A stretch of 64,000 bases of DNA from Acidimicrobiia bacterium (GCA_040289475.1 PSLF01000003.1:91418-155417); one strand, 5' to 3'; positions 1-64,000 are shown, counted from the first letter of the stretch. A program made the numbers and translations. The notes: generated from the sequence alone by a model not told the origin.

Positions 1-182
1 GTGTAATCACCAAGGAGAATATCGGCCGACGGGGCCAGCTCCAACACCGCCTGTTTGGTACGCTCGGGCAAGGTCAGGACCTCGACAGCAATGTCCGTTC
101 GCTGACGCTCGGCGAGAGCCGACTCTATTAGTCCTTTTATGATTAGCGCCGGTAGGGGCGCCGTGGAAACAATCGTCGTCAA
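1..182 (-). CDS. Hypothetical protein, 5' portion only; the gene continues beyond the window start. N-terminus MTTIVSTAPLPALIIKGLIESALAERQRTDIAVEVLTLPERTKQAVLELAPSADILLGDY...
   Basis: TTG start at 182 is preceded by a strong AAGGAGG RBS 5 nt upstream (rc of 188-194). The frame stays open to the window edge. It is divergent from the CitE-like gene. Function not recognised. Confidence 0.35.
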   Translation of the reverse strand, partial: MTTIVSTAPLPALIIKGLIESALAERQRTDIAVEVLTLPERTKQAVLELAPSADILLGDY

Positions 183-467
183 CGGTTCCTCCTTACTTGT
201 AGTACACCACAAGGTATGGAAAAGTCGAAAGCGCCACAGTTCTCAGGTCGGGTTCAAGATTCGCTTTCCTTGCGACACATCGGATACGACACGAAACGGC
301 CACACCTGTGCCGCCATCGATTGCTCTAGCCGCTCCGTTTTCGCCTCAGCGCGCGTGGCGGTTGAAAGCAGTACTGCTACGCCGTGTACATTAGCAGGGA
401 CCGCGAGGTGAACTGATTCCAACTCCGGCCGATCTAGGATCTCACATAACCAGGGAGGTGTTCGACA

Positions 468-1418
468 GTGGGAGTGATAAGAGCGCGTCGGTCGTGTCTG
501 TCGGTGCCTGGCTCCAGTCCCAAGATGATGGCGAAAGCCCCGACTCTTACTGCAGACGAGGTTTTTCTCGATTTGGAGGACTCCGTCGCACCCGCAGCTA
601 AAGAAGAGGCCCGGCCCCAGGTCATAGAAGCACTGAAATCGGGTGAATGGGGAGACAAAACAGTAGTCGTTCGAATCAATGCGATAGACACGCGCTTTGC
701 CTATAAAGACTTGATCGAGATTGTAGAAGCTGCCGGCGACGTCATCGATTGCATCATGATTCCCAAGGTGCAATCACCTAACGACGTCACCTTCGTCGAC
801 ACCACTCTGCGCATGATAGAAGACACGATTGGCCTAGAAAAACGCATAGGGATAGAGGCTCAAATTGAGAACCCCAAAGGGCTCAAAAACATTCACGACA
901 TCGCTCAAGCGTCCGATCGGCTGGAAACTTTGATATTTGGACCGGGAGACATGGCGGCATCGATGGGAATGCCACACTTGACCGTCGGTGACATCGTCGA
1001 GGACTACCCCGGTGACCACTGGCACTGGGTTCTTATGGAGATATTGAGCGCCGCTCGATCCGCGGGTTTGCAGGCTATCGATGGTCCCTACGCGAAAATC
1101 AGAGACCTAGACGGATACAGAGTTGTTGCTACCCGCTCTCGTATGCTCGGCTTCGACGGAAAGTGGGTCCTTCACCCAGACCAGATTCCAATAGCTAACG
1201 AGATATATACCCCTGATCAAGATGCCTACGAGAGGGCAGAAGCAATTCTGGAAGCCTACGAGAAAGCCACGACCCTTGAGCGTCGAGGCGCTGTCATGTT
1301 CGGGGATGAGATGATCGACGAGGCTAGCCGCAAAATGGCCGCAGTTACTGCAGAGCAGGGCCGCCGTGCAGGCCTTGTCCGTCAAAAAACTCTCGCAGAC
1401 TTCATCGGGCAAGAGTAG
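468..1418 (+). CDS. citE: HpcH/HpaI-CitE family CoA-ester lyase (citrate lyase beta-like; malyl-/citramalyl-/HMG-CoA lyase type)
   Basis: 316-aa ORF with GTG start at 468 and AGGGAGG RBS at 451-457. N-terminal RRSCLSVPGS motif is typical of CitE/malyl-CoA lyase family proteins. Confidence 0.8.
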   Translation: MGVIRARRSCLSVPGSSPKMMAKAPTLTADEVFLDLEDSVAPAAKEEARPQVIEALKSGEWGDKTVVVRINAIDTRFAYKDLIEIVEAAGDVIDCIMIPKVQSPNDVTFVDTTLRMIEDTIGLEKRIGIEAQIENPKGLKNIHDIAQASDRLETLIFGPGDMAASMGMPHLTVGDIVEDYPGDHWHWVLMEILSAARSAGLQAIDGPYAKIRDLDGYRVVATRSRMLGFDGKWVLHPDQIPIANEIYTPDQDAYERAEAILEAYEKATTLERRGAVMFGDEMIDEASRKMAAVTAEQGRRAGLVRQKTLADFIGQE

Positions 1419-1452
1419 AAGTTGCTCAGCCCGTATCGGCGACAAGAGGAGG

Positions 1453-2652
1453 ATGATTCAGGTGCTTTTCGAAGACACGGAAGACCTGACTGACTTTCAA
1501 AAAGAAATCGTTGCTACCGTACGCGACTTCGTAGACAAGGAAGTCATCCCAGTTGCTGACGAGCTTGAGCACTCTGATACCTTTCCAGACAAAATCGTCG
1601 AGCAAATGAAAGAAATGGGGATATTCGCGCTAACGGTCCCCGAAGAGTACGGAGGGCTAGGGGAAGGTCTTCTGACTTACGTGCTCGTCGTTATGGAACT
1701 ATCCAGAGGCTGGATGAGCCTTGCGGGAATTATAAACACTAACTTCATTGACATTTACCTCATCAACACTCATGGGACAAAGGATCAAAAAGAGAGGTTT
1801 TTGCCGCGAATAGCAGCTGGTGAGATCCGCGGGGCATTTTCGATGTCAGAGCCGGGAGCAGGATCAGACGTAGCGTCAATTAAAACGAAAGCTAGACGCG
1901 AGGGCGATGTGTATGTGATCGACGGCGAAAAAATGTGGGTTACTAATGGGCTAAGGTCTGGGTTTGTCGCAACTCTTGTAAAGACAGATCCAAAGGCCGA
2001 TCCACCCTACAAGGGCATGAGCGTGTTCTTGGTTGAAAAAGAACCAGGTGTGGAGAAATTGGATGGCCTTACGGTAACACCCAATATTGACAAGATGGGA
2101 TACAAAGGCGTGGAGACGACGGCATTGATATTCGACGGATATAGATGCCCTGCAGAAAATCTACTTGGAGGTGAAGAAGGGCGTGGATTCTATCAAATGA
2201 TGGACAGTATAGAAGTGGGGAGAGTGAATGTGGCCGGCAGGGCAGTGGGGCTTGGAATGAGGGCATTTGAGGAGGCAATTCGCTATGCGCAGCAGCGTGA
2301 GGCCTTCGGCAAACCAATTGCGCAACACCAAGCTATTGCACACAAGCTAGCTGAGATGGCGACTCAGTTAGCGGCAGCGAGGGCACTCACAATCAATGCT
2401 GCGCGAAAAAAAGATGCTGGGGGAAGGGCAGATCTAGAAGCGGGTATGGCGAAGTTGTTTGCATCGGAGGCCTGTCACAACATCGTCACAGATTCTCTAA
2501 GGATACATGGCGGGTATGGATACTCGAAGGAGTTTACTATCGAGCGTCTTTACCGGGATGCTCCCTTTCTACTAATAGGTGAAGGCACCAGCGAAATCCA
2601 AAAAAACATCATCTCGCGACAATTGCTCAAACGGTACAAAGTAGACACGTAA
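1453..2652 (+). CDS. Acyl-CoA dehydrogenase (isovaleryl-/short-branched-chain type)
   Basis: The ORF track gives 1366-2652. The internal ATG at 1453 is preceded by AGGAGG at 1446-1451. Translation MIQVLFEDTEDLTDFQKEIV... has ACAD N-, middle and C-domains, including the ...IGEGTSEIQ... signature. The 5' end of the track ORF overlaps the citE 3' end, so the internal start is preferred. Confidence 0.85.
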   Translation: MIQVLFEDTEDLTDFQKEIVATVRDFVDKEVIPVADELEHSDTFPDKIVEQMKEMGIFALTVPEEYGGLGEGLLTYVLVVMELSRGWMSLAGIINTNFIDIYLINTHGTKDQKERFLPRIAAGEIRGAFSMSEPGAGSDVASIKTKARREGDVYVIDGEKMWVTNGLRSGFVATLVKTDPKADPPYKGMSVFLVEKEPGVEKLDGLTVTPNIDKMGYKGVETTALIFDGYRCPAENLLGGEEGRGFYQMMDSIEVGRVNVAGRAVGLGMRAFEEAIRYAQQREAFGKPIAQHQAIAHKLAEMATQLAAARALTINAARKKDAGGRADLEAGMAKLFASEACHNIVTDSLRIHGGYGYSKEFTIERLYRDAPFLLIGEGTSEIQKNIISRQLLKRYKVDT

Positions 2653-2747
2653 AATTGCATTTTATAGTTGGCTTGGCCAGCTGAGCTCTGGCTCAAAAAC
2701 GTGGGAAAAAGGTGCTGGTCTAGGATACGGAGTTGTAAGGATCGAAA

Positions 2748-3254
2748 ATGGGGTTCGGAAGGTACTTAGAAGACTTTGAGGTAGGGGCCGTATACAAACA
2801 CTGGCCTGGAAAGACGATAACAGAATACGATGATCACCTCTTTTGCATGATCACAATGAATCACCACCCACTCCACATTGACTCTAGGTATGCAGAGAAC
2901 GAAACGCAGTTCAAACGCAATGTCGTTGTAGGAAATCTCGTGTATTCCCTAGCGTTGGGTATGAGCGTTCCGGACGTGTCCGGGAAAGCAATTGCAAACC
3001 TAGAAATTGAATACTTAAGGCATCCGGCGCCAGTCTTTCATGGCGACACTATCTATGCCGAAACGGAAGTGCTTGAAGTAAAAGAGTCAAAATCAAAGCC
3101 GGACCGCGGAGTCGTCAAAGTAAAGACCATCGCATACAAGCAGGATGGCACGGTTGTGTGCGAGTTTGTGCGGCGCGTAATGGTGCCGAAGCGCTCCGCT
3201 TACCCTAACGAGCAACCTGGTAGGCCCGAACCCAAAACCGAGGAAGTTGGCTGA
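2748..3254 (+). CDS. MaoC-like (R)-specific enoyl-CoA hydratase / dehydratase
   Basis: 168-aa hot-dog fold protein (MGFGRYLEDFEVGAVYKHWPGKTITEYDDHLFCMITMNHHPLHID...). AAGGA RBS lies upstream of the ATG at 2748. Confidence 0.8.
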   Translation: MGFGRYLEDFEVGAVYKHWPGKTITEYDDHLFCMITMNHHPLHIDSRYAENETQFKRNVVVGNLVYSLALGMSVPDVSGKAIANLEIEYLRHPAPVFHGDTIYAETEVLEVKESKSKPDRGVVKVKTIAYKQDGTVVCEFVRRVMVPKRSAYPNEQPGRPEPKTEEVG

Positions 3255-3317
3255 GACAAGCTCCTGCCGAAATCGAGAGCATAGCGCGCAACCATCTTGG
3301 CAAGAGAGCTTCTATCA

Positions 3318-4322
3318 CTATGATCGAGGAGTGATTTCCTTCCTAACCTGATCGCCGCTCGAAGCCGCCAGATCCGCTTCGACCATCATCTTCACTAACT
3401 CCTCGAAAGAAACTGTCGGTTCCCATCCCAAAACAGTTCTCGCCTTCGTCGGGTCGGCTCTTAGCTCTTCTACATCCGCGGGTCTCATGTACCGTTCGTC
3501 TACTGCTAGGTACTTTTCGTAATCGGAGATTCCGATGTGAGCCAAGGCCAGCCTGGCAAAGTCAGTGACACTGTGCGACTCGCCAGTCCCTACTACGTAG
3601 TCGGACGGCTCGTCTTGCTGAAGCATCAGCCACATCGCCTTTACGTAGTCGCCGGCGAAACCCCAGTCGCGGCGGGCGTTCAAGTTACCCAATACAATCT
3701 TGTCCGCTCTTCCCGCAGCGATATCAGCAACGGCTAGCGAGATTTTCCGGGTCACGAACTCTGGCCCCCGGCGAGGGGACTCGTGGTTGAATAAAATCCC
3801 GCTGCACGCAAACATTCCGTATGCCTCTCTGTAATGAACCGTTGCGTAGTGGCCCATTGCCTTGGCTATCGCGTACGGGCTGCGAGGGTGGAAGGGAGTG
3901 AGCTCATTTTGGGGCGTCTCTCTTACCTTCCCAAACATTTCGGAAGAGCTCGCCTGGTAGAAACGAACATTCCCTCCCGCACCTTGATACCTGCGAACTG
4001 CCTCCAACATTTTGTGGACTCCCAGGCCTGTGATAGCGTATGTAAGCTCTGGCTGCTGAAAAGAGACGTGGACGTAACTGATGGCGGCGAGGTTGTATAC
4101 CTCGTCGGGTTGAGATTCTTCAAGGACTGACAGCAAAGAAGAAAAATCCGTCAGATCGCCGAATACCAGCTTGACCTCGGGAACCGTCTCTTTCACGATA
4201 GAGACTTTTGGATTCGCCTGGCCACGCACCATCCCGTAGACCGTATAGCCTTTCGACAGCAAAAACTCCGCAAGATATAAGCCATCCTGGCCAGTTATCC
4301 CGGTGATAAGTGCAGTCGGCAT
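3318..4322 (-). CDS. gmd: GDP-mannose 4,6-dehydratase
   Basis: 334 aa. N-terminus MPTALITGITGQDGLYLAEFLLSKGYTVYG and overall SDR-extended fold are typical of Gmd. Confidence 0.88.
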   Translation of the reverse strand: MPTALITGITGQDGLYLAEFLLSKGYTVYGMVRGQANPKVSIVKETVPEVKLVFGDLTDFSSLLSVLEESQPDEVYNLAAISYVHVSFQQPELTYAITGLGVHKMLEAVRRYQGAGGNVRFYQASSSEMFGKVRETPQNELTPFHPRSPYAIAKAMGHYATVHYREAYGMFACSGILFNHESPRRGPEFVTRKISLAVADIAAGRADKIVLGNLNARRDWGFAGDYVKAMWLMLQQDEPSDYVVGTGESHSVTDFARLALAHIGISDYEKYLAVDERYMRPADVEELRADPTKARTVLGWEPTVSFEELVKMMVEADLAASSGDQVRKEITPRS

Positions 4323-4331
4323 CCTACCCCG

Positions 4332-5711
4332 CTATCTCCTCAACACCGTTCCGGATTGATATGGCCGCTTGGGAAGGGGATCCACTCCTTGGTCGAGTAA
4401 TAACTCTGCAGAAACCCGCTCAACGGAAACATCCACAGGTTTTACCTTTACGTACTTGCCCACAGTGCCTACAGGACCCGAGGTCTCAATCTTTACGTAA
4501 TTGTCAGTGATACCGAAAAGGGAAGGTGCGACTCTTTGAGTTGCCGCACCCGAACTATCGGAAATACACCCTGATTCGGCTGGACCATGGCCCTCTATGA
4601 GCACCCCTTCTATAAGTCCTGCTTTTGCTTGCAGTTGGTGGAATTCAAGCCTAAGCTTGTCTCCTAACTCCCTCAGAGTCTTCGACCGTGCCCGTTTTTC
4701 ATCCTCGGGTACTTGGTCTTCCCGCGAAGCCGCGGGAGTTCCTTCCCGCGGGGAGTAACGGAAAACATGCACCTTGGCGAAGGCAACACGCTCCACTATG
4801 TCCAGCGTGTTGCCAAATGCGACCAGGGTCTCTCCGGGAAAACCTACCATCACGTCTGTCGTGAGAGCAACTCCGGGGATTTTTTCTTTGATAGCGCTGA
4901 CCACCTCCAAGTACCTCTTGGAGTCATATGGCCTTCCCATCGCGTCAAGCACTCCGTCGTCTCCCGATTGCAGAGGGATGTGGAGGTGCCTACAGAGTCG
5001 TGGCTCGCAAGCAATCAGTTCAACGAGACGCTCGTCTATAGAGGTCAGCTCTATCGAGGAGAGTCTGATCCTAAGGCTCGAGGGGAGCGACTCAAGCAAG
5101 CGGCAGACCAACTCATAAAGACCCACTCCTGTTCCAGAGTCGATCCCGTACCTGCCAAGATGCACTCCAGAAAGTGTCAGTTCGACTGCTCCTCGCTCCG
5201 CAAGAGAAACTCCGGCCGACACAACGTGTTCGATGTCTCTGGAATCGAGATCCCCTCGCGTGTAAGGCACTATGCAAAAAGTACACATCTCGTCACATCC
5301 GCTTTGAACCTTCAAAATCACACGGGGAGGGACTTGCGGCATACACGACGACAGCTGAAGCGTGCGAGGGAAGTATTGGTTTTGCAGGAAACCTACGATG
5401 GAGTCCTTCCCCTTGTTAGGAATGACATCGTCTACGCCGTCTACCGCTCTAACCTCCTCCGGTGCAGCAACCGCATAACATCCCGTCACTATGAGGCGGG
5501 CATTGGGATACTCCCTAGCGGACCTCGAGATCAAGCGGCGAGATGATCGCGTCGAATCCGAAGTGACAGTACAGGTGTTTACGATTACGACATCGGGGGT
5601 GTCGTTTGGCTCCGCCAGCTCGAACCCGGATGCCAAAAGCCCTTCCTCTATCTCGAAGCTTTCAGCCTGGTTCAGCCGGCACCCCAGTGTTCGTAGAAGA
5701 ATTTTGGGCAT
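4332..5711 (-). CDS. mtaB: MiaB-family radical-SAM tRNA methylthiotransferase (MtaB/RimO-like, with C-terminal TRAM domain)
   Basis: The ORF track gives 4332-5867. The true start is most likely the internal ATG at 5711 (MPKILLRTLGCRLNQAES...), which has an AGAGGA RBS upstream. Features: MTTase N-domain, CxxxCxxC radical-SAM motif (SGCDEMCTFCIVPYTRG) and C-terminal TRAM. Confidence 0.8.
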   Translation of the reverse strand: MPKILLRTLGCRLNQAESFEIEEGLLASGFELAEPNDTPDVVIVNTCTVTSDSTRSSRRLISRSAREYPNARLIVTGCYAVAAPEEVRAVDGVDDVIPNKGKDSIVGFLQNQYFPRTLQLSSCMPQVPPRVILKVQSGCDEMCTFCIVPYTRGDLDSRDIEHVVSAGVSLAERGAVELTLSGVHLGRYGIDSGTGVGLYELVCRLLESLPSSLRIRLSSIELTSIDERLVELIACEPRLCRHLHIPLQSGDDGVLDAMGRPYDSKRYLEVVSAIKEKIPGVALTTDVMVGFPGETLVAFGNTLDIVERVAFAKVHVFRYSPREGTPAASREDQVPEDEKRARSKTLRELGDKLRLEFHQLQAKAGLIEGVLIEGHGPAESGCISDSSGAATQRVAPSLFGITDNYVKIETSGPVGTVGKYVKVKPVDVSVERVSAELLLDQGVDPLPKRPYQSGTVLRR

Positions 5712-5826
5712 ATCTATCCTCTGTTCGCTTCGAAAGCGACTTTTCCCGCCTATCTCCGCCTTCGACGGATTTTTGCTCTCCTGCCTACACATGTGTGGGC
5801 AGGGGCTATCATTGACGCGGCCCCGC

Positions 5827-6339
5827 CTATCTGGGCGCATGGGCGTTGCGGCGCCCAGCGACAACACCCATTTGCACCAAATGGCGGAGGAACTCTTCTT
5901 CGTCCATATCCAAAAAAGCAGCGATAGCTTTGATGTCCTCTCGCCTGATTGCTATCTCCGTCTCATCGAGACTGCCCCGATCGATGCGAATCCGGTTTAC
6001 ATATCGCTCTACTATTCGGGCCTCTGGGTCTTGAGCAGTCTCCAGCGCCACCAAGTCGAGCCTCAGAGTGTCAGCGTCAGGTGTACGAAGCCCGGGTGTG
6101 TGAACGTGCTCGTCTTCGGTAGGCAGGAGCTCTTCCAAAGTCACCCCGTAATACTCCGCTAACCTGGCTAGCCTTGGAACGCTAATCGAACGCTCCCCTC
6201 TCTCATATGCGCCTACCACGGAAGCCTTAAACTCACCTTTACTGCGACGCTCTACATCACCCAAGGAAAGGCCGCTCTGTTTACGGATACTCCTAAGACG
6301 CTCTCCCAAGCGCCTAGAAAAATCGGGGGGCTTACGCAT
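5827..6339 (-). CDS. XRE-family helix-turn-helix DNA-binding protein with C-terminal domain of unknown function
   Basis: 170 aa. The N-terminal HTH_XRE-like segment is LGERLRSIRKQSGLSLGDVERRSKGEFKASVVGAYERGERSISVPRLARLAEYYGVTLEELL. It sits between dnaJ and mtaB. Confidence 0.6.
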   Translation of the reverse strand: MRKPPDFSRRLGERLRSIRKQSGLSLGDVERRSKGEFKASVVGAYERGERSISVPRLARLAEYYGVTLEELLPTEDEHVHTPGLRTPDADTLRLDLVALETAQDPEARIVERYVNRIRIDRGSLDETEIAIRREDIKAIAAFLDMDEEEFLRHLVQMGVVAGRRNAHAPR

Positions 6340-6491
6340 TTTTTGAAGAAGTTTCTCCTCTCAAGCCATGTTTGATCGCGAGATACACCGAAATATGATC
6401 ACGCTTTGGACATCGTAGTCCTGCTATAAGATCCTCGCCGCTTGCCTCATTCAAATGCACTGGTCTACTAAATTGTCCAGCCGGCTCATTC

Positions 6492-7619
6492 TCAGATCCT
6501 CTTCTGTGCGGTCTCGGCACTATGATCATGTTTTAGTACACGCTCTCTTCGGATCTCGGCTATCCGTTCCAGCAGGGCCCGCTCCTCTGGATCCAATTCT
6601 GAAGGTATCACGACCCTCACCTTGATCACGAGATCGCCACGGCCGCCCCTATCGAGACGAGGAACACCGTGGCCAACGAGCCTAAGCTCTTCCCCGTCGG
6701 ATACACCTCCCGGAATCCGCACGCGCAAGTCGCCGTCGAGAGTAGGGACTAGGACCTCGGTTCCCAGGACAGCTTGGACATAACTTATCACTACGTCGTA
6801 GAACAAGTCTGCACCGGAGCGTTTGAGTACAGGGTGAGGTCGAACTCGAACGCTAATGTACAAGTCGCCCGAGGGACCACCCCGAACTCCAGCATGCCCA
6901 CGGCCGGGAACTCTTAACTGAGTCCCGTCCTCGATTCCTGGTTGAATAGGAACGGTGAGCTTCTCTTTGTGCAGAATTCGTGACTCGCCGCCACACTTTT
7001 TGCACGGCTCTACAACTACTGTGCCCTCTCCCTCGCATTCCGGGCACAGATAGCTAGTAATCATGCTTCCTAGGAGAGAGCGCCGGCGCTCTGTGATTTC
7101 GCCAGTACCGCTACACGCGGTGCAGGTCGCTCTCTTCGACCCTAGCTCCTCACCCGTGCCTTTGCACTCGTCACACTCGACCCACAACTCCAAATCGTCG
7201 AGGGTGAGTTCGGCACCGACTACAGCCTGCTCGAAATCAATCTCGACCTCGACTACGACATCTCTCCCTGGCTCCCCACTTCGGCGGGCGCGCCTTGCTC
7301 GTCTCGCGCTCGAACCAAAAGCAGAGGAAAAGAAATCCTCGATGATGTCGTTCAATGGGGCAAAAGGATCGTATCCGCCAGCTCGGAAACCGCCGAATCC
7401 AGATATATCAGTGGTTCCGAAAGCGTCATACTGAGCTCTTTTTTTCGGGTCGGAGAGGACCTCGTACGCCTCGTTTATCTCCTTGAACTTGTCCTCTGCG
7501 GATGGATCGTCTTTGTTAGCATCCGGGTGGTACTGACGAGCCAGTCGGCGATAGGCTCGCTTGATTTCGTCCTGAGATGCTTTGCGCGACACGCCTAGGA
7601 TTTCGTAGTAGTCCTTCAT
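6492..7619 (-). CDS. dnaJ: Molecular chaperone DnaJ
   Basis: 375 aa. Features: J-domain with HPD ([35 protein letters not shown]), G/F-rich region, four CxxCxGxG zinc-finger repeats and a C-terminal substrate domain. Confidence 0.92.
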
Positions 7620-7678
7620 ACCGACACTCGCCTTCGAGATGTGGAAACTAAAGCAAATGCGCAGCCGGACAAAAAGGA

Positions 7679-8740
7679 CTACCCGTAGGCCGCCACAAGC
7701 CAGTCGCCTATGCGCGACGAGATCTCTCGCACAACCGGCATAACTCGCGCGTAGTTCATCCTCGTAGGCCCGACGACACCGACCGATCCGACAACTTTGG
7801 AGTCAGCAACGATACTCCCAGCCACTACCGAGCACGATCTTAGGAGTCTAGACGGATTCTCCGAGCCAATGAAGACGCTAACAGACCCGCCCCCTGAGAG
7901 GAGCTTCAGTGCAGATATAACCGGCTGTTGCTCCTCCAGTGCTCTAAGAAACTCTTCGAAATCGTGCCACTCGTTGGTGGGCCACTTCCTCGCAACCCAT
8001 GAAGTACCCCCCACGAAATATGGAATCGGAAATCGCTGTACGTCAGCGAACTCGCTCGCGATAACCCCAAAGAGGTGAAATGTCTCTTCCCGTAGTCCAG
8101 GGTCGTCGCCAACGCTTTCTCTCAAACTCTCGAAGGCCCGCGCCACGCTCAAAATAGGAGTGCCCCTCAATGACCTACAAGCTCGATAGGCTCGCTCTGC
8201 TGCCCTTGGAGAGAGAGGGCGATTCAGGCTGAGACTCTTCGCCACCGCGCGCCCAGAAGAGGTGACGAGGCTCACTAACACTAACTCGTCAGAAAGAAGC
8301 GAGAGGTGGACGTCTCTCAGAGTCTCATCCTCTGGATATGGCCCTACTACCACCGTCGCTTGTTGAATCGCGTCGGATACGAATCGCGAGATCGTCTGCA
8401 GCAACTCCTCTATTTTGCCGGTGCGATGAGCGAACAACCGGTGCACGGTTGCGCTCCACGACCGGGGAAGAGATTGCTCCCTCAGCAGATAATCTACGTA
8501 ATAGCGATAGCCCTTCACTGTCGGTACCCGGCCTGCCGAGGTGTGGGGCTGATCAATAAGCCCCTGCGCCTCTAAAACTCGCATCTCGTTTCTAATGGTG
8601 GCCGCCGAGACGCCGAGTCTAGCGCGTCTGGCAACCGCGACAGAGCCTACTGGCTTCTCGGTCTCGGTATATAGCTCCACAACGGAAGCGAGAATTTTCT
8701 CCTTACGAGGGTCCAGTCGTTCGAGTTTCATCTCAGTCAA
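7679..8740 (-). CDS. hrcA: Heat-inducible transcription repressor HrcA
   Basis: 353 aa. N-terminal winged-helix segment ([47 protein letters not shown]) is typical of HrcA. It lies directly upstream of dnaJ. Confidence 0.88.
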
Positions 8741-8917
8741 GCCTGTTTAACGTCCGCAAGCCCATCACCGCTGTAATTACTCGACGAACTCGAATCGAAA
8801 TCTTACTCACGGTCCTAGCCGAAAACCAGGCCTCGCAAGCGATTTTATCAATCGTGTAGCTAGAGTGATAACAAACATCTGGCACGCTCAACCGGAGCAG
8901 CAAGCTTAGCCCCCCAA

Positions 8918-10216
8918 CTACCCTGCTTCGATGAGATCCTGTGCCACTGCGACAACCACCTCGTTCAGGAGCGCCATCCCTTTGTGAGTGGCACGCAGGC
9001 GACCCCTTTCCATAGCTATCAAGCCCGAGGCTACAAGCCTCTGGGTCCGTACGCCTCCCACAAACGAGTCGGGGATGTCGATTCCTACCGACCTCCTCAA
9101 CCCCATAAACACTCGGTCCATAACGAGAGTCTCGTCGTCCAGCGATTCTTTTCCAGCGGGAAGTGCCTCCTCCCACACGGCCTGGATATAGCAAACAGGA
9201 TGTCGGGGATTCCAATACCTTGAGGTGCCGTCGAACGAGTGGGCTCCCGAGCCGAATCCCTTATACCGCCCGAATCCCCAGTAAATAAGATTGTGAAAAC
9301 ACTCGAAGCCTGGCAAAGCCCACGACGAAACCTCGTAGCGCCGGTAACCGGCGTCCTCCAAGAAGTTGGCTGCTAATTGCATCTTGTCGGCTTGATCGTC
9401 GGGATCCGGTGGCTGCGCCTTTCCCAACGCAACCTTTCGATAAAGTGGCGTGCCTCGCTCCAAACTTAACGCGTAGCAGGAAATGTGCTTGGGTCCACAT
9501 CGCACAGCTTCCTCGAGTGTGCGTTCCCACGAAGAGAGGGTCTCTGAAGGAGAGCCGTAGATAAGGTCGATGTTGAAATTCGTAATACCGGCGGCGTCGA
9601 GGGAATCGATAGCAGCGTACACCGCCTCGGTGCTGTGAGTCCTATCGAGGTATCTAAGTACGGATGGATCGAAAGACTGCACACCTAAAGACACGCGACT
9701 GACGCTCCAGCGCGCCAACTCTTTCGCCTTGGCTCTGTCCAACGAGTCGGGATTGGCTTCCACACTCACTTCCAAGGGGCGGGTATCCAGCAGTGGTGCC
9801 ACCGCTTCCCCAAGACAGTCCGGAGCGATCAAAGTCGGCGTACCACCGCCTATATAAAGCGTGGTCCCCGCCTTCGTTGGGCCCTCTAACGTCGACGCAT
9901 CTGAACTAAAAGAATGTTGACTACGAGCTGCCGATAAACGAATATCCGTCTCCCCACAATAAGAGGAGAACCTATCGATCTCGTAGCGCAGCGCTCTCAG
10001 ATATCGATCCGAGATACCTTCTAGTCCTTCAAAAGTTGCAAAGTCGCAGTAACCGCAGCGGCGTGCACAAAATGGAATGTGGACATAAAAGCCAAAAAGA
10101 GATGAGGCGAACTCGGCTTTATCCACAAGATCTTCAAAAAGATCAAATTCACCGTGTCTGGAAGGTAGGTCAGAGCTTGTATTAGAGTCACGCCCAGTCT
10201 TACTAGAACGTTTCAC
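8918..10216 (-). CDS. hemW: Radical-SAM heme chaperone HemW (oxygen-independent coproporphyrinogen-III oxidase-like)
   Basis: 432 aa. Carries the CxxxCxYC motif (HIPFCARRCGYCDFAT) and a HemN_C domain. It sits in the conserved position between lepA and hrcA. Confidence 0.85.
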   Translation of the reverse strand: MKRSSKTGRDSNTSSDLPSRHGEFDLFEDLVDKAEFASSLFGFYVHIPFCARRCGYCDFATFEGLEGISDRYLRALRYEIDRFSSYCGETDIRLSAARSQHSFSSDASTLEGPTKAGTTLYIGGGTPTLIAPDCLGEAVAPLLDTRPLEVSVEANPDSLDRAKAKELARWSVSRVSLGVQSFDPSVLRYLDRTHSTEAVYAAIDSLDAAGITNFNIDLIYGSPSETLSSWERTLEEAVRCGPKHISCYALSLERGTPLYRKVALGKAQPPDPDDQADKMQLAANFLEDAGYRRYEVSSWALPGFECFHNLIYWGFGRYKGFGSGAHSFDGTSRYWNPRHPVCYIQAVWEEALPAGKESLDDETLVMDRVFMGLRRSVGIDIPDSFVGGVRTQRLVASGLIAMERGRLRATHKGMALLNEVVVAVAQDLIEAG

Positions 10217-12036
10217 CTTTGGCGAGCGCCTTTTATCTCGTCGATGGCCATAACCGCGGTGAAAGCTTCTTGGGGTATCTCCACCTGGCCTATCATCTTC
10301 ATCCGTTTCTTGCCCTCCTTCTGGCGCTCTAAAAGCTTGCGTTTTCTAGTTACATCACCTCCATAACACTTGGCGAGAACATCCTTTCGTTTGGCCTTTA
10401 TGGTTTCCCTAGCTATTACCCTGTTTCCAACAGCAGCTTGCAGTGCTACATCGAAGAGTTGGCGAGGAACCACCTCCTTTAGCTTTTCTACAATTCGTTT
10501 GCCGTAGGAGTACGCCTTTTCCTTGGCGACAATGGCAGAAAAAGCATCGACAGGAGTGCCCGCTACCAAGATGTCGACCTTTACTAATTCCGCTCGCTCG
10601 TATCCTGCTGGCTCGTAGTCGAGAGAGGCATACCCCCGGCTACGAGACTTAAGCTGGTCGTTGAAGTCGAAGACCACCTCTGAAAGGGGAAGTATGTAAA
10701 CGAGCTCGACTCGGTCCTTCGAAAGATATCGGAAATCGACCTGACGTCCACGGCGCTGCTGGCATAGATCCAAGAGTGCTCCAGAAGCCCACGCCGGGCC
10801 CAGCATGGTAGCCCTCACTACTGGTTCTTCCACATGGTCGACTTCAGGACCGGTCCGCCACTCAGCAGCGCTTTTAGCCAGAAGTACCCTGCCATCCTTC
10901 ATATGAATCCTGTACTCGACCGTGGGTGCGGTGGCTAGTAACTGGATCCCATACTCCCTCGAAATGCGTTCTTTCAAGATGTCCATGTGTAAAAGGCCCA
11001 AAAACCCGCAGCGGAATCCAAAACCCAACGCCTGAGAGGTCTCAGGCTCGAAGCTGAACGAGGAGTCGTTTAGGGAAAGCTTTTCCAGCGCTGCCCGGAG
11101 ATCTGGGTACTGATCGCCGTCGAGAGGATACAAACCGCAGAAAACTAGCTGCTTTGGTTCCCGGTAACCCGCAAGAGGCTGCGGTGCCGGTCGTTCGGAG
11201 GATGTGATAGTGTCACCGACCTTGGCAGCCTGGACAGACTTGATGCCAGCTATGACGTAGCCGATTTCCCCGGGGACGAGCCGGTCTACAGGGGTCATGT
11301 AGGGTGAAAATACCCCGACTTCTTCTACAGAGAAAGTCTTCTGCGTCGCCATAAGCTTTATAGATGTTCCTACTTCGAGAGTCCCCTCGACCACTCGCAC
11401 CGTGCATACGACGCCGCGGTACTTGTCGTAGTAGGAGTCGAATACTAAAGCCCTAAGAGGCTGCTCAGGATCCCCCCCAGGGGGCGGAATGTCGGCTATA
11501 ACTCGCTCTATAAGCCCTCTAACTCCCTCACCAGTCTTTGCGCTAACCCGCACCACTCGCTCTGGATCAATGCCCAAAAGAGAACCTACTTCTTCAGCTA
11601 CTTCTTCAGGTCGGGCCACAGCTAGGTCGATTTTGTTCACTGCGGGCACGATTTGGAGACCTGCCTCGAGGGCCATGTAGCAATTGGCGAGAGTCTGTGC
11701 CTCTACTCCCTGAGCCGCATCGACGAGCAGTACAGCGCCTTCGCAGGATGCCAACGAGCGTGATACCTCATAGGCGAAATCTACGTGCCCTGGAGTGTCG
11801 ACCAAGTTCAAAAGGTATATCCGGCCGTCGCCAGCCTCATAGGTCATCCGGACAGTCTGGGCCTTTATCGTTATCCCCCGCTCGCGCTCCAAGTCCATGG
11901 TGTCAAGAAATTGCTCACGCATCTGCCGCTCAGGTATCAGTCCGGTGAGCTCTAAGAGTCGGTCGGCAAGCGTCGACTTGCCATGATCGATATGGGCAAT
12001 AATGGCGAAGTTTCTAATATGGAGACGGTTTTTCAA
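10213..12036 (-). CDS. lepA: Elongation factor 4 (LepA)
   Basis: The ORF track extends to 12108 and would overlap the divergent rpsT start. The internal TTG at 12036 gives MKNRLHIRNFAIIAHIDHGKSTLADR, which matches the canonical LepA N-terminus (cf. MKNIRNFSIIAHIDHGKST). A GGAG RBS lies upstream. G1-G5 GTPase motifs and the LepA_C domain are present. Confidence 0.88.
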   Translation of the reverse strand: MKNRLHIRNFAIIAHIDHGKSTLADRLLELTGLIPERQMREQFLDTMDLERERGITIKAQTVRMTYEAGDGRIYLLNLVDTPGHVDFAYEVSRSLASCEGAVLLVDAAQGVEAQTLANCYMALEAGLQIVPAVNKIDLAVARPEEVAEEVGSLLGIDPERVVRVSAKTGEGVRGLIERVIADIPPPGGDPEQPLRALVFDSYYDKYRGVVCTVRVVEGTLEVGTSIKLMATQKTFSVEEVGVFSPYMTPVDRLVPGEIGYVIAGIKSVQAAKVGDTITSSERPAPQPLAGYREPKQLVFCGLYPLDGDQYPDLRAALEKLSLNDSSFSFEPETSQALGFGFRCGFLGLLHMDILKERISREYGIQLLATAPTVEYRIHMKDGRVLLAKSAAEWRTGPEVDHVEEPVVRATMLGPAWASGALLDLCQQRRGRQVDFRYLSKDRVELVYILPLSEVVFDFNDQLKSRSRGYASLDYEPAGYERAELVKVDILVAGTPVDAFSAIVAKEKAYSYGKRIVEKLKEVVPRQLFDVALQAAVGNRVIARETIKAKRKDVLAKCYGGDVTRKRKLLERQKEGKKRMKMIGQVEIPQEAFTAVMAIDEIKGARQR

Positions 12037-12101
12037 ACGATACTCCAACTCTTTGAGCTGATAGCATCTAAAGCTCGCCGAAAGATCTAGGGGATGGCGA
12101 A

Positions 12102-12371
12102 GTGGCAAACATAAAGTCTCAGATCAAGCGCATCCGACAAAACGAAAAGCGGCGCCTGCGCAATAAGGCTGTGCGCTCGGAAATAAAGACTCGCATAAAG
12201 AGAGTCAAAGCCGCTGTATTGGAGGGAGACAACCAGGCACTCGAAGAGAAACTACGAGTCGCCACCAAACGCATCGATAAGGCTGCCTCAAAGGGCATCA
12301 TTCACAAAAACAAGGCTGCACGGCTCAAATCCCGGCTTCATCGCTTCGTGTCAAAAGCTCACGCTGAATAA
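12102..12371 (+). CDS. rpsT: 30S ribosomal protein S20
   Basis: 89 aa with GTG start at 12102. [34 protein letters not shown]... is a typical S20. It is divergent from lepA, which is the classical arrangement. Confidence 0.92.
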
Positions 12372-12419
12372 GATGTGCAAGGGGGTTCTTCGAATACGAG
12401 GCACAAACATGCTTCCTGA

Positions 12420-12493
12420 GCAAGTGAAGCCTCACGCCTCGGATAGCGCATTTGGTGTGAGAACTCAAGCGTAGCTGTTTTAATTTCACTTGC
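12420..12493. terminator. Candidate bidirectional terminator or structured element: 9-bp perfect inverted repeat GCAAGTGAA...TTCACTTGC with a nested 5-bp CTCAC/GTGAG pair and a T-run
   Basis: Arms at 12420-12428 and 12485-12493 lie in the convergent rpsT/holA intergenic region. The loop of about 56 nt contains a second short inverted repeat. Found by eye only. Confidence 0.25.
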
Positions 12494-12559
12494 CCGAAAA
12501 TGCCCAGCAGGTCGGCAGCCCCAGCAAGTATTTATTCCAGCGAGCTGACTTTCGAAAGG

Positions 12560-13654
12560 TCATGTTTTCCTCGAGATCGTGCGCGTGGGAGCCGAGACGA
12601 CTTGGTTCGACCTTCCTCCTAGCAATTCGCAGACCTCGACAACTAGCTTTTCCAAAACGATACGAGGATCCAAGCCAGAGTCCCCCTTCATGTCCAGTTC
12701 CGCCTGTGCCAAGGTCACCAACAGCTTCTTCGATCCAGAGGCACCAAGCCTGCGCGCCAGCGACGAGATTCGAGACCTTACAGAGGGGGGAAGCTTCATT
12801 GAGGCCAAAAGCTCCTTATGTGTTACGGGAGCGAGGGCCAGATATGCAATGCGCCTGCAGCTTGTGTACAGCATCGCCAAAACTTGCAACGGGTGGTACC
12901 CTCCGTCCAGAAACCCTTCCAGACTCATTAGGGCAGTAGATACGTCTCCGCGCTCCACTGCCTGAATGAGCACCCAAGGAGGATCATGACGAGCCGGATC
13001 AAAAATCCTTTCTAAATCGGACAACCCTAGGCGGTTTTTTGATTCTCCACTCGGATACGCGTCAGCGAGCTGGGCTACTGCTGATTTCAATGCATTCACA
13101 TCACCACCTGCTACAGCCGCCAGATATGCAGCTGCATCGGATGCAAGACTCAGGCCAGCTTCTCGTGCTAGTTCTATCACGAAGCGAGGCAAATCCGTAT
13201 ACGAAAGGCGCTCTACAGACTCGATGCGCGCACCAGCCGCTTCGAGTATTCGTCGGGCTCTTTGAGAGGGAGCGCGTTCACAACAGATCACAACAACCGC
13301 TGGGGGGGACGGGACTCTCTCGGCAACCTCGGCACCAGAAATCCACTCAAAGACGCGCTGTGCGTCGGTGACATCCAAAGTCCTACACTGCACCACGATC
13401 GCTCGGGGCTGGCCCGTAAGAGAGGGCGTGGCCGCAGCCCTGAGAGCTGAAAGGAGAAGTTCCGATCCCTCAAATTTCTCCACCAGCAGCTCGTTTGATG
13501 TACTCGATACTATTTTCCCCTCGAAAGAAGCGGTAAAACTTGCCAACAGTTCTCGTACCGCTGTAACCCTGGTAGATTCGTCCTCCCCCTCCACGACGAT
13601 GACCCTCGGGCTAGGTGGATCCGGCTTTTCGTTACGAGACTCGACACCTTTCAC
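12560..13654 (-). CDS. holA: DNA polymerase III delta subunit (HolA)
   Basis: 364 aa with delta-subunit architecture. It occupies the conserved position between comEC and rpsT. Its start overlaps the folP-like stop by 4 nt. Confidence 0.7.
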   Translation of the reverse strand: MKGVESRNEKPDPPSPRVIVVEGEDESTRVTAVRELLASFTASFEGKIVSSTSNELLVEKFEGSELLLSALRAAATPSLTGQPRAIVVQCRTLDVTDAQRVFEWISGAEVAERVPSPPAVVVICCERAPSQRARRILEAAGARIESVERLSYTDLPRFVIELAREAGLSLASDAAAYLAAVAGGDVNALKSAVAQLADAYPSGESKNRLGLSDLERIFDPARHDPPWVLIQAVERGDVSTALMSLEGFLDGGYHPLQVLAMLYTSCRRIAYLALAPVTHKELLASMKLPPSVRSRISSLARRLGASGSKKLLVTLAQAELDMKGDSGLDPRIVLEKLVVEVCELLGGRSNQVVSAPTRTISRKT

Positions 13655-14610
13655 GAGCGTAAGATCGCTTCCAGCATCTTCATAGCGAGCTTTACTTCGG
13701 CTACATTGTGAACCCGAACGAGCCGAGCGCCCTTTGCGACAGCGTATGACACCGCCGCCAATGTAGGAACGAGACGCTTTTCCACCGGTAGTCCCAAGGT
13801 AGCCCCGATGAAAGGCTTGTTGGAAGCTGACACGAGCACTGGGTATCCCAACGAGGTGATCGAAGACGTAGCTTCTAGAAGAGCCAGACTCTGCGCTGGG
13901 GACTTGCCAAGATCTAAGCCGGCGTCCAAAACGATACTGCGTGGATCGACGCCGACCTCAACCGCGTATCTGACTCGATCCGCGAGGAACTCTAACACCT
14001 CGGCCACAACATCTTCATAGTGTGGACTTGGGTTAGGTACCCTCGGTTTGCCTTTGATGTGAGTAATGACTAATGCTGCGCCCTTGGCTGCAGCGACACT
14101 TGCCATCTCAGGATCGGCGAGGCCCGATATATCGTTCACAATTTGGGCTCCGGCTTCGAGAGCCGCCGAGGCAACCTCAGCTACGAATGTGTCGACTGAC
14201 ACAATGGCTCGCTTTTCTGCAGCAAGCCTTTGTATAACAGGACACACCCGGTCGATCTCTTCTTGTGGCGAGACATGATCTCCAGGACCCGCTTTCTGCC
14301 CGCCTACATCGACTATGTCCGCGCCTTCTTCGATCATGCGCTCGGCGCGCCGCAAAGCTGCATCGAGCTCGAAGTAGCGGCCTCGGTCGTAGAACGAATC
14401 AGGAGTGCGGTTCAAAATCCCCATGACCAATATTCGGGATTGGAGGTCGAGATCCTCGTCTCCGACCCTCAATGAAAACGGCGACCTAATCGCACCCTCA
14501 CCGTTCACGAGCTGCTTCGATTCGGAAATCAAGCTAGAATCACGCCTTGTAGCACCGCTTTCGGGTTCTAATACATCAAAAGATTTAATTGGTCGTTCAT
14601 CTTGCCTCAT
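13651..14610 (-). CDS. folP: Dihydropteroate synthase-like protein (Pterin_bind/DHPS fold) with ~55-aa N-terminal extension
   Basis: 319 aa. The DHPS core is ILVMGILNRTPDSFYDRGRYFELDAALRRAERMIEEGADIVDVGG...VSVDTF...IVNDISG...LDAGLDLGK. The start at 14610 overlaps the upstream ABC-2 permease stop by 4 nt. Alternative internal starts are possible. Confidence 0.75.
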   Translation of the reverse strand: MRQDERPIKSFDVLEPESGATRRDSSLISESKQLVNGEGAIRSPFSLRVGDEDLDLQSRILVMGILNRTPDSFYDRGRYFELDAALRRAERMIEEGADIVDVGGQKAGPGDHVSPQEEIDRVCPVIQRLAAEKRAIVSVDTFVAEVASAALEAGAQIVNDISGLADPEMASVAAAKGAALVITHIKGKPRVPNPSPHYEDVVAEVLEFLADRVRYAVEVGVDPRSIVLDAGLDLGKSPAQSLALLEATSSITSLGYPVLVSASNKPFIGATLGLPVEKRLVPTLAAVSYAVAKGARLVRVHNVAEVKLAMKMLEAILRS

Positions 14611-15512
14611 TCGACCTTACGGAACATTGCCACAGCCACCACACACATGCACACACCAAACGCCAATAGGATGGAGAGTTCAGCACCCAGAGAGAGAGTC
14701 CGGCCAAAGACATTTATTGAGCTGCCGAAGCCAGCGGTGGAGTTCGATCCAAGCATCACACGGCGAAGAGATGTAACTGCGTAAGTAGCAGGATCGAGCT
14801 TTGCAAGTACTCCCAACCACGAAGGCAGTGTTTCGACAGGGTAGAGAGCGCCGGACAGAAAGAAGATCGGCATCAGGAAAAACTGCATGACCGCTTGAAA
14901 CGACTCGATCCGCTGAATGCGTGCAGCGACCACTATCCCGAAGCTTGTAAGGGTGAAGGCCGCAAGCACCATGATCCCAAGAGAAGCCAGAAGGGCCCAA
15001 ACCGAGAGATTGACCCCGACTGCGGGCGCTAAAAGAAGTACCAAAGAGCCTTGGATAGTCGACACAGATGCCCCTCCAAGGGCCTTTCCGACGACGAGTC
15101 CCGATCTTGGAACCGGTGCCACAAGCATCTCTCGCATAAATCCGAACTCGCGGTCCCACACGATCGAGACCGCTGAGAACACGGCACTGAAGATAATAGA
15201 CATCACTACAACGCCGGGGAACAAGAACGCCTTGAAATCAAAACTAGGAATGGAGCGACCGATCAGTCTTCCCAAGCCCACACCAAATACGAACAGATAT
15301 AGGATCGGCTGAGCAAGAGATGTGGTGACTCTCATCCTAGATCGAGCGAAGCGAAGTAGTTCACGACGCCATACGATTTCCACTGCGCGTAAAAATGCCT
15401 GCATCCGATGCTCCCCCACTGGAGCTTCAATGGGCGAGCCCCTATGGGGATGCTCGGCATGTGTGTTGGTCGCTCGTTCGGAAACCCCGACAGCAGCTTC
15501 TTGCACTTTCAC
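14607..15512 (-). CDS. ABC-2 type transporter permease
   Basis: 301 aa with six predicted TM helices and the ABC2_membrane pattern. It lies downstream of the DrrA-like ATPase. Confidence 0.8.
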   Translation of the reverse strand: MKVQEAAVGVSERATNTHAEHPHRGSPIEAPVGEHRMQAFLRAVEIVWRRELLRFARSRMRVTTSLAQPILYLFVFGVGLGRLIGRSIPSFDFKAFLFPGVVVMSIIFSAVFSAVSIVWDREFGFMREMLVAPVPRSGLVVGKALGGASVSTIQGSLVLLLAPAVGVNLSVWALLASLGIMVLAAFTLTSFGIVVAARIQRIESFQAVMQFFLMPIFFLSGALYPVETLPSWLGVLAKLDPATYAVTSLRRVMLGSNSTAGFGSSINVFGRTLSLGAELSILLAFGVCMCVVAVAMFRKVE

Positions 15513-15559
15513 TGTTGCTCCTGTTTCACCAATGTCCTGCCCTCAACTGGAATGTTCTC

Positions 15560-16570
15560 CTAGCGCCTTGCCAAGTGACCCCGTACCCAGGGGTTAGCCC
15601 GATTCATTTCCTCGGCTCCGGCTTCCGAGTCACGCATGGCTCTGCCCGTGTACTTCATAAACACATCGTCAAGAGTCGGACGCTGGGTAGCTATCGAGCG
15701 CACCGGAGTATCTATTGCCTCGAATACTTTCGGGATGAATGCAGCCCCTTCTGTCACATGGAAGATAATCTCCCCATCGCGAATAGAAGGTTCCACTCCT
15801 AGCTTGGCTCTGAGTTCTGCTGCAGCCCGCTCGTTGTCTTCGGTGGACAGCGTCACTCGATCCATGCCTACCGAAGCCTTGAGCGCCGAGGGAGTGTCGA
15901 TGGCGACGATTTCTCCAAAATCAATAATGGCGATGCGACTACACCTTTCGGCTTCCTCCATGTAGTGGGTTGTCAGGAAAATCGTGACCTCTTCCTTGCG
16001 GCGCAATTCGTCGATGTACTCCCAGATATGGGCTCGAGTCTGGGGATCCAGGCCGATGGTGGGCTCGTCCAAAAAAAGTACTCTTGGGTTGTGCATAAGA
16101 CCCCTGGCAATCTCGAGACGCCGTCGCATCCCCCCCGAAAAGTTTCTCACCAATTCTTTTCGCCGCTCCGAAAGGCCCACCATTTCGAGCACTTGGTCTA
16201 TCCTCTTGCGCATCTGACTTCTGGGAAGGCCATAGAGCGCACCATGGAATTGGAGGTTTTGCTCGGCCGTGAGAAGATCGTCGAGCGTAGGGTCCTGAAA
16301 CACTAGGCCAATGGAGCGTCTCACAGCATCGGGGAAAGCCACCACGTCGTATCCTGCCACCACAGCCCGCCCTGAAGTGGGTCGCAGCAGAGTGCATAGT
16401 ATGGAGATCGTAGTGGTCTTACCGGCGCCGTTGGGGCCTAAGAACCCGAACATCTCTCCAACTTCTACGTCAAAGCTAACCTCTTTGGCGGCCTCTACAG
16501 GGCCGAACCGCTTTGTGAGCTTGTCCGCAACTACAGCTTTATCCGTCGATTCGGTCGTGTTTTCCCTCAT
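15560..16570 (-). CDS. ABC transporter ATP-binding protein (DrrA-like exporter ATPase)
   Basis: Walker A GPNGAGKTTTI, signature LSGGMRRRLEIA and Walker B VLFLDEPTIGLD are present. The ORF track extends to 16603; the start is chosen at the MRENTTEST Met, and the 5' end overlaps the comEC 3' end. Confidence 0.85.
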   Translation of the reverse strand: MRENTTESTDKAVVADKLTKRFGPVEAAKEVSFDVEVGEMFGFLGPNGAGKTTTISILCTLLRPTSGRAVVAGYDVVAFPDAVRRSIGLVFQDPTLDDLLTAEQNLQFHGALYGLPRSQMRKRIDQVLEMVGLSERRKELVRNFSGGMRRRLEIARGLMHNPRVLFLDEPTIGLDPQTRAHIWEYIDELRRKEEVTIFLTTHYMEEAERCSRIAIIDFGEIVAIDTPSALKASVGMDRVTLSTEDNERAAAELRAKLGVEPSIRDGEIIFHVTEGAAFIPKVFEAIDTPVRSIATQRPTLDDVFMKYTGRAMRDSEAGAEEMNRANPWVRGHLARR

Positions 16571-18353
16571 ATAACAGTTGGTCTTTCCGTATAGCTCGCC
16601 CAAAGCGCGCCCAAAACCGCATAGAGCGAAGCCTTAGACACGCCGCAATCGAAACAAAAAAGGCAACGGCAATGATTCCCCGCCACGTCTGCGGAATCGT
16701 CACTTCCAGCTTTGGAAATCGAGAAAATCCTTCGGCTGTCCGCGCGATTAGCGAGAGCGAGGGGCCAACGGCAATGTACGCCTTTCCTACAACCCTCGGA
16801 AATGCCAACGCGGGAATGGCCAAAGCGAAACCGTATAAAGATGCGAGTTCTGCTAGAGGAACTGCGAGCAAGTTCGAAAAAACTCCGGCAAGCTGCACCT
16901 CTCCGAATCGCCAGAACAGGACTGGCCAGACGAAAGTTTGTGCAGCAAAACAGATCGCAGCCGGCGCAGGAACTGCCGATATAACCTTCGCCGCAATGGG
17001 GTCGAATCCGCGACGCCCAAGGGTTGCTAGCATCTGCATTTTCGCCCACTCTGCCCACCGGAGTCCAAACACCAAAATCCCAGCTGTTGCCGCTACAGAT
17101 AGCTGAAAACCAGCTGAGTCCAACAGAAACGGATCCAAAAAGAGCAAAAGTGCCACGCTGAGAGAGAGGACTTCGAGAGAGCTAGGCTTCCTACGCCATA
17201 CCCAGAACAGCCCTAGTAGCATCATGAGCGCAGCGCGCATCACGGAAGGCTCCCAACGGGTCAGCACAGCGAAGAAAAGCGTCACCCCAGACAGTATGAC
17301 CACCTTTCCCCAGGTGCGCCCCGACTCCCTACCAGTCGGGTTTCCTCTACCCACCAAAAGATTTGTGGCGAATGCCACCATCCCCAAAACTACGGCAAAG
17401 TTCTGCCCGGATACCGCAGTGAGATGTGACATTCCAGCGTTTCGAAACGCATCTTTTACTTCAGGGGGTAACCGAGTGTCTTCACCGATGAGTAGTCCTA
17501 GCATGAGGGCACTTTCGGTGCGGGGTAGCGAATAATAGACAGCCATACTCAGTCGATCTCTTACCCAGTTGCTGGCAGCGATCAATCGCCGTGGTGGCCC
17601 GCGAATTTCTACGTGCTCGGCTCGAAGAGCTGCAACTGTGTGGATCCGATCGTAGTAGGAGGACCGCGAGGACGGTAGCGGGGCCACAATTCCGACGATG
17701 CGAATTGTTTCACCCAGACGCGCGCCGACTAATCCTTTGTCTGTTGTCAAGACTCTCAACTGCTGTTGTAAAACCACATCGTCCGCCCGAAGCTCTGTAA
17801 CCCGCAGCGTGAAGGTGTCAGCACCCCACAAGCGCTTCGGTTCGGACACCACCTCGCCCCACGCCTCGACTCTTCGATAAAAAAGGGTCGCTACAGATTC
17901 TTTGGCAGAGACTATTGCGTGCTCCTCGGCATAACTCCGCCACCCACAAGCAATTCCTATAAGGATCGGCAATGCCAGTGCGGTACTTCGACGTAGCGAG
18001 CTTGGCCTTGTGATTCCGGAGAAAGGCTCCGAGGCGACTCTCAAGTTGGAAGGGTCGGAGCTACTTTTTTGCCTTAGGACGATCTTTGGTCTTGAAGTTC
18101 CGCTGCCGTTGCCGGATTGCAGTGACCACGCCCCAACAGTAACGACACTTCCTATCCCCGCAACAGCGAGGCCTATCCAAACCAGACGATTCCCTGCTTG
18201 TAGTAATCGTCCAACTATGACGAAAAAGATGCAGACAGGCCCTGCACTGGCATACAGCCCAACTGACCTGCGCGGCAAGCAGCTTTGCTCAGAACGTAAT
18301 GAGAGGAACGAGCTGTGCGATCTTGACATCGCCGATTCCAGGAACTCGTGCAA
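16539..18353 (-). CDS. comEC: ComEC/Rec2-family competence membrane protein (DUF4131 + Competence domain; no C-terminal metallo-beta-lactamase domain seen)
   Basis: 604 aa and polytopic. The competence-domain motif is ...AGMSHLTAVSGQNFAVVLG.... It lies immediately downstream of comEA. The C-terminus is short and lacks an HxHxDH motif. Confidence 0.75.
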   Translation of the reverse strand: MHEFLESAMSRSHSSFLSLRSEQSCLPRRSVGLYASAGPVCIFFVIVGRLLQAGNRLVWIGLAVAGIGSVVTVGAWSLQSGNGSGTSRPKIVLRQKSSSDPSNLRVASEPFSGITRPSSLRRSTALALPILIGIACGWRSYAEEHAIVSAKESVATLFYRRVEAWGEVVSEPKRLWGADTFTLRVTELRADDVVLQQQLRVLTTDKGLVGARLGETIRIVGIVAPLPSSRSSYYDRIHTVAALRAEHVEIRGPPRRLIAASNWVRDRLSMAVYYSLPRTESALMLGLLIGEDTRLPPEVKDAFRNAGMSHLTAVSGQNFAVVLGMVAFATNLLVGRGNPTGRESGRTWGKVVILSGVTLFFAVLTRWEPSVMRAALMMLLGLFWVWRRKPSSLEVLSLSVALLLFLDPFLLDSAGFQLSVAATAGILVFGLRWAEWAKMQMLATLGRRGFDPIAAKVISAVPAPAAICFAAQTFVWPVLFWRFGEVQLAGVFSNLLAVPLAELASLYGFALAIPALAFPRVVGKAYIAVGPSLSLIARTAEGFSRFPKLEVTIPQTWRGIIAVAFFVSIAACLRLRSMRFWARFGRAIRKDQLLYEGKHDRIDG

Positions 18354-19146
18354 GATCCTGGGCTTTCTGGAACGGCCCGTTCCTCTTGCGATCAGCTACT
18401 ATGCGCTCAGCGAGGGCTGGGCCGATTCCAGGAAGCTTTTCAAGTTCGGAGGCGGAAGCCTTGTTGATGTTTATTTTGGCAGAAGAAAACCCTGACTGAC
18501 TTCTCGAGCCTCCCGCCTCCGAGCCTCCTGGCGACAGCGCTCCGGTTGCCGCCTGCGCATCCGGTGGATCTTCCCCAATCTGCGGAACATATATTCGAGT
18601 CCCATCCTCTAACGGAGCAGCAAGGTTGAGTCTTGAGATATCAGCTTCGGGCCTCGCTCCACCCGCGGCCTCTAAAGCCTCGACGACACGTCTCCCCTCC
18701 GTAAAGTAGTACACCCCCGGGGAGTTCACGGCCCCAGTCACATATACCGCCACAGGCAGCCTCCGACTCGAGGCACCAGTGCTTGAAGCCGGCGAAACCC
18801 CGTCGGAGCTATCCCCGGCCTCTTCAACAAAACGGGGAGCAAGACCCAAATCGGCTCTGGAGCTTCGAGATCCTGCCACGGGAGCCGGCTTTCCTAGTAA
18901 GAAAAAGCCTGCTAAAGCAACGATTCCAGCCCCGAGAAGAATCAGTGCCAACCTCCCGACAGCAAGACGGCTAAACCCAATACGAAAACCGCCCCGCTCT
19001 GGAGTGGACAATGACTGCCTGCTGTAGCGACTGACGCCCCAACTTCGCTTATCTATTCGCGCAAGACCGATCGGATTTCGACGAATGAGAGACAGGTATC
19101 CTTCTCGATCGACCAACTCCCCCCTCTTTTCTGGTTCTAGGCTCAA
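18289..19146 (-). CDS. comEA: ComEA-family DNA-binding protein (TM anchor + SLBB + tandem helix-hairpin-helix)
   Basis: 285 aa. The C-terminal segment KININKASASELEKLPGIGPALAERIVADRKRNGPFQKAQDLARVPGIGDVKIAQL is a classical ComEA HhH. The 3' end overlaps the comEC 5' end. Confidence 0.85.
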   Translation of the reverse strand: MSLEPEKRGELVDREGYLSLIRRNPIGLARIDKRSWGVSRYSRQSLSTPERGGFRIGFSRLAVGRLALILLGAGIVALAGFFLLGKPAPVAGSRSSRADLGLAPRFVEEAGDSSDGVSPASSTGASSRRLPVAVYVTGAVNSPGVYYFTEGRRVVEALEAAGGARPEADISRLNLAAPLEDGTRIYVPQIGEDPPDAQAATGALSPGGSEAGGSRSQSGFSSAKININKASASELEKLPGIGPALAERIVADRKRNGPFQKAQDLARVPGIGDVKIAQLVPLITF

Positions 19147-19389
19147 GCTCTTTAGCTAAACGCCCGCTCAGCAGATGATTTCTTGGCATGCCCAATTGGA
19201 CAGAGAATAAAGGACGACTGTGACATTTTCGGATTCCGTCTTTGGGTAATGTCTCGGTATCTCACGCCTGCTGGATACTCTGGGCCTTCCGCCCTCAATT
19301 CGGTCTCGACCGTTCTGCAAAAAGCTCGCTACGTAGGGAATGTATCCAATTGCGAGAAAGTTCGCCGCTATCGACGCCCTACAAGCGGG

Positions 19390-22104
19390 TCACGTAACGA
19401 TGTTTACGAGATGCCGCTGGGGGACAACTACAACCCGAGCAGGTTCTCGATTACGAAGAGCCTCCCGAATTTTCTCTGAGGAAAGAGCTACGCGCCTTTG
19501 CTCGTCTTCGGAGGCCGCTGCGTCGATCTCAATTCGGTCTCGAACCTTGCCATCGACTTGCACTACCAACGTGACCGTGCCCGCTCTAGCCAACTCGGGA
19601 TCGGGCTCCGGCCACGACTGGGAATGTACATCGCCTTCAAAGCCCAGTCGCTCCCAAAGCTCGGCCGTGATGTGCGGGGCCATGGGAGCAAGCATCCTCA
19701 AATAGATGTGCATCGCTTCCCTCAAGGTCGCGGACCTTGGTCCTCTAGGCGACTGCGCCCACCTATAGGCCTCGTTCAAAAACTCCATAGACATAGCGAT
19801 CGCAGTATTGAAAGAAAAGTTCTCAATGTCTTTGTTGAAGCGCACAAGTGTGCGGTGTAGCAGCTTGAGAATAGCTCTGTCTTCTGGCTCCTCCTCTCGG
19901 TCGATAGGAGTTGCGAGCTGGCCGAGAGCGAGACGCCATATTCGTTGGAGAAATCGGAGAGCTCCATCCACGCCCTCGTCCTGCCAGTCGAAATCCTCAG
20001 CAGGAGGACCAACGAACAGGTGGTAGACGCGCAAGGCGTCTGCCCCGTGGCTGCGGAAGTACTGGGTCGGAACTGCCACGTTCCCCTTGGACTTGGACAT
20101 CTTGGTACCGCCCATGCGAACCATTCCTTGAGTGAACAAGCGGGCGAACGGTTCTTTTATGTCCATGAGTCCGAGATCCGAGATGGCCTTGGTGAAAAAA
20201 CGAGCGTAAAGCAAATGCAAAATGGCGTGCTCCACTCCTCCTATGTACTGGTCGACCGGCATCCAGTGCTCGACTTTGGATCGATCGAAGATAGCTTGGT
20301 CGTTCTGAGCATCGCAGTAGCGCAGGAAGTACCAGGACGAATCCACGAAGGTGTCCATTGTGTCGGTCTCTCTCCGAGCTTTCCCTCCGCATCTGGGACA
20401 CCTCGTTGACACAAACTCCTCCGACCTTGCCAGTGGCGACTCTCCTGTTGGCTTGAACTCGATCCCTTCTTCAGGAAGGAGCACTGGAAGCTGTTCCTCC
20501 GGTACAGGCGCTATGCCGCACGAATCGCAGTAGACAATTGGAATCGGGCATCCCCAGTACCGCTGGCGCGATATCAGCCAGTCGCGTAGGCGATAGTTCA
20601 CTTTTCTTTTCCCGATACCTCGCCTTTCGAGCCACTCGATGACCGCCTCTTTTCCCCTCTGGGAGTCCAATCCCGTAAACTCGCCAGAGTTGATCATCCT
20701 GCCTTCTCCGACATAAGCAGCCTCTAGAGGCGTTCCACCCCAGCCCGGTGGCTCTATCACAACCTCAATTGGGAGGCCATGGGCCTTGGCGAACTCGAAG
20801 TCGCGCTGGTCGTGTGCAGGAACCGCCATGATGGCCCCTGTGCCGTATGTCATGAGGACATAGTCGGCGATGTACAGAGGGATTTTGGCTCCAGTGAATG
20901 GGTTGATTGCGTGCCGTCCAGTAAAAACTCCACGTTTTTCCCCGATAGATTCTGCAGATAGCCGCTGGACCTCCGATTCCCGCTTTACTTGTTCCACAAA
21001 TGCTAAGACAGAAGCCTCTCTGTCTGTCCCAGCAACTAGCGGCATAACTAGAGGGTGCTCTGGGGCTAGTACGGCGTAGGTCATCCCATAAACCGTGTCA
21101 GGACGGGTGGTGAACACTCGAATCTTGCGCTCTTCTTCGGACAGCCCCGGTATATCCTCCGCAACAGTCAGTTCGAACTCACAACCCTCCGAGCGGCCAA
21201 TCCAGTTGCGCTGCATGACTTTCACGCGTTCGGGCCAGTCCAGGGAGTCGAGATCTTCGAGAAGCTCTTCTGCGTACTTAGTGATTGCAAAAAACCACTG
21301 TTCGAGGTCCCGCTTAGTCACCCGAGTTCCGCAACGCTCACAGGTGGAGTCCTCCCCTACTACTTGCTCATTCGCTAAGACTGTCTGACACGATGGACAC
21401 CAGTTGACGGGAGCCTTCTTGCGATATGCCAATCCGTTCTCAAAAAACTTCACAAAGAGCCACTGCGTCCAGCGGTAGTAGCGGGGATCGAGAGAAGAAA
21501 TTTCGCGGCTCCAGTCATAGACCGCGCCAAGCCGCTTAATTTGTGCCTTCATGTTGGCAATGCGCTCCCGCGTATAGATTGCGGGATGGATACCGGTCTT
21601 TATAGCTGCATTCTCAGCAGGCAACCCGAAGGAATCCCAACCCATGGGCGAGAGGACCTTGTATCCCCTCATGGTCTTATATCGGCAGATTACGTCCCCC
21701 AAGGTGTAGTTGCGAACGTGACCCATGTGCAGATCGCCGGAGGGATACGGATACATGCACAAGTCGTAGAACTTAGGACGTGGGTCGTCCTCGGACACGT
21801 AGTATCGCTTCGTCTTATCCCAATGCTTCTGCCACTTGGCTTCGATGGCTTGGATAGTCTCGGCGTTGTAGGGCTGGGAAGCGACATCCGGCGAAACCCC
21901 ATGGTATTTCTGATCTACCCGCTCGGAATGACGGGCTTGGGCGAGGCGGCCTTGGGGTGCGGATCCATCCGGGAACGGCTGGCCCGCGTCGCTTCCTGGC
22001 CGTCCATCCGGCTCTTGTTTTGTCGCTGATTCTTTATCTCCGTCTGCCCTCATATAACGATTCATCCTATTTCGTCTCATAAATTCTCTTTTGTGATCCG
22101 ACAC
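19390..22104 (-). CDS. leuS: Leucyl-tRNA synthetase
   Basis: 904 aa with HMGH ([15 protein letters not shown]) and KMSKS motifs, a CP1 editing domain and an anticodon-binding domain. About 70 aa of D/G/P-rich low-complexity N-terminal sequence precedes the conserved core; in-frame ATG starts exist only at or before MRADGDK. Confidence 0.9.
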
Positions 22105-22238
22105 AAGTATTGCAACGGGTGCTGCGCGCCCTCACATTGCTTTGCCCCCCGCCTGTGCGGGTGCAGGCTCAACCGAAGCAGTAGACCTTCACCCGTTGGC
22201 GCTCACCCCAAGCTGAGAGTGAAGCCAGGAGAGAAAAG

Positions 22239-23798
22239 GTGGCGGAATCGAATTCCAATGAAACTACCCAGAAAACTGGGCTTGACGCGCGACCGAGGGT
22301 TCTTGTAGTAGACGACGAGCCTGGGGTTCGGCAAGTCATCAGAGTGAATCTCGTAATGCAAGGCCACGACGTCGTCGAAGCCAAAAACGGCGCTCAAGCG
22401 CTAAAAGCGATCGAGGAGAATGGAATCGACCTCGTCATCTTGGATCTCATGATGCCTAAAGTCTCGGGGTGGGACGTCTTAGAGGAGGTTCGTCAGCGAA
22501 GAGGATTGCGGGCCCTGCCAATCATCGTCCTCTCGGCGGTAACCACCGAAGATGCCAAAGTAAAAGCCTTCGACTTAGGCGCGGTCGACTATGTAGTAAA
22601 GCCTTTTGCGGTGGGAGAACTGCTTGCTCGTGTAAACCGAACTCTTCACGAGCGAAAGGAAAAGCAAGTCCTAGCTGAGTTCTCTATAACCGACTGGGTC
22701 ACTGGATTGTTTAACCGCCGATACCTGGAGCTCCGGCTTCCCCAAGAAGTCTCCAGGGCTCATCGCTACGGTACACCCCTTACCGCCTTGTTCTTCGAAA
22801 TCGACCAGCTTCCTTGGCTTCTGGAACAGAGGGGACCCCACTTTGTAGACGGAATACTTCAAGAGGTAGCTACTCTAGTACGGGGCCAAACTCGGGCATG
22901 CGACGTGCTTTTCAGATATGATGGTGACTTTTTTATCGCCCTCTTGCCCGACACGCCAATGGAAGGAGGTCAGGAAGTCGGGGACCGCATCAGGCGAAAA
23001 TTACTCGAAACGGAGTGGCACCAGGGAGTCGGAATCTCGGGAAGTTTCGGAGTCGTCGAGCTCGAAGAGGGAGAGGAGGCAGCACATTTTATTGGCCGGG
23101 CCGAAGATGCTTTGATGCAAGCCAAGAGGCTCGGTGGTAACGCTCTGTGGCCGCCCAAACCAAGCCCCACTTACGCAGGAATGGGGAGTTATCCACAGAG
23201 TACCGCTGGGACAACTGCTTCGGCTGCCGAGGAATCAGAAACCATGTGGGAGGCTACCGAAGCTGGTTCGACATACTCTGATTCTGCTGGATTTGGCGGT
23301 GTCTTTGATCAGTATCCCGTAGAAGAGGGCGCCCCAGGACCTCTTATCCAGCAAGAGGTGGAGCCAATAACTCCGCATCCCAACCACACACAATGGGATG
23401 AGCTTGAATCCAGCACGACTCAGCGCATCGACCCCTCTCATTTGGCGCAAGTACGGCAACAGTTCGGCCGCGGCGACGAGGAAGGTTACTCAACCGACTT
23501 GAGCGATGCCGCTGCGACGTCGATTGGGGGAGCCGACTATGCCGAGGGCTACCTTCCGGGCCACTCTGAGCCCTACACCCACGGCGAGCAAAATTTTCCC
23601 ACTGAAGTGCAGGCCCAAGAGTGGTATCACCCCGAGTATCCGCAGCAGTGGCCAGAATCCCAAGGGAATGACTCCCAAGAGTGGGTGACTCGCGACAAGA
23701 CCGAAACGCTAAGTGGGGGATATTCGCACGATTCCCCATACAACGAGAGCTCTCCGCATGGTTCTTACTGTCCCGATCTTTCTGAGCCCGAGAAGTAG
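22239..23798 (+). CDS. Response regulator with REC domain + degenerate GGDEF domain + ~230-aa acidic/aromatic low-complexity C-terminal tail
   Basis: REC: RVLVVDDEPGVRQV...DLVILDLMMPKVSGWDVL...VVKPF. GGDEF: TGLFNRRYLE...RACDVLFRYDGDFF; the RxxD I-site is retained, but GG(D/E)EF is replaced by DGDFF. The tail is rich in E/D/Y/Q/P/S/G/W. Confidence 0.85.
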   Translation: MAESNSNETTQKTGLDARPRVLVVDDEPGVRQVIRVNLVMQGHDVVEAKNGAQALKAIEENGIDLVILDLMMPKVSGWDVLEEVRQRRGLRALPIIVLSAVTTEDAKVKAFDLGAVDYVVKPFAVGELLARVNRTLHERKEKQVLAEFSITDWVTGLFNRRYLELRLPQEVSRAHRYGTPLTALFFEIDQLPWLLEQRGPHFVDGILQEVATLVRGQTRACDVLFRYDGDFFIALLPDTPMEGGQEVGDRIRRKLLETEWHQGVGISGSFGVVELEEGEEAAHFIGRAEDALMQAKRLGGNALWPPKPSPTYAGMGSYPQSTAGTTASAAEESETMWEATEAGSTYSDSAGFGGVFDQYPVEEGAPGPLIQQEVEPITPHPNHTQWDELESSTTQRIDPSHLAQVRQQFGRGDEEGYSTDLSDAAATSIGGADYAEGYLPGHSEPYTHGEQNFPTEVQAQEWYHPEYPQQWPESQGNDSQEWVTRDKTETLSGGYSHDSPYNESSPHGSYCPDLSEPEK

Positions 23799-23958
23799 TT
23801 GCCAGGGACGCAACCGTTCTTAGATTCAGTAGGTAGGCTTCAGATAACAGGTTTCTATCGAAAGATCATCTCTCCTTTTGCCGGAAGGCACATGACTGAT
23901 CAGAGGACAAGCTAAGCAAGAACCGTAAAACAGAAGTCTTGCTACACTGGCAGGCCGC

Positions 23959-24032
23959 GGGGCTGTAGCTCAGTCTGGAAGAGCGCTTGCTCGGCAGGCA
24001 AGAGGTCACGGGTTCAAATCCCGTCAGCTCCA
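23959..24032 (+). tRNA. tRNA-Ala (anticodon GGC)
   Basis: Hand-folded cloverleaf. Acceptor GGGGCUG/CAGCUCC includes the G3:U70 alanine identity pair. D-stem is GCUC/GAGC. Anticodon stem is CUUGC/GCAAG with loop UCGGCAG. T-arm is ACGGG-UUCAAAU-CCCGU. Discriminator is A. CCA is not encoded. Confidence 0.85.
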
Positions 24033-24260
24033 CAAAATAGGGGCCGAGCGCAGAAAGCTGGCGCTGACGGGAGACCGCGGTCGCCCCCGATAAATACCTC
24101 ATCTACCACTTCTAAAGCGCACGCTGCTATTCAAACGCGCTTACCGGGGTTTCTCCCGACGGGGCTGCGCAAGATTGAGGTTTTTATTTTTTGTCATCGA
24201 CATTGCCTGGGGTGTGCTTACATAGCAAGACTACGCAGTGTCGCATCTTTTCGTCAGGAC

Positions 24261-24887
24261 GTGGACGCAAGAGACGCCCTAGGAATTCTCAAGCAAGGCA
24301 ACCGCCGCTTTGTGCAAGCGGCAAGTGGGCATTGGCAAGACAGCTATAAATCTTTCATTGAGCGCAGACCACTCCAAGACCTAGCGGAAGCCCAACAACC
24401 ACTCGCCGCCGTTTTAGGATGCTCGGACTCCCGCGTCCCTCCAGAAATCGTGTTCGATCAGTGGCTAGGAGATTTGTTCGTAGTCCGAGTGGCTGGAAAC
24501 GTCGCGGGTCCTACCGAGATAGGAAGCATTGAGTTCGCAGTCGCCACGCTTCATACCCGCCTTGTCGTGGTGCTAGGCCACTCCCACTGTGGCGCAGTTT
24601 CAGCAGCCCTAGACGCCATCCTGGACGATAGTTCCCTTGATTCACCGAATTTGGAATCACTGCTGAAACCAACAATTGCCACCGCTGAAAAAGTCGTCGA
24701 TGCGAACAAATCTGTAAAGCGCAATGAAATCCTCGAAAAATGCATAAGGGCGAATATCCGACAATCTGTTCAAACGGTCATCGACGGCTCACAAATACTG
24801 AATCGATTTGTTCGTGAGAACGAGCTTTTAGTAGTGGGTGCCGAGTACGATCTCCGATCGGGAACAGTAGTCTTCTTTGAAGACTGA
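24261..24887 (+). CDS. Beta-class carbonic anhydrase
   Basis: 208 aa. Zinc-ligand motifs CSDSR and HSHCG (LGCSDSRVPPE...VLGHSHCGAV) are typical of beta-CA. Confidence 0.85.
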   Translation: MDARDALGILKQGNRRFVQAASGHWQDSYKSFIERRPLQDLAEAQQPLAAVLGCSDSRVPPEIVFDQWLGDLFVVRVAGNVAGPTEIGSIEFAVATLHTRLVVVLGHSHCGAVSAALDAILDDSSLDSPNLESLLKPTIATAEKVVDANKSVKRNEILEKCIRANIRQSVQTVIDGSQILNRFVRENELLVVGAEYDLRSGTVVFFED

Positions 24888-25067
24888 CTATTCGATAAAC
24901 TTTCGGCCCGCGCCGACTTGTATTGGTGCGCTTGACCTCTTCAGCAACATGAAATTTGGACACGTTGGCGACTAGTCGCCATTGACTAATCCTTTAGAGC
25001 CTTCTACAATCCCTTGCATCGGTGCGGGGAGGAACTGAAGACCGGAACTGAAGACCGGGGGGGTGTC

Positions 25068-25877
25068 ATGTCCAAGATGGCCGCGTCACGGCCAGCCCCC
25101 AGATCTCGCCGATTTGCAGCCTCGATATTGGCTGCTGTAGTCACGGCTACTCTATTAGCAGTACTCGGTACATCTACGCCCGCTGCAGCCCAAACTTATC
25201 AGCCTGCTCGCAACCCCGTGTTATTGGTTCACGGGCTGACGGCGGACTCTCTTTCTTGGATCGTGTTTAAAGCACGCCTGGAGTCCGATGGGTTCACGGT
25301 CTTTACGGTTGACATTCCAAACAGAGGTTTTGGAGACATCGCCAAGAACTCACAGGTCGTTGCAGCAAAAGTCGCTGAAATTAAGCAGAAAACGGGGGCA
25401 TCCAAAGTCGATGTCGTCGGTCACTCAGAAGGTGGGCTCGAGGCGCGCTATTACATCAAGTACTTGGGTGGATCGCAACACGTCGGCCGGTATGTGAGCC
25501 TCGGGACCCCGCAGTATGGAACGGTGCTTGCGAACTTTTCAACGATGTACAACCTAGCGAGTCTAGTTGGATGTCTTGCGTGTTACCAGATGACGATTAA
25601 TTCTTCCTTTTTGGTCGACCTAAACGCAGGGGACGACACTCCTGGAAATGTCAAGTACACTACCGTTTACACCGCTTACGACGAGCTTGTTCAGCCTTAT
25701 TGGAACGCTGCTTTGAAAAATAGTCCCGTTATGAACGTCAAGATCCAGAGCATCTGTCCCTTCAGGGTCGTCGGACACTTGGGGCTAGTTATCGACGGGA
25801 CGACCTATCAGATAGCGCGTGCGGCGTTGCGCGACCAAGTGCCCTCGTCGTCGAACGTCAACTGCTGGGCTTTGTAG
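25068..25877 (+). CDS. Secreted alpha/beta-hydrolase lipase (Lipase_2 / LipA-like, GHSEGG nucleophile elbow) with twin-arginine signal peptide
   Basis: Preferred ATG at 25068 is preceded by a GGGGGG RBS; the track ORF starts at TTG 25014. Signal: MSKMAASRPAPRSRRFAASILAAVVTATLLAVLGTSTPAAA|QT. GHSxG motif at VVGHSEGG. Confidence 0.75.
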   Translation: MSKMAASRPAPRSRRFAASILAAVVTATLLAVLGTSTPAAAQTYQPARNPVLLVHGLTADSLSWIVFKARLESDGFTVFTVDIPNRGFGDIAKNSQVVAAKVAEIKQKTGASKVDVVGHSEGGLEARYYIKYLGGSQHVGRYVSLGTPQYGTVLANFSTMYNLASLVGCLACYQMTINSSFLVDLNAGDDTPGNVKYTTVYTAYDELVQPYWNAALKNSPVMNVKIQSICPFRVVGHLGLVIDGTTYQIARAALRDQVPSSSNVNCWAL

Positions 25878-26178
25878 CACCTGAGCGCAACACGACGCGC
25901 CGATCCGTTAGCAACCCAGGGCCGATCGCTGAGGTCCTTTACAAAAATTCACTCTCAGACTAAACTATGACTTGGGGTTCTACCGAAAAACAAAGTAAAG
26001 CTAAACATTCTGGCAATAGAGCCATTGGGTCCGGGTCTAGCCAGGCTCTAGCGTGCGCGGGAGACACGCAAAAAAGAGCTTAGGGAGGCCCGGTTGTTGC
26101 TTAAGGGCCTGGGTAGTGCCCGAGCCCCCTTGAGCGACGCGTAACAAGTGAATACCAGAAAAGTGGGAGATAGCTCGC

Positions 26179-27213
26179 ATGCAGTGCCCTTCCTGCGGTG
26201 CAATGAACTCCAATAGAGCGTCTTGGTGCAGCCTGTGTCTGCATGTATTCCGGGATATCGGGGCGGACGTTTCTTCATCTAAGAGAGAGAGGATAGTCGC
26301 GGTCCCCAGGCCCCAGACCGAGGCTAGCGAAGTGCCGGGCCCTAGCGATTCTGCAGTGAGCCTCTCAGATCACGCACTCACAAAGAAGAAATCAACGGCA
26401 CCTCTTGCTGAAACTGAAGCTTCGCTGATAGTTTCAGAGCGCTCCTCCGGTTTCGTAATTCCTTCCTTTTCTACACCCTCTTCTTCTACACCTTCTTCCT
26501 CACCGTACCTGCAGATTCCTACTGCATCCCGACAACGCTCCTCTACTCTCGGAATTGTCGTCAATGTAGATGGTCGCATCACCTGGAAGTGCAAGACATG
26601 CTCCACAACAAATTCGATCGAGGATTTGAACTGTCGAGTTTGTGAAAAGTCGCTTTTAGAACCCCTCAAATCATCCCCTCGAGCAAAAAAGCAAAGAAAT
26701 CTACGGACCAAAGAAGCCCTCCTATGGAGCCTTATCCCGGGCGGCGGTCAGTGGAGGGCAGGGCTCCAAGGACAAGCCATCGCAAGAGGAGCTCTCGTTG
26801 CCTGGCTTTTCGTCATTGCGGTTCTTTTGTGGAACCCACTTGTTCGCTGGGCTCAGCTTACATTCTTAGCAGCCGCTGGGGCAGCATGGGCAGTCTCTGC
26901 GTTCGACGCTTATCGAATGGCAGGTGGCGGGAGGGACAGAGGGCTTCTTATCGGGAAGAAACTCGCGGCTGCTTTCGTCGGCTCGTTGGTGCTTTTATTC
27001 TCCATCAGTTTCGTCATCGCCATCACCGTCACCAACTCGAGTCGAAACAGCCCCACTGTAGTTGGACAGACCACCGACGCATCGACCGGCGCTGTAGTGC
27101 AGGGTCCCTTAGAGTCGCTTCCGAGAGGAAACTCAGATCAAGAGCCCGGTTCTTACGCGGGGTCAGGAGGATACACCCAGGCTGTGCCCGGTAGCCCACA
27201 AGGAGTGAGTTGA
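26179..27213 (+). CDS. Zinc-ribbon membrane protein (two CxxC...CxxC ribbons, S/T/P-rich linker, 2-3 TM helices, G/S/Q-rich C-terminal tail); hypothetical
   Basis: 344 aa. First ribbon: MQCPSCGAMNSNRASWCSLC. Second ribbon: WKCKTCSTTNSIEDLNCRVCEKS. TM helices: VAWLFVIAVLLW... and FVGSLVLLFSISFVIAITV. First gene of the pilin-like cassette; the stop is 1 nt before the next start. Confidence 0.6.
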   Translation: MQCPSCGAMNSNRASWCSLCLHVFRDIGADVSSSKRERIVAVPRPQTEASEVPGPSDSAVSLSDHALTKKKSTAPLAETEASLIVSERSSGFVIPSFSTPSSSTPSSSPYLQIPTASRQRSSTLGIVVNVDGRITWKCKTCSTTNSIEDLNCRVCEKSLLEPLKSSPRAKKQRNLRTKEALLWSLIPGGGQWRAGLQGQAIARGALVAWLFVIAVLLWNPLVRWAQLTFLAAAGAAWAVSAFDAYRMAGGGRDRGLLIGKKLAAAFVGSLVLLFSISFVIAITVTNSSRNSPTVVGQTTDASTGAVVQGPLESLPRGNSDQEPGSYAGSGGYTQAVPGSPQGVS

Positions 27214-27214
27214 G

Positions 27215-28552
27215 ATGATCTCCATCGCTAAACTGGCCCGACTTCTCAGAACGCCCCAAGGGCTAGGACAAGCCTCGCAACAGCCCAGAATAAGGCTCGG
27301 ATCAGATGACCAGACATGTTCCGAGTCGGGATTCACGATCCTTGAGTTGATGGTCGCCATGGCCATACTCCTGATCATGAGCGCAGCGGTGCTATCCCTC
27401 CTGTTGAGTGCTATGCGGCTGCAATCGAGAGCTAGAGCTAGAACGATAGCGGCTCAGGTAGCCGAGAGAACCCTCGAGGAGGCAAGGTCAGCGGGCGTAT
27501 ACAGCCTGCAACAGATAATCCTTTATTACGGCGGGCAATACCAATTCGCTCCGCTCACCGAAGGCCCTTTCACTTTCTATAGGCGTATCGACGTCTCCTG
27601 GGAGGCGGTGTCAGGAACCGCCAACCCCTCTGGCGCGGACATCATTAGAGTCACTGCCGAAGTCACTTGGAACAACATGGGGTCTGACGCTCCAGTTTCC
27701 ATGACGACCTATGTGGGAGGACCTCCGTGTCCTACCAACTCCGGTTACGTAAAAGTAAGGGTCGTCGATCATCTTTTCGACCCACTCCCCAATGTCCGGC
27801 TCGACATGAGAACCAATACTGGACTGTCGTGGGGAACAGGTTTTACGGCCTCTGACGGGTCTTTCATATTTACGTGCGTGTTCGCCAACTCCTACGAAAT
27901 CACTGGAACACTTACCGGATACATAGCAAAAGATCGATCCAGCAAGGTAATCGTTCCTAACATCGCTGTGGTCCCGAGACAAGTAACCACAGTGGAATTT
28001 CAGATGGCGCGCCCTGCCACTCTTCAAGTTCGCTTACTCGATGCTGTTTCTGATCGGGAACTTACCGGAAGTGCAGCAGCTTCTGTATCCAAAGCGGATT
28101 TCGGGCCGTTGGTACTTACCGGAAGATCGCCGTTCACGTTTCAAAACCTCTGGCCCGATACCTACTCGATTGTTGGGGCCGTATTCGACTGCAGCGGGGG
28201 TGGCGGATATATGTCGTCTGTAGTTGGAAGCGTCGACTTACTCCTTCAACCGGGAACAAACTCCACCACATTGAAGCTAAGTCCTGGACCCCAAGTAACG
28301 GTTGAAGTAACCGTGTTAGGGGACAACGCAGCACCCGTGCAAAACGCTTCGGTAGTTGCGAGAGACGCCTGTGGCTTAGTCAATACCTTCCCTAAGACCA
28401 ACTCCTCAGGTGTATCTCAACAATCGGGTATCCGACCCGGCCCATACGAGCTCACGGTTACTCCTCCGCCTGCCTCTGGCTACAGAACATCCACTTCCCG
28501 CTTTATCGCATCGTCGGATCCCACACGAGTCACAGTTTCTGTATCAAGGTAA
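27215..28552 (+). CDS. Large type-IV (pseudo)pilin-like protein with prepilin N-terminal cleavage/methylation motif and C-terminal carboxypeptidase-regulatory/Ig-like beta domains
   Basis: 445 aa. Class-III signal ...SESG|FTILELMVAMAILLIMSAAVLSLL has Phe at +1 and Glu at +5 of the mature N-terminus. The leader is unusually long at 38 aa, with no alternative in-frame ATG. The downstream sequence has repeated beta-rich segments (YVKVRVVD..., TGTLTGYIAKD...). Confidence 0.65.
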   Translation: MISIAKLARLLRTPQGLGQASQQPRIRLGSDDQTCSESGFTILELMVAMAILLIMSAAVLSLLLSAMRLQSRARARTIAAQVAERTLEEARSAGVYSLQQIILYYGGQYQFAPLTEGPFTFYRRIDVSWEAVSGTANPSGADIIRVTAEVTWNNMGSDAPVSMTTYVGGPPCPTNSGYVKVRVVDHLFDPLPNVRLDMRTNTGLSWGTGFTASDGSFIFTCVFANSYEITGTLTGYIAKDRSSKVIVPNIAVVPRQVTTVEFQMARPATLQVRLLDAVSDRELTGSAAASVSKADFGPLVLTGRSPFTFQNLWPDTYSIVGAVFDCSGGGGYMSSVVGSVDLLLQPGTNSTTLKLSPGPQVTVEVTVLGDNAAPVQNASVVARDACGLVNTFPKTNSSGVSQQSGIRPGPYELTVTPPPASGYRTSTSRFIASSDPTRVTVSVSR

Positions 28553-28563
28553 AGGTGTCGTCA

Positions 28564-29213
28564 TGGCCAAGGTGGATAGAGATAGCAATAGCGGAGTTAC
28601 CTTAACCGAGCTTTTGGTGACGATGGCGATCTTCCTCATCGTGGGAACCATGCTGTCGGTTGAATTTAGCTCATGGATAACAAACACCAAAATCGCCCAG
28701 GATAGATCCGAGGCCATGCAGCAAGGAAGGCTGGCTATGGCACAACTGACCAAGGAGCTCCGGCAAGCAATCTCGCCGACAGCCAGCCCCTCTGCCTTTG
28801 AAGATGCGGGACCATTCAGCATTACTTTCCGAGAGCTGACCACAACCCTGGCAGCAACTTCATCTCCCATTCGAGTTACTTTTTCTCTCACTCCACAACG
28901 AACGCTCACTTATTTCAGTCGTACCGCAAATGGAGTAGTTATAAAAGGTCCAGTTCCAATTGCTTCGTATGTGTCAAATCCGACAACGGGGCCGCAGACC
29001 ATGCCTGTTTTTAGATACTTCACAATCACACGCGACTCCACTTTTCAGGAATTACCGTCTAGCGTCCAAAAGCTCCCATTGACAGCAAGCGAGCGAACGC
29101 AAATTGCTCAAATTCAAATCACCTTGATTATGGACAAAGACCCATCTTCCAGTATTGGACAGACGCGCTTTTCCGATACCGTCCTCGTAAGAAGCTGGGG
29201 GTTCGCAGTATGA
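28564..29213 (+). CDS. Pseudopilin / minor pilin (PilW/GspJ-like) with N-methylation motif
   Basis: 216 aa. MAKVDRDSNSG|VTLTELLVTMAIFLIVGTMLSVEF is a short basic leader, then G, a hydrophobic helix and Glu at +5. RBS AAGGTAAAGG lies upstream. The track ORF of 28410-29213 has a spurious 5' extension that overlaps the upstream gene. Confidence 0.7.
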
Positions 29214-30787
29214 AACACAGGAGTGTCATGACCAAAAACAGAACAATTGCCTCAAATGTACCGTTTGTACCCACTTCTTCTTTTTATCGCGGAGACGAAG
29301 GTTGGTCCGTGGCTACTGCACTCGCCCTCGGATTAGTTGCTACCCTCATGGCAACGACAGCTATGTACTTTGCTCTCGGAGATTTTGGAATTGCTACCCG
29401 CTATAGAAACTGGACTGCCGCAATAGCGGCCGCCGAAACGGGGATAGATCAGTATTTGACAAAGCTGGAAGCCGACCCCCAGTACTGGGCCCTTCCTCCA
29501 TCTCAACGTGACCCTGCTTACTTCCCCGGCGAATTAACCTGGACCGCAGTTCCCGAGGGACAGGGTGAATATAAACTAGAGGTAACTGCAATACCGACTC
29601 CGATAGGCAAGCCTGCTAGAGTTTCAATTATCTCTACTGGAAGAGTAAATGGAGTAGTGAGAAGCATTCAAGTCGAATTAGAGAGGAAACAGTTTCTCGA
29701 TTGGATGTACTTCACAGATTTTGAAGCTTATACTCCACAAGAAGGCGGCCGAAACTGCCTCACATACAATCAGGCGCCTCCTGACTGCGGAGCGATAGAT
29801 TTCGTGAGCCAAGATGTCTTGAGGGGACCAATAAAATCAAATGACTGGATCCGCTACTGCGGAACCCCGACCTTTCAATATGCAGTTGAGTCTGGAAGGG
29901 GCGGTGTGTACCGAGCACAGGGTTGTGGGGTTGACGGATCACCGACATATCAGCAGGGTCCGCCAAAGGAGTGCGGGAAAACCGGAACCCCGTGCCCCAG
30001 CGAAATGCCAATTTCCAATGCCAAGCTACTTCAAGATGCAGAACAAGGAGGATATGTCTACCAAGGACCAGTCGAAATTACTCCCTTACCTAACGGCAAA
30101 ATCAGAGTTTATTCTAGGTTCGGAAACGATGCCGTGGCAAACGGTCCTGCCCGTACAAGAACGCTACAGCAGGCTCCTCCCACTTCAACATTGAACGAAT
30201 GGAATCCTCCGCCAAACGGCGTTATATACGTTAGCAATATGACAACACCTCAAAATCAACAAGCAAAAGTTTATGTTGGCGGCACGGTTAGCGGTGGGCT
30301 TACCATCGGATCTGCCTACAGAATCTTTGTCTGGAAATCAATCAATTACGCCGACACATCATCGCGCTCAAGGGATGTGCTTGGGCTGATATCTAATGAA
30401 TCAATCATAATTGGAGACGATCGAGTTGGCTGCAGCGATCCTAGAAAGCGACCTCAAAACCCTACGGTGAGGGCTGCGATGCTGGCACTCAATGGTGACA
30501 TTCGGGCTTGGGGGATAGTCAACCCTCCAGATCCTTGTACGGATCCGGGTGATGGAGAATTTGTCAATGGGACCTTGACTTACTACTCTGCGATAGCCCA
30601 AAAGTGGCGGGGTGTAGTCGGTACATATAAATCATCGGGCGGACAAATACAAATAACCCGTGGCTACGTGAAAGATTACCGCTACGACGAACGACTTAGA
30701 TATGTACAGCCCCCGCGCTTTATGGAACCTACGAACACCAGTTGGAATAAGCTCTCCTGGAGAGAAATTCCTCCCAAGAAGTACTGA
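29210..30787 (+). CDS. PilX_N-like minor-pilin-type protein with large (~430 aa) C-terminal domain
   Basis: 525 aa. Its ATG overlaps the upstream stop (ATGA). The N-terminal hydrophobic helix is WSVATALALGLVATLMATTAMYFALG, followed by a PilX_N-like motif (...WTAAIAAAETGIDQYL). The Cys-rich, beta-rich C-terminal region has no recognisable enzymatic motif. Confidence 0.6.
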   Translation: MKHRSVMTKNRTIASNVPFVPTSSFYRGDEGWSVATALALGLVATLMATTAMYFALGDFGIATRYRNWTAAIAAAETGIDQYLTKLEADPQYWALPPSQRDPAYFPGELTWTAVPEGQGEYKLEVTAIPTPIGKPARVSIISTGRVNGVVRSIQVELERKQFLDWMYFTDFEAYTPQEGGRNCLTYNQAPPDCGAIDFVSQDVLRGPIKSNDWIRYCGTPTFQYAVESGRGGVYRAQGCGVDGSPTYQQGPPKECGKTGTPCPSEMPISNAKLLQDAEQGGYVYQGPVEITPLPNGKIRVYSRFGNDAVANGPARTRTLQQAPPTSTLNEWNPPPNGVIYVSNMTTPQNQQAKVYVGGTVSGGLTIGSAYRIFVWKSINYADTSSRSRDVLGLISNESIIIGDDRVGCSDPRKRPQNPTVRAAMLALNGDIRAWGIVNPPDPCTDPGDGEFVNGTLTYYSAIAQKWRGVVGTYKSSGGQIQITRGYVKDYRYDERLRYVQPPRFMEPTNTSWNKLSWREIPPKKY

Positions 30788-30891
30788 CGTATTTCACGCA
30801 GTTCCAGGGTGTTACTAGCTAAATAATTGCAGGCTGTGTATTCACCCGCGATTGCGAAGTCTATAAAACACGACAGAAAAACTTGTAACTA

Positions 30892-31719
30892 TCAGATTAC
30901 GAAAGCTAGATTGTCGATAAGGCGATAGCCAAGAGTTTCATCTCCTGCCAATTCCACTATGCCTTCCTTTAGTGAAGTGCGGGGATTGATTCGACCCGAA
31001 CACAGCGCGACATATGTGCCAACGTCGCTCCGGAACTTTACTGAAGGCAGAGCTTCAAAAGAGTCAACGGCTATTCCCCTACCGCTTTTTACAGTGACTG
31101 TAAGCTTATCTGGTGGAGGGGTGTCCCGGTATGAAATAACAAAAGTCACCGAGGCTCCCTCTGGAAAAGCTGCTTTTTTTCCCACCACATATGGCATCGC
31201 CTTAAAGCAGCGGCTTACAGCATTACGAGCCGCTTTGCCGGCTAAATTGCCCGGTTTCTTTACTGCACGACGTATATCTTGCTCATGTACCCAGCAGTCG
31301 AACACCCTGATCTTCATAAAATCCAGATAAGAACCAGGGCCTTCAGGTGTCATGACCTGGCGCCCAAACTCTTCTAGACTCATGTTACGTAGATCTTCTA
31401 GACGCTCCTGGGTTATCGATCGAAACTCGGCTAGCACTTCTTCAGGCGGCAATCGCCGTCTCGCTTCAACGTGAACCTCGTTCATTTCGCCTATACGGTT
31501 TTTTACATACGGTCTAGGAACCACTTCCTGATCTGGAGTTGGTTTTCCCGCAAGCATCGACTCGGTTCCAATGATGTGTGACACCTGGTCTTTTACAGTC
31601 CATCCTGGGCAATCGGTCGGCAAATCCCACTCGTGAGCAGAAAGGCCGGAGCAAAGCTCGTCAATGGAAGCCCAAACAGACTCAAGCACGTCGATTGTAT
31701 CTTTTGGATCCTCGTCCAT
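30892..31719 (-). CDS. TIGR03083/DinB_2-type mycothiol-dependent maleylpyruvate-isomerase N-terminal domain family protein
   Basis: 275 aa. The characteristic HEWDLPTDCPGWTVKDQVSHI motif is present. Low-GC gene flanked by AT-rich intergenic DNA. Confidence 0.7.
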   Translation of the reverse strand: MDEDPKDTIDVLESVWASIDELCSGLSAHEWDLPTDCPGWTVKDQVSHIIGTESMLAGKPTPDQEVVPRPYVKNRIGEMNEVHVEARRRLPPEEVLAEFRSITQERLEDLRNMSLEEFGRQVMTPEGPGSYLDFMKIRVFDCWVHEQDIRRAVKKPGNLAGKAARNAVSRCFKAMPYVVGKKAAFPEGASVTFVISYRDTPPPDKLTVTVKSGRGIAVDSFEALPSVKFRSDVGTYVALCSGRINPRTSLKEGIVELAGDETLGYRLIDNLAFVI

Positions 31720-31846
31720 TACCTACGTACTATCTGCAAGGCATTTACCAGTATTAGTCTAAAGAGATATCGTGGGTAGCACTGTATTGTAATTGTTAGA
31801 AGCAGTTTGTGCCATTTGGACGGCGAAATCAATGGAGGTAGCCACC

Positions 31847-32185
31847 ATGGACAAGCTGGAGCGAGTAAAGATACACATGAGCAAGTTCGAGTCTGGATCA
31901 CCAATCGACGAGATACTCGAAGACTATGCCGAGAATTCAGTTTTAGAGGTTCAGGGAAATCGCTTTGAGGGGCGCGATAGCATTGCAAATTTCTTCACCA
32001 AAACCCTAGAGGCATTCGGGCATCAGAAATTCGAAAACATTGAGTATAAAGAGGCAGATGACGGAGCAGTTGAGGTCAGCTGGCAAGCAGGTCCCGTAAA
32101 AGGGGGAGATAAGTTCTACTTCAATGAGAGCGGCATGTTCATACGACAAAAAGCTTACATAGGTAACAGGCCCGAGGATTTTTAG
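31847..32185 (+). CDS. NTF2-like/SnoaL-like small protein
   Basis: The ATG at 31847 (MDKLERVKIHMSKFESGSPIDEILEDYAENSVLEVQGNRFEGRDSIANFF...) is preceded by GGAGG 9 nt upstream. The track ORF starts at 31793. Confidence 0.55.
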   Translation: MDKLERVKIHMSKFESGSPIDEILEDYAENSVLEVQGNRFEGRDSIANFFTKTLEAFGHQKFENIEYKEADDGAVEVSWQAGPVKGGDKFYFNESGMFIRQKAYIGNRPEDF

Positions 32186-32410
32186 TTAGTTGGATGCCAG
32201 CTCCTAAGTCACACACATAAGCGCCCCCTTATGCGACACTGCTTGACAAAAAGGAAGCCATTTCACTACAGGACAGTCAACAGACGCCACTAGAGAAACG
32301 CAAACTCTGGCTTCTCGAGCGGCAACGTGGCACATCTAGCCGTAATGAAAACGGCTACACTCGTGGCACAAATGTAAAACTTTTAGAACTTTTAGCCACA
32401 GGAGGCAACG

Positions 32411-34132
32411 ATGTCGGAACTGCTAATTCTCGGCCACATTCTCACGATGAATCCCGAACGTCCACGGGCACGAGCTCTGTTCGTACGCGATGGAAAAATC
32501 GAGGCACTCGACAGTGAGGCCGAGGAAAGAGCCCGTTCTCTGACCGGTTCCGCCGAGGCTACCGATGTGCACCACGCAAAGAAAACGGGTGCTCTAGAAG
32601 TCATTGATTTGAATGGGAAGACGCTGATACCAGGCCTAACTGACGCTCACCATCACATGGCACAATCCGCTGCCCAGGGAGCATGGGTCGAGGTGTCTCC
32701 GAAGCGCTGTCCGACCACAGCTGACATTTTAGAAACCCTGCGTCGTGCTCCTAAGACCTCATGGGTGATCGGCTGGGGAGCTGACGAAACACTCCAACCA
32801 GGGCCCCTTTCTCGAAAGGAGCTTACGGACGCAGTCCCAGATCGGCCTTGTGTCGTAATCCACTCTTCCTACCATCACTGCTGGGCAAATGACATCGCTT
32901 TGGAAACATGCGGCGTGAGGGCGTCGACTCCCGACCCCGAAGGAGGCAGGATCGATCGTGACAAAAAAGGGCGACCTACCGGGCTTCTTTTTGACTCAGC
33001 CATGACGCTAGTGTTCCAGCCAGCCCAGAAAGCTTCACTAGAAGATCCAATGATGGATTGGGCAGGTCTAGTGCGCGCTCACCAAGAGCGCATGCTCTCT
33101 TACGGATTTACGTATCTGTGCGATGCATGCGCACCACCAGAATTCGAAGAGCTCTATCGCCAGCTGGCAGACGCCGGGGTCATAGAAATCCCGATGACTG
33201 TGTGTCCTACAGGAGCTGACGGATTTTTTGTGCTTCCCGAAACGCGACTCGAAGGACCTCCAACCGGAGAACGCCACGGCCCTCTGATTCTGGGACCTAT
33301 GAAGATTTTTATTGATGGAGCAACCAGATGTGCCGTAGAACTCAATCTCGCTAAGACACTTCGCGCGGCTGTGCGAGGTGCACTGCGGGGAATACGAGCC
33401 CGCAATTTCGCGACCGTGGCTATGCTGGCTGACACTACTGTCCCAATCCGTCTTCACAAGGGGAAGCTGCTGCGCGGCGACCTATTCGTGGATGCGGGCC
33501 GCTTTCGAGACTTTTGCCATAAAGCATCCAAGCGTGGATTCGGAATCATCACCCATGCCCTGGGAAACCGGGCCGCCCGTTCGGTCCTAGAGGCTTACAG
33601 AACCCTCGATGATCCGGTGGGCACTCCTCGGGTTGAACATGTGACAATAGCCGATCCAAAACTCATCGAGGACCTCGGAAAATCTGGGTTCGGAGTAGCG
33701 ACTCAGCCCGGCTTCATCGAACTATTCCCATGGATGGCCGAGCTTCCTCTCCCCGAAGAAATCGCAGTAGTACCAGTAAAAAGCCTTGTGGATGCGGGAA
33801 CGTTTCTAGCGTTCTCTACTGACCAGCCATCGGGAGAACCAGACCCGTGGGTAGGTCTGTCGTGCGCTGTTTCGCGCAAGACTCCCAGCGGAGCGACAGT
33901 GTGCGGATCGGAGGCAGTAGGTCCAGAAACCGCGCTTGCTCTTTTTACCAGAGAGGCTGCGAGGCTCTCTGGATACGAAGGCGGAATTCTCGCCCCAGGC
34001 TGCCCCGCGGACTTCGTCGTGCTCGACTCGGATCCTCTTGCCGACAGCGCTCTTGCAGAACGTAGAGTACGTCCCCTTCAGACATGGATAAAGGGCAAAC
34101 TCGCGTGGCAGAGAAGCCACCAAGTTCGCTAG
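32411..34132 (+). CDS. Amidohydrolase-family (Amidohydro_3) metal-dependent hydrolase
   Basis: 573 aa with AGGAGG RBS upstream. The metal-binding HxH-type motif is GLTDAHHHM, and a downstream His/Asp region follows (...VEHVTIADP..., ...STDQP...). Confidence 0.75.
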   Translation: MSELLILGHILTMNPERPRARALFVRDGKIEALDSEAEERARSLTGSAEATDVHHAKKTGALEVIDLNGKTLIPGLTDAHHHMAQSAAQGAWVEVSPKRCPTTADILETLRRAPKTSWVIGWGADETLQPGPLSRKELTDAVPDRPCVVIHSSYHHCWANDIALETCGVRASTPDPEGGRIDRDKKGRPTGLLFDSAMTLVFQPAQKASLEDPMMDWAGLVRAHQERMLSYGFTYLCDACAPPEFEELYRQLADAGVIEIPMTVCPTGADGFFVLPETRLEGPPTGERHGPLILGPMKIFIDGATRCAVELNLAKTLRAAVRGALRGIRARNFATVAMLADTTVPIRLHKGKLLRGDLFVDAGRFRDFCHKASKRGFGIITHALGNRAARSVLEAYRTLDDPVGTPRVEHVTIADPKLIEDLGKSGFGVATQPGFIELFPWMAELPLPEEIAVVPVKSLVDAGTFLAFSTDQPSGEPDPWVGLSCAVSRKTPSGATVCGSEAVGPETALALFTREAARLSGYEGGILAPGCPADFVVLDSDPLADSALAERRVRPLQTWIKGKLAWQRSHQVR

Positions 34133-34149
34133 AACTAAGCGTCAGGGCC

Positions 34150-34635
34150 TCAAGCTCCCCACGGGCTCGAAGCCTCTAGGCTCGGATCGGGAGGCAGATT
34201 GGATACTTCCTGTGGAAAGTACTCAGCAATCTCGGCGAGAATGTCACGTATAGACAGGAGCCCCGAAGGTTTTCCGTCTTCATCGACTACGGGCAGGTGT
34301 CGGAAACCCCCTTCCCGAAGCTTCTCGATAGCGTCTTTGATAGACGAGGCCAGCGACACCGTCACGGGATCGGGCGTCATCAACTGTTCTAACGGTGCTC
34401 GCCGCCAGTCGGCCCCACCCTGCACTGACGCTCGGCTCTCTAGCAACAACACATCCCGCTCGGTGAAGATCCCTACAACCAAGCCGGAAGCGTCAAGAAC
34501 TACTACTGCGCCACGCTCGTGACGTACCATCTCTTCTACTGCGGCCTCACCCGTCGCATCTACTGGCAGCGTCACACAGTCTCTAAGGCTCAGGTCACGC
34601 ACCGGCCGTGCGCCGATGTCTCTTACGCGATCCAT
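34150..34635 (-). CDS. CBS-pair domain protein
   Basis: Internal ATG at 34635 (MDRVRDIGARPVRDLSLRDCVTL...) is preceded by a GGGGGAG RBS. This removes the 77-nt overlap that the track ORF (to 34731) has with the upstream CBS gene. Two CBS motifs are present. Confidence 0.7.
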   Translation of the reverse strand: MDRVRDIGARPVRDLSLRDCVTLPVDATGEAAVEEMVRHERGAVVVLDASGLVVGIFTERDVLLLESRASVQGGADWRRAPLEQLMTPDPVTVSLASSIKDAIEKLREGGFRHLPVVDEDGKPSGLLSIRDILAEIAEYFPQEVSNLPPDPSLEASSPWGA

Positions 34636-34654
34636 CACTCCCCCTGCCTCAACA

Positions 34655-35161
34655 TCAGCCCCCACCGATGTCGACCCAGTCCTCTTCTGAGTCTTGCTCG
34701 GGTTCTCCTTCTCGCTGTTCCTTGAAGACATCCATCAAAAAGTCGATCACATCGAAAATAGTGAGGACCCCTAAGGGTTTTCCGTCCTTGGTCACCACCG
34801 GGATGTTTCGATACCCTCCAATTGCCATACGATTGATCGCATAGGCAACCGAGGCCCACTCCTCCACACACTCGGGATCTTCAGTCATGACTTCCCGGAC
34901 CGCGACGGCGTTCGGGTCTCTCGCCTCGGCAACAACTCGCACTAAAAAGTCTCTTTCGGTGAAAATCCCACGGAGCTTTCCCTTGGACTCGACCAGCACG
35001 CAGCCCGTGCCTAGGTTGGCGAGTTTGGAAGCCGCCTCTGCGACCGAGTCTGAATCGGAGATCAGCTGTCCCTCTGCACGGGTCAAAAATTCTTTTACGG
35101 GGGTGTCAAAGCGAATCATCGTTTTTGGGAATTGCATTAGCCGAGGTCTTTCCAAGTCCAC
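34655..35161 (-). CDS. CBS-pair domain protein
   Basis: 168 aa with two CBS motifs (...GCVLVESKGKLRGIFTERDFLVRV..., ...NIPVVTKDGKPLGVLTIFDVIDFL...) and an acidic C-terminal tail. Confidence 0.75.
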   Translation of the reverse strand: MDLERPRLMQFPKTMIRFDTPVKEFLTRAEGQLISDSDSVAEAASKLANLGTGCVLVESKGKLRGIFTERDFLVRVVAEARDPNAVAVREVMTEDPECVEEWASVAYAINRMAIGGYRNIPVVTKDGKPLGVLTIFDVIDFLMDVFKEQREGEPEQDSEEDWVDIGGG

Positions 35162-35332
35162 ATAAAACCGCTACAGCGGTACAGATAGGCTACATCAAAG
35201 GACTGCTGGTTTCTCGTGGGAACAGCCATTAATAACTCCCAATCGAAGAATAAAAAGGGACCGGAGAAAGCCCCAGCTCTCTCCGGTCCCCTGCGGCAAG
35301 CAGCGCCTTACGGCGCTTCGGGGTGGCAGGGC

Positions 35333-36382
35333 TCACGAGATCACGGCCTTCTCTGAGCGAAACGCCGTAAAGACGGCCCGCTTGCCGACCACTGTAATGT
35401 GGTGGTATTGGGGGTAGGGGTAGTCGAGGAGAGCCTCCGATCCGGAGGAACGCATGCTCAAGTCACGGGCCTTGAACTTGGAGACCACATACGGGCAGGT
35501 GATATCGATTGTGTCGCACGCAGCACCAGCGGCCCTGTGGGAGACCCACAGCGTTTTTCCTTTGGCGTCCAGTGCGATAGCAGAAGCCGGACCCACGCTA
35601 GCGGAGTCGATAACCGAACCCGTGGTTGCGTCTACTCGAACAACGTCTTGACTACGCTTGCCGGCAAGAAAGATCGTCTGACCGTGCAAGGCGTACAAGG
35701 AGTCGCTCGCTGCCAGAGGCGTGGTGAGATCGGCCAGTACCTGCAAGCTGGATCCATCGAAGATTCTGATTCGGCCGTGCTCACCAACGAGCACTCTCCC
35801 CGTAGCTAGATCCACAGCCAGATTGGTGGCGTAGACTGCCCCAGAGGCGATCTCTGCGATTCGCGCTCCCGAAGAGGGATCTATCACGAACACAGCCCGA
35901 TCTCCAGCCATTGTTGTGCCGCGCACCCCGGCGAAAAGTCTTCCGCTCTTTGGCTCGAATGCCAGGCCCACTGTCGATGCTCCGACATCTATGTAGCCCG
36001 CGTACGACATATCAGCGGCGTTGTAGACGTGAATACCCCATCCATCTGCGGCAAAGATCACGTTCCGTGCAGGGTCATAGGCGAGCTCGAAAAGCATGCC
36101 AGGGTACGCCGAGTTCTGCCTAAGGAGCGAGCCCCCTGGCACCGAGTATGCGTTCACCAACCCCGGTCCCGAAAAGCCGACCTGCGACAAGTAGAGCTCG
36201 GAGCCATTTGTTGCTGCGCCGGCGCTGTATCGGGGCACAACTATCGTCGTCTCGCTGCGCATTCTTTGTGCGTAGGCTCCAGCAGTCATCACGACCGTGG
36301 TAGCAATTGCAAAGAAAACCACGGCGGCGGTGCGGAGCGTATTTCTCTGCCAGCTAGTACTGGCTTTAGGTGTTCGAATCAT
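35333..36382 (-). CDS. Secreted YVTN/YncE-like beta-propeller repeat protein
   Basis: Internal ATG at 36382 is preceded by an AAGGAGAGGGAG RBS. Signal peptide: MIRTPKASTSWQRNTLRTAAVVFFAIATTVVMTAGAYA|Q. Repeated segments of about 40 residues with ...G...D..G...YV... patterns follow. Confidence 0.6.
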   Translation of the reverse strand: MIRTPKASTSWQRNTLRTAAVVFFAIATTVVMTAGAYAQRMRSETTIVVPRYSAGAATNGSELYLSQVGFSGPGLVNAYSVPGGSLLRQNSAYPGMLFELAYDPARNVIFAADGWGIHVYNAADMSYAGYIDVGASTVGLAFEPKSGRLFAGVRGTTMAGDRAVFVIDPSSGARIAEIASGAVYATNLAVDLATGRVLVGEHGRIRIFDGSSLQVLADLTTPLAASDSLYALHGQTIFLAGKRSQDVVRVDATTGSVIDSASVGPASAIALDAKGKTLWVSHRAAGAACDTIDITCPYVVSKFKARDLSMRSSGSEALLDYPYPQYHHITVVGKRAVFTAFRSEKAVIS

Positions 36383-36615
36383 CTCCCTCTCCTTTCGGTG
36401 TGACGGATCGGTCGTAGTTGATTTCGTCGACAAGGGAGGTCGTAGCGAGATGTCGGGGGTCCTGCTTTCGGGATACCGGAAATACTCACTACGAGCGCGC
36501 AAAAGTCCCACCGAAGGTGTGACGAAGGTCCTAGCGACTACAAAGCAACCCGATCGGATGGGAGCCGACAGGAGTAGATCCTCAGGCTATCTGCAGGCGA
36601 AAACAGTCGGACCAG

Positions 36616-37131
36616 CTACCACCGTTCGAAGTGGACGATATCGCTCAAGGGACGCCGCTTTGGATTGGCTATAGGACGGAGGTTCCCTGTCTTGGGGTAT
36701 CCGAACGCTATGACGTGTCTACACAAGAGCCCTTCTGGAATGCCGAGCAGTCGAACAACTGCCTGCTTTTCTTGTACACCCGCATGGCTGCTGCCTATTC
36801 CGAGGGCGGTGGCGGCAATCATCATCGACATAGTCACTTGCCCGAGGTCATACTGAACCCACCAACGCCCCTCTTCGCTGTCTCTCTCGGGAGCCACAAG
36901 TGCCACTGCAGCAGCACACGTTGCGACGTGATGCGCGGCCCCACAGGCATCCGCAAGCCTTCGAAGCGTCTCTCTGTCCCGACAGACAACGAAATTCCAA
37001 GGCTGAGAGTTCATTGCTGAAGGAGACCTTCTCCCTGCTTCGAGGATGCGCTCCAAATCAGACGCTGGAATCGGACGATCTGCAAATTCCCTCACGTCGC
37101 GTCGTGCACAGATCGCGTCCCACGCCTCCAT
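36616..37131 (-). CDS. Nitroreductase-family protein
   Basis: 171 aa. ...RRDVREFADRPIPASDLERILEAGRRSPSAMNSQPWNFVV... is a typical nitroreductase N-terminus. Confidence 0.75.
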   Translation of the reverse strand: MEAWDAICARRDVREFADRPIPASDLERILEAGRRSPSAMNSQPWNFVVCRDRETLRRLADACGAAHHVATCAAAVALVAPERDSEEGRWWVQYDLGQVTMSMMIAATALGIGSSHAGVQEKQAVVRLLGIPEGLLCRHVIAFGYPKTGNLRPIANPKRRPLSDIVHFERW

Positions 37132-37277
37132 AGCGTCTAGGTCCCTCCTCAGGTAACCGACCCTTCCACTGAGAGTAAAAGTCCCTATCGAAGGTCAGCA
37201 GATGCCAACAATAGCGTTCGTTTCAGAGGTTTCGTAAATGCGATGAACGAAAACTCGGATCAACTGCTGTCTGGCAA

Positions 37278-37673
37278 CTATAAACCCGGCCGAGTAGCTT
37301 TTTTTAGATCTCGACTCGGAACCCCCGCCCAAAGGCGCTCCAAAGCGTAGAACTCCCTAGAAGATTCGGTCATGACATGGACCACGACATCCCCGCAGTC
37401 CAATAGCACCCATTCGGCCGTATCATGTCCTTCTTTGCTCGAGATTGGGACTCCTATGTTGCGAAGCTTTTTTTCCATCTCTTCCACGATGGTGCGAACC
37501 TGACGCCGATTTGCTGCAGAGACGATCACGAACCAGTCCACGATACTCAGGCACTCGCCAACCATGAGGGCGACTGCGCTAGAAGCCTTCTTTTCAAACG
37601 CCACCTCGGCCACAACCGCAATTACATCCTCGCCCTCTGAGACAAAGCTGGGCTGCACTTGGGAAAACTCCAC
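37278..37673 (-). CDS. rsfS: Ribosomal silencing factor RsfS (Iojap family)
   Basis: 131 aa with a conserved ...DWFVIVSAANRRQVRTIVEEMEKKL...HVM... core. It lies next to nadD, the conserved position. Confidence 0.85.
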   Translation of the reverse strand: MEFSQVQPSFVSEGEDVIAVVAEVAFEKKASSAVALMVGECLSIVDWFVIVSAANRRQVRTIVEEMEKKLRNIGVPISSKEGHDTAEWVLLDCGDVVVHVMTESSREFYALERLWAGVPSRDLKKATRPGL

Positions 37674-37681
37674 GTTTTTAC

Positions 37682-38824
37682 TTATTGCTGCTGTCCTCCG
37701 GCGTGTGTCTGGGATCCTTGGCCGACTGGGTAGTCGCGCCCGACGACTATCAAGACATCCACCACATCTTGCATTTGGTGATTGAAAACGAGCCGCCCGG
37801 TGCCGAGCCGAGCCCGAATGTCTCTCGCAATGCGCTCGTCAGGTGTGCGGTAGAAAACAATTTGAGTCTCCTCATAATCGAAGCGGTCTGCGTTCTCGGT
37901 GTAAACCACTCTGTATCCTCGCGGAATCAAGCGCTTTGCTACATCCTCAGTTACGGCAACACCGCCGTTCCCATTGAGAATTCCTATACGGATCCTAGAC
38001 TCGACATCTGGAGCAACTGCAGCCCCGGGAAATCTTTGTGTAACAACTCGCCGAATCTCACCCTCCCTCGGCTCGAAGCTCTCGACACCCTCCAAAGTTT
38101 GTTTGGGATCGACAGGAAGAAGCGAGAAAGACACCTCACGAAGGGCGAGCGCTCGGGCAATCTCGTTTGCACTCGATATCGGAACGTTCGAAACGAGATG
38201 TGTTGGGTCTTCGCCAGAGAATCCAAACTCGCCATCAGGCATGGATCTTGCCTTTTGCAGTATCGCCTCGAACACCTTTTGCTTGCGGGCTAGGCGGGCG
38301 ACCTCCGTCTCTCCCTCAGCCCTAAGTTCCAAATAGGCGTTTACTGTTAGAGCATCCATCTTGTAGCGGCCCGGCTGAAACTTGGTGACAATGCTGTTGC
38401 CCTGCCGTGCCCCTAGTCGCTCTTCGACAAGGATGTCGAAAGGCTCAAGGCGAGATATTGCGGCTACGAAAGCGTGTCGATCTAGGATTACAGTGGCGTC
38501 TATCCTCACCCCGAGTAGGTTTTCAGTGGCCAGTTCGATCGAGGCAGGGTCACCGTAGGTAGAGGAATCGCCAAGCGACAAAGGCCCATGAACCGGGACA
38601 TCTGTGGTAGTACCTGCTGGGATCAACAATGCAGACCCCTTGTCCTCGCCCACGAGGCCAAAAAGAACAATGGTGTCCGCTGGGGCGGATACACCATCGG
38701 GCGAGTACACGAACAATAGCGTGTGGTTCGTGCGATCATCAGAAGCGATAGGCTTTCCGGATGGCTTTACACCACCCCGCAAGGCCCAAAGCGCAATGGC
38801 TGCAGCAGCCAGTATGACAATCAC
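37682..38824 (-). CDS. LytR-CpsA-Psr (LCP) family cell-envelope phosphotransferase with C-terminal LytR_C domain (N-terminus probably incomplete or frameshifted)
   Basis: 380 aa from GTG 38824, starting directly in a TM helix (MIVILAAAAIALWAL). The reading frame stays open upstream for 89 codons (to the stop at 39092-39094) without any start codon and encodes an Arg-rich tail. See the 37682-39108 finding. Confidence 0.7.
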   Translation of the reverse strand: MIVILAAAAIALWALRGGVKPSGKPIASDDRTNHTLLFVYSPDGVSAPADTIVLFGLVGEDKGSALLIPAGTTTDVPVHGPLSLGDSSTYGDPASIELATENLLGVRIDATVILDRHAFVAAISRLEPFDILVEERLGARQGNSIVTKFQPGRYKMDALTVNAYLELRAEGETEVARLARKQKVFEAILQKARSMPDGEFGFSGEDPTHLVSNVPISSANEIARALALREVSFSLLPVDPKQTLEGVESFEPREGEIRRVVTQRFPGAAVAPDVESRIRIGILNGNGGVAVTEDVAKRLIPRGYRVVYTENADRFDYEETQIVFYRTPDERIARDIRARLGTGRLVFNHQMQDVVDVLIVVGRDYPVGQGSQTHAGGQQQ

Positions 38825-38925
38825 CGCGCCTGCTACCCGAGCCTCTGTTTTTATTCGCCTTTCTGCTTCGAGCTGGCGCCGCCTCGTTCTGAGCCCGGTA
38901 GGTGTGTCTCCTTGACGTAGCGGGT

Positions 38926-39108
38926 CTAGACGGCCTCCCTCGGAGACGTGCTCCCGCTCTTCTTCCCCAAACTCCGAACCCGAACGAGCGCCGAGAGCAA
39001 GCCCTCCGGAATGTTTAGCTCCTCGGGGCCGCGAAAACTCTTCTTTCTCAGAGCCCTGGTGCGTTGCGTCTCTCCCTTCCGTGTTGCCCCCTCAATCCTA
39101 GCCTCCAC
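38926..39108 (-). pseudogene. Possible displaced 5' segment (Arg/Lys-rich cytoplasmic tail) of the LCP gene in a different frame
   Basis: 60-aa ORF MEARIEGATRKGETQRTRALRKKSFRGPEELN.... Its ATG overlaps the nadD stop in the typical coupled fashion. It is out of frame with the LCP body, which lacks its own upstream start. Confidence 0.3.
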
Positions 39109-39757
39109 GGTCCTCTGAAAAGCGGTACAGACCCCGCTCTTCTATATATGACGCCACTGCTGGGTCCACTCCCTCAGGGCGCTTGCCAGAAGCCACAGCG
39201 CGCCGAATGGAAGTCGACGAGTAAGGTAGAGGCTTTACCGAGTCCAATACACAAAACTCGCCCCTCCTCTCATTCAATGCAGACAACGCGTCTTCTAAGG
39301 GGAAACCTTCTCTAGGGACAACACAGAATTTGACTGAGTCGACAAGCTCCTCCCAGCGATGCCACGATTTAATCCCATTAAGAGCGTCGGCCCCCAAGAT
39401 AAGCCATATCTCTGCGAAAGGATCCTGGCGTCGGAGCGCTTCCACCGTGTCGATCGTGTAGCTAGGGCCGGGTCTATCTAATTCAAAGCGAGGTACTTCT
39501 ATGCCGTCCAAGCCCCTAGCCGCTCGAACAGTCATTTCGTATCGATCCTCGGCCGATGCTCGTGGCCGCTTTTGATACGGGTTCCCCGCCACGACGAGCA
39601 AGACTTTGTCCAAACCAATTGCTTCTTTTGCGCGGCGTGCAATCTCGATGTGTCCCACGTGAGGAGGATCGAAACTTCCCCCAAGTACACCGATTCTCCG
39701 CCTTATCTTCACTCCAGCGATGTCACGAACCGCTCTAATTGCTTCAGGTTCCGGCAC
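39098..39757 (-). CDS. nadD: Nicotinate-nucleotide adenylyltransferase
   Basis: Motif IGVLGGSFDPPHVGHIEIARRA is a (H/T)xGH-type nucleotidyltransferase. An alternative GTG start at 39712 would overlap the upstream VWA stop as GTGA. Confidence 0.85.
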   Translation of the reverse strand: MPEPEAIRAVRDIAGVKIRRRIGVLGGSFDPPHVGHIEIARRAKEAIGLDKVLLVVAGNPYQKRPRASAEDRYEMTVRAARGLDGIEVPRFELDRPGPSYTIDTVEALRRQDPFAEIWLILGADALNGIKSWHRWEELVDSVKFCVVPREGFPLEDALSALNERRGEFCVLDSVKPLPYSSTSIRRAVASGKRPEGVDPAVASYIEERGLYRFSEDRGG

Positions 39758-41211
39758 TCGAAAACCCCATCGCAGTAGGAGGCGTACTCGGCAATGACCG
39801 AGTCTCCCGTGTTCCAGTACGAAGTAGGCTCGGGGTTGAGCCAGAACACTCGCCTCGCCTTGGATCCCATCTCCGCGAGAATCTCTGCGCGACTTGCGTG
39901 ATAGTTGTTTCGAGCATCACCGAGCACGATGATCGTCGTCTTGGGAGTGACGTCTTTTTCATGGGCTTTCCAGAACACCTCGAGTACGTGCCCATAGTCA
40001 GAGTGGCCGTCTATCCACACAACGTTTGCCTCGGCGTTCACCTTGCGCAGTGCTTCGCTCAAATCACCAGCTCTCTCGAAGTGCTCGGTCACCTCGTCTA
40101 TCCCATCGACGAACACCCACGATCTAACTCTGGAAAACTGCGATGCCAACGCGTACACCAACTGCAACGTGAAGCGGGCGAAGTTGGCCACCGACCCCGA
40201 TATGTCACAGAGCAAGAACAGTTCGGGCTTTGTGGGATGTGGTTTTCGAAACTGAGGATAAAAGGGGACTCCGCCGGTGGACATAGATCTCCTGATAGTG
40301 TGTCGCATGTCGATACGCTCTCCCTGACGCTTCCTTCGTGATCTAGCCAGCTTGGCAGCGAGCTTTCTGGAGAGGGGATGAATAGCACGGCGCATCTCGC
40401 GGATCTCGTCACTCGTGGCGTGCATAAACTCAATCTCTTCTGGAAGGGGCTTGTGAATCGATTTCGCCAACGCCTCCGGCCCCCGGTCTTCGACGAGCCA
40501 GCGACGTATTTCGCCCTGAATGAGTTCCCTCAACTTCTCGATCCGGGCTTGAATTTCCTCTCGCAGTAACCGCTCCTCAAGAGAGCTCAACGGTCTTACT
40601 TCTGAATCGGGCCGGTACCGTGCATCGTGGCGTGCTTTAGAAAGAATTGCCTTCACAGCTCTCTCGAATAATGATTCGATGTCGATTTGCTGAAGTGTCC
40701 GATACAGGTAGTACGTTCCACCAACAGGCCTTCCCGGCTCCATGCCAGCGAACGCTTCCACTGCTCGGTAAGCTAGTGCCTGCATCTCCGCATAATCAGC
40801 GTCCAAAATGGCAGCCAGTAAAAGCGCCTGTAGTTCTTCTCGACTCAATCCATCGGATCCCCCACCAGCGGCCTGCCCGAGGCGAGTCTGTCCATCGCTC
40901 CGCCAATTGGAATGCTCTTCCCCCCTACCGTCTCTATTTTTATCTTCAGGAGCCGAAGAGAGCGCACGGCCAAACCTGGGGGCAAAGAAAATGTCGAAGA
41001 GCGTCTCGAAGGTCCTGTAGTGGCCACGACTCTTTACAAGAGTGGCCGCGAGAGCTGCCTTGAAAGCCTCTCTGTCTGTGATTTGTGTGTACCTCAGGCT
41101 TTCTACTGCGTCTATGGACTCCGCCACCGAAACCGGAACCCCTGCCGTCCGCATCGCTGCGACAAAGCGCGTAATCGTTCCAACAGCACCGCTTTTTTCT
41201 TCCAGCATCAA
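39709..41211 (-). CDS. VWA-domain protein of the CoxE-like family (vWA partner of MoxR ATPase)
   Basis: 500 aa with a C-terminal VWA/MIDAS motif (LFLLCDISGSVANFARF...), typical of CoxE-like proteins. The start overlaps the upstream gene stop by 4 nt. Confidence 0.75.
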   Translation of the reverse strand: MMLEEKSGAVGTITRFVAAMRTAGVPVSVAESIDAVESLRYTQITDREAFKAALAATLVKSRGHYRTFETLFDIFFAPRFGRALSSAPEDKNRDGRGEEHSNWRSDGQTRLGQAAGGGSDGLSREELQALLLAAILDADYAEMQALAYRAVEAFAGMEPGRPVGGTYYLYRTLQQIDIESLFERAVKAILSKARHDARYRPDSEVRPLSSLEERLLREEIQARIEKLRELIQGEIRRWLVEDRGPEALAKSIHKPLPEEIEFMHATSDEIREMRRAIHPLSRKLAAKLARSRRKRQGERIDMRHTIRRSMSTGGVPFYPQFRKPHPTKPELFLLCDISGSVANFARFTLQLVYALASQFSRVRSWVFVDGIDEVTEHFERAGDLSEALRKVNAEANVVWIDGHSDYGHVLEVFWKAHEKDVTPKTTIIVLGDARNNYHASRAEILAEMGSKARRVFWLNPEPTSYWNTGDSVIAEYASYCDGVFECRNLKQLERFVTSLE

Positions 41212-41855
41212 GATCGTCCTACCGCATCTTCAAGCGCTGATGAGATGTACTTCTTTTTCCCCGCAATCTCCACCTTGAACAACTCTTCGTGAAAACGAGC
41301 CTCCAGTTCACTCAAAAAGTCCAAGACCTCCTCATCGCTGGGCTTGCCTGAGAGCAACGTTTGGACCGAACCAAAGAGCCATGCGCACTCTAAGCGCACC
41401 TCTTCGACTGCGTTGCCAATGGCTTCTGCGACTTCTGGAATGACTCCTCCTGCCTTCAATGCGGCACCCGTCTCGCTACGCGGTAGCGATTCCCCTGTGG
41501 CAACCTCACTTTCCGCTCCCTCTACAGTCGGAGCTTCTTCGTTATCGGTCTTCTCGTCCTCTTCAGCCGTCCTGAACGCGAAGTACCTCTGGAGTCGCTG
41601 CTGAAGAGCTGCTGTCGCGTCAGCAAGCTGCCTCAAGACTTGGGCCACCAAGTGCGTCCGCACTATAAATCGGGCTTTGTTGGACGCTTTTTGGCGGTCT
41701 TCCACGAGATCTTCTACCGAGTCCGTAAATCGGACGGCTGTATCCTCCAACTCCATGACCGCTGCAGCCAGTGCCCAATCCACGGGCGCGGGCCGCTCGC
41801 CGAGTCGAAGTCGTTCGACTAGCTTTACGCCGCGCGATGGGCCTTGCCTGTTCAA
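41208..41855 (-). CDS. Hypothetical acidic alpha-helical protein, middle gene of MoxR-VWA operon
   Basis: 215 aa with no recognisable motif. It is translationally coupled on both sides by 4-nt overlaps. Confidence 0.5.
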   Translation of the reverse strand: MNRQGPSRGVKLVERLRLGERPAPVDWALAAAVMELEDTAVRFTDSVEDLVEDRQKASNKARFIVRTHLVAQVLRQLADATAALQQRLQRYFAFRTAEEDEKTDNEEAPTVEGAESEVATGESLPRSETGAALKAGGVIPEVAEAIGNAVEEVRLECAWLFGSVQTLLSGKPSDEEVLDFLSELEARFHEELFKVEIAGKKKYISSALEDAVGRS

Positions 41856-42787
41856 GGTGCAGCCCCCGCCGCCTTGAATGGATACTTCTTCTTCCCTTCG
41901 GGTTGGTCGAGTCCGAGTTCACGAACCACCCGATCGAGGTCGGACTTGTTTTTGAGCAACACATTGAGGGTTTCGGCAAGAGAGCTCTCTATGTCGGTTA
42001 CTCCTAGCTCGACTAGAGTCCGAGCCCAGTCTATGGACTCGCTTACCGAGGGAGGCTTTTTCAGGTCGAGCTCTCTGATGGAACGGACAATCCGGGCTAC
42101 CTGCTCGGCCAAGAGCTCGCCGATTGCAGGCACCCGGCGGAGTAAAATTTGCTTCTCTCTCTCCACCGATGGGTAGTCAAGATACAGGAAAAGACACCTG
42201 CGCTTGAGTGCCTCCGACAACTCCCTGGTTGCGTTTGAGGTAAGAACGACCACTGGGCGAGAAACTGCTTTCACCGTTCCAAGCTCGGGAATCGACACCT
42301 GGAAATCAGAGAAAACTTCTAGAAAAAGAGCTTCCGTCTCGATCTCTAAGCGGTCTACTTCGTCTACTAAAAACACCACTGGCTCTGGCGACCTAATGGC
42401 CTGCAAGAGGGGGCGCTCTAGTAGAAACTCCTCGGTGAATATGCTTTCCGAGATGCTTTCCCATCGGGAGTCTGAGCTTTGTTCAGCTTGAATCCTGAGG
42501 AGCTGCTTGCGGTAGTTCCATTCGTATAGAGCCTTGGACTCGTCCAGACCCTCATAGCATTGCAGTCTTATGAGGCGACGTCCGAGAGCTCCCGAAAGAG
42601 CTTTGGACAACTCGGTCTTCCCTGTCCCAGCAGGGCCTTCCACCAAAAGTGGCTTTTCCAAGCGAAGAGCCAAAAACACGGTCGATGCGATGTGCCGGTC
42701 TGGTAGATAACCCTGCGCCTCGAGGGCGCTCGCCGTCTCCTCTACAGTTTTTGGATATTGCTCCATTCCCGAGTTCGGCCTTTTCAA
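41852..42787 (-). CDS. MoxR-family AAA+ ATPase (CoxD-like, AAA_5)
   Basis: 311 aa. Walker A LLVEGPAGTGKTELSKAL, Walker B VVFLVDEVDR and the MoxR arrangement are present. Confidence 0.85.
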   Translation of the reverse strand: MKRPNSGMEQYPKTVEETASALEAQGYLPDRHIASTVFLALRLEKPLLVEGPAGTGKTELSKALSGALGRRLIRLQCYEGLDESKALYEWNYRKQLLRIQAEQSSDSRWESISESIFTEEFLLERPLLQAIRSPEPVVFLVDEVDRLEIETEALFLEVFSDFQVSIPELGTVKAVSRPVVVLTSNATRELSEALKRRCLFLYLDYPSVEREKQILLRRVPAIGELLAEQVARIVRSIRELDLKKPPSVSESIDWARTLVELGVTDIESSLAETLNVLLKNKSDLDRVVRELGLDQPEGKKKYPFKAAGAAP

Positions 42788-42834
42788 ATCGTGAGTCGTG
42801 CAATCTTCATAGGTAGGAGCATTGGGGGGTGGCT

Positions 42835-44100
42835 TTACTCTCGCGTTTGACCATCGCCTAAGAGCACGAACTTGGTAGACGTCAGCTCACGCAGTCCCAT
42901 GGGTCCCCTAGCATGAAGCTTCTGAGTGGAGATACCGATTTCGGCACCGAATCCGAACTCTCCACCGTCCGTGAACCTCGTCGAAGCGTTCACCATAGTC
43001 ACAGCCGCGTCTACTTCTGCACAGAATCGCCTCGCTGTAGGGAGGTGTTCGGTGATGATGGCCTCGGTGTGCTTTGTGTTCCATCGGTTTATGTGTTCGA
43101 TCGCCTCGTCTAGAGATGAAACAACCCTTACCGCAAGGACCTTGTCGAGGTACTCGGTGGCCCAGTCTTCGTCGGTAGCCGCCGCGCACTCGACACCCGC
43201 CTCGATGGCAACTGCTCTCACTCGCTCGTCTCCCCTAATTTCGACACCCCTCAAAACCAAGTCCTGAAGGACCAGTGGAAGAAACGAGTCTGCGACAGCT
43301 TCGTGCACTAGCAAAGTCTCGGCTGCGTTGCACACATATGGCCTTTGGACTTTGGAGTTGATAGCGATAGCAAGAGCTTTGTCCAAGTCTGCGTGTGCAT
43401 CGACATAGACGTGGCAGTTGCCAGCTCCGGTTTCTATTACCGGAACGGAAGAGTTCTCCACTACCTCGTCTATCAAAGCCTGCGATCCCCTGGGGATCAA
43501 AAGATCTACCAAGCCTCTAAGTGTCATGAGTTCCTTGGCCGCTGCGTGCGAAGGATGCTCTATTAGCTGTATAACCTCTGGATCTACATCAGAACGCTTC
43601 AGAGCCTCCTTGATACAAAAAACCAGAGCTTTGTTCGTTTCCAAAGCTGAGGAGGATCCACGAAGAACCACCGCGTTGGAAGTTTTAAAACACAAAGCGA
43701 AGGCATCCACCGTTACGTTAGGTCGAGACTCGTAGATGACACCCACCACTCCGAGCGGGACTCGAACCTTCTGTAGCTGGATGCCATTTGGAAGGGTCCA
43801 TCCTTCCACAATCTCTCCGATTGGGTCCTCTAACGAAGCGACTTGCCTAACAGCGTCTGCGATGGCCGACAGCCGGGCAGAATCCAGAGTGAGACGGTCG
43901 ATCACAGCATCTGCAGCGCCTGCTTGGTGAGCGGCTTCGACGTCGTGGCGGTTGGCCTCGAGCACCCGATCGCAGTTTCTCGCGTCTTCTATTGCGGATG
44001 CAACGTCGATCAGCGCCATGACCTTTTTTGTTCCGCTATAGCGAGCGAGACTGACTGCTGCCTTCTTGGCTGCCTCTGCCTTCTTCTGAGCTTCCCCCAT
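42835..44100 (-). CDS. proA: Gamma-glutamyl phosphate reductase (glutamate-5-semialdehyde dehydrogenase)
   Basis: 421 aa of the aldehyde dehydrogenase fold. ProA-type sequence: catalytic Cys region ...PYVCNAAETLLVH.... Confidence 0.88.
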   Translation of the reverse strand: MGEAQKKAEAAKKAAVSLARYSGTKKVMALIDVASAIEDARNCDRVLEANRHDVEAAHQAGAADAVIDRLTLDSARLSAIADAVRQVASLEDPIGEIVEGWTLPNGIQLQKVRVPLGVVGVIYESRPNVTVDAFALCFKTSNAVVLRGSSSALETNKALVFCIKEALKRSDVDPEVIQLIEHPSHAAAKELMTLRGLVDLLIPRGSQALIDEVVENSSVPVIETGAGNCHVYVDAHADLDKALAIAINSKVQRPYVCNAAETLLVHEAVADSFLPLVLQDLVLRGVEIRGDERVRAVAIEAGVECAAATDEDWATEYLDKVLAVRVVSSLDEAIEHINRWNTKHTEAIITEHLPTARRFCAEVDAAVTMVNASTRFTDGGEFGFGAEIGISTQKLHARGPMGLRELTSTKFVLLGDGQTRE

Positions 44101-44147
44101 CCGTTGTGTCCCTTTCCATATGCGCCTTGGAGATGTATTGTTCGAAA

Positions 44148-45242
44148 TCAGATGTTCGGGAGTATAACCATGTCGTCTCGGTGAACCACCTCAGCAACGC
44201 CCGAACCGCCTAGATCGGACGTGCGCTTCCCGGCGACTTCAATGAGCTGCGAAGCGGAGAGGCGGGTTATGCCCTTCCCGAAAACGGCTCCCGATTCGTC
44301 GGCGATCTCCACGGCGGATCCCACATCAAAGTCTCCTTCTACCTTACGCACTCCAACAGGGAGTAAACTCGCGCCTTTCTGCTCGAGGGCGCGCCTAGCC
44401 CCGGAATCGACCACAATCTTGCCCTCCGGAAACGCTCCAAACGCGATCCACGCCTTGCGCGCTGGTAACGGTGGGTAATGGGGCTTGACTTCAGTTCCTA
44501 CTCTCTGCCCAGCAAGCGCCACTCGCACAACATCGGGTGCGTGTGCGTAAGCTATTACGGCTCGTATGCCGGTCCATGCGACCATCCGGGTCGCCAACAA
44601 CTTCGAAAGCATGCCTCCCGAGCCCAGCATCGAACCAGTTCCTCCAGCAATCTTCTCCATTTCCTCGTCGAAGGCCTTCACTTCTTCCAAGAGAGTGGCC
44701 TCTCTATCCAGTTTCGGATCGGAGGTAAAGACACCTTCGGTGTCCGTGAGTATCAAGTACAACGAGGCTCCTACTAGCTGAGCGACCAGCGCTCCGAGGC
44801 GGTCGTTATCTCCGAAGCGGATCTCGTCGGTCGCGACAGTATCGTTTTCATTGACAACAGGGACTATTCCCAGCTCGAGCATGCGCTCTATAGCGTTGCG
44901 AGCATTCAAATAGTGAGAGCGTTGCGAGAAATCCGCCGACGTAAGCAGAACTTGCCCGGTGACAAAACCCTCCTTGCCGAAGGCATTGGCGTAGGACTGC
45001 ATCAATACCGTTTGGCCAACTGCTGCCAATACTTGAAGGTCCTCTATCCCTGATGGGCGCTGAGTCATGCCTAGAAGAGGCAGACCGGCAGCGATCGCTC
45101 CAGAGGAGACTAAAATCACCTCTGTTCCATCCCGCCTCGCTGCGGACACCGATTTGACAACGCCTTCCAGCAGCTCTGGATCGATGCCGCCTTCGGGTGG
45201 CGCAATACTTGCCGAGCCTACTTTCACTACTACCCTGCTCAC
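44148..45242 (-). CDS. proB: Glutamate 5-kinase with C-terminal PUA domain
   Basis: 364 aa. MSRVVVKVGSASIA... begins the amino-acid kinase domain, and a PUA domain follows at the C-terminus. Confidence 0.88.
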   Translation of the reverse strand: MSRVVVKVGSASIAPPEGGIDPELLEGVVKSVSAARRDGTEVILVSSGAIAAGLPLLGMTQRPSGIEDLQVLAAVGQTVLMQSYANAFGKEGFVTGQVLLTSADFSQRSHYLNARNAIERMLELGIVPVVNENDTVATDEIRFGDNDRLGALVAQLVGASLYLILTDTEGVFTSDPKLDREATLLEEVKAFDEEMEKIAGGTGSMLGSGGMLSKLLATRMVAWTGIRAVIAYAHAPDVVRVALAGQRVGTEVKPHYPPLPARKAWIAFGAFPEGKIVVDSGARRALEQKGASLLPVGVRKVEGDFDVGSAVEIADESGAVFGKGITRLSASQLIEVAGKRTSDLGGSGVAEVVHRDDMVILPNI

Positions 45243-46558
45243 CTCAGCCGCCTGGCCAAGTACGCGAGTGTCTCGGTATTGCGTCTGTTCTTTTTATCTT
45301 CTGCGCGTGAAAAGACTCGCGGATGCCATTCGAGAGACACCTCCCCTAAGCGCACAGTGTCCCCGGCCTGTGCACCTGCCTGCTCTAGCGCGCGCTCTAC
45401 ACCCGATCGTCGAAGCACTGCGTTGATGTAATCTATGGCCCCTCTAGAGTCCAGAGGCTCGATTCGGGATAGGCGGTCAGCAACGTCGCCCACCACGACG
45501 AATTCGTTGTTTTTCCGTTCCACTAGAAATCCCCTAGGCTTAGGCCTGTACAGCAAAAAGCTCTTGTTTCGCGGCTCTTCTCTTCTCGACTCCTCGACTC
45601 GTTTTGCAATCTCCGTGAGAAGGCGTGGGACACCCTCTCCGGTTTTGGCGGAAATGCCAATTATTCCTGGGAGAACCTTGCGCAACTCGCCGAACTCCTT
45701 AGAAGCAATATCGATCTTGTTAGCTGCCACAATGCGGGGCCTTTCGAGCAAAGCTGGTGAATAAGATCTCAGATCGGATAGCAAGACGCGTTCTTGATCT
45801 AGGGGAGATACGCCCATAGAACAAGCTAAGTCCACAACGATTACGAGAACGCGGCAGCGTTCCACATGGCGCAAAAAACGATCTCCCAGTCCGCGCCCCT
45901 CTGATGCGCCTTCTATTAGACCCGGCAAGTCGGCAACGACGAACTCGAGCCCCTCGTACTCCACAACGCCCAGATGGGGACCGAGGGTAGTGAATGGATA
46001 ATTATCAACCTTTGGTTTGGCATGCGAAATGCGACGGAGAATGCTTGACTTTCCAGCATTTGGGAGTCCGACCAAACCAGCGTCGGCGACTACTTTTAAC
46101 TCGAGGCGAAGCCAGCGCTCCTCTCCCGCCTCTCCCTTCTCCCGAAATCCGGGCGCTCTTCTTGATGCGGTAACAAAGGAGGCATTTCCTCGACCCCCCT
46201 TACCACCCCGTGCCCCCAACATCTTGTCCCCAGGGTTTGCAAGGTCTGCGAGAAGGGTTCCGTCAAGCTCGCGCACAACGGTTCCTGGTGGCACCGAAAC
46301 TTTGAGTCCGGCGCCTGAACGTCCCTTGCGCCGGTTTCCGGCTCCGTGGCCGCCGGCTGTGGCCTTCCAGTGGACCCGATGGTGAAAGCGAACCAGCGTG
46401 GAGACTTTGTGATCGGCGACCAAAATCACGTCGCCGCCATCGCCGCCATCACCGCCGTCTGGCTCTCCTCTCCGATGGTATTTGTCACGGTGAAAGGAGA
46501 TGCAGCCGTTGCCGCCATCTCCGCCTTTTACGCATATCTGAGCTTCATCGACGAGCAT
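45239..46558 (-). CDS. obg: GTPase Obg/CgtA
   Basis: 439 aa. Features: Obg fold with glycine-rich N-domain (GGDGGNGCISF...GGDGGDGGDV), G-domain (GLPNAGKSS, DLPGLIEGA) and Obg_CT/TGS-like C-domain. It overlaps proB by 4 nt. Confidence 0.9.
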   Translation of the reverse strand: MLVDEAQICVKGGDGGNGCISFHRDKYHRRGEPDGGDGGDGGDVILVADHKVSTLVRFHHRVHWKATAGGHGAGNRRKGRSGAGLKVSVPPGTVVRELDGTLLADLANPGDKMLGARGGKGGRGNASFVTASRRAPGFREKGEAGEERWLRLELKVVADAGLVGLPNAGKSSILRRISHAKPKVDNYPFTTLGPHLGVVEYEGLEFVVADLPGLIEGASEGRGLGDRFLRHVERCRVLVIVVDLACSMGVSPLDQERVLLSDLRSYSPALLERPRIVAANKIDIASKEFGELRKVLPGIIGISAKTGEGVPRLLTEIAKRVEESRREEPRNKSFLLYRPKPRGFLVERKNNEFVVVGDVADRLSRIEPLDSRGAIDYINAVLRRSGVERALEQAGAQAGDTVRLGEVSLEWHPRVFSRAEDKKNRRNTETLAYLARRLR

Positions 46559-46604
46559 TGCTGGGGGCCGGACATGACCCTCTCGAAAACCCTCTAAAGT
46601 ACAC

Positions 46605-46859
46605 TCAGTCGACCGGTACTACGTCGACGACTCTGCGTCCTTTCCGGGTGCCAAAACGGACCTCGCCCTTGGCTCGGGCGAATAGGGTATAGTCACCACC
46701 AACACCCACGTTCAATCCCGGATGAATTCGGGTGCCTCGCTGACGCACTATGATGGCACCAGCTTCTACCACCTGTCCGCCAAAGACCTTGACCCCCAAT
46801 CTCTTGGACTCGGAGTCTCTGCCATTTCTGGTGCTTCCGCCACCTTTCTTCTTAGCCAT
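46605..46859 (-). CDS. rpmA: 50S ribosomal protein L27
   Basis: 84 aa. [24 protein letters not shown]... is a typical L27. Confidence 0.92.
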
Positions 46860-47241
46860 CGGAAGTCTCCTCTACGTCAATTTCTCTAGCCGAGTCTGCC
46901 TCGCCCGATTCTTCTTTGTCGGGTTCGTACACGACGTCTCCGACCGAACGGATTTCCAAGAGTGTGTACTGCTGTCTATGGCCCCAGCGCCTTCTATATC
47001 CCACCTTAGGCTTGTACTTGAAACCATGAATCTTTCGGTCTTTGACGTTTGACAAAACGACTGCGCTCACTGGCCAGGCAGCGCACGCCGCGCCCGTTAA
47101 AACCTCACCATTGTCAGATACGACTAGCAGAGGCGTGTACTCGACAGCCTCGCCGCTTTTTTTGTCGAGAAGGTCCACCGCTATGCGGTCACCCGGCGCA
47201 ACCTTGTATTGCCTACCCCCTGCGCGAATCACTGCGTACAT
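46852..47241 (-). CDS. rplU: 50S ribosomal protein L21 (with acidic C-terminal extension)
   Basis: [20 protein letters not shown].... The track ORF begins 2 codons earlier (MDMYAV). An acidic tail of about 30 aa ([20 protein letters not shown]) follows the core. Confidence 0.88.
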
Positions 47242-47322
47242 GTCCACTTCCTCATGTCTGCGAGCCTAGAGTCGAAAACCTGTCTTTTCTTCCTCAGCAT
47301 AGGGCCAACCGATTATGCCAAA

Positions 47323-48843
47323 TTAGTCGTCTTCGGGATTTTCCAGAATCAGCCCTCTTCCTTCACAACGATCGCATTTGCGAGAAAACGCCTCCAGCAA
47401 TCCCTCGGACACGTTCTTCCGGGTCATTTCGAGCAAACCCAATTCTGAGATGTCGAAAACCTGAGTGCGCGTTCGATCGCGAGCAAGACACTCCCTGAAG
47501 GTCTGGAGCACCTGTTCGCGATTTCGCCTCATCTCCATATCGATGAAATCGATAATGATGATTCCCCCGATGTCTCTCAGCCGGAGCTGTCGGCTAATTT
47601 CTTCAGCTGCTTCTAGGTTGTTCTGGAACACGGTCTCCTCGAGGGTCGATTTGCCGACATTCTTTCCAGTATTTACGTCGATTACGGTTAGAGCTTCGGT
47701 CCGATCGATCACTATGTGGCCTCCAGAGCGGAGCCACACCTTTCTGGACAGTGCTTTATGGAGTTGCTCAATAATGTGGTACTTTTCGAAAAGGGGTAGA
47801 GGCTCGTCAGGCGAGTAGAGCTCTACGTTGTCCTTGAAGTCCGGCGCGTACACCGAGAGCATCTCCAGGACCGACTTGTAGGTCTCTTTGTCGTCGATCA
47901 CAACTCGAGAGAAGTCGGGACCGAACGTCTCCCTGAATACCCGAAGAACAATCTCGGGCTCTTGGTACAGCAGCGCAGGTGGCTTCAAGGAAAGCGCCCT
48001 GTCATATATCTCATACCAGGTTTGACTTAGTCGTTCGATCTCTCGGGCGACATAGTCTCCCCTTGCACCTAACGCAGCCGTCCGAATGATGATCCCAAAT
48101 CCGTCTGGCTTGACTCGCTTTGCGAGTTTCCTCAACCTTTCCCGTTCGTCATCGGGGAGACGACGACTTATACCTTGAATATCAGATTCTGGAACCAACA
48201 CGACGAAGCGCCCTGGCAGGGTGATTTGGGTCGTAAGCCTCGGTCCTTTGGTCCCCATCGGGTCTTTGGTCACCTGGACTATGACGGGATCGCCCTTTGA
48301 GAGGACCTCCTCGATTTTGGGACGGGCCGTCACGTCAATGTCTGCCTCGTCCCACTGGACATCGCCCACGTATAGGACGCCATTTTTCGAGGTACCGATG
48401 TCTACAAAGGCCGCCTCCATACCGGGCAGAACGTTCTGGACCCTTCCGTAGTAGATGTTCCCTGCTATGGACTCGTGGTCTTTCCGGGATACGTAATGCT
48501 CGACTAGGGTCCCGTTCTCGAGTATCGCCACTTGGGTGCGGGACTTTCCTACGTGGACAAGCATCTCTTTCTCTATTCCGGACCCTGCTGCCGCGATCAG
48601 GTGGGCAGTTCTTGCAATTTCTTTGGAGGCAGTTGCAGTAGCGCGCCGAGGACCTTTTGTCTGCGCTCGGTCGCTCCGACTAACAGTGCGCCTGTGGGAC
48701 CCAGTGGGCTCTTGACCCCCTCTAGAAGAGACCCTCTGTTTTCCCTGAGATCTCCGCTCTACCTTCGGCTGAGCCTGTCGGGCCGACAGACGCTTTGGCG
48801 ACTTTGGACCTTTGTCGCCGAAAAGCCGCTTGAATACCCACAT
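47323..48843 (-). CDS. rne: Ribonuclease E/G family endoribonuclease (catalytic domain only, with ~90-aa basic N-terminal tail)
   Basis: 506 aa. An S1 domain and DNase-I-like catalytic core (...GGIIIIDFIDM...) are present. It is upstream of rplU-rpmA-obg, as in Gram-positive genomes. The N-terminal 90 aa are Arg/Lys/Ser-rich. Confidence 0.85.
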   Translation of the reverse strand: MWVFKRLFGDKGPKSPKRLSARQAQPKVERRSQGKQRVSSRGGQEPTGSHRRTVSRSDRAQTKGPRRATATASKEIARTAHLIAAAGSGIEKEMLVHVGKSRTQVAILENGTLVEHYVSRKDHESIAGNIYYGRVQNVLPGMEAAFVDIGTSKNGVLYVGDVQWDEADIDVTARPKIEEVLSKGDPVIVQVTKDPMGTKGPRLTTQITLPGRFVVLVPESDIQGISRRLPDDERERLRKLAKRVKPDGFGIIIRTAALGARGDYVAREIERLSQTWYEIYDRALSLKPPALLYQEPEIVLRVFRETFGPDFSRVVIDDKETYKSVLEMLSVYAPDFKDNVELYSPDEPLPLFEKYHIIEQLHKALSRKVWLRSGGHIVIDRTEALTVIDVNTGKNVGKSTLEETVFQNNLEAAEEISRQLRLRDIGGIIIIDFIDMEMRRNREQVLQTFRECLARDRTRTQVFDISELGLLEMTRKNVSEGLLEAFSRKCDRCEGRGLILENPEDD

Positions 48844-48864
48844 CTTTTGTCAGTTCCTTCTGCT

Positions 48865-49770
48865 TCATGGTGCGGAATCCCATAGCTCGATGCTCTCGTC
48901 GATACTGCGGAGTCCGCTCTCGTCTTGCCAATACTGTGCGGTCCGCCTGACCAGCCGTGGGCCCCAGATTGCCTCCCCTTCAAGGGCGCTTAGAACTGAT
49001 TCGGGTCGTAATACATATGGCTTCGTGCGCAATCGCATAAGCACCTTTGGAGCTTCCTCTAGACTGGCCGACAAACCTATCTCCCCTTCTTCTTCACCTC
49101 TGGGCCGCCACACGTCGACGATCATTTGCCGTATGTCTTCGACGATCGACTCGCCCCGACGTATCCGTGTAGCCGGCACGTGGTCTCGGCTGAGAAGTTC
49201 GTCGACGGACGACCACAGCTTCGTCTCGAAAGCACCGCTCTCACGGGTGTCTTTCTCTCCAGAGCCCTCGCCCAATTCCAATACGACCAAGTAATCCGCT
49301 ACCTCTGCGAGGTCGGAGAGGCTTCGTCCGCCCTGTCGCAGCGGGCCTGCTGCCCGGATCTGAAGGCCCTGAGGGAGCGAGGTCCCTACTCTCTCTCGTA
49401 GATCGCGCTCTTTGACTTCGCCCGCGAAGCGTACGTCTAGATACTCGGCTACGCTTTCCCACCCAACCGGGAGAGCAAGCCCGAACGCCATTTTCGGATG
49501 AGGACTAAAGCCATGTGTGAACTCGAGAGGAAGTTTGGACCTACGAAATGCACGCTCCCATACCCGTGCTAGATCTCGGTGCCCAAGAAACCGAAGCTTT
49601 CCTAATTTAGAGTACTTTATCCGGATCGCAGGTGATTCCAAGAAATCCGGCGCTATATACCGCAGAGAAGTCCGGCGGGTGAGAAGCTCATACGCACGGC
49701 AACGTCTGACCGGTACCCTGGCTCCCTCCCGCCGGGGCAGTCTTGGAAGCCACGAGGTTCTCAACCCCAT
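48865..49770 (-). CDS. TIGR03936-like (DUF2344) radical-SAM-associated protein
   Basis: Conserved IRIKYSKLGKLRFLGHRDLARVWERAFRR motif. The track ORF overlaps the upstream radical-SAM gene by 83 nt, out of frame. The first possible start after that gene's stop is TTG at 49641. The start is uncertain. Confidence 0.6.
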   Translation of the reverse strand: MGLRTSWLPRLPRREGARVPVRRCRAYELLTRRTSLRYIAPDFLESPAIRIKYSKLGKLRFLGHRDLARVWERAFRRSKLPLEFTHGFSPHPKMAFGLALPVGWESVAEYLDVRFAGEVKERDLRERVGTSLPQGLQIRAAGPLRQGGRSLSDLAEVADYLVVLELGEGSGEKDTRESGAFETKLWSSVDELLSRDHVPATRIRRGESIVEDIRQMIVDVWRPRGEEEGEIGLSASLEEAPKVLMRLRTKPYVLRPESVLSALEGEAIWGPRLVRRTAQYWQDESGLRSIDESIELWDSAP

Positions 49771-51721
49771 AGGTCATGCAAACGCCGCAATCGTAGCAAG
49801 GCGTCCAACGACAATCCTCGACATATCCTGCCTCCAGAGAGGATTGCCAATCCTCATACAGCCACTCCTTGTATATCCCCACGCTTACGTGATCCCACGG
49901 CAGTGGCTCCTCGGGATTGAACTCGCGGTAGCAGTACTGCGCTAGGTCAATCCCCGATGCCTCGCACGCCTTCAACCACCGCTCAAAGCTAAAGTGCTCG
50001 GACCACTCCTGGAAAACGCCTCCCTTTCTCCATACATGCTCTAGGACATAGCCGACCCGACGATCCCCCCTTGATAGCAGCGCCTCTATTACCGAGGCTT
50101 CGGGATCGTGCCATCTAAGGCGGACTCCGCTGCGAAGCGAAACCGACTTGATGACAGATATTCGACGTCTAGCTTCTTCGGGGTCGATTTGGGAAGCCCA
50201 CTGAAAGGGGGTATGGGCCTTAGGAACGAACACACCTACCGATAGGGTCACCTGCGGGTGCTTGGTGTACTTTCTTCCAATCTCATAAACACGATTCCCC
50301 AGATGGCCGATCGCAGCCACGTCCTCGTCGGTCTCGGTAGGGAGTCCAATCATGAAGTATAGCTTCACCCTCCTCCATCCCTGCGAGAATGCCGAGTCAA
50401 CTGCACCGGTCAAATCCTCGTCGGTAATGAGCTTGTTTATCACCCTACGAAGGCGCCAAGTTCCTGCCTCTGGGGCGAAAGTCAGCCCCGTCTTCTTTAC
50501 CCGCTGCACTTGAGACGCTAGCCCAACCGTAAAAGCATCAACACGAAGGCTAGGGAGGCTCAAAGACACGCGCGACCGTTCCATCTCGTCCATCAGCGAC
50601 TCAGTGACGTTTTCGATACCCGAAAAGTCCGCAGAGCTAAGGCTTAGAAGGGACACGTCTTCATATCCTGTCTTAGCCAACCCCTCTTTGATCATCCGCT
50701 CTACCTGTTGTCTAGGTCGCTCCCTAACAGGTCGGGTGATCATGCCAGCCTGACAAAACCTACATCCTCTGGTGCACCCCCTAAACACTTCGACGTTGAG
50801 CCTGTCGTGAATGACCTCCGTCAGAGGAACCAGAGGATTTTTGGGGTAGGGGTAGTCGGCAATCGAAACAACAGTTCGCCGCTCTACTCGCTCGGGAACC
50901 CCCTGAACCGTAGGTTCGGTTTTTTTCAAACGCCCAGAACTTGTGTACACAGGGCGGTAAAAAGCAGGTACGTACACGCCCTCCAGGCGAGCGAGCTCCA
51001 AGAGCGCCTCGCGCTTGGCTCTCAGAGCCTCATCGCCAGGATTTCCCAGAAGCATCCCACGCCGGGGACTCGAATCGGAGCGTGCTACCTCCAAAAGAGT
51101 CGCTTTGAGCTTGCGAACTACGCTGGCAATCTCGAGTATGACTTCCTCGCCGTCACCAATTACTAACGCATCGCAAAACTCCGCCAATGGCTCGGGGTTG
51201 TGAACAGCGTGTCCCCCGGCAATCACCAAAGGGTCGTTAGGCGATCTTTGCGATGACCTGACCGAATATCCCGCCAGATCTATGAGGTTCAAGACATTTG
51301 TGTACACAAGCTCACTCGGGCAGGTAAAAGCAAGCACGTCAAAAGCACTCGCTGGCAAGTGGTTGTCGAGCGAGAACAGGGGGAGACCCCTCTTTCTCAT
51401 AGCCTCTTCGAGGTCCGGCCATGGTGCAAAAGCTCTTTCAGCAAGTGCCCCGGGAGTCTCGTTCAGGATCTCATAGAGGATGGCTAGACCTAAGTTCGGT
51501 TGCCCAACCTCGTAAGTGTCCGGAAAGATGAGCAAGAACTTAGCCGCGAGAGGGTCGTCATGACGGGGTGGTACGAGGTTGATCTCCGAGCCGATGTATC
51601 GGGCCGGCTTTTCTACGTGCGCGAGAAGCGGCTCCAGTCTTTCCCACAACGACACGGGAGGTTCGATACTCGCTGGAGCCGTGGCGACTCTTATGTCGCA
51701 AGCTTTGTGAAATTCCTTCAT
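49688..51721 (-). CDS. TIGR03960-like radical-SAM protein (B12-binding-like N-domain + radical SAM core)
   Basis: 677 aa. Has the CxxxCxxC radical-SAM motif (FRGCTRGCRFCQAG). It is paired with the DUF2344 protein and located between the rodA/mre cluster and RNase E/G. Confidence 0.7.
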   Translation of the reverse strand: MKEFHKACDIRVATAPASIEPPVSLWERLEPLLAHVEKPARYIGSEINLVPPRHDDPLAAKFLLIFPDTYEVGQPNLGLAILYEILNETPGALAERAFAPWPDLEEAMRKRGLPLFSLDNHLPASAFDVLAFTCPSELVYTNVLNLIDLAGYSVRSSQRSPNDPLVIAGGHAVHNPEPLAEFCDALVIGDGEEVILEIASVVRKLKATLLEVARSDSSPRRGMLLGNPGDEALRAKREALLELARLEGVYVPAFYRPVYTSSGRLKKTEPTVQGVPERVERRTVVSIADYPYPKNPLVPLTEVIHDRLNVEVFRGCTRGCRFCQAGMITRPVRERPRQQVERMIKEGLAKTGYEDVSLLSLSSADFSGIENVTESLMDEMERSRVSLSLPSLRVDAFTVGLASQVQRVKKTGLTFAPEAGTWRLRRVINKLITDEDLTGAVDSAFSQGWRRVKLYFMIGLPTETDEDVAAIGHLGNRVYEIGRKYTKHPQVTLSVGVFVPKAHTPFQWASQIDPEEARRRISVIKSVSLRSGVRLRWHDPEASVIEALLSRGDRRVGYVLEHVWRKGGVFQEWSEHFSFERWLKACEASGIDLAQYCYREFNPEEPLPWDHVSVGIYKEWLYEDWQSSLEAGYVEDCRWTPCYDCGVCMTYGVENLVASKTAPAGGSQGTGQTLPCV

Positions 51722-52783
51722 TCAGGCAAAGCGGCGCAGGTAGACGCTGTGCGAGATACCCAGTGCCGCAGAGGTGGCGAGCATCGAAGAACCCCCATAC
51801 GACAGAAGCGGCAGAGGTATTCCGGTTATCGGCATTATTCCCATCGTCATACCGGCGTTTTCGAAAACATGGAACATCATCATTAAGCACGTCCCCCCCG
51901 CGATTAGCGCACCGAACAACTCACGGCTTACCGAGGCAGTTCGAAGCAATCTCCAACAAAGTAGAGCGTATAGGGCGATCACCAGCGTTGCTCCCACAAA
52001 TCCCAGCTGTTCCCCTATAGCCGTGAATATGAAGTCGGTGCACTGCTCCGGAACGTAAGCCAATTTGGTTTGAGTAGCTTTGGAGAAGCCTTTGCCAAGC
52101 CATCCTCCAGACCCTATGGCGATCTTGGATTGAGCGAGATTGTATGCTACTGGATTCTGGTACGTCCTGGCAGTGTCCTGGCTCGCGAACACCGTCAGTC
52201 TCTGTCTCTGGTACTCTGCGACGAGAGGGGAGGAAAACGCAGCTATTGCCAAGACAGCACCGACCACTGCCATAACAGCCAAATGCTTCGCCCGCACTCC
52301 GCCGAACAAAAGTACCCCTACAAATACCACCAAATACACCAAGGTCTGACCCAAGTCCGGTTCTATGAGAACTAGAAAACAAGGCACCCCGGCGAACAAG
52401 ACGAGGCGCTTGAGGTTTTCGAGATCGATTTCTCCTCGCAACTCTGAGACCATGTAGGCGAGAGCTACAATAAGAACAACCTTTCCCAACTCAGATGGCT
52501 GTGCTTTGAGAATCCCTAAGTTGAACCAGGCTCTCGTACCTCTCGTGAACGAGCCAACTACTAGGACAAGAACGAGAGCAGCTATCAAAAAGCCATACAG
52601 GGTGAGTGCATATCCCTTGAGAACGTGGTAGTCGAGCAGAGAAGCGCCAATAAAAGCTCCGATGCCGAGAATTACCCACAAGAGGTGACGAGGCCAAGAA
52701 CAGCCAGCCGATGTGACGCTCATAAGTAAGCCCATTGCAAGCAACCCTATGTACGAGCCACACAAAACTTTGTCGACGCGCAC
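51722..52783 (-). CDS. rodA: SEDS-family peptidoglycan glycosyltransferase RodA
   Basis: 353 aa with about 10 TM helices. It lies downstream of PBP2 in the mre cluster. Confidence 0.85.
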   Translation of the reverse strand: MRVDKVLCGSYIGLLAMGLLMSVTSAGCSWPRHLLWVILGIGAFIGASLLDYHVLKGYALTLYGFLIAALVLVLVVGSFTRGTRAWFNLGILKAQPSELGKVVLIVALAYMVSELRGEIDLENLKRLVLFAGVPCFLVLIEPDLGQTLVYLVVFVGVLLFGGVRAKHLAVMAVVGAVLAIAAFSSPLVAEYQRQRLTVFASQDTARTYQNPVAYNLAQSKIAIGSGGWLGKGFSKATQTKLAYVPEQCTDFIFTAIGEQLGFVGATLVIALYALLCWRLLRTASVSRELFGALIAGGTCLMMMFHVFENAGMTMGIMPITGIPLPLLSYGGSSMLATSAALGISHSVYLRRFA

Positions 52784-52890
52784 GATTCCTCTGATCTCCC
52801 CTCGGGTCTAGCTGCAGAGTCTAGCTAGCCAGCCTCCGCTGCTCGAACCATGCATGGCAGATATGCTCCGACGAGTAACACGAGTCCGCA

Positions 52891-54843
52891 TCAATCTCCA
52901 CCACTCCCTGCACTGGAGGCAACGACTTGAGAGAGGTTCGAGACCGAGACCTTGGCTAGTACTTCCATTATTCTCCGGGCCACAGGAGCAGCGGCCTCCG
53001 AGCCGTGGCCGCCCCCTTCGACTATAACCGCGACCACCCAACGCGGGTTGTTCAAAGGCCCTACCCCCACAAAAAGCGAGTTATCGCGCTTTCCTTTTAT
53101 CTCTGCTGTGCCAGTCTTACCGCCAACTGGAACCTGAGAATGCGGCCATCCTACAAATGCCTTTGCAGCCGTCCCGCCTTGGACCACACCCGCCAGGTAC
53201 TGTTCGACAGATCGAAGTGTCTCTGGAGATAGCGATACCGAGCGCGCAACCTCAGGAGTCGACTGGGCCACAGTGGAGCCGTCTGGACCCACAACCCTCA
53301 GCATGATGTGTGGCTTGAATACCTTTCCGCCTCCAGCCAGTGCCGCATAAGCCTGGGCCAACTGTATCGGAGTCACGAGGAGGTCACCCTGTCCAACCGA
53401 CATATTGATGTTGTCTCCTGGATACCATCTGGAGTTCTCCTTGTTGGGATCGTTATTGTTGACTCTCAGCTTCCAAGCTGGGTCAGGGACGCGGCCCGGC
53501 TGCTCTCCGGGCAAATCGACTCCTGTAGGAGTGCCCAGACCAAACTCGCGCAGATCCTGTTGCATGACGTCTTGGCCGGTTTGACGGTATCGCTGGTAAT
53601 ACATCCATCCCAAGTTGTAGAAGTACACATCGCAGCTTTGAGCAATCGCCTTGGCTAGATCGGGATAGCCATGCCCAGACTTCGTCCAATCCTTGAACTC
53701 CTTGCCGGTTAGATCTCCCGGGACTACGTACTTGCCGGGGCAAGCAAAAGTCGTCTGAGGCGTGATCATCCCTTCTTGGATCGCTGCCGCCGCAAGCACA
53801 GGCTTGAGAGTGGAAGCCGGGGGGTACTGCCCCTGCAATGCCCGGTTCTGCAATGGATACAGAAGGGCAGGATCGTTCAAACGCTCCCAGTCTTTCTGAG
53901 AGATGCCCGCCGCTATAGCCCGTAGGTCGAACGATGGATGAGAAGCAATCGCGATAATTTCACCCGTTTGAGGGTCCAAGACGACCGCAGCAGCCCCCTT
54001 GAGCTTCGCGGTTCTCGAAGCCAGAGGGTTGTACATACTCTCCACACCGCCCGCCACCTCGGCAAGAGATTCCTCGACAACCCACTGGACGTCCGAGTCT
54101 ATGGTGAGGACAACATCGGATCCTCGAACTGGTGGCTTGTACTCAACCTCGCCGACAACTTTCCCCTTGGAGGTAACTTCTAAAGACCTACGGCCTGCCT
54201 CACCCCGCAAAACCTTGTCGTATTGCTGCTCCACTCCGGCACGCCCAACTTTGTCAGCAAGCGAATAGGAAGCATCTTCCTCCAACAGCTCCTTGGTAAC
54301 TGGAGCCACGTACCCCAACACGTGCGGGGCGAGCGGACCTCCGCCGCCAGGCCCGAGGGCGTACTCCCTTACTGCTCGGATCTCTGCTTCAACGCCTTGG
54401 AACTCATCCCGGTGTTCATACAAATAAATGATCTTCTCTCTTGGAACATCCTCCGCGATGACAATGGGCGCCAATTGTCCAGCGGCTTCCTCGAGCTTTT
54501 TGGCGATTTCGTCAGGCCAGACAGGGACCGCTCTAGTGGAGAGTAAAGCCGATAATCGCGCTGCCAGTTCGCTCCTCGAACTCGCAGGGGGAAGTTGGGT
54601 CGGATCGACGGTGATCGCATACGCCGACCTATTGCCCACTAGATCTTTGCCGTTGCGGTCGAGAATTCTTCCACGGGGTGCAGGAATGTAGATTTCTCGG
54701 ATACGATTCGACTCGGCAAGTCGCTCGTATCGGGAAGCTGAGAGCCCCTGAAGATACCATAGGCGCGCCAACAACGAGACGAGAAGGGCTACTCCAACCA
54801 CCCCCACTGCAGCAACCCTGAAGCGAAACTGTTCGCCTAGCAC
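52891..54843 (-). CDS. mrdA: Penicillin-binding protein 2 (class B transpeptidase)
   Basis: 650 aa. Features: N-terminal TM, PBP dimer domain, and a transpeptidase domain with SxxK (ASTLKP), SxN and KTG(T) (GGKTGTAE) motifs. Confidence 0.88.
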   Translation of the reverse strand: MLGEQFRFRVAAVGVVGVALLVSLLARLWYLQGLSASRYERLAESNRIREIYIPAPRGRILDRNGKDLVGNRSAYAITVDPTQLPPASSRSELAARLSALLSTRAVPVWPDEIAKKLEEAAGQLAPIVIAEDVPREKIIYLYEHRDEFQGVEAEIRAVREYALGPGGGGPLAPHVLGYVAPVTKELLEEDASYSLADKVGRAGVEQQYDKVLRGEAGRRSLEVTSKGKVVGEVEYKPPVRGSDVVLTIDSDVQWVVEESLAEVAGGVESMYNPLASRTAKLKGAAAVVLDPQTGEIIAIASHPSFDLRAIAAGISQKDWERLNDPALLYPLQNRALQGQYPPASTLKPVLAAAAIQEGMITPQTTFACPGKYVVPGDLTGKEFKDWTKSGHGYPDLAKAIAQSCDVYFYNLGWMYYQRYRQTGQDVMQQDLREFGLGTPTGVDLPGEQPGRVPDPAWKLRVNNNDPNKENSRWYPGDNINMSVGQGDLLVTPIQLAQAYAALAGGGKVFKPHIMLRVVGPDGSTVAQSTPEVARSVSLSPETLRSVEQYLAGVVQGGTAAKAFVGWPHSQVPVGGKTGTAEIKGKRDNSLFVGVGPLNNPRWVVAVIVEGGGHGSEAAAPVARRIMEVLAKVSVSNLSQVVASSAGSGGD

Positions 54844-54870
54844 GTAGCTAGCTCCTTGGATCTCTAAAAG

Positions 54871-55356
54871 TCAAAATGGCTGTTGCTCTACCCAAATACC
54901 AACCTTGCGCACCAGTAAGTTCCAAGGAATTGCCAAAAAGGCAGTGTAAATCGCTGCAGGAAGGATCCGACCCCAGGAGAACCCTGATCCGAACAGGAAT
55001 GCGATGAATCGGTAGGCAATTTCTGCCGCTGCAGCAGCAACCAACGTCGAGATAGGGAGCAATCCTCCGTATGGATGGACAACGACCTCTCGCATGCGAC
55101 CAGCAATCAATCCTGCAATCGTAAACACGAGTGCCGCTATCCCCAGACGGGGGGCTCCGATATATAGATCCTGTAGGAGTCCGCCCAAAAATCCCACTGC
55201 GCTTCCTCTCTCGCCCCCAGCATGTAACCCGGCCAGCCATGCAGTAGCTAAAACCAGCTCGGGAGTGGCGCCGAATAGGCGCAAAGAGGGGAACACCCCC
55301 GCTTGCAGAAGCAATGCCAAAAAGACGAGGCCGCCGTAACCAAGTACCTTACGCAT
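54871..55356 (-). CDS. mreD: Rod shape-determining protein MreD
   Basis: 161 aa. Small polytopic membrane protein located between mreC and PBP2. Confidence 0.7.
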   Translation of the reverse strand: MRKVLGYGGLVFLALLLQAGVFPSLRLFGATPELVLATAWLAGLHAGGERGSAVGFLGGLLQDLYIGAPRLGIAALVFTIAGLIAGRMREVVVHPYGGLLPISTLVAAAAAEIAYRFIAFLFGSGFSWGRILPAAIYTAFLAIPWNLLVRKVGIWVEQQPF

Positions 55357-55365
55357 CCTTGAGCC

Positions 55366-56268
55366 TCAACCTTGCCCTTTGTACACGAGGACTCTGACGT
55401 ACTCTAGCCTCGAGAGGTTTACCGCTGGCTGGACTCGAATGTTCGATTCCAAAGCTCCAGTCGAGCGGTCGAGTTGTGCGACCCTTCCTATGGGAATATC
55501 GGGAGGAAATGCGGAGCCGCTAGCAGCCCCCGACGTTACGACAAGCTCACCTACTTGCACGTCGACTCTGGGATCTATGAGACGAAGGGGGAGGGTCTCC
55601 GAACCATCCCCTGCTACGGCCCCGATATCCCTAGAGTTCGCCAAACGGGCCCCAGCCCCAAAGCGCGGGTCGATGACAAGTCTCACCCGCGATGCGGTAA
55701 GAGATACCTCTTCTACAATCCCGACTAGACCGTCAGGATCGACGACCGGAAATCCCTCGACTATTCCGTCCTTGGAGCCAGCGTTTATAAGAACGCTCGC
55801 GTCGGCGTTCGACTCCCTAGGAACTATGACGCGCGCCACAACGCCCCTAATCTTGGACGACTCGTGAAGCTGAAGCATTCTTTCAAGCTGTTCTATTCGA
55901 GACTTCGCCCCGAGCGATCCTTGTGATTCTTCTCTCAATCGCTTGATTTCTTCACGCAAACGTTCGTTCTCTTCACGAAGTCTCCCTGCATTCACGATTC
56001 CGTCTACGAAGCCAACGACTGGGTAGGTGACCGAAGCTACGGCGTGGTCCACAGGAGCGATCGCTGAAAACGTGGCTCTCTTAAGCGGCGCTACCAACGA
56101 TTCCGGTACGAGTAAAAAAAGGATCGAAACGGCTACGAGGACGATGGATCGGCGAGTTGGAAAAGAGCGAACGGGCCTCTTGGGCAGCACGATAGCTGGT
56201 GCGGCCCAGCTCAGCGGTGTGTGGTAGAAGCGAGGACAGCGCGCAAGGCTGCGAATTCCTCTAGGCAC
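55366..56268 (-). CDS. mreC: Rod shape-determining protein MreC
   Basis: 300 aa. Features: N-terminal TM, coiled coil ([17 protein letters not shown]) and beta-rich C-domain. The track start overlaps the mreB 3' end by 58 nt; the true start is possibly internal. Confidence 0.8.
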
Positions 56269-57239
56269 TGGCCCGAGCCGATCGCTACGGAGTAGAGAGC
56301 GTTTTCGGCTACCTTGATAGGCATTCCCGTCTCATGGTGCAAGCGAGCATCCAAACTTCTGAGGAGCGCCCCGCCACCAGTGAGTACTATACCGCGCTGC
56401 ATAATGTCAGCAGCCAACTCGGGTGGAGTTCTATCAAGAGCGATCTTCACCGCGTCTACGATCTGGCTCACTGGTTCTTCAATTGCGTCACGGATTTCCT
56501 CTGCAGAGACTACTACCGTCTTTGGGAGACCGGTAACCAGGTCGCGCCCCCTAATCTCGGCTCTTGGCTCGTCTGGAAAAGGAAATGCGGAGCCAATAGC
56601 AATCTTGACTTCTTCGGCAGTCCGCTCTCCCAAAGCGAGGTTGTACTCCTTCTTTACGAAGTTGACTATCGCCTGGTCTATCTCGTCGCCTCCTATTCTC
56701 ACGGATTCCGAGACGACTATTCCGCCTAGCGATATGACAGCAACCTCGGTGGTGCCGCCCCCTATATCGACAATCATGTTGCCTGCGGGCTCGTGCACAG
56801 GAAGACCTGCTCCGATTGCTGCCGCCATAGGCTCCTCAATTATGAAGGCGCGGCGAGCACCGGCATGAATTGCAGCCTCTTCTACTGCTCGCTGTTCAAC
56901 TGCCGTAACTCCGTTCGGTACACAGATCACGATCCTGGGTTTGGCGAACCTACCCTGATGTACTTTTTGAATGAAGTAGCGAAGCATCTTCTCGGTGATA
57001 TCGAAATCGGCAATGACGCCGTCCTTGAGGGGTCTGATCGCCTGAATATGCGAGGGTGTGCGGCCGATCATCCTCTTGGCATCGTGGCCCACCGCAAGCG
57101 GTCTGCCATCTTTGGTATTGATGGCAACGACCGACGGCTCGTTTAGCACGACGCCCTTGCCCCGGACGTAGACGAGCGTGTTAGCCGTGCCTAGATCCAC
57201 GGCCATATCACGCCCGAAGGCCCCAAAAAGTGACTCCAC
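56211..57239 (-). CDS. mreB: Rod shape-determining actin homologue MreB
   Basis: The ORF track extends to 57410. GTG at 57239 is preceded by a GAAAGG RBS and gives [25 protein letters not shown]..., which matches the canonical MreB N-terminus. Actin-fold phosphate/adenosine motifs are present. Confidence 0.88.
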
Positions 57240-57669
57240 CCTTTCGCCGGACAACCAACCTCCGCCGCGGTCATCGCGTCGCCCCAAACCGAGCAGCCCC
57301 GCGAGTCCTCGCCCTCTAGAAGAAGGGTGTCCTATAGGCATGGCCTTACCCGGAGGCCAGCCCAGGCCCGCTCGACTGCCCTTTTCTTCGTTGTATAGTC
57401 TCTCACGCATCGCGGTAAAAATGGTGGATCTAAGCTTTGCTTGAACCCTATAGCCTTGCCTCCCAAGGCCCTGCTCGTCAACCCGAGATGTTATTTTTAG
57501 CAGTTTGGGTAGGCGAAAGCACCCTAGGAGGCTTCACAGCCAGAACCTCACACACCGCAGCGGTGGCGAGTTCAGCGGCATCTATACAGGGGACAAGGAC
57601 CAAGTCTGCGCCCAATTTGGCGTGTGCCGACGATTCTTCGTCGTTTTCTGCCGTCACGTTGCGCCACAG

Positions 57670-57740
57670 AGCGGGTGAAGGGAGTCGAACCCTCGTCACC
57701 AGCTTGGAAGGCTGGCGCTCTACCGTTGAGCTACACCCGC
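57670..57740 (-). tRNA. tRNA-Gly (anticodon UCC)
   Basis: Hand-folded from the rc sequence: GCGGGUG-UA-GCUC-AACGGUA-GAGC-G-CCAGC-CUUCCAA-GCUGG-UGAC-GAGGG-UUCGACU-CCCUU-CACCCGC-U. 71 nt. CCA is not encoded. Confidence 0.85.
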
Positions 57741-57745
57741 AGGGG

Positions 57746-57820
57746 TCGGGGTGGCCGGATTCGAACCGGCGACCTCTTGCTCCCAAAGCAAGCGCGCTAA
57801 CCAAGCTGCGCCACACCCCG
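57746..57820 (-). tRNA. tRNA-Pro (anticodon UGG)
   Basis: Hand-folded from the rc sequence: CGGGGUG-UG-GCGC-AGCUUGGUUA-GCGC-G-CUUGC-UUUGGGA-GCAAG-AGGUC-GCCGG-UUCGAAU-CCGGC-CACCCCG-A. C1:G72 is typical of bacterial tRNA-Pro. It lies 5 nt from tRNA-Gly. Confidence 0.85.
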
Positions 57821-57873
57821 ACGACCGGAGGCGCTAACCCCCGGTCTTGGCCGGGGCTCCCGTCTAGGCGGGA

Positions 57874-58134
57874 CTAAGCATATGAAGCGCAACGCTTTAG
57901 AGCGTCTATGATTTCATCGAGTGAAGGATTGACGAGATACGATCCGCATACCTCTACAGTGGGTACCGTGCGGTAGCCCCCGGTAAACCTCTCGATGATT
58001 CCTGCACACTCCGGGTTGTCTTCTATGTCAACCTCGCAATAGGTGATCTCGGCCTCGTCGAGCTTTCGTTTCAAAGCTTGACAGTAGGTACACCAAATCG
58101 TGGTGTAAATGGTTATCTGAGGCGCTTGCGACAC
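57874..58134 (-). CDS. Glutaredoxin-like protein (NrdH/mycoredoxin type, CxxC)
   Basis: 86 aa. ITIYTTIWCTYCQALKRKL shows a thioredoxin fold with a WCxxC active site. Confidence 0.75.
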   Translation of the reverse strand: MSQAPQITIYTTIWCTYCQALKRKLDEAEITYCEVDIEDNPECAGIIERFTGGYRTVPTVEVCGSYLVNPSLDEIIDALKRCASYA

Positions 58135-58401
58135 TCTCTCCTTCCTCCTTGCTCCCGTATCGATTAGCGGCCCTCTGCAGCTCCATCCAACGCCTTGAGC
58201 TTACTAAGAATTTCGGCGCTTCTCGGCCGTCACGACACGAACTTGCGAACGGCTCATGCACTTGCTTTCCAAAGAAAGCATTTTTTTTAAATGAAGCATT
58301 TTGAGCGAGGATTTCGAGTGAAAAAACTCCACGATTCATATGAAGTCCGTTCAAGAAGCAATCCTTCTTATTCTTGGAACACCCGGGAGGAGTCTCTAGA
58401 C

Positions 58402-59880
58402 GTGAAAACCGAAACACAAAGAGTCGACGATTCGACAGTTCGCTTGAAGGTCGTAGTCGAACCTGACGAGTTCGAACCTGAAATCGAAAAGGCCGCTAGG
58501 GATTTGGCTAGTCGCATCAAGCTCAAGGGGTTCCGAAAAGGGAGGGTTCCCCGACAGGTCCTCGAGGCCCATCTAGGAAGAGGCGCCATTACCGAAGCAG
58601 CAGTCAACTCCTCACTGGGACGCTACTTAGAGGAGGCGGCGCGAGTTGAAGATCTCGAGGTGGTCGCAGAGCCAAAGATCGAGAGTGTGGATGTTTCCAC
58701 AGGGGGCCTTTGCTTCGAGGCGACTCTGAGAGTGATGCCAGAGATCGACACCCCCAAATGGGAAGGGCTTGAAATCGAGATCCCATCTCTTTCCGTTTCT
58801 GACGAAGAAGTAGATAGAGAGATCGATGCATTCAGAGAGCGAGTAGCTCCGCTGGAGCCGGTAGCCAGGCCTGCCAAGGAAAACGACTTCGTCTTGATAG
58901 ATATCACCGGACAGATTCACGGCAAGCCCGTGCCCGGCCTCTCGCTCAAGGACTTCTCATACCAGTTGGGGTCTGGATCGATAGTCCCGAAGCTGGACAA
59001 AGAGCTCGAGAGCAAGCGGCCGGGCGACATTCTCAAGTTCAACGACACCATTAGAGTGCGCCAGGCAACCACATCCGATGAGGCCCGTGCGGCTACGCAA
59101 AGCCGAGAGGAAGCAGACGAAGGACAGCCTCAGGAAGCCACTTTTACGGTGATCGTCAAGGAGGTACGAGAGCGCCGGCCTCAACCGCTCACCGATGCGT
59201 GGGTAGAGGACAACACGGAGTTCGACACCGTTGATCAACTGCGATCCGACGTACGCAAAAAACTTGAGCTGGCCAAGAAGATCGCGGCCCGAAGCGCCGC
59301 ACGCCACCTTGTAGCTTCCAAACTAGCCGAGGCTATAGAGACGGACATCCCCGAAGAAGCCATTGAGGAAGAGGTAGCAGATATAGCCAGGCGCTTCAGC
59401 GAGCGACTGCAGCAGGCAGGCCTTTCTTTGGGCCAGTACGCCCGTTCTATCGAAAAGTCTCGAGGTGAGATCGAGTACGAATGGCGTAAGCAAGCCATCT
59501 TCAACTTGAAGTCGGACTTGTGCTTGCGGCGTATTGCCAAGGAGGAAGGAATTGTGGCTACCGAGGAGGACCTGGAAAGAGAGGCCTCGGCGATCGCAGC
59601 TATGGCTGGAGACAGAGCTGACAAGGTCAAAGAGGAGCTTACTAAAGGCCGCCCCGCGCGCTCGCTCGCTGCTGGTATCATCAGATCCAAAGCGCTCGAG
59701 AGGGTCTTAGAAAAGGCAGTGCTGATCCCAGAGGGCGGTGAAGCCATTACCTGGCGCGACCTCTACATCGCAGAGCCGGAAAAGGCCGAAGGACCGCCCG
59801 AAGAATCGAGCACCAACAGTGCCAAAGCCGGCGAAATCCGAGCAAAAGTGAGCACACAGTCAGAACGGCAGGAGAAGTGA
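58402..59880 (+). CDS. tig: Trigger factor
   Basis: GTG at 58402 is preceded by a GGGAGG RBS; the track ORF starts at 58291. Features: ribosome-binding signature GFRKGRVP, PPIase domain and C-terminal arm. A charged tail of about 35 aa ends the protein. Confidence 0.88.
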
Positions 59881-59881
59881 G

Positions 59882-60499
59882 ATGAACCGAGCGATCCCGA
59901 GGGCCTACTACATTCCGCGAATCATCGAGCAGACACCGCGGGGCGAATACATCACCGATGTCTTCTCGAAGTTACTCGCCGAGCGCATCATCTTTCTCTA
60001 CGACGAAATCAACTCGGTTGTAGCCAACACGGTCATGGCCCACTTGCTCTACTTGGAAAGCGAGGATCCCGAGAAAGACATCTACTTGTACATCAACTCG
60101 CCAGGAGGAGAAATTACACATCTTTTCGCCATCTACGACACGATGCAGTACATAAAGCCAGATGTCCAGACCTTCTGCATGGGACAGGCAGCCTCGGCTG
60201 CTGCGGTTCTTCTCGCTGCTGGAGCAAAGGGAAAGCGCTACGCCCTTCCCCACGCCCGGGTGCTCATACACCAGCCCCATGGGGGAGCAGGCGGTCAAGC
60301 AGTGGACATCGAGATTCAGGCCCGCGAGATCGTAAGGATGCGCAAAACCTTGGACGAGATTCTTGCTAAGCACACGGGTCAGCCGGTCGAGAAGGTATCG
60401 AAGGATACCGACAGAGATTTCATCATGACCGCCGAGGAAGCCAAGGAGTATGGGATCATTGACGAAGTTTTAACTGTGAGGGAATTGAAGTCGATCTGA
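59882..60499 (+). CDS. clpP: ATP-dependent Clp protease proteolytic subunit
   Basis: 205 aa. The Ser-His-Asp catalytic region ([14 protein letters not shown]..., ...[11 protein letters not shown]...) is typical of ClpP. It lies between tig and clpX. Confidence 0.92.
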
Positions 60500-60548
60500 G
60501 ATAGCCGGCCACTTCACCTCAGGCTCAGGGAACACTCAGGAAGCAACA

Positions 60549-61838
60549 GTGGCAAAGTTTGGAAATGGCGACGAGCTTCTAAAATGCAGTTTCTGCGGGA
60601 AATCGCAGAAGCAGGTGAAAAAACTCATAGCTGGCCCGGGCGTGTACATCTGTGACGAGTGCATCGACTTATGTAACGAGATCATCGAGGAGGAGCTCGC
60701 GAGCCAGCAAGGACCTGCGCTCGACGAGATCCCTAAGCCCAAAGAGATCTATGAGTTCCTAAACGACTACGTGATAGGGCAGGAATCGGCCAAAAAAATT
60801 CTCGCTGTGGCCGTGTATAACCACTACAAGCGCGTTCAAGCCGGAGCCTATCACGACAACTCGGTCGAGCTGCAGAAGTCAAACATTCTCCTAATCGGCC
60901 CCACAGGGTGTGGAAAGACCCTTCTAGCCCAGACCCTCGCTAAGATGCTTGACGTTCCTTTTGCCATCGCCGATGCCACGGCGCTCACCGAAGCTGGATA
61001 CGTAGGCGAAGACGTAGAGAACATCTTGCTAAAGCTCATCCAAAACGCTGATTACGACATAAAGAGAGCGGAGCGGGGAATCATCTACATCGACGAGGTT
61101 GACAAGATCGCTCGCAAGTCCGAGAACCCGTCGATCACCCGGGATGTCTCAGGCGAGGGTGTCCAGCAGGCTCTGCTCAAAATCCTCGAGGGCACTACTG
61201 CCTCGGTACCACCCCAGGGAGGCCGCAAGCACCCCCACCAAGAGTTCATTCAGATAGACACGACCAACATCTTGTTCATTTGCGGAGGGGCCTTCGCAGG
61301 GCTCGAAAAAATCATCGAACAGCGGATCGGCCGAAAAAGTCTCGGATTCGGTGCCGACATTCGGAGAGCCGAAGAAAAGGATCTTGGAGAGATACTCTCG
61401 AGAGTGATGCCCGAGGATCTTCTCAAATACGGGCTTATCCCGGAGTTCATCGGGAGGCTTCCCGTGGTGTGCACCGTCCACAACCTGGACAAGGCGTCGC
61501 TGGTGCGAATTCTTACAGAGCCAAAGAACGCGCTAGTGAAGCAGTACAAGAAGTTTTTTGAGCTCGACGGGGTAGAACTTGAGTTCACCGACGACGCCCT
61601 GGAAGCCATTGCCGACCAGGCCCTCCTACGAGGAACTGGGGCCAGGGGGTTGCGGGCAATCATGGAAGAGGTGCTCCTTTCGGTGATGTACGAGATTCCG
61701 AGCCGCACCGACATAGCCCGTTGTGTCGTCGATCGCGAGACAGTGCTGAACGGCGTCAACCCGACGCTCATCCCCAAAGACTCAAAAGCGAAGGCTCAGG
61801 CTGCTAGAACCCAACAACCCACCGAGCGCTCTGCATAA
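60549..61838 (+). CDS. clpX: ATP-dependent Clp protease ATP-binding subunit ClpX
   Basis: 429 aa. Features: N-terminal C4 zinc finger (CSFCGKSQ...CDECIDLC), Walker A GPTGCGKT and ClpX-specific motifs. Confidence 0.92.
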
Positions 61839-61973
61839 TCTGGCTTACACGATCGCTCGACAGCCTTGATCTAATCTTCGCTACATCCTCGGTGGTTCTT
61901 TTTAGACTTCAACTCTCGAGTCCCTACAAACGCTTGTTTTTACTCGTTTCGTAGCACTTTCGAGGCTTTCGAG

Positions 61974-64000
61974 ATGGCAGAAACAAACACTAGACAATCC
62001 GACCAATCTTTCCCAAAGACGTACGAACCGTCTATCGCCGAGGCTAAGTGGTACGAGGTGTGGGAGAGCCGAGGATACTTCCGCCCCGAAATCAACCCCA
62101 ATGGAGAGCCCTACTGTATTGTCCTTCCGCCCCCCAACATAACCGGTAGCCTTCACATGGGCCACGCCTTTGAACACGCCCTCATCGATGCCACAATTCG
62201 CCGGAAACGGATGCAAGGTTATGCCACCTTATGGCTTCCTGGAACCGACCACGCCGGCATAGCAACTCAAAACGTCGTCGAACGTCAACTGGCCGAGGAA
62301 GGGCTTACTCGTCACGACTTGGGCCGAGAGGCTTTTTTGGAGCGGGTGTGGAAGTGGAAGGAAATCGCTGGAGGCGAGATCCTCCAACAAATGCGAAAAA
62401 TGGGGAACTCCTGTGACTGGAGCCGCACCCGTTTCACGATGGAACCAGCCCTATCTCGGGCGGTACGAGAAGTTTTCGTAAGGCTGTACAAGGAAGGGCT
62501 CATTTACAGGGGCGAGCGGATCATCAACTGGTGTCCACGCTGCAACACAGCCCTTTCTGACATAGAGGTCGATCACGAAGAGATCGAGGGCGAGATCGTC
62601 GAGATCCTCTATCCCTATGCGCACTCGGACTCCGGCAAAGGCACACCCGAAGGAATCGTGGTCGCAACCACTCGAGTCGAAACCATGCTGGGCGACACGG
62701 CCGTTGCAGTCCACCCTTCCGACGAGCGCTACTCCTCTGCCGCTGGCAGATCAGTGATCTTGCCAATAAAACAGTGCCGCATCCCTGTGATCCAAGACGA
62801 GGCTGTGGATCCCGAGTTCGGGACAGGGGCCGTCAAGGTCACTCCCGGTCACGATCCCACCGACTTCGAGATCGGAGAGCGCCACTCCCTTCCGATAGTC
62901 AACATCTTCAACCCCGACGCAACATTGAACGAAGAGGGCGGGGAGTTCGCGGGGCTTGATCGCTTCGAAGCTCGAAGAAAGATCAAAGAGAAGCTTCAGG
63001 AGTTGGGACTTTTAGTATCCGAGCGCTCCTACACGCATGCCGTGGGCCATTGCCAGCGATGCGAAACCCAAGTCGAACCCCTCGTTTCCAAGCAATGGTT
63101 CGTAAAAGTTCGGCCTCTCTCCGAGCCAGCTCTAAAAGCGGTCCTAGATGGAAGAACAAAGTTCTTTCCAGAGCGATGGGTAAAAATCTACAGGGACTGG
63201 CTAGAGAACATTAGGGACTGGTGTATTTCCAGACAACTGTGGTGGGGACACCAGATTCCCGTTTTCTACTGCAACTCATGCGGGGCCGAGATTTGCGAGA
63301 ACGAGGATCCAGATCAATGCCCACAGTGTAGCTCCCAAGATATAGAGCAAGACCCAGACGTCTTAGACACCTGGTTCTCCTCGGCTCTGTGGCCCTTTTC
63401 TACTTTGGGATGGCCCGAAGAAACAGAGGACCTAAAAAGGTTCTACCCGAACTCGATGCTGCACACCGGCTTTGACATTATTTTCTTTTGGGTCGCACGA
63501 ATGATGCAGATGGGAATCCACTTCATGGGAGACGTCCCCTTCTACCACGTTGCTTACCACGGCTTGGTGCGGGACTCAAAGGGTCGCAAAATGTCGAAGT
63601 CTTTTGGCAACGTGATAGACCCTTTGGAACTGGCGGGCAAGTATGGTGCTGACTCTTTGAGATGGGCACTAACGCGGGCTGCAACGCCCGGCCAAGATGT
63701 CCCCCTCTCCGAGGAGTGGGTCGAGGGTGCCAGACACTTCATCAACAAGTTATGGAACGCCTCGCGCTACGTTTGCTTGACGTTGGAAGGCGAGAGTCTT
63801 GCATCTCTATCTGAGCAAGCTCCCTCCGACGACCTGCCGACCCGCTGGATATTTTCCAGACTCCGAAAGACGATCCGAGCAGTAGACGAGGCATTCGACT
63901 GTTATAACTTTGCAGAGGCGCTCCGGCACATCCATGCTTTCTTTTGGAGCGAGTTCTGCGACTGGTACGTAGAGCTCACCAAGTCGCAACTGGCCGAGAC
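61974..64000 (+). CDS. valS: Valyl-tRNA synthetase, 5' portion; the gene runs off the window end
   Basis: The frame is open from ATG 61974 to the window end. MAETNTRQSDQSFPKTYEPSIAEAKWYEVWESRGYF...PPPNITGSLHMGHAF shows a class-I HIGH motif and the KMSKS-region segment ...GRKMSKSFGNV.... Confidence 0.88.
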   Translation, partial: MAETNTRQSDQSFPKTYEPSIAEAKWYEVWESRGYFRPEINPNGEPYCIVLPPPNITGSLHMGHAFEHALIDATIRRKRMQGYATLWLPGTDHAGIATQNVVERQLAEEGLTRHDLGREAFLERVWKWKEIAGGEILQQMRKMGNSCDWSRTRFTMEPALSRAVREVFVRLYKEGLIYRGERIINWCPRCNTALSDIEVDHEEIEGEIVEILYPYAHSDSGKGTPEGIVVATTRVETMLGDTAVAVHPSDERYSSAAGRSVILPIKQCRIPVIQDEAVDPEFGTGAVKVTPGHDPTDFEIGERHSLPIVNIFNPDATLNEEGGEFAGLDRFEARRKIKEKLQELGLLVSERSYTHAVGHCQRCETQVEPLVSKQWFVKVRPLSEPALKAVLDGRTKFFPERWVKIYRDWLENIRDWCISRQLWWGHQIPVFYCNSCGAEICENEDPDQCPQCSSQDIEQDPDVLDTWFSSALWPFSTLGWPEETEDLKRFYPNSMLHTGFDIIFFWVARMMQMGIHFMGDVPFYHVAYHGLVRDSKGRKMSKSFGNVIDPLELAGKYGADSLRWALTRAATPGQDVPLSEEWVEGARHFINKLWNASRYVCLTLEGESLASLSEQAPSDDLPTRWIFSRLRKTIRAVDEAFDCYNFAEALRHIHAFFWSEFCDWYVELTKSQLAE

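Follow-up and report, generated by a model that had tools for sequence, protein, structure and literature searches.

A lineage-specific gene lodged between the MoxR ATPase and CoxE-type VWA genes of a housekeeping operon in Acidimicrobiia

In a 64,000-nucleotide stretch of DNA from an Acidimicrobiia bacterium (hereafter the window), a gene for an acidic, 215-residue helical-bundle protein of an orphan family lies between the genes for a MoxR-class AAA+ ATPase and a CoxE-type VWA protein. This middle gene is real, is under selection, is confined to one clade, and is positionally locked to its two partners. The explanation we favor, with modest confidence, is that the locus encodes a vertically inherited MoxR/CoxE-type VWA remodeling pair to which a lineage-specific third subunit, acting as an adaptor or regulator, was added once. 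Rather than a defense system, the locus is a machine of a known kind, to which the middle gene adds a lineage-specific accessory.

MoxR-VWA pairs are among the commonest prokaryotic AAA+ modules with poorly understood clients. Here most of the sampled Acidimicrobiia loci keep the pair within a housekeeping operon, and a third protein that was apparently inserted once, fixed, and translationally coupled between the partners offers a natural handle on it. The small protein could reveal the partner-binding face of the complex and perhaps its client. The locus also appears to be a clean case of an orphan gene recruited into an ancient two-gene machine.

Organization of the locus

The three open reading frames (ORFs) all lie on the minus strand, in the order MoxR (41852–42787; 311 aa from a TTG at 42787, with an alternative ATG start at 42766), middle gene (41208–41855; 215 aa), and VWA (39709–41211; 500 aa, or 499 aa if the ATG at 41208 is the start). 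The upstream neighbor, included for context only, is proA (gamma-glutamyl phosphate reductase; 42835–44100, minus strand; Pfam Aldedh), and the downstream neighbor, which stands outside the module proper, is nadD (nicotinate-mononucleotide adenylyltransferase; 39098–39712, minus strand; Pfam CTP_transf_like, 6e-25). The operon as a whole is an actinobacterial housekeeping cluster, rplU-rpmA-obg-proB-proA-...-nadD-rsfS, of which lytR is also a member.

The preliminary description had the genes overlapping by exactly 4 nt at both internal junctions, which holds for the first and depends on the choice of start codon at the second. From our reading of the sequence, the MoxR stop codon (TGA, 41854–41852) overlaps the TTG start of the middle gene (41855) within TTGA, giving a 4-nt overlap at 41852–41855. 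The conserved block opens at residue 9, and no other in-frame start precedes it, so the homolog alignment supports this TTG as the start. The middle-gene stop codon (TGA, 41210–41208) falls within TTGATG at 41208–41211, and the overlap is 4 nt if the VWA gene starts at TTG 41211 but 1 nt if it starts at ATG 41208. The ATG is the more likely start, because an AGGA is located 8 nt upstream and because TGATG is found in the orthologous loci L086 and L087. The VWA stop codon, previously said to abut nadD, in fact overlaps it, with GTG 39712 lying in GTGA (4 nt, 39709–39712) and yielding a NadD of 204 aa; L086 and L087 have the same GTGA junction and likewise a 204-aa NadD.

Equivalent 4-nt or 1-nt overlaps occur at the MoxR/middle junction in L086, L087, L088, L089, and L092, whereas the middle/VWA junction reads TGATG in L086 and L087 and GTGA or ATGA in L088, L090, and L091. 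Wherever both gene ends were readable, the genes at these two junctions either overlap or are separated by 11 nt or less. Stop/start overlaps are ordinary in the same operon, with 4 nt shared by proB and obg and 8 nt by the genes for L27 and L21. The overlaps are a sign of tight operon packing and in themselves are not unusual.

The ATPase and VWA partners

The ATPase matches Pfam AAA_5 (6e-12, 46.1 bits against a gathering cutoff of 22), with Walker A at GPAGTGKT (residues 51–58, 42614–42637) and Walker B at VFLVDE (residues 138–143, 42359–42376). Its identity to orthologs is 79–82% in the window-type loci compared and 70% in L006, and its only sequence matches in the PDB are AAA modules of midasin (2e-14) and of a dynein heavy chain (4e-06). 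The VWA gene, its expected partner, is one gene downstream in the window and directly adjacent in relatives that lack the middle gene.

The VWA protein matches Pfam VWA_CoxE (PF05762) over residues 274–493 (3e-45, 154.8 bits; gathering cutoff 26.4) and carries the MIDAS motif DISGS at residues 335–339 (40192–40206), wherein the D, S, and S of DxSxS are invariant in an alignment of 16 homologs. Both Walker motifs of the ATPase and the MIDAS motif are intact. An AlphaFold2 model of the VWA protein predicts an N-terminal four-helix region, a disordered linker (residues ~78–119), a long helical middle, and a C-terminal VWA fold, the last of which matches solved VWA domains by Foldseek. There are more than 8000 full-length homologs, and the architecture is uniform across homologs. 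The protein terminates ~6 residues past the Pfam VWA match and has no effector domain.

The middle protein and its family

A first search recovered 7 homologs of the middle protein, and a wider profile applied to 5.8 billion proteins recovered ~19. When 1.84 billion representatives were searched exhaustively with an HMM of the family, 10 matches emerged, of which 9 are family members and one is marginal. No match was found in Pfam (E ≤ 0.01, and also E ≤ 10 with 7 members), NCBIfam, or PADLOC, and comparison with the PDB by sequence profile and Foldseek yielded nothing beyond noise and helical bundles of generic or de novo type.

The protein is acidic (pI 4.8) and is predicted to be almost entirely helical. 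It carries a near-invariant N-terminal motif, GVKLVERLRLGE (residues 9–20, 41796–41831), a variable, acidic, disordered linker (residues ~96–127, 41475–41570), and a conserved C-terminal helix with the pattern LDF..E.EARF. There are 60 invariant columns in an alignment of 7 sequences and 22 in one of 12 sequences (33–60% identity). The AlphaFold2 model, built from only 7 sequences, is a helical bundle with one β-hairpin (pLDDT 79, pTM 0.74). In this monomer model the conserved N-terminal motif has low pLDDT and is poorly packed, as would be expected for a motif that binds a partner. The preliminary view of this locus, in which an uncharacterized acidic helical protein is tightly coupled with an AAA+ ATPase of the MoxR/CoxD type and a VWA/MIDAS protein of the CoxE type, is supported.

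Note that we give pN and pS in place of dN/dS, which could not be properly estimated because synonymous sites are saturated. For the middle gene, pN is 0.23–0.29 and pS is 0.66–0.81 (saturated), similar to the values for nadD, and the gene is under purifying selection of about the same strength as nadD. Its product is the fastest-evolving of the operon, faster than both partners; identity to locus L001 is 57% for the middle protein, 82% for MoxR, and 71% for VWA. Clade-specific substitutions in MoxR and VWA that track the middle gene are few and mostly conservative, with A334C of the VWA protein, beside the MIDAS Asp, being the sole suggestive case, and we found no clear signal of coevolution among these substitutions.

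These observations bear on whether the middle ORF is spurious, the region being in reality a spacer between genes or part of an extended neighboring gene. A TTG start, the lack of a known domain, and absence from most relatives could be read in this way. However, the ~19 conserved proteins share invariant motifs, pN is far below pS, 7 sequences sufficed for a confident AlphaFold2 model, and the orthologs start with ATG or GTG. Judged by this conservation, a spurious ORF is refuted, and we give it next to no chance of being correct.

Two candidate origins for the protein were also considered and rejected. For an origin as a copy of the helical N-terminal part of the VWA protein, hhalign of the two family alignments gave a probability of 0.5%. 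For an origin from the MoxR C-terminal tail, the ‘GKKKY’ that the two proteins share in the window is a coincidence, as orthologs do not conserve it.

A single gain in one lineage

In every homolog locus read, including those whose middle proteins are only 31–35% identical, the VWA gene directly follows the middle gene, and MoxR precedes the middle gene wherever the contig extends that far. In L090, it is still between MoxR and VWA although nadD is no longer downstream. Among Acidimicrobiia loci with enough upstream sequence, most have the MoxR-VWA pair itself directly after proB-proA. Among Acidimicrobiia relatives with both MoxR and VWA, most have the two genes adjacent and without the middle gene, and most loci outside the middle-gene clade have an estimated spacing of −25 to +80 nt from MoxR stop to VWA start.

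In a neighbor-joining tree of VWA proteins, which carries no support values and samples loci picked by peptide patterns from the query, all 13 middle-gene loci form one clade, and none outside it carries the gene. Because these loci group together, the tree indicates a single gain of the middle gene. The pair is far older than its third member, and the VWA tree and fixed operon position are consistent with vertical inheritance of the locus. It had been anticipated that a spurious ORF would lack conserved homologs or be missing from relatives that keep the pair. Conserved homologs exist at the same position, but the gene is indeed missing from most MoxR-VWA relatives, because it was probably gained once in one lineage and not because the ORF is spurious. 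Since most relatives function without the middle protein, it is presumably dispensable for the core activity of the pair. Long MoxR-VWA spacers in L053 and L007 were inspected for remnants or precursors of the gene, but what fills them is a low-complexity stretch by which the VWA ORF is extended at its N terminus, and the HMM finds nothing there.

It is conceivable that the middle gene is an unrelated passenger, arisen de novo or acquired, that occupies a permissive intergenic site in a highly expressed operon and has a function of its own. The orphan family has no detectable relatives, its member is the fastest evolving among the operon genes, and the operon already mixes functionally unrelated genes (proBA, nadD, lytR, and rsfS). 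Nevertheless, the exact position between MoxR and VWA is kept across about 13 loci, down to ~31–35% identity and even in L090 with its changed downstream context, and the junctions stay overlapped. We consider a passenger rather improbable.

Possible roles of the middle protein

Under the explanation we favor, a new gene would have been inserted once between MoxR and VWA in one Acidimicrobiia lineage and kept since. Its product, a helical bundle of ~210 aa with a near-invariant N-terminal peptide (G-V-K-L-V-E-R-L-R-L-G-E), an acidic linker, and the C-terminal LDF..E.EARF helix, would be made in fixed proportion with its neighbors as a result of stop/start coupling. This third subunit, an adaptor or regulator, may dock by its conserved N-terminal peptide onto the MIDAS face of the VWA protein or onto the MoxR ring, and docking would modulate the choice of client by the ATPase or the timing of its action.

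Adaptor, regulator, and client are not separable by gene order alone. The same positional and coupling evidence would apply if the middle protein were a client (substrate) encoded in cis, whose folding, assembly, or cofactor loading is promoted by the pair. A MoxR-VWA pair typically serves a single client, as NorQ/NorD does for cNOR (PMC9976466), and an exposed conserved peptide with the acidic residues E14, E20, and D26 could be a MIDAS ligand. However, the pair predates the middle gene by far, and since most Acidimicrobiia keep the pair without that gene, some other client must exist, and a small helical bundle without a cofactor-binding motif is an unlikely maturation target. A client role is credible but, on balance, unlikely.

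In eukaryotic midasin (Rea1), MoxR-like AAA modules and a MIDAS domain are parts of one protein, which removes assembly factors from pre-60S particles and whose MIDAS site is bound by the UBL domains of Ytm1 and Rsa4. One can imagine the proA-linked MoxR-VWA pair as a split bacterial analog of midasin that acts on large-subunit ribosome assembly or silencing with its operon neighbors L21, L27, Obg, and RsfS, and the middle protein as a clade-specific adaptor that, like those UBL domains, presents its conserved acidic peptide to the MIDAS site. We view this idea as a long shot. The operon context is compatible with it, as are the midasin and dynein modules that are the only PDB matches of the ATPase; the cluster includes metabolic genes of unrelated function as well (proBA and nadD).

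The preliminary description had suggested a ternary vWA-MoxR conflict or signaling system of the VMAP type, in which the middle protein would be the sensor component. In VMAP systems, the third protein has a conserved α+β VMAP-C domain (about 7 strands and 6–7 helices), the vWA partner has variable C-terminal effector domains, and the central VMAP-M regions are all-α and diverge rapidly (Kaur, Burroughs, Iyer, and Aravind 2020; PMC7159879). As a conflict system, it would also be expected to have a mobile neighborhood, high variability, and more than one paralogous copy. The locus does have three components, MoxR and vWA among them, and its middle protein is helical and fast evolving like VMAP-M (PMC7159879). 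In contrast, the predicted model of this protein is a small bundle with a single β-hairpin and no VMAP-C-like α+β domain, and there is no Pfam match at E ≤ 10, although this argument rests mainly on protein size and secondary structure. The VWA domain is C-terminal, is preceded by a CoxE-type helical N-terminal region, and has no effector domain; there are no relevant PADLOC matches; and the locus has a fixed housekeeping-operon position with vertical synteny rather than a mobile, variable neighborhood. The VMAP suggestion is largely refuted and in our estimation very improbable, and the locus represents no new defense or signaling system.

Comparison with known systems

CoxD/CoxE, the MadB/MadC models, and the pair described here are all members of one broad family. 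As with the CoxD (MoxR AAA+) and CoxE (VWA) pair of CO dehydrogenase from Oligotropha carboxidovorans, the window ATPase is of the AAA_5/MoxR class and is encoded upstream of the VWA protein, which is a full PF05762 member. In the cox cluster, a third protein, CoxF, follows CoxE, whereas the third gene of the window sits between the pair and matches no known family. CoxE-type vWA proteins have an N-terminal helical region (PMC7159879), as does the predicted model of the window protein. No gene for CO dehydrogenase (coxMSL-type) or another Mo-enzyme and no CoxF/XdhC-like gene was seen among the annotated flanking genes or in a Thermoleophilia relative, whose locus (L072) has no neighbors informative for function. 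Within the flanks examined, the window neighbors proA and nadD recur at orthologous loci.

The best curated matches are the NCBIfam models MadB (NF047784) for the ATPase, end to end at 305.4 bits, and MadC (NF047783) for the VWA protein, at 181.6 bits over its C-terminal VWA half. The sizes are near those of the profiles (311 and 499 aa compared with 298 and 498 positions). Because the scores are far below the equivalog cutoffs of 475 and 600, we classify the two proteins as paralogs rather than as MadB and MadC, and no alcohol dehydrogenase is adjacent in the window. The names given by NCBIfam do not hint at a middle gene in the Mad system. MadA, from Rhodococcus jostii RHA1, is an alcohol dehydrogenase that depends on mycofactocin (PMC13210347). 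From their names, MadB and MadC appear to be its partners; our literature search turned up only MadA and no paper describing either of the other two.

In Mycobacterium tuberculosis, Rv2426c and Rv2425c presumably lie between proA (Rv2427c) and nadD (Rv2421c), and we take Rv2425c to be a VWA protein; we know of no middle gene at this locus. An Rv2426c homolog has been annotated as ‘ATPase AAA’ (PMC7174638), and Rv2425c has been listed as a conserved hypothetical (PMC1884158). If this gene order is correct, the proA-MoxR-VWA...nadD-rsfS arrangement of most sampled Acidimicrobiia loci extends to Mycobacterium.

Snider and Houry reportedly described, in 2006, MoxR operons with an intercalated gene, including MoxR-DUF58-VWA (BatA type) and E. 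coli yehL-yehM-yehP. Although the middle protein of the window matches neither DUF58 nor any other Pfam family (E ≤ 0.01 for the window protein; E ≤ 10 for 7 members) and is much smaller than YehM, both operons are precedents for a protein that is neither an ATPase nor a MIDAS protein being encoded between MoxR and VWA.

Organization of the module and its flanking genes

The three minus-strand ORFs were found exactly where the preliminary description had placed them, namely a MoxR ORF at 41852-42787 (311 aa), a middle ORF at 41208-41855 (215 aa), and a VWA ORF at 39709-41211 (500 aa). They form a genuine, conserved module that comprises an old MoxR-VWA pair and a lineage-specific orphan accessory protein, and that does not represent a new type of system.

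Overlaps of exactly 4 nt had been reported for both junctions, and this holds for the first of them. The MoxR stop codon TGA lies within ccTTGAac and thus overlaps the TTG start of the middle gene at 41855, a start that is supported by the invariant block of the alignment from residue 9 and by the lack of any earlier in-frame start. At the second junction, the stop codon of the middle gene lies within TTGATG, such that the VWA gene could begin at TTG 41211 (4-nt overlap) or at ATG 41208 (1-nt overlap). The latter is the more probable start because it is preceded by AGGA 8 nt upstream, and because the orthologous loci L086 and L087 carry TGATG. The VWA stop, which had been described as abutting nadD (39098-39712, 204 aa), in fact overlaps its GTG start at 39712 in the sequence GTGA, thereby chaining the four genes MoxR, middle, VWA, and nadD. 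This GTG, rather than the 39757 start of the longest ORF, is most likely where nadD begins; both the length of the resulting NadD and its junction match those of L086 and L087. Stop/start overlaps are common in this operon (4 nt for proB/obg, 8 nt for L27/L21) and reflect tight packing rather than any oddity. No convincing internal terminators were found in the operon. Judged from the gene arrangement, MoxR, the middle gene, and VWA are predicted to be translationally coupled.

Several features nearby deserve mention. A LytR-CpsA-Psr/LytR_C protein is encoded between nadD and rsfS (37682-38824); this gene is conserved only in the clade carrying the middle gene and in a few relatives, and in most other Acidimicrobiia loci nadD is followed by rsfS without it. 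Downstream of rsfS is a β-propeller-like repeat protein (35333-37131) whose counterparts in orthologous loci give FG-GAP/ASPIC matches, and next comes a nitroreductase; L001 and L086-L088 show the same two genes in synteny with the operon. The GC content of 30001-32000 is 0.478, versus about 0.55 elsewhere in the window, which may mark a segment of foreign origin or of some other unusual kind.

The MoxR and VWA proteins

The assignment of the first protein as a MoxR-type ATPase was borne out by a match to Pfam AAA_5 (6e-12) and by Walker A (GPAGTGKT) and Walker B (VFLVDE) motifs. Likewise, the CoxE-like VWA/MIDAS assignment agrees with a match to VWA_CoxE (3e-45, residues 274-493) and with a MIDAS motif, DISGS (residues 335-339), that is invariant in 16 homologues. 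As modeled by AlphaFold2 (pLDDT 68), the VWA protein starts with a four-helix region, continues through a disordered linker and a long helical stretch, and ends in a VWA fold resembling solved VWA domains; this is the layout described for CoxE-type vWA proteins (PMC7159879). Sequence searches of PDB structures returned no relatives of the VWA protein, and for MoxR they returned AAA modules alone, from midasin (2e-14) and a dynein heavy chain (4e-06). PADLOC gave only weak, generic P-loop matches. More than 8000 full-length homologues of the VWA protein were found, and the pair is far more common than the middle gene.

Conservation and structure of the middle protein

The middle gene is real, is under selection, and defines an orphan family. 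Seven relatives with 40-60% identity came from a word-indexed search across 5.8 billion proteins. When 1.84 billion cluster representatives were searched exhaustively with a HMMER profile, 10 sequences matched, nine of them belonging to the family and one being a marginal repeat protein. With a wider profile the family grew to 19 proteins, with identities reaching as low as about 26-35%. The N-terminal peptide is near-invariant (GVKLVERLRLGE-P---DW-LA), and YF--R and a C-terminal LDF--E-EARF are also conserved. The acidic linker varies greatly in length and contains 11 D/E versus 2 K/R in the window copy. Among closer orthologues, non-synonymous divergence is 0.23-0.29 versus a saturated synonymous divergence of 0.66-0.81, much as for nadD of these genomes; non-synonymous change has been slower in MoxR (0.09-0.15) and VWA (0.11-0.20).

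The protein had been described as helical and devoid of recognizable motifs, in agreement with both the structural model and the profile searches. Built from only seven sequences, the AlphaFold2 model (pLDDT 79, pTM 0.74) consists of two helical halves and a disordered acidic linker, with a single small β-hairpin; the conserved N-terminal peptide is modeled with low confidence. Pfam yielded no match, nor any at E<=10 when seven members were used, and neither a PDB sequence-profile search nor an hhalign comparison with the VWA family returned a match. In Foldseek searches of the PDB, all matches were helical bundles, either de novo or generic, with E values of 0.1 or worse.

Phyletic distribution and origin

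We read the loci that carry the middle gene (L001/L002, L004, L005, L006, and L086-L092) and 80 loci were sampled from GTDB species representatives. In every locus read that has the gene, it lies directly upstream of VWA, preceded by MoxR where the contig extends that far. At either junction, neighboring genes overlap by 4 or 1 nt or are separated by no more than 11 nt wherever both ends are legible. In locus L090 the trio is intact although nadD no longer follows it, which ties the middle gene to MoxR and VWA rather than to nadD.

In most Acidimicrobiia loci reaching far enough upstream, MoxR-VWA directly follows proB-proA, and nadD-rsfS usually lies 1-6 kb downstream. Where the middle gene is missing, the distance from the MoxR stop to the VWA start is estimated at -25 to +80 nt in most loci, Rhabdothermincola salaria being a clear case with a 4-nt MoxR/VWA overlap, and HMM searches of such Acidimicrobiia loci detected no trace of the gene. 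The few long spacers do not hold a separate gene and instead belong to the VWA ORF as low-complexity extensions of its N terminus; in the sister-clade loci L053 (5625-6001) and L007 (5734-6001), a G/A/R/P/E-rich extension of 220-340 nt precedes the VWA core. In Thermoleophilia relatives (VWA 33-35% identical), the pair lies apart from proA and nadD among uninformative neighbors.

The preliminary description had held that the middle ORF might be spurious if it lacked homologues or was absent beside MoxR and VWA; homologues exist, and the gene is missing from most relatives that have the pair. A neighbor-joining tree of VWA places all 13 loci with the middle gene in one clade of three sub-branches, with none outside. 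Most simply, the gene, whether born de novo or taken from an unsampled donor, was inserted once into a pre-existing MoxR/VWA junction and strictly retained thereafter.

Some records in the sample are irregular. In L093 (3779-5966, a long-read-style contig), proA and MoxR are each broken over several frames, probably by assembly frameshifts rather than as pseudogenes. Loci L018, L063, L022, L006, and L064, labeled 'Bifidobacterium breve', 'Bordetella parapertussis', 'Acidobacteria bacterium', or 'Acidobacteriaceae', are of Acidimicrobiia type, with MoxR-VWA_CoxE or a VWA fragment and, on contigs of sufficient length, proB-proA or nadD. These are probably mislabeled MAGs or mis-binned contigs.

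Possible role of the middle protein

Inside a housekeeping operon, a selected, clade-restricted third protein accompanies two intact partners, a MoxR ATPase and a CoxE-type VWA protein with a MIDAS motif. That this third protein is a mere passenger is improbable, given that its position has been kept faithfully across deep divergence. The main rival, in which it serves as a client of MoxR-VWA, is somewhat less improbable but still unlikely, as the pair long predates it. We lean toward an integrated third component acting as an adaptor or regulator, because its conserved N-terminal peptide is unpacked and carries acidic residues. The protein would be a stoichiometric accessory of the MoxR-VWA complex. 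Its peptide, the most conserved element and not packed onto the bundle when the monomer is modeled, might be a partner-docking motif whose conserved acidic residues E14, E20, and D26 could serve a MIDAS site, in keeping with the MIDAS-ligand recognition established in integrins, midasin, and CbbO. Our confidence in this specific docking mode is considerably lower.

Co-evolution of the partners is weak, with few substitutions tracking the presence of the middle gene. The most suggestive, and the only non-conservative one, is VWA A334C (40207-40209), directly before MIDAS Asp335; this residue is Cys in 13 of 13 loci with the middle gene and Ala in 54 of 56 without it. The module is a modestly interesting case of orphan-gene recruitment, and the middle protein offers a handle on a conserved MoxR-VWA pair that has no known client.

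Comparison with known MoxR-VWA systems

The pair belongs to the MoxR/CoxE-type VWA kind. It is not a CO-dehydrogenase CoxDEF system, since its flanking genes include neither a Mo-enzyme gene nor a CoxF gene. Other MoxR operons have an intercalated third gene, such as DUF58 or yehM, whereas the middle protein matches neither. A split midasin-like remodeler that would act in ribosome assembly with Obg and RsfS, using the middle protein as an adaptor, is suggested by operon context and generic AAA similarity, and we consider it very improbable.

The preliminary description had also raised a ternary conflict or signaling system with a vWA-MoxR-associated protein (VMAP). This reading should be dropped because the defining features are missing (PMC7159879): VMAP systems have an α+β VMAP-C domain that is absent from the middle protein, effector domains on the vWA protein that are lacking on the window VWA, and a mobile, variable conflict-type neighborhood unlike that of this locus.

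Among the NCBIfam models, MoxR best matches the MadB-family AAA ATPase end-to-end (305 bits, equivalog cutoff 475) and VWA the MadC-family VWA protein (181.6 bits, cutoff 600); with both scores below cutoff, the pair is paralogous to MadB/MadC rather than a member. A literature search on the 'Mad' names returned only MadA, a mycofactocin-dependent alcohol dehydrogenase of Rhodococcus jostii RHA1 (PMC13210347). MadB and MadC would presumably form an accessory pair of MadA. In M. tuberculosis, Rv2426c/Rv2425c lie between proA and nadD in what we take to be the same arrangement. The published annotation of an Rv2426c homologue is AAA ATPase (PMC7174638), and that of Rv2425c is conserved hypothetical protein (PMC1884158).
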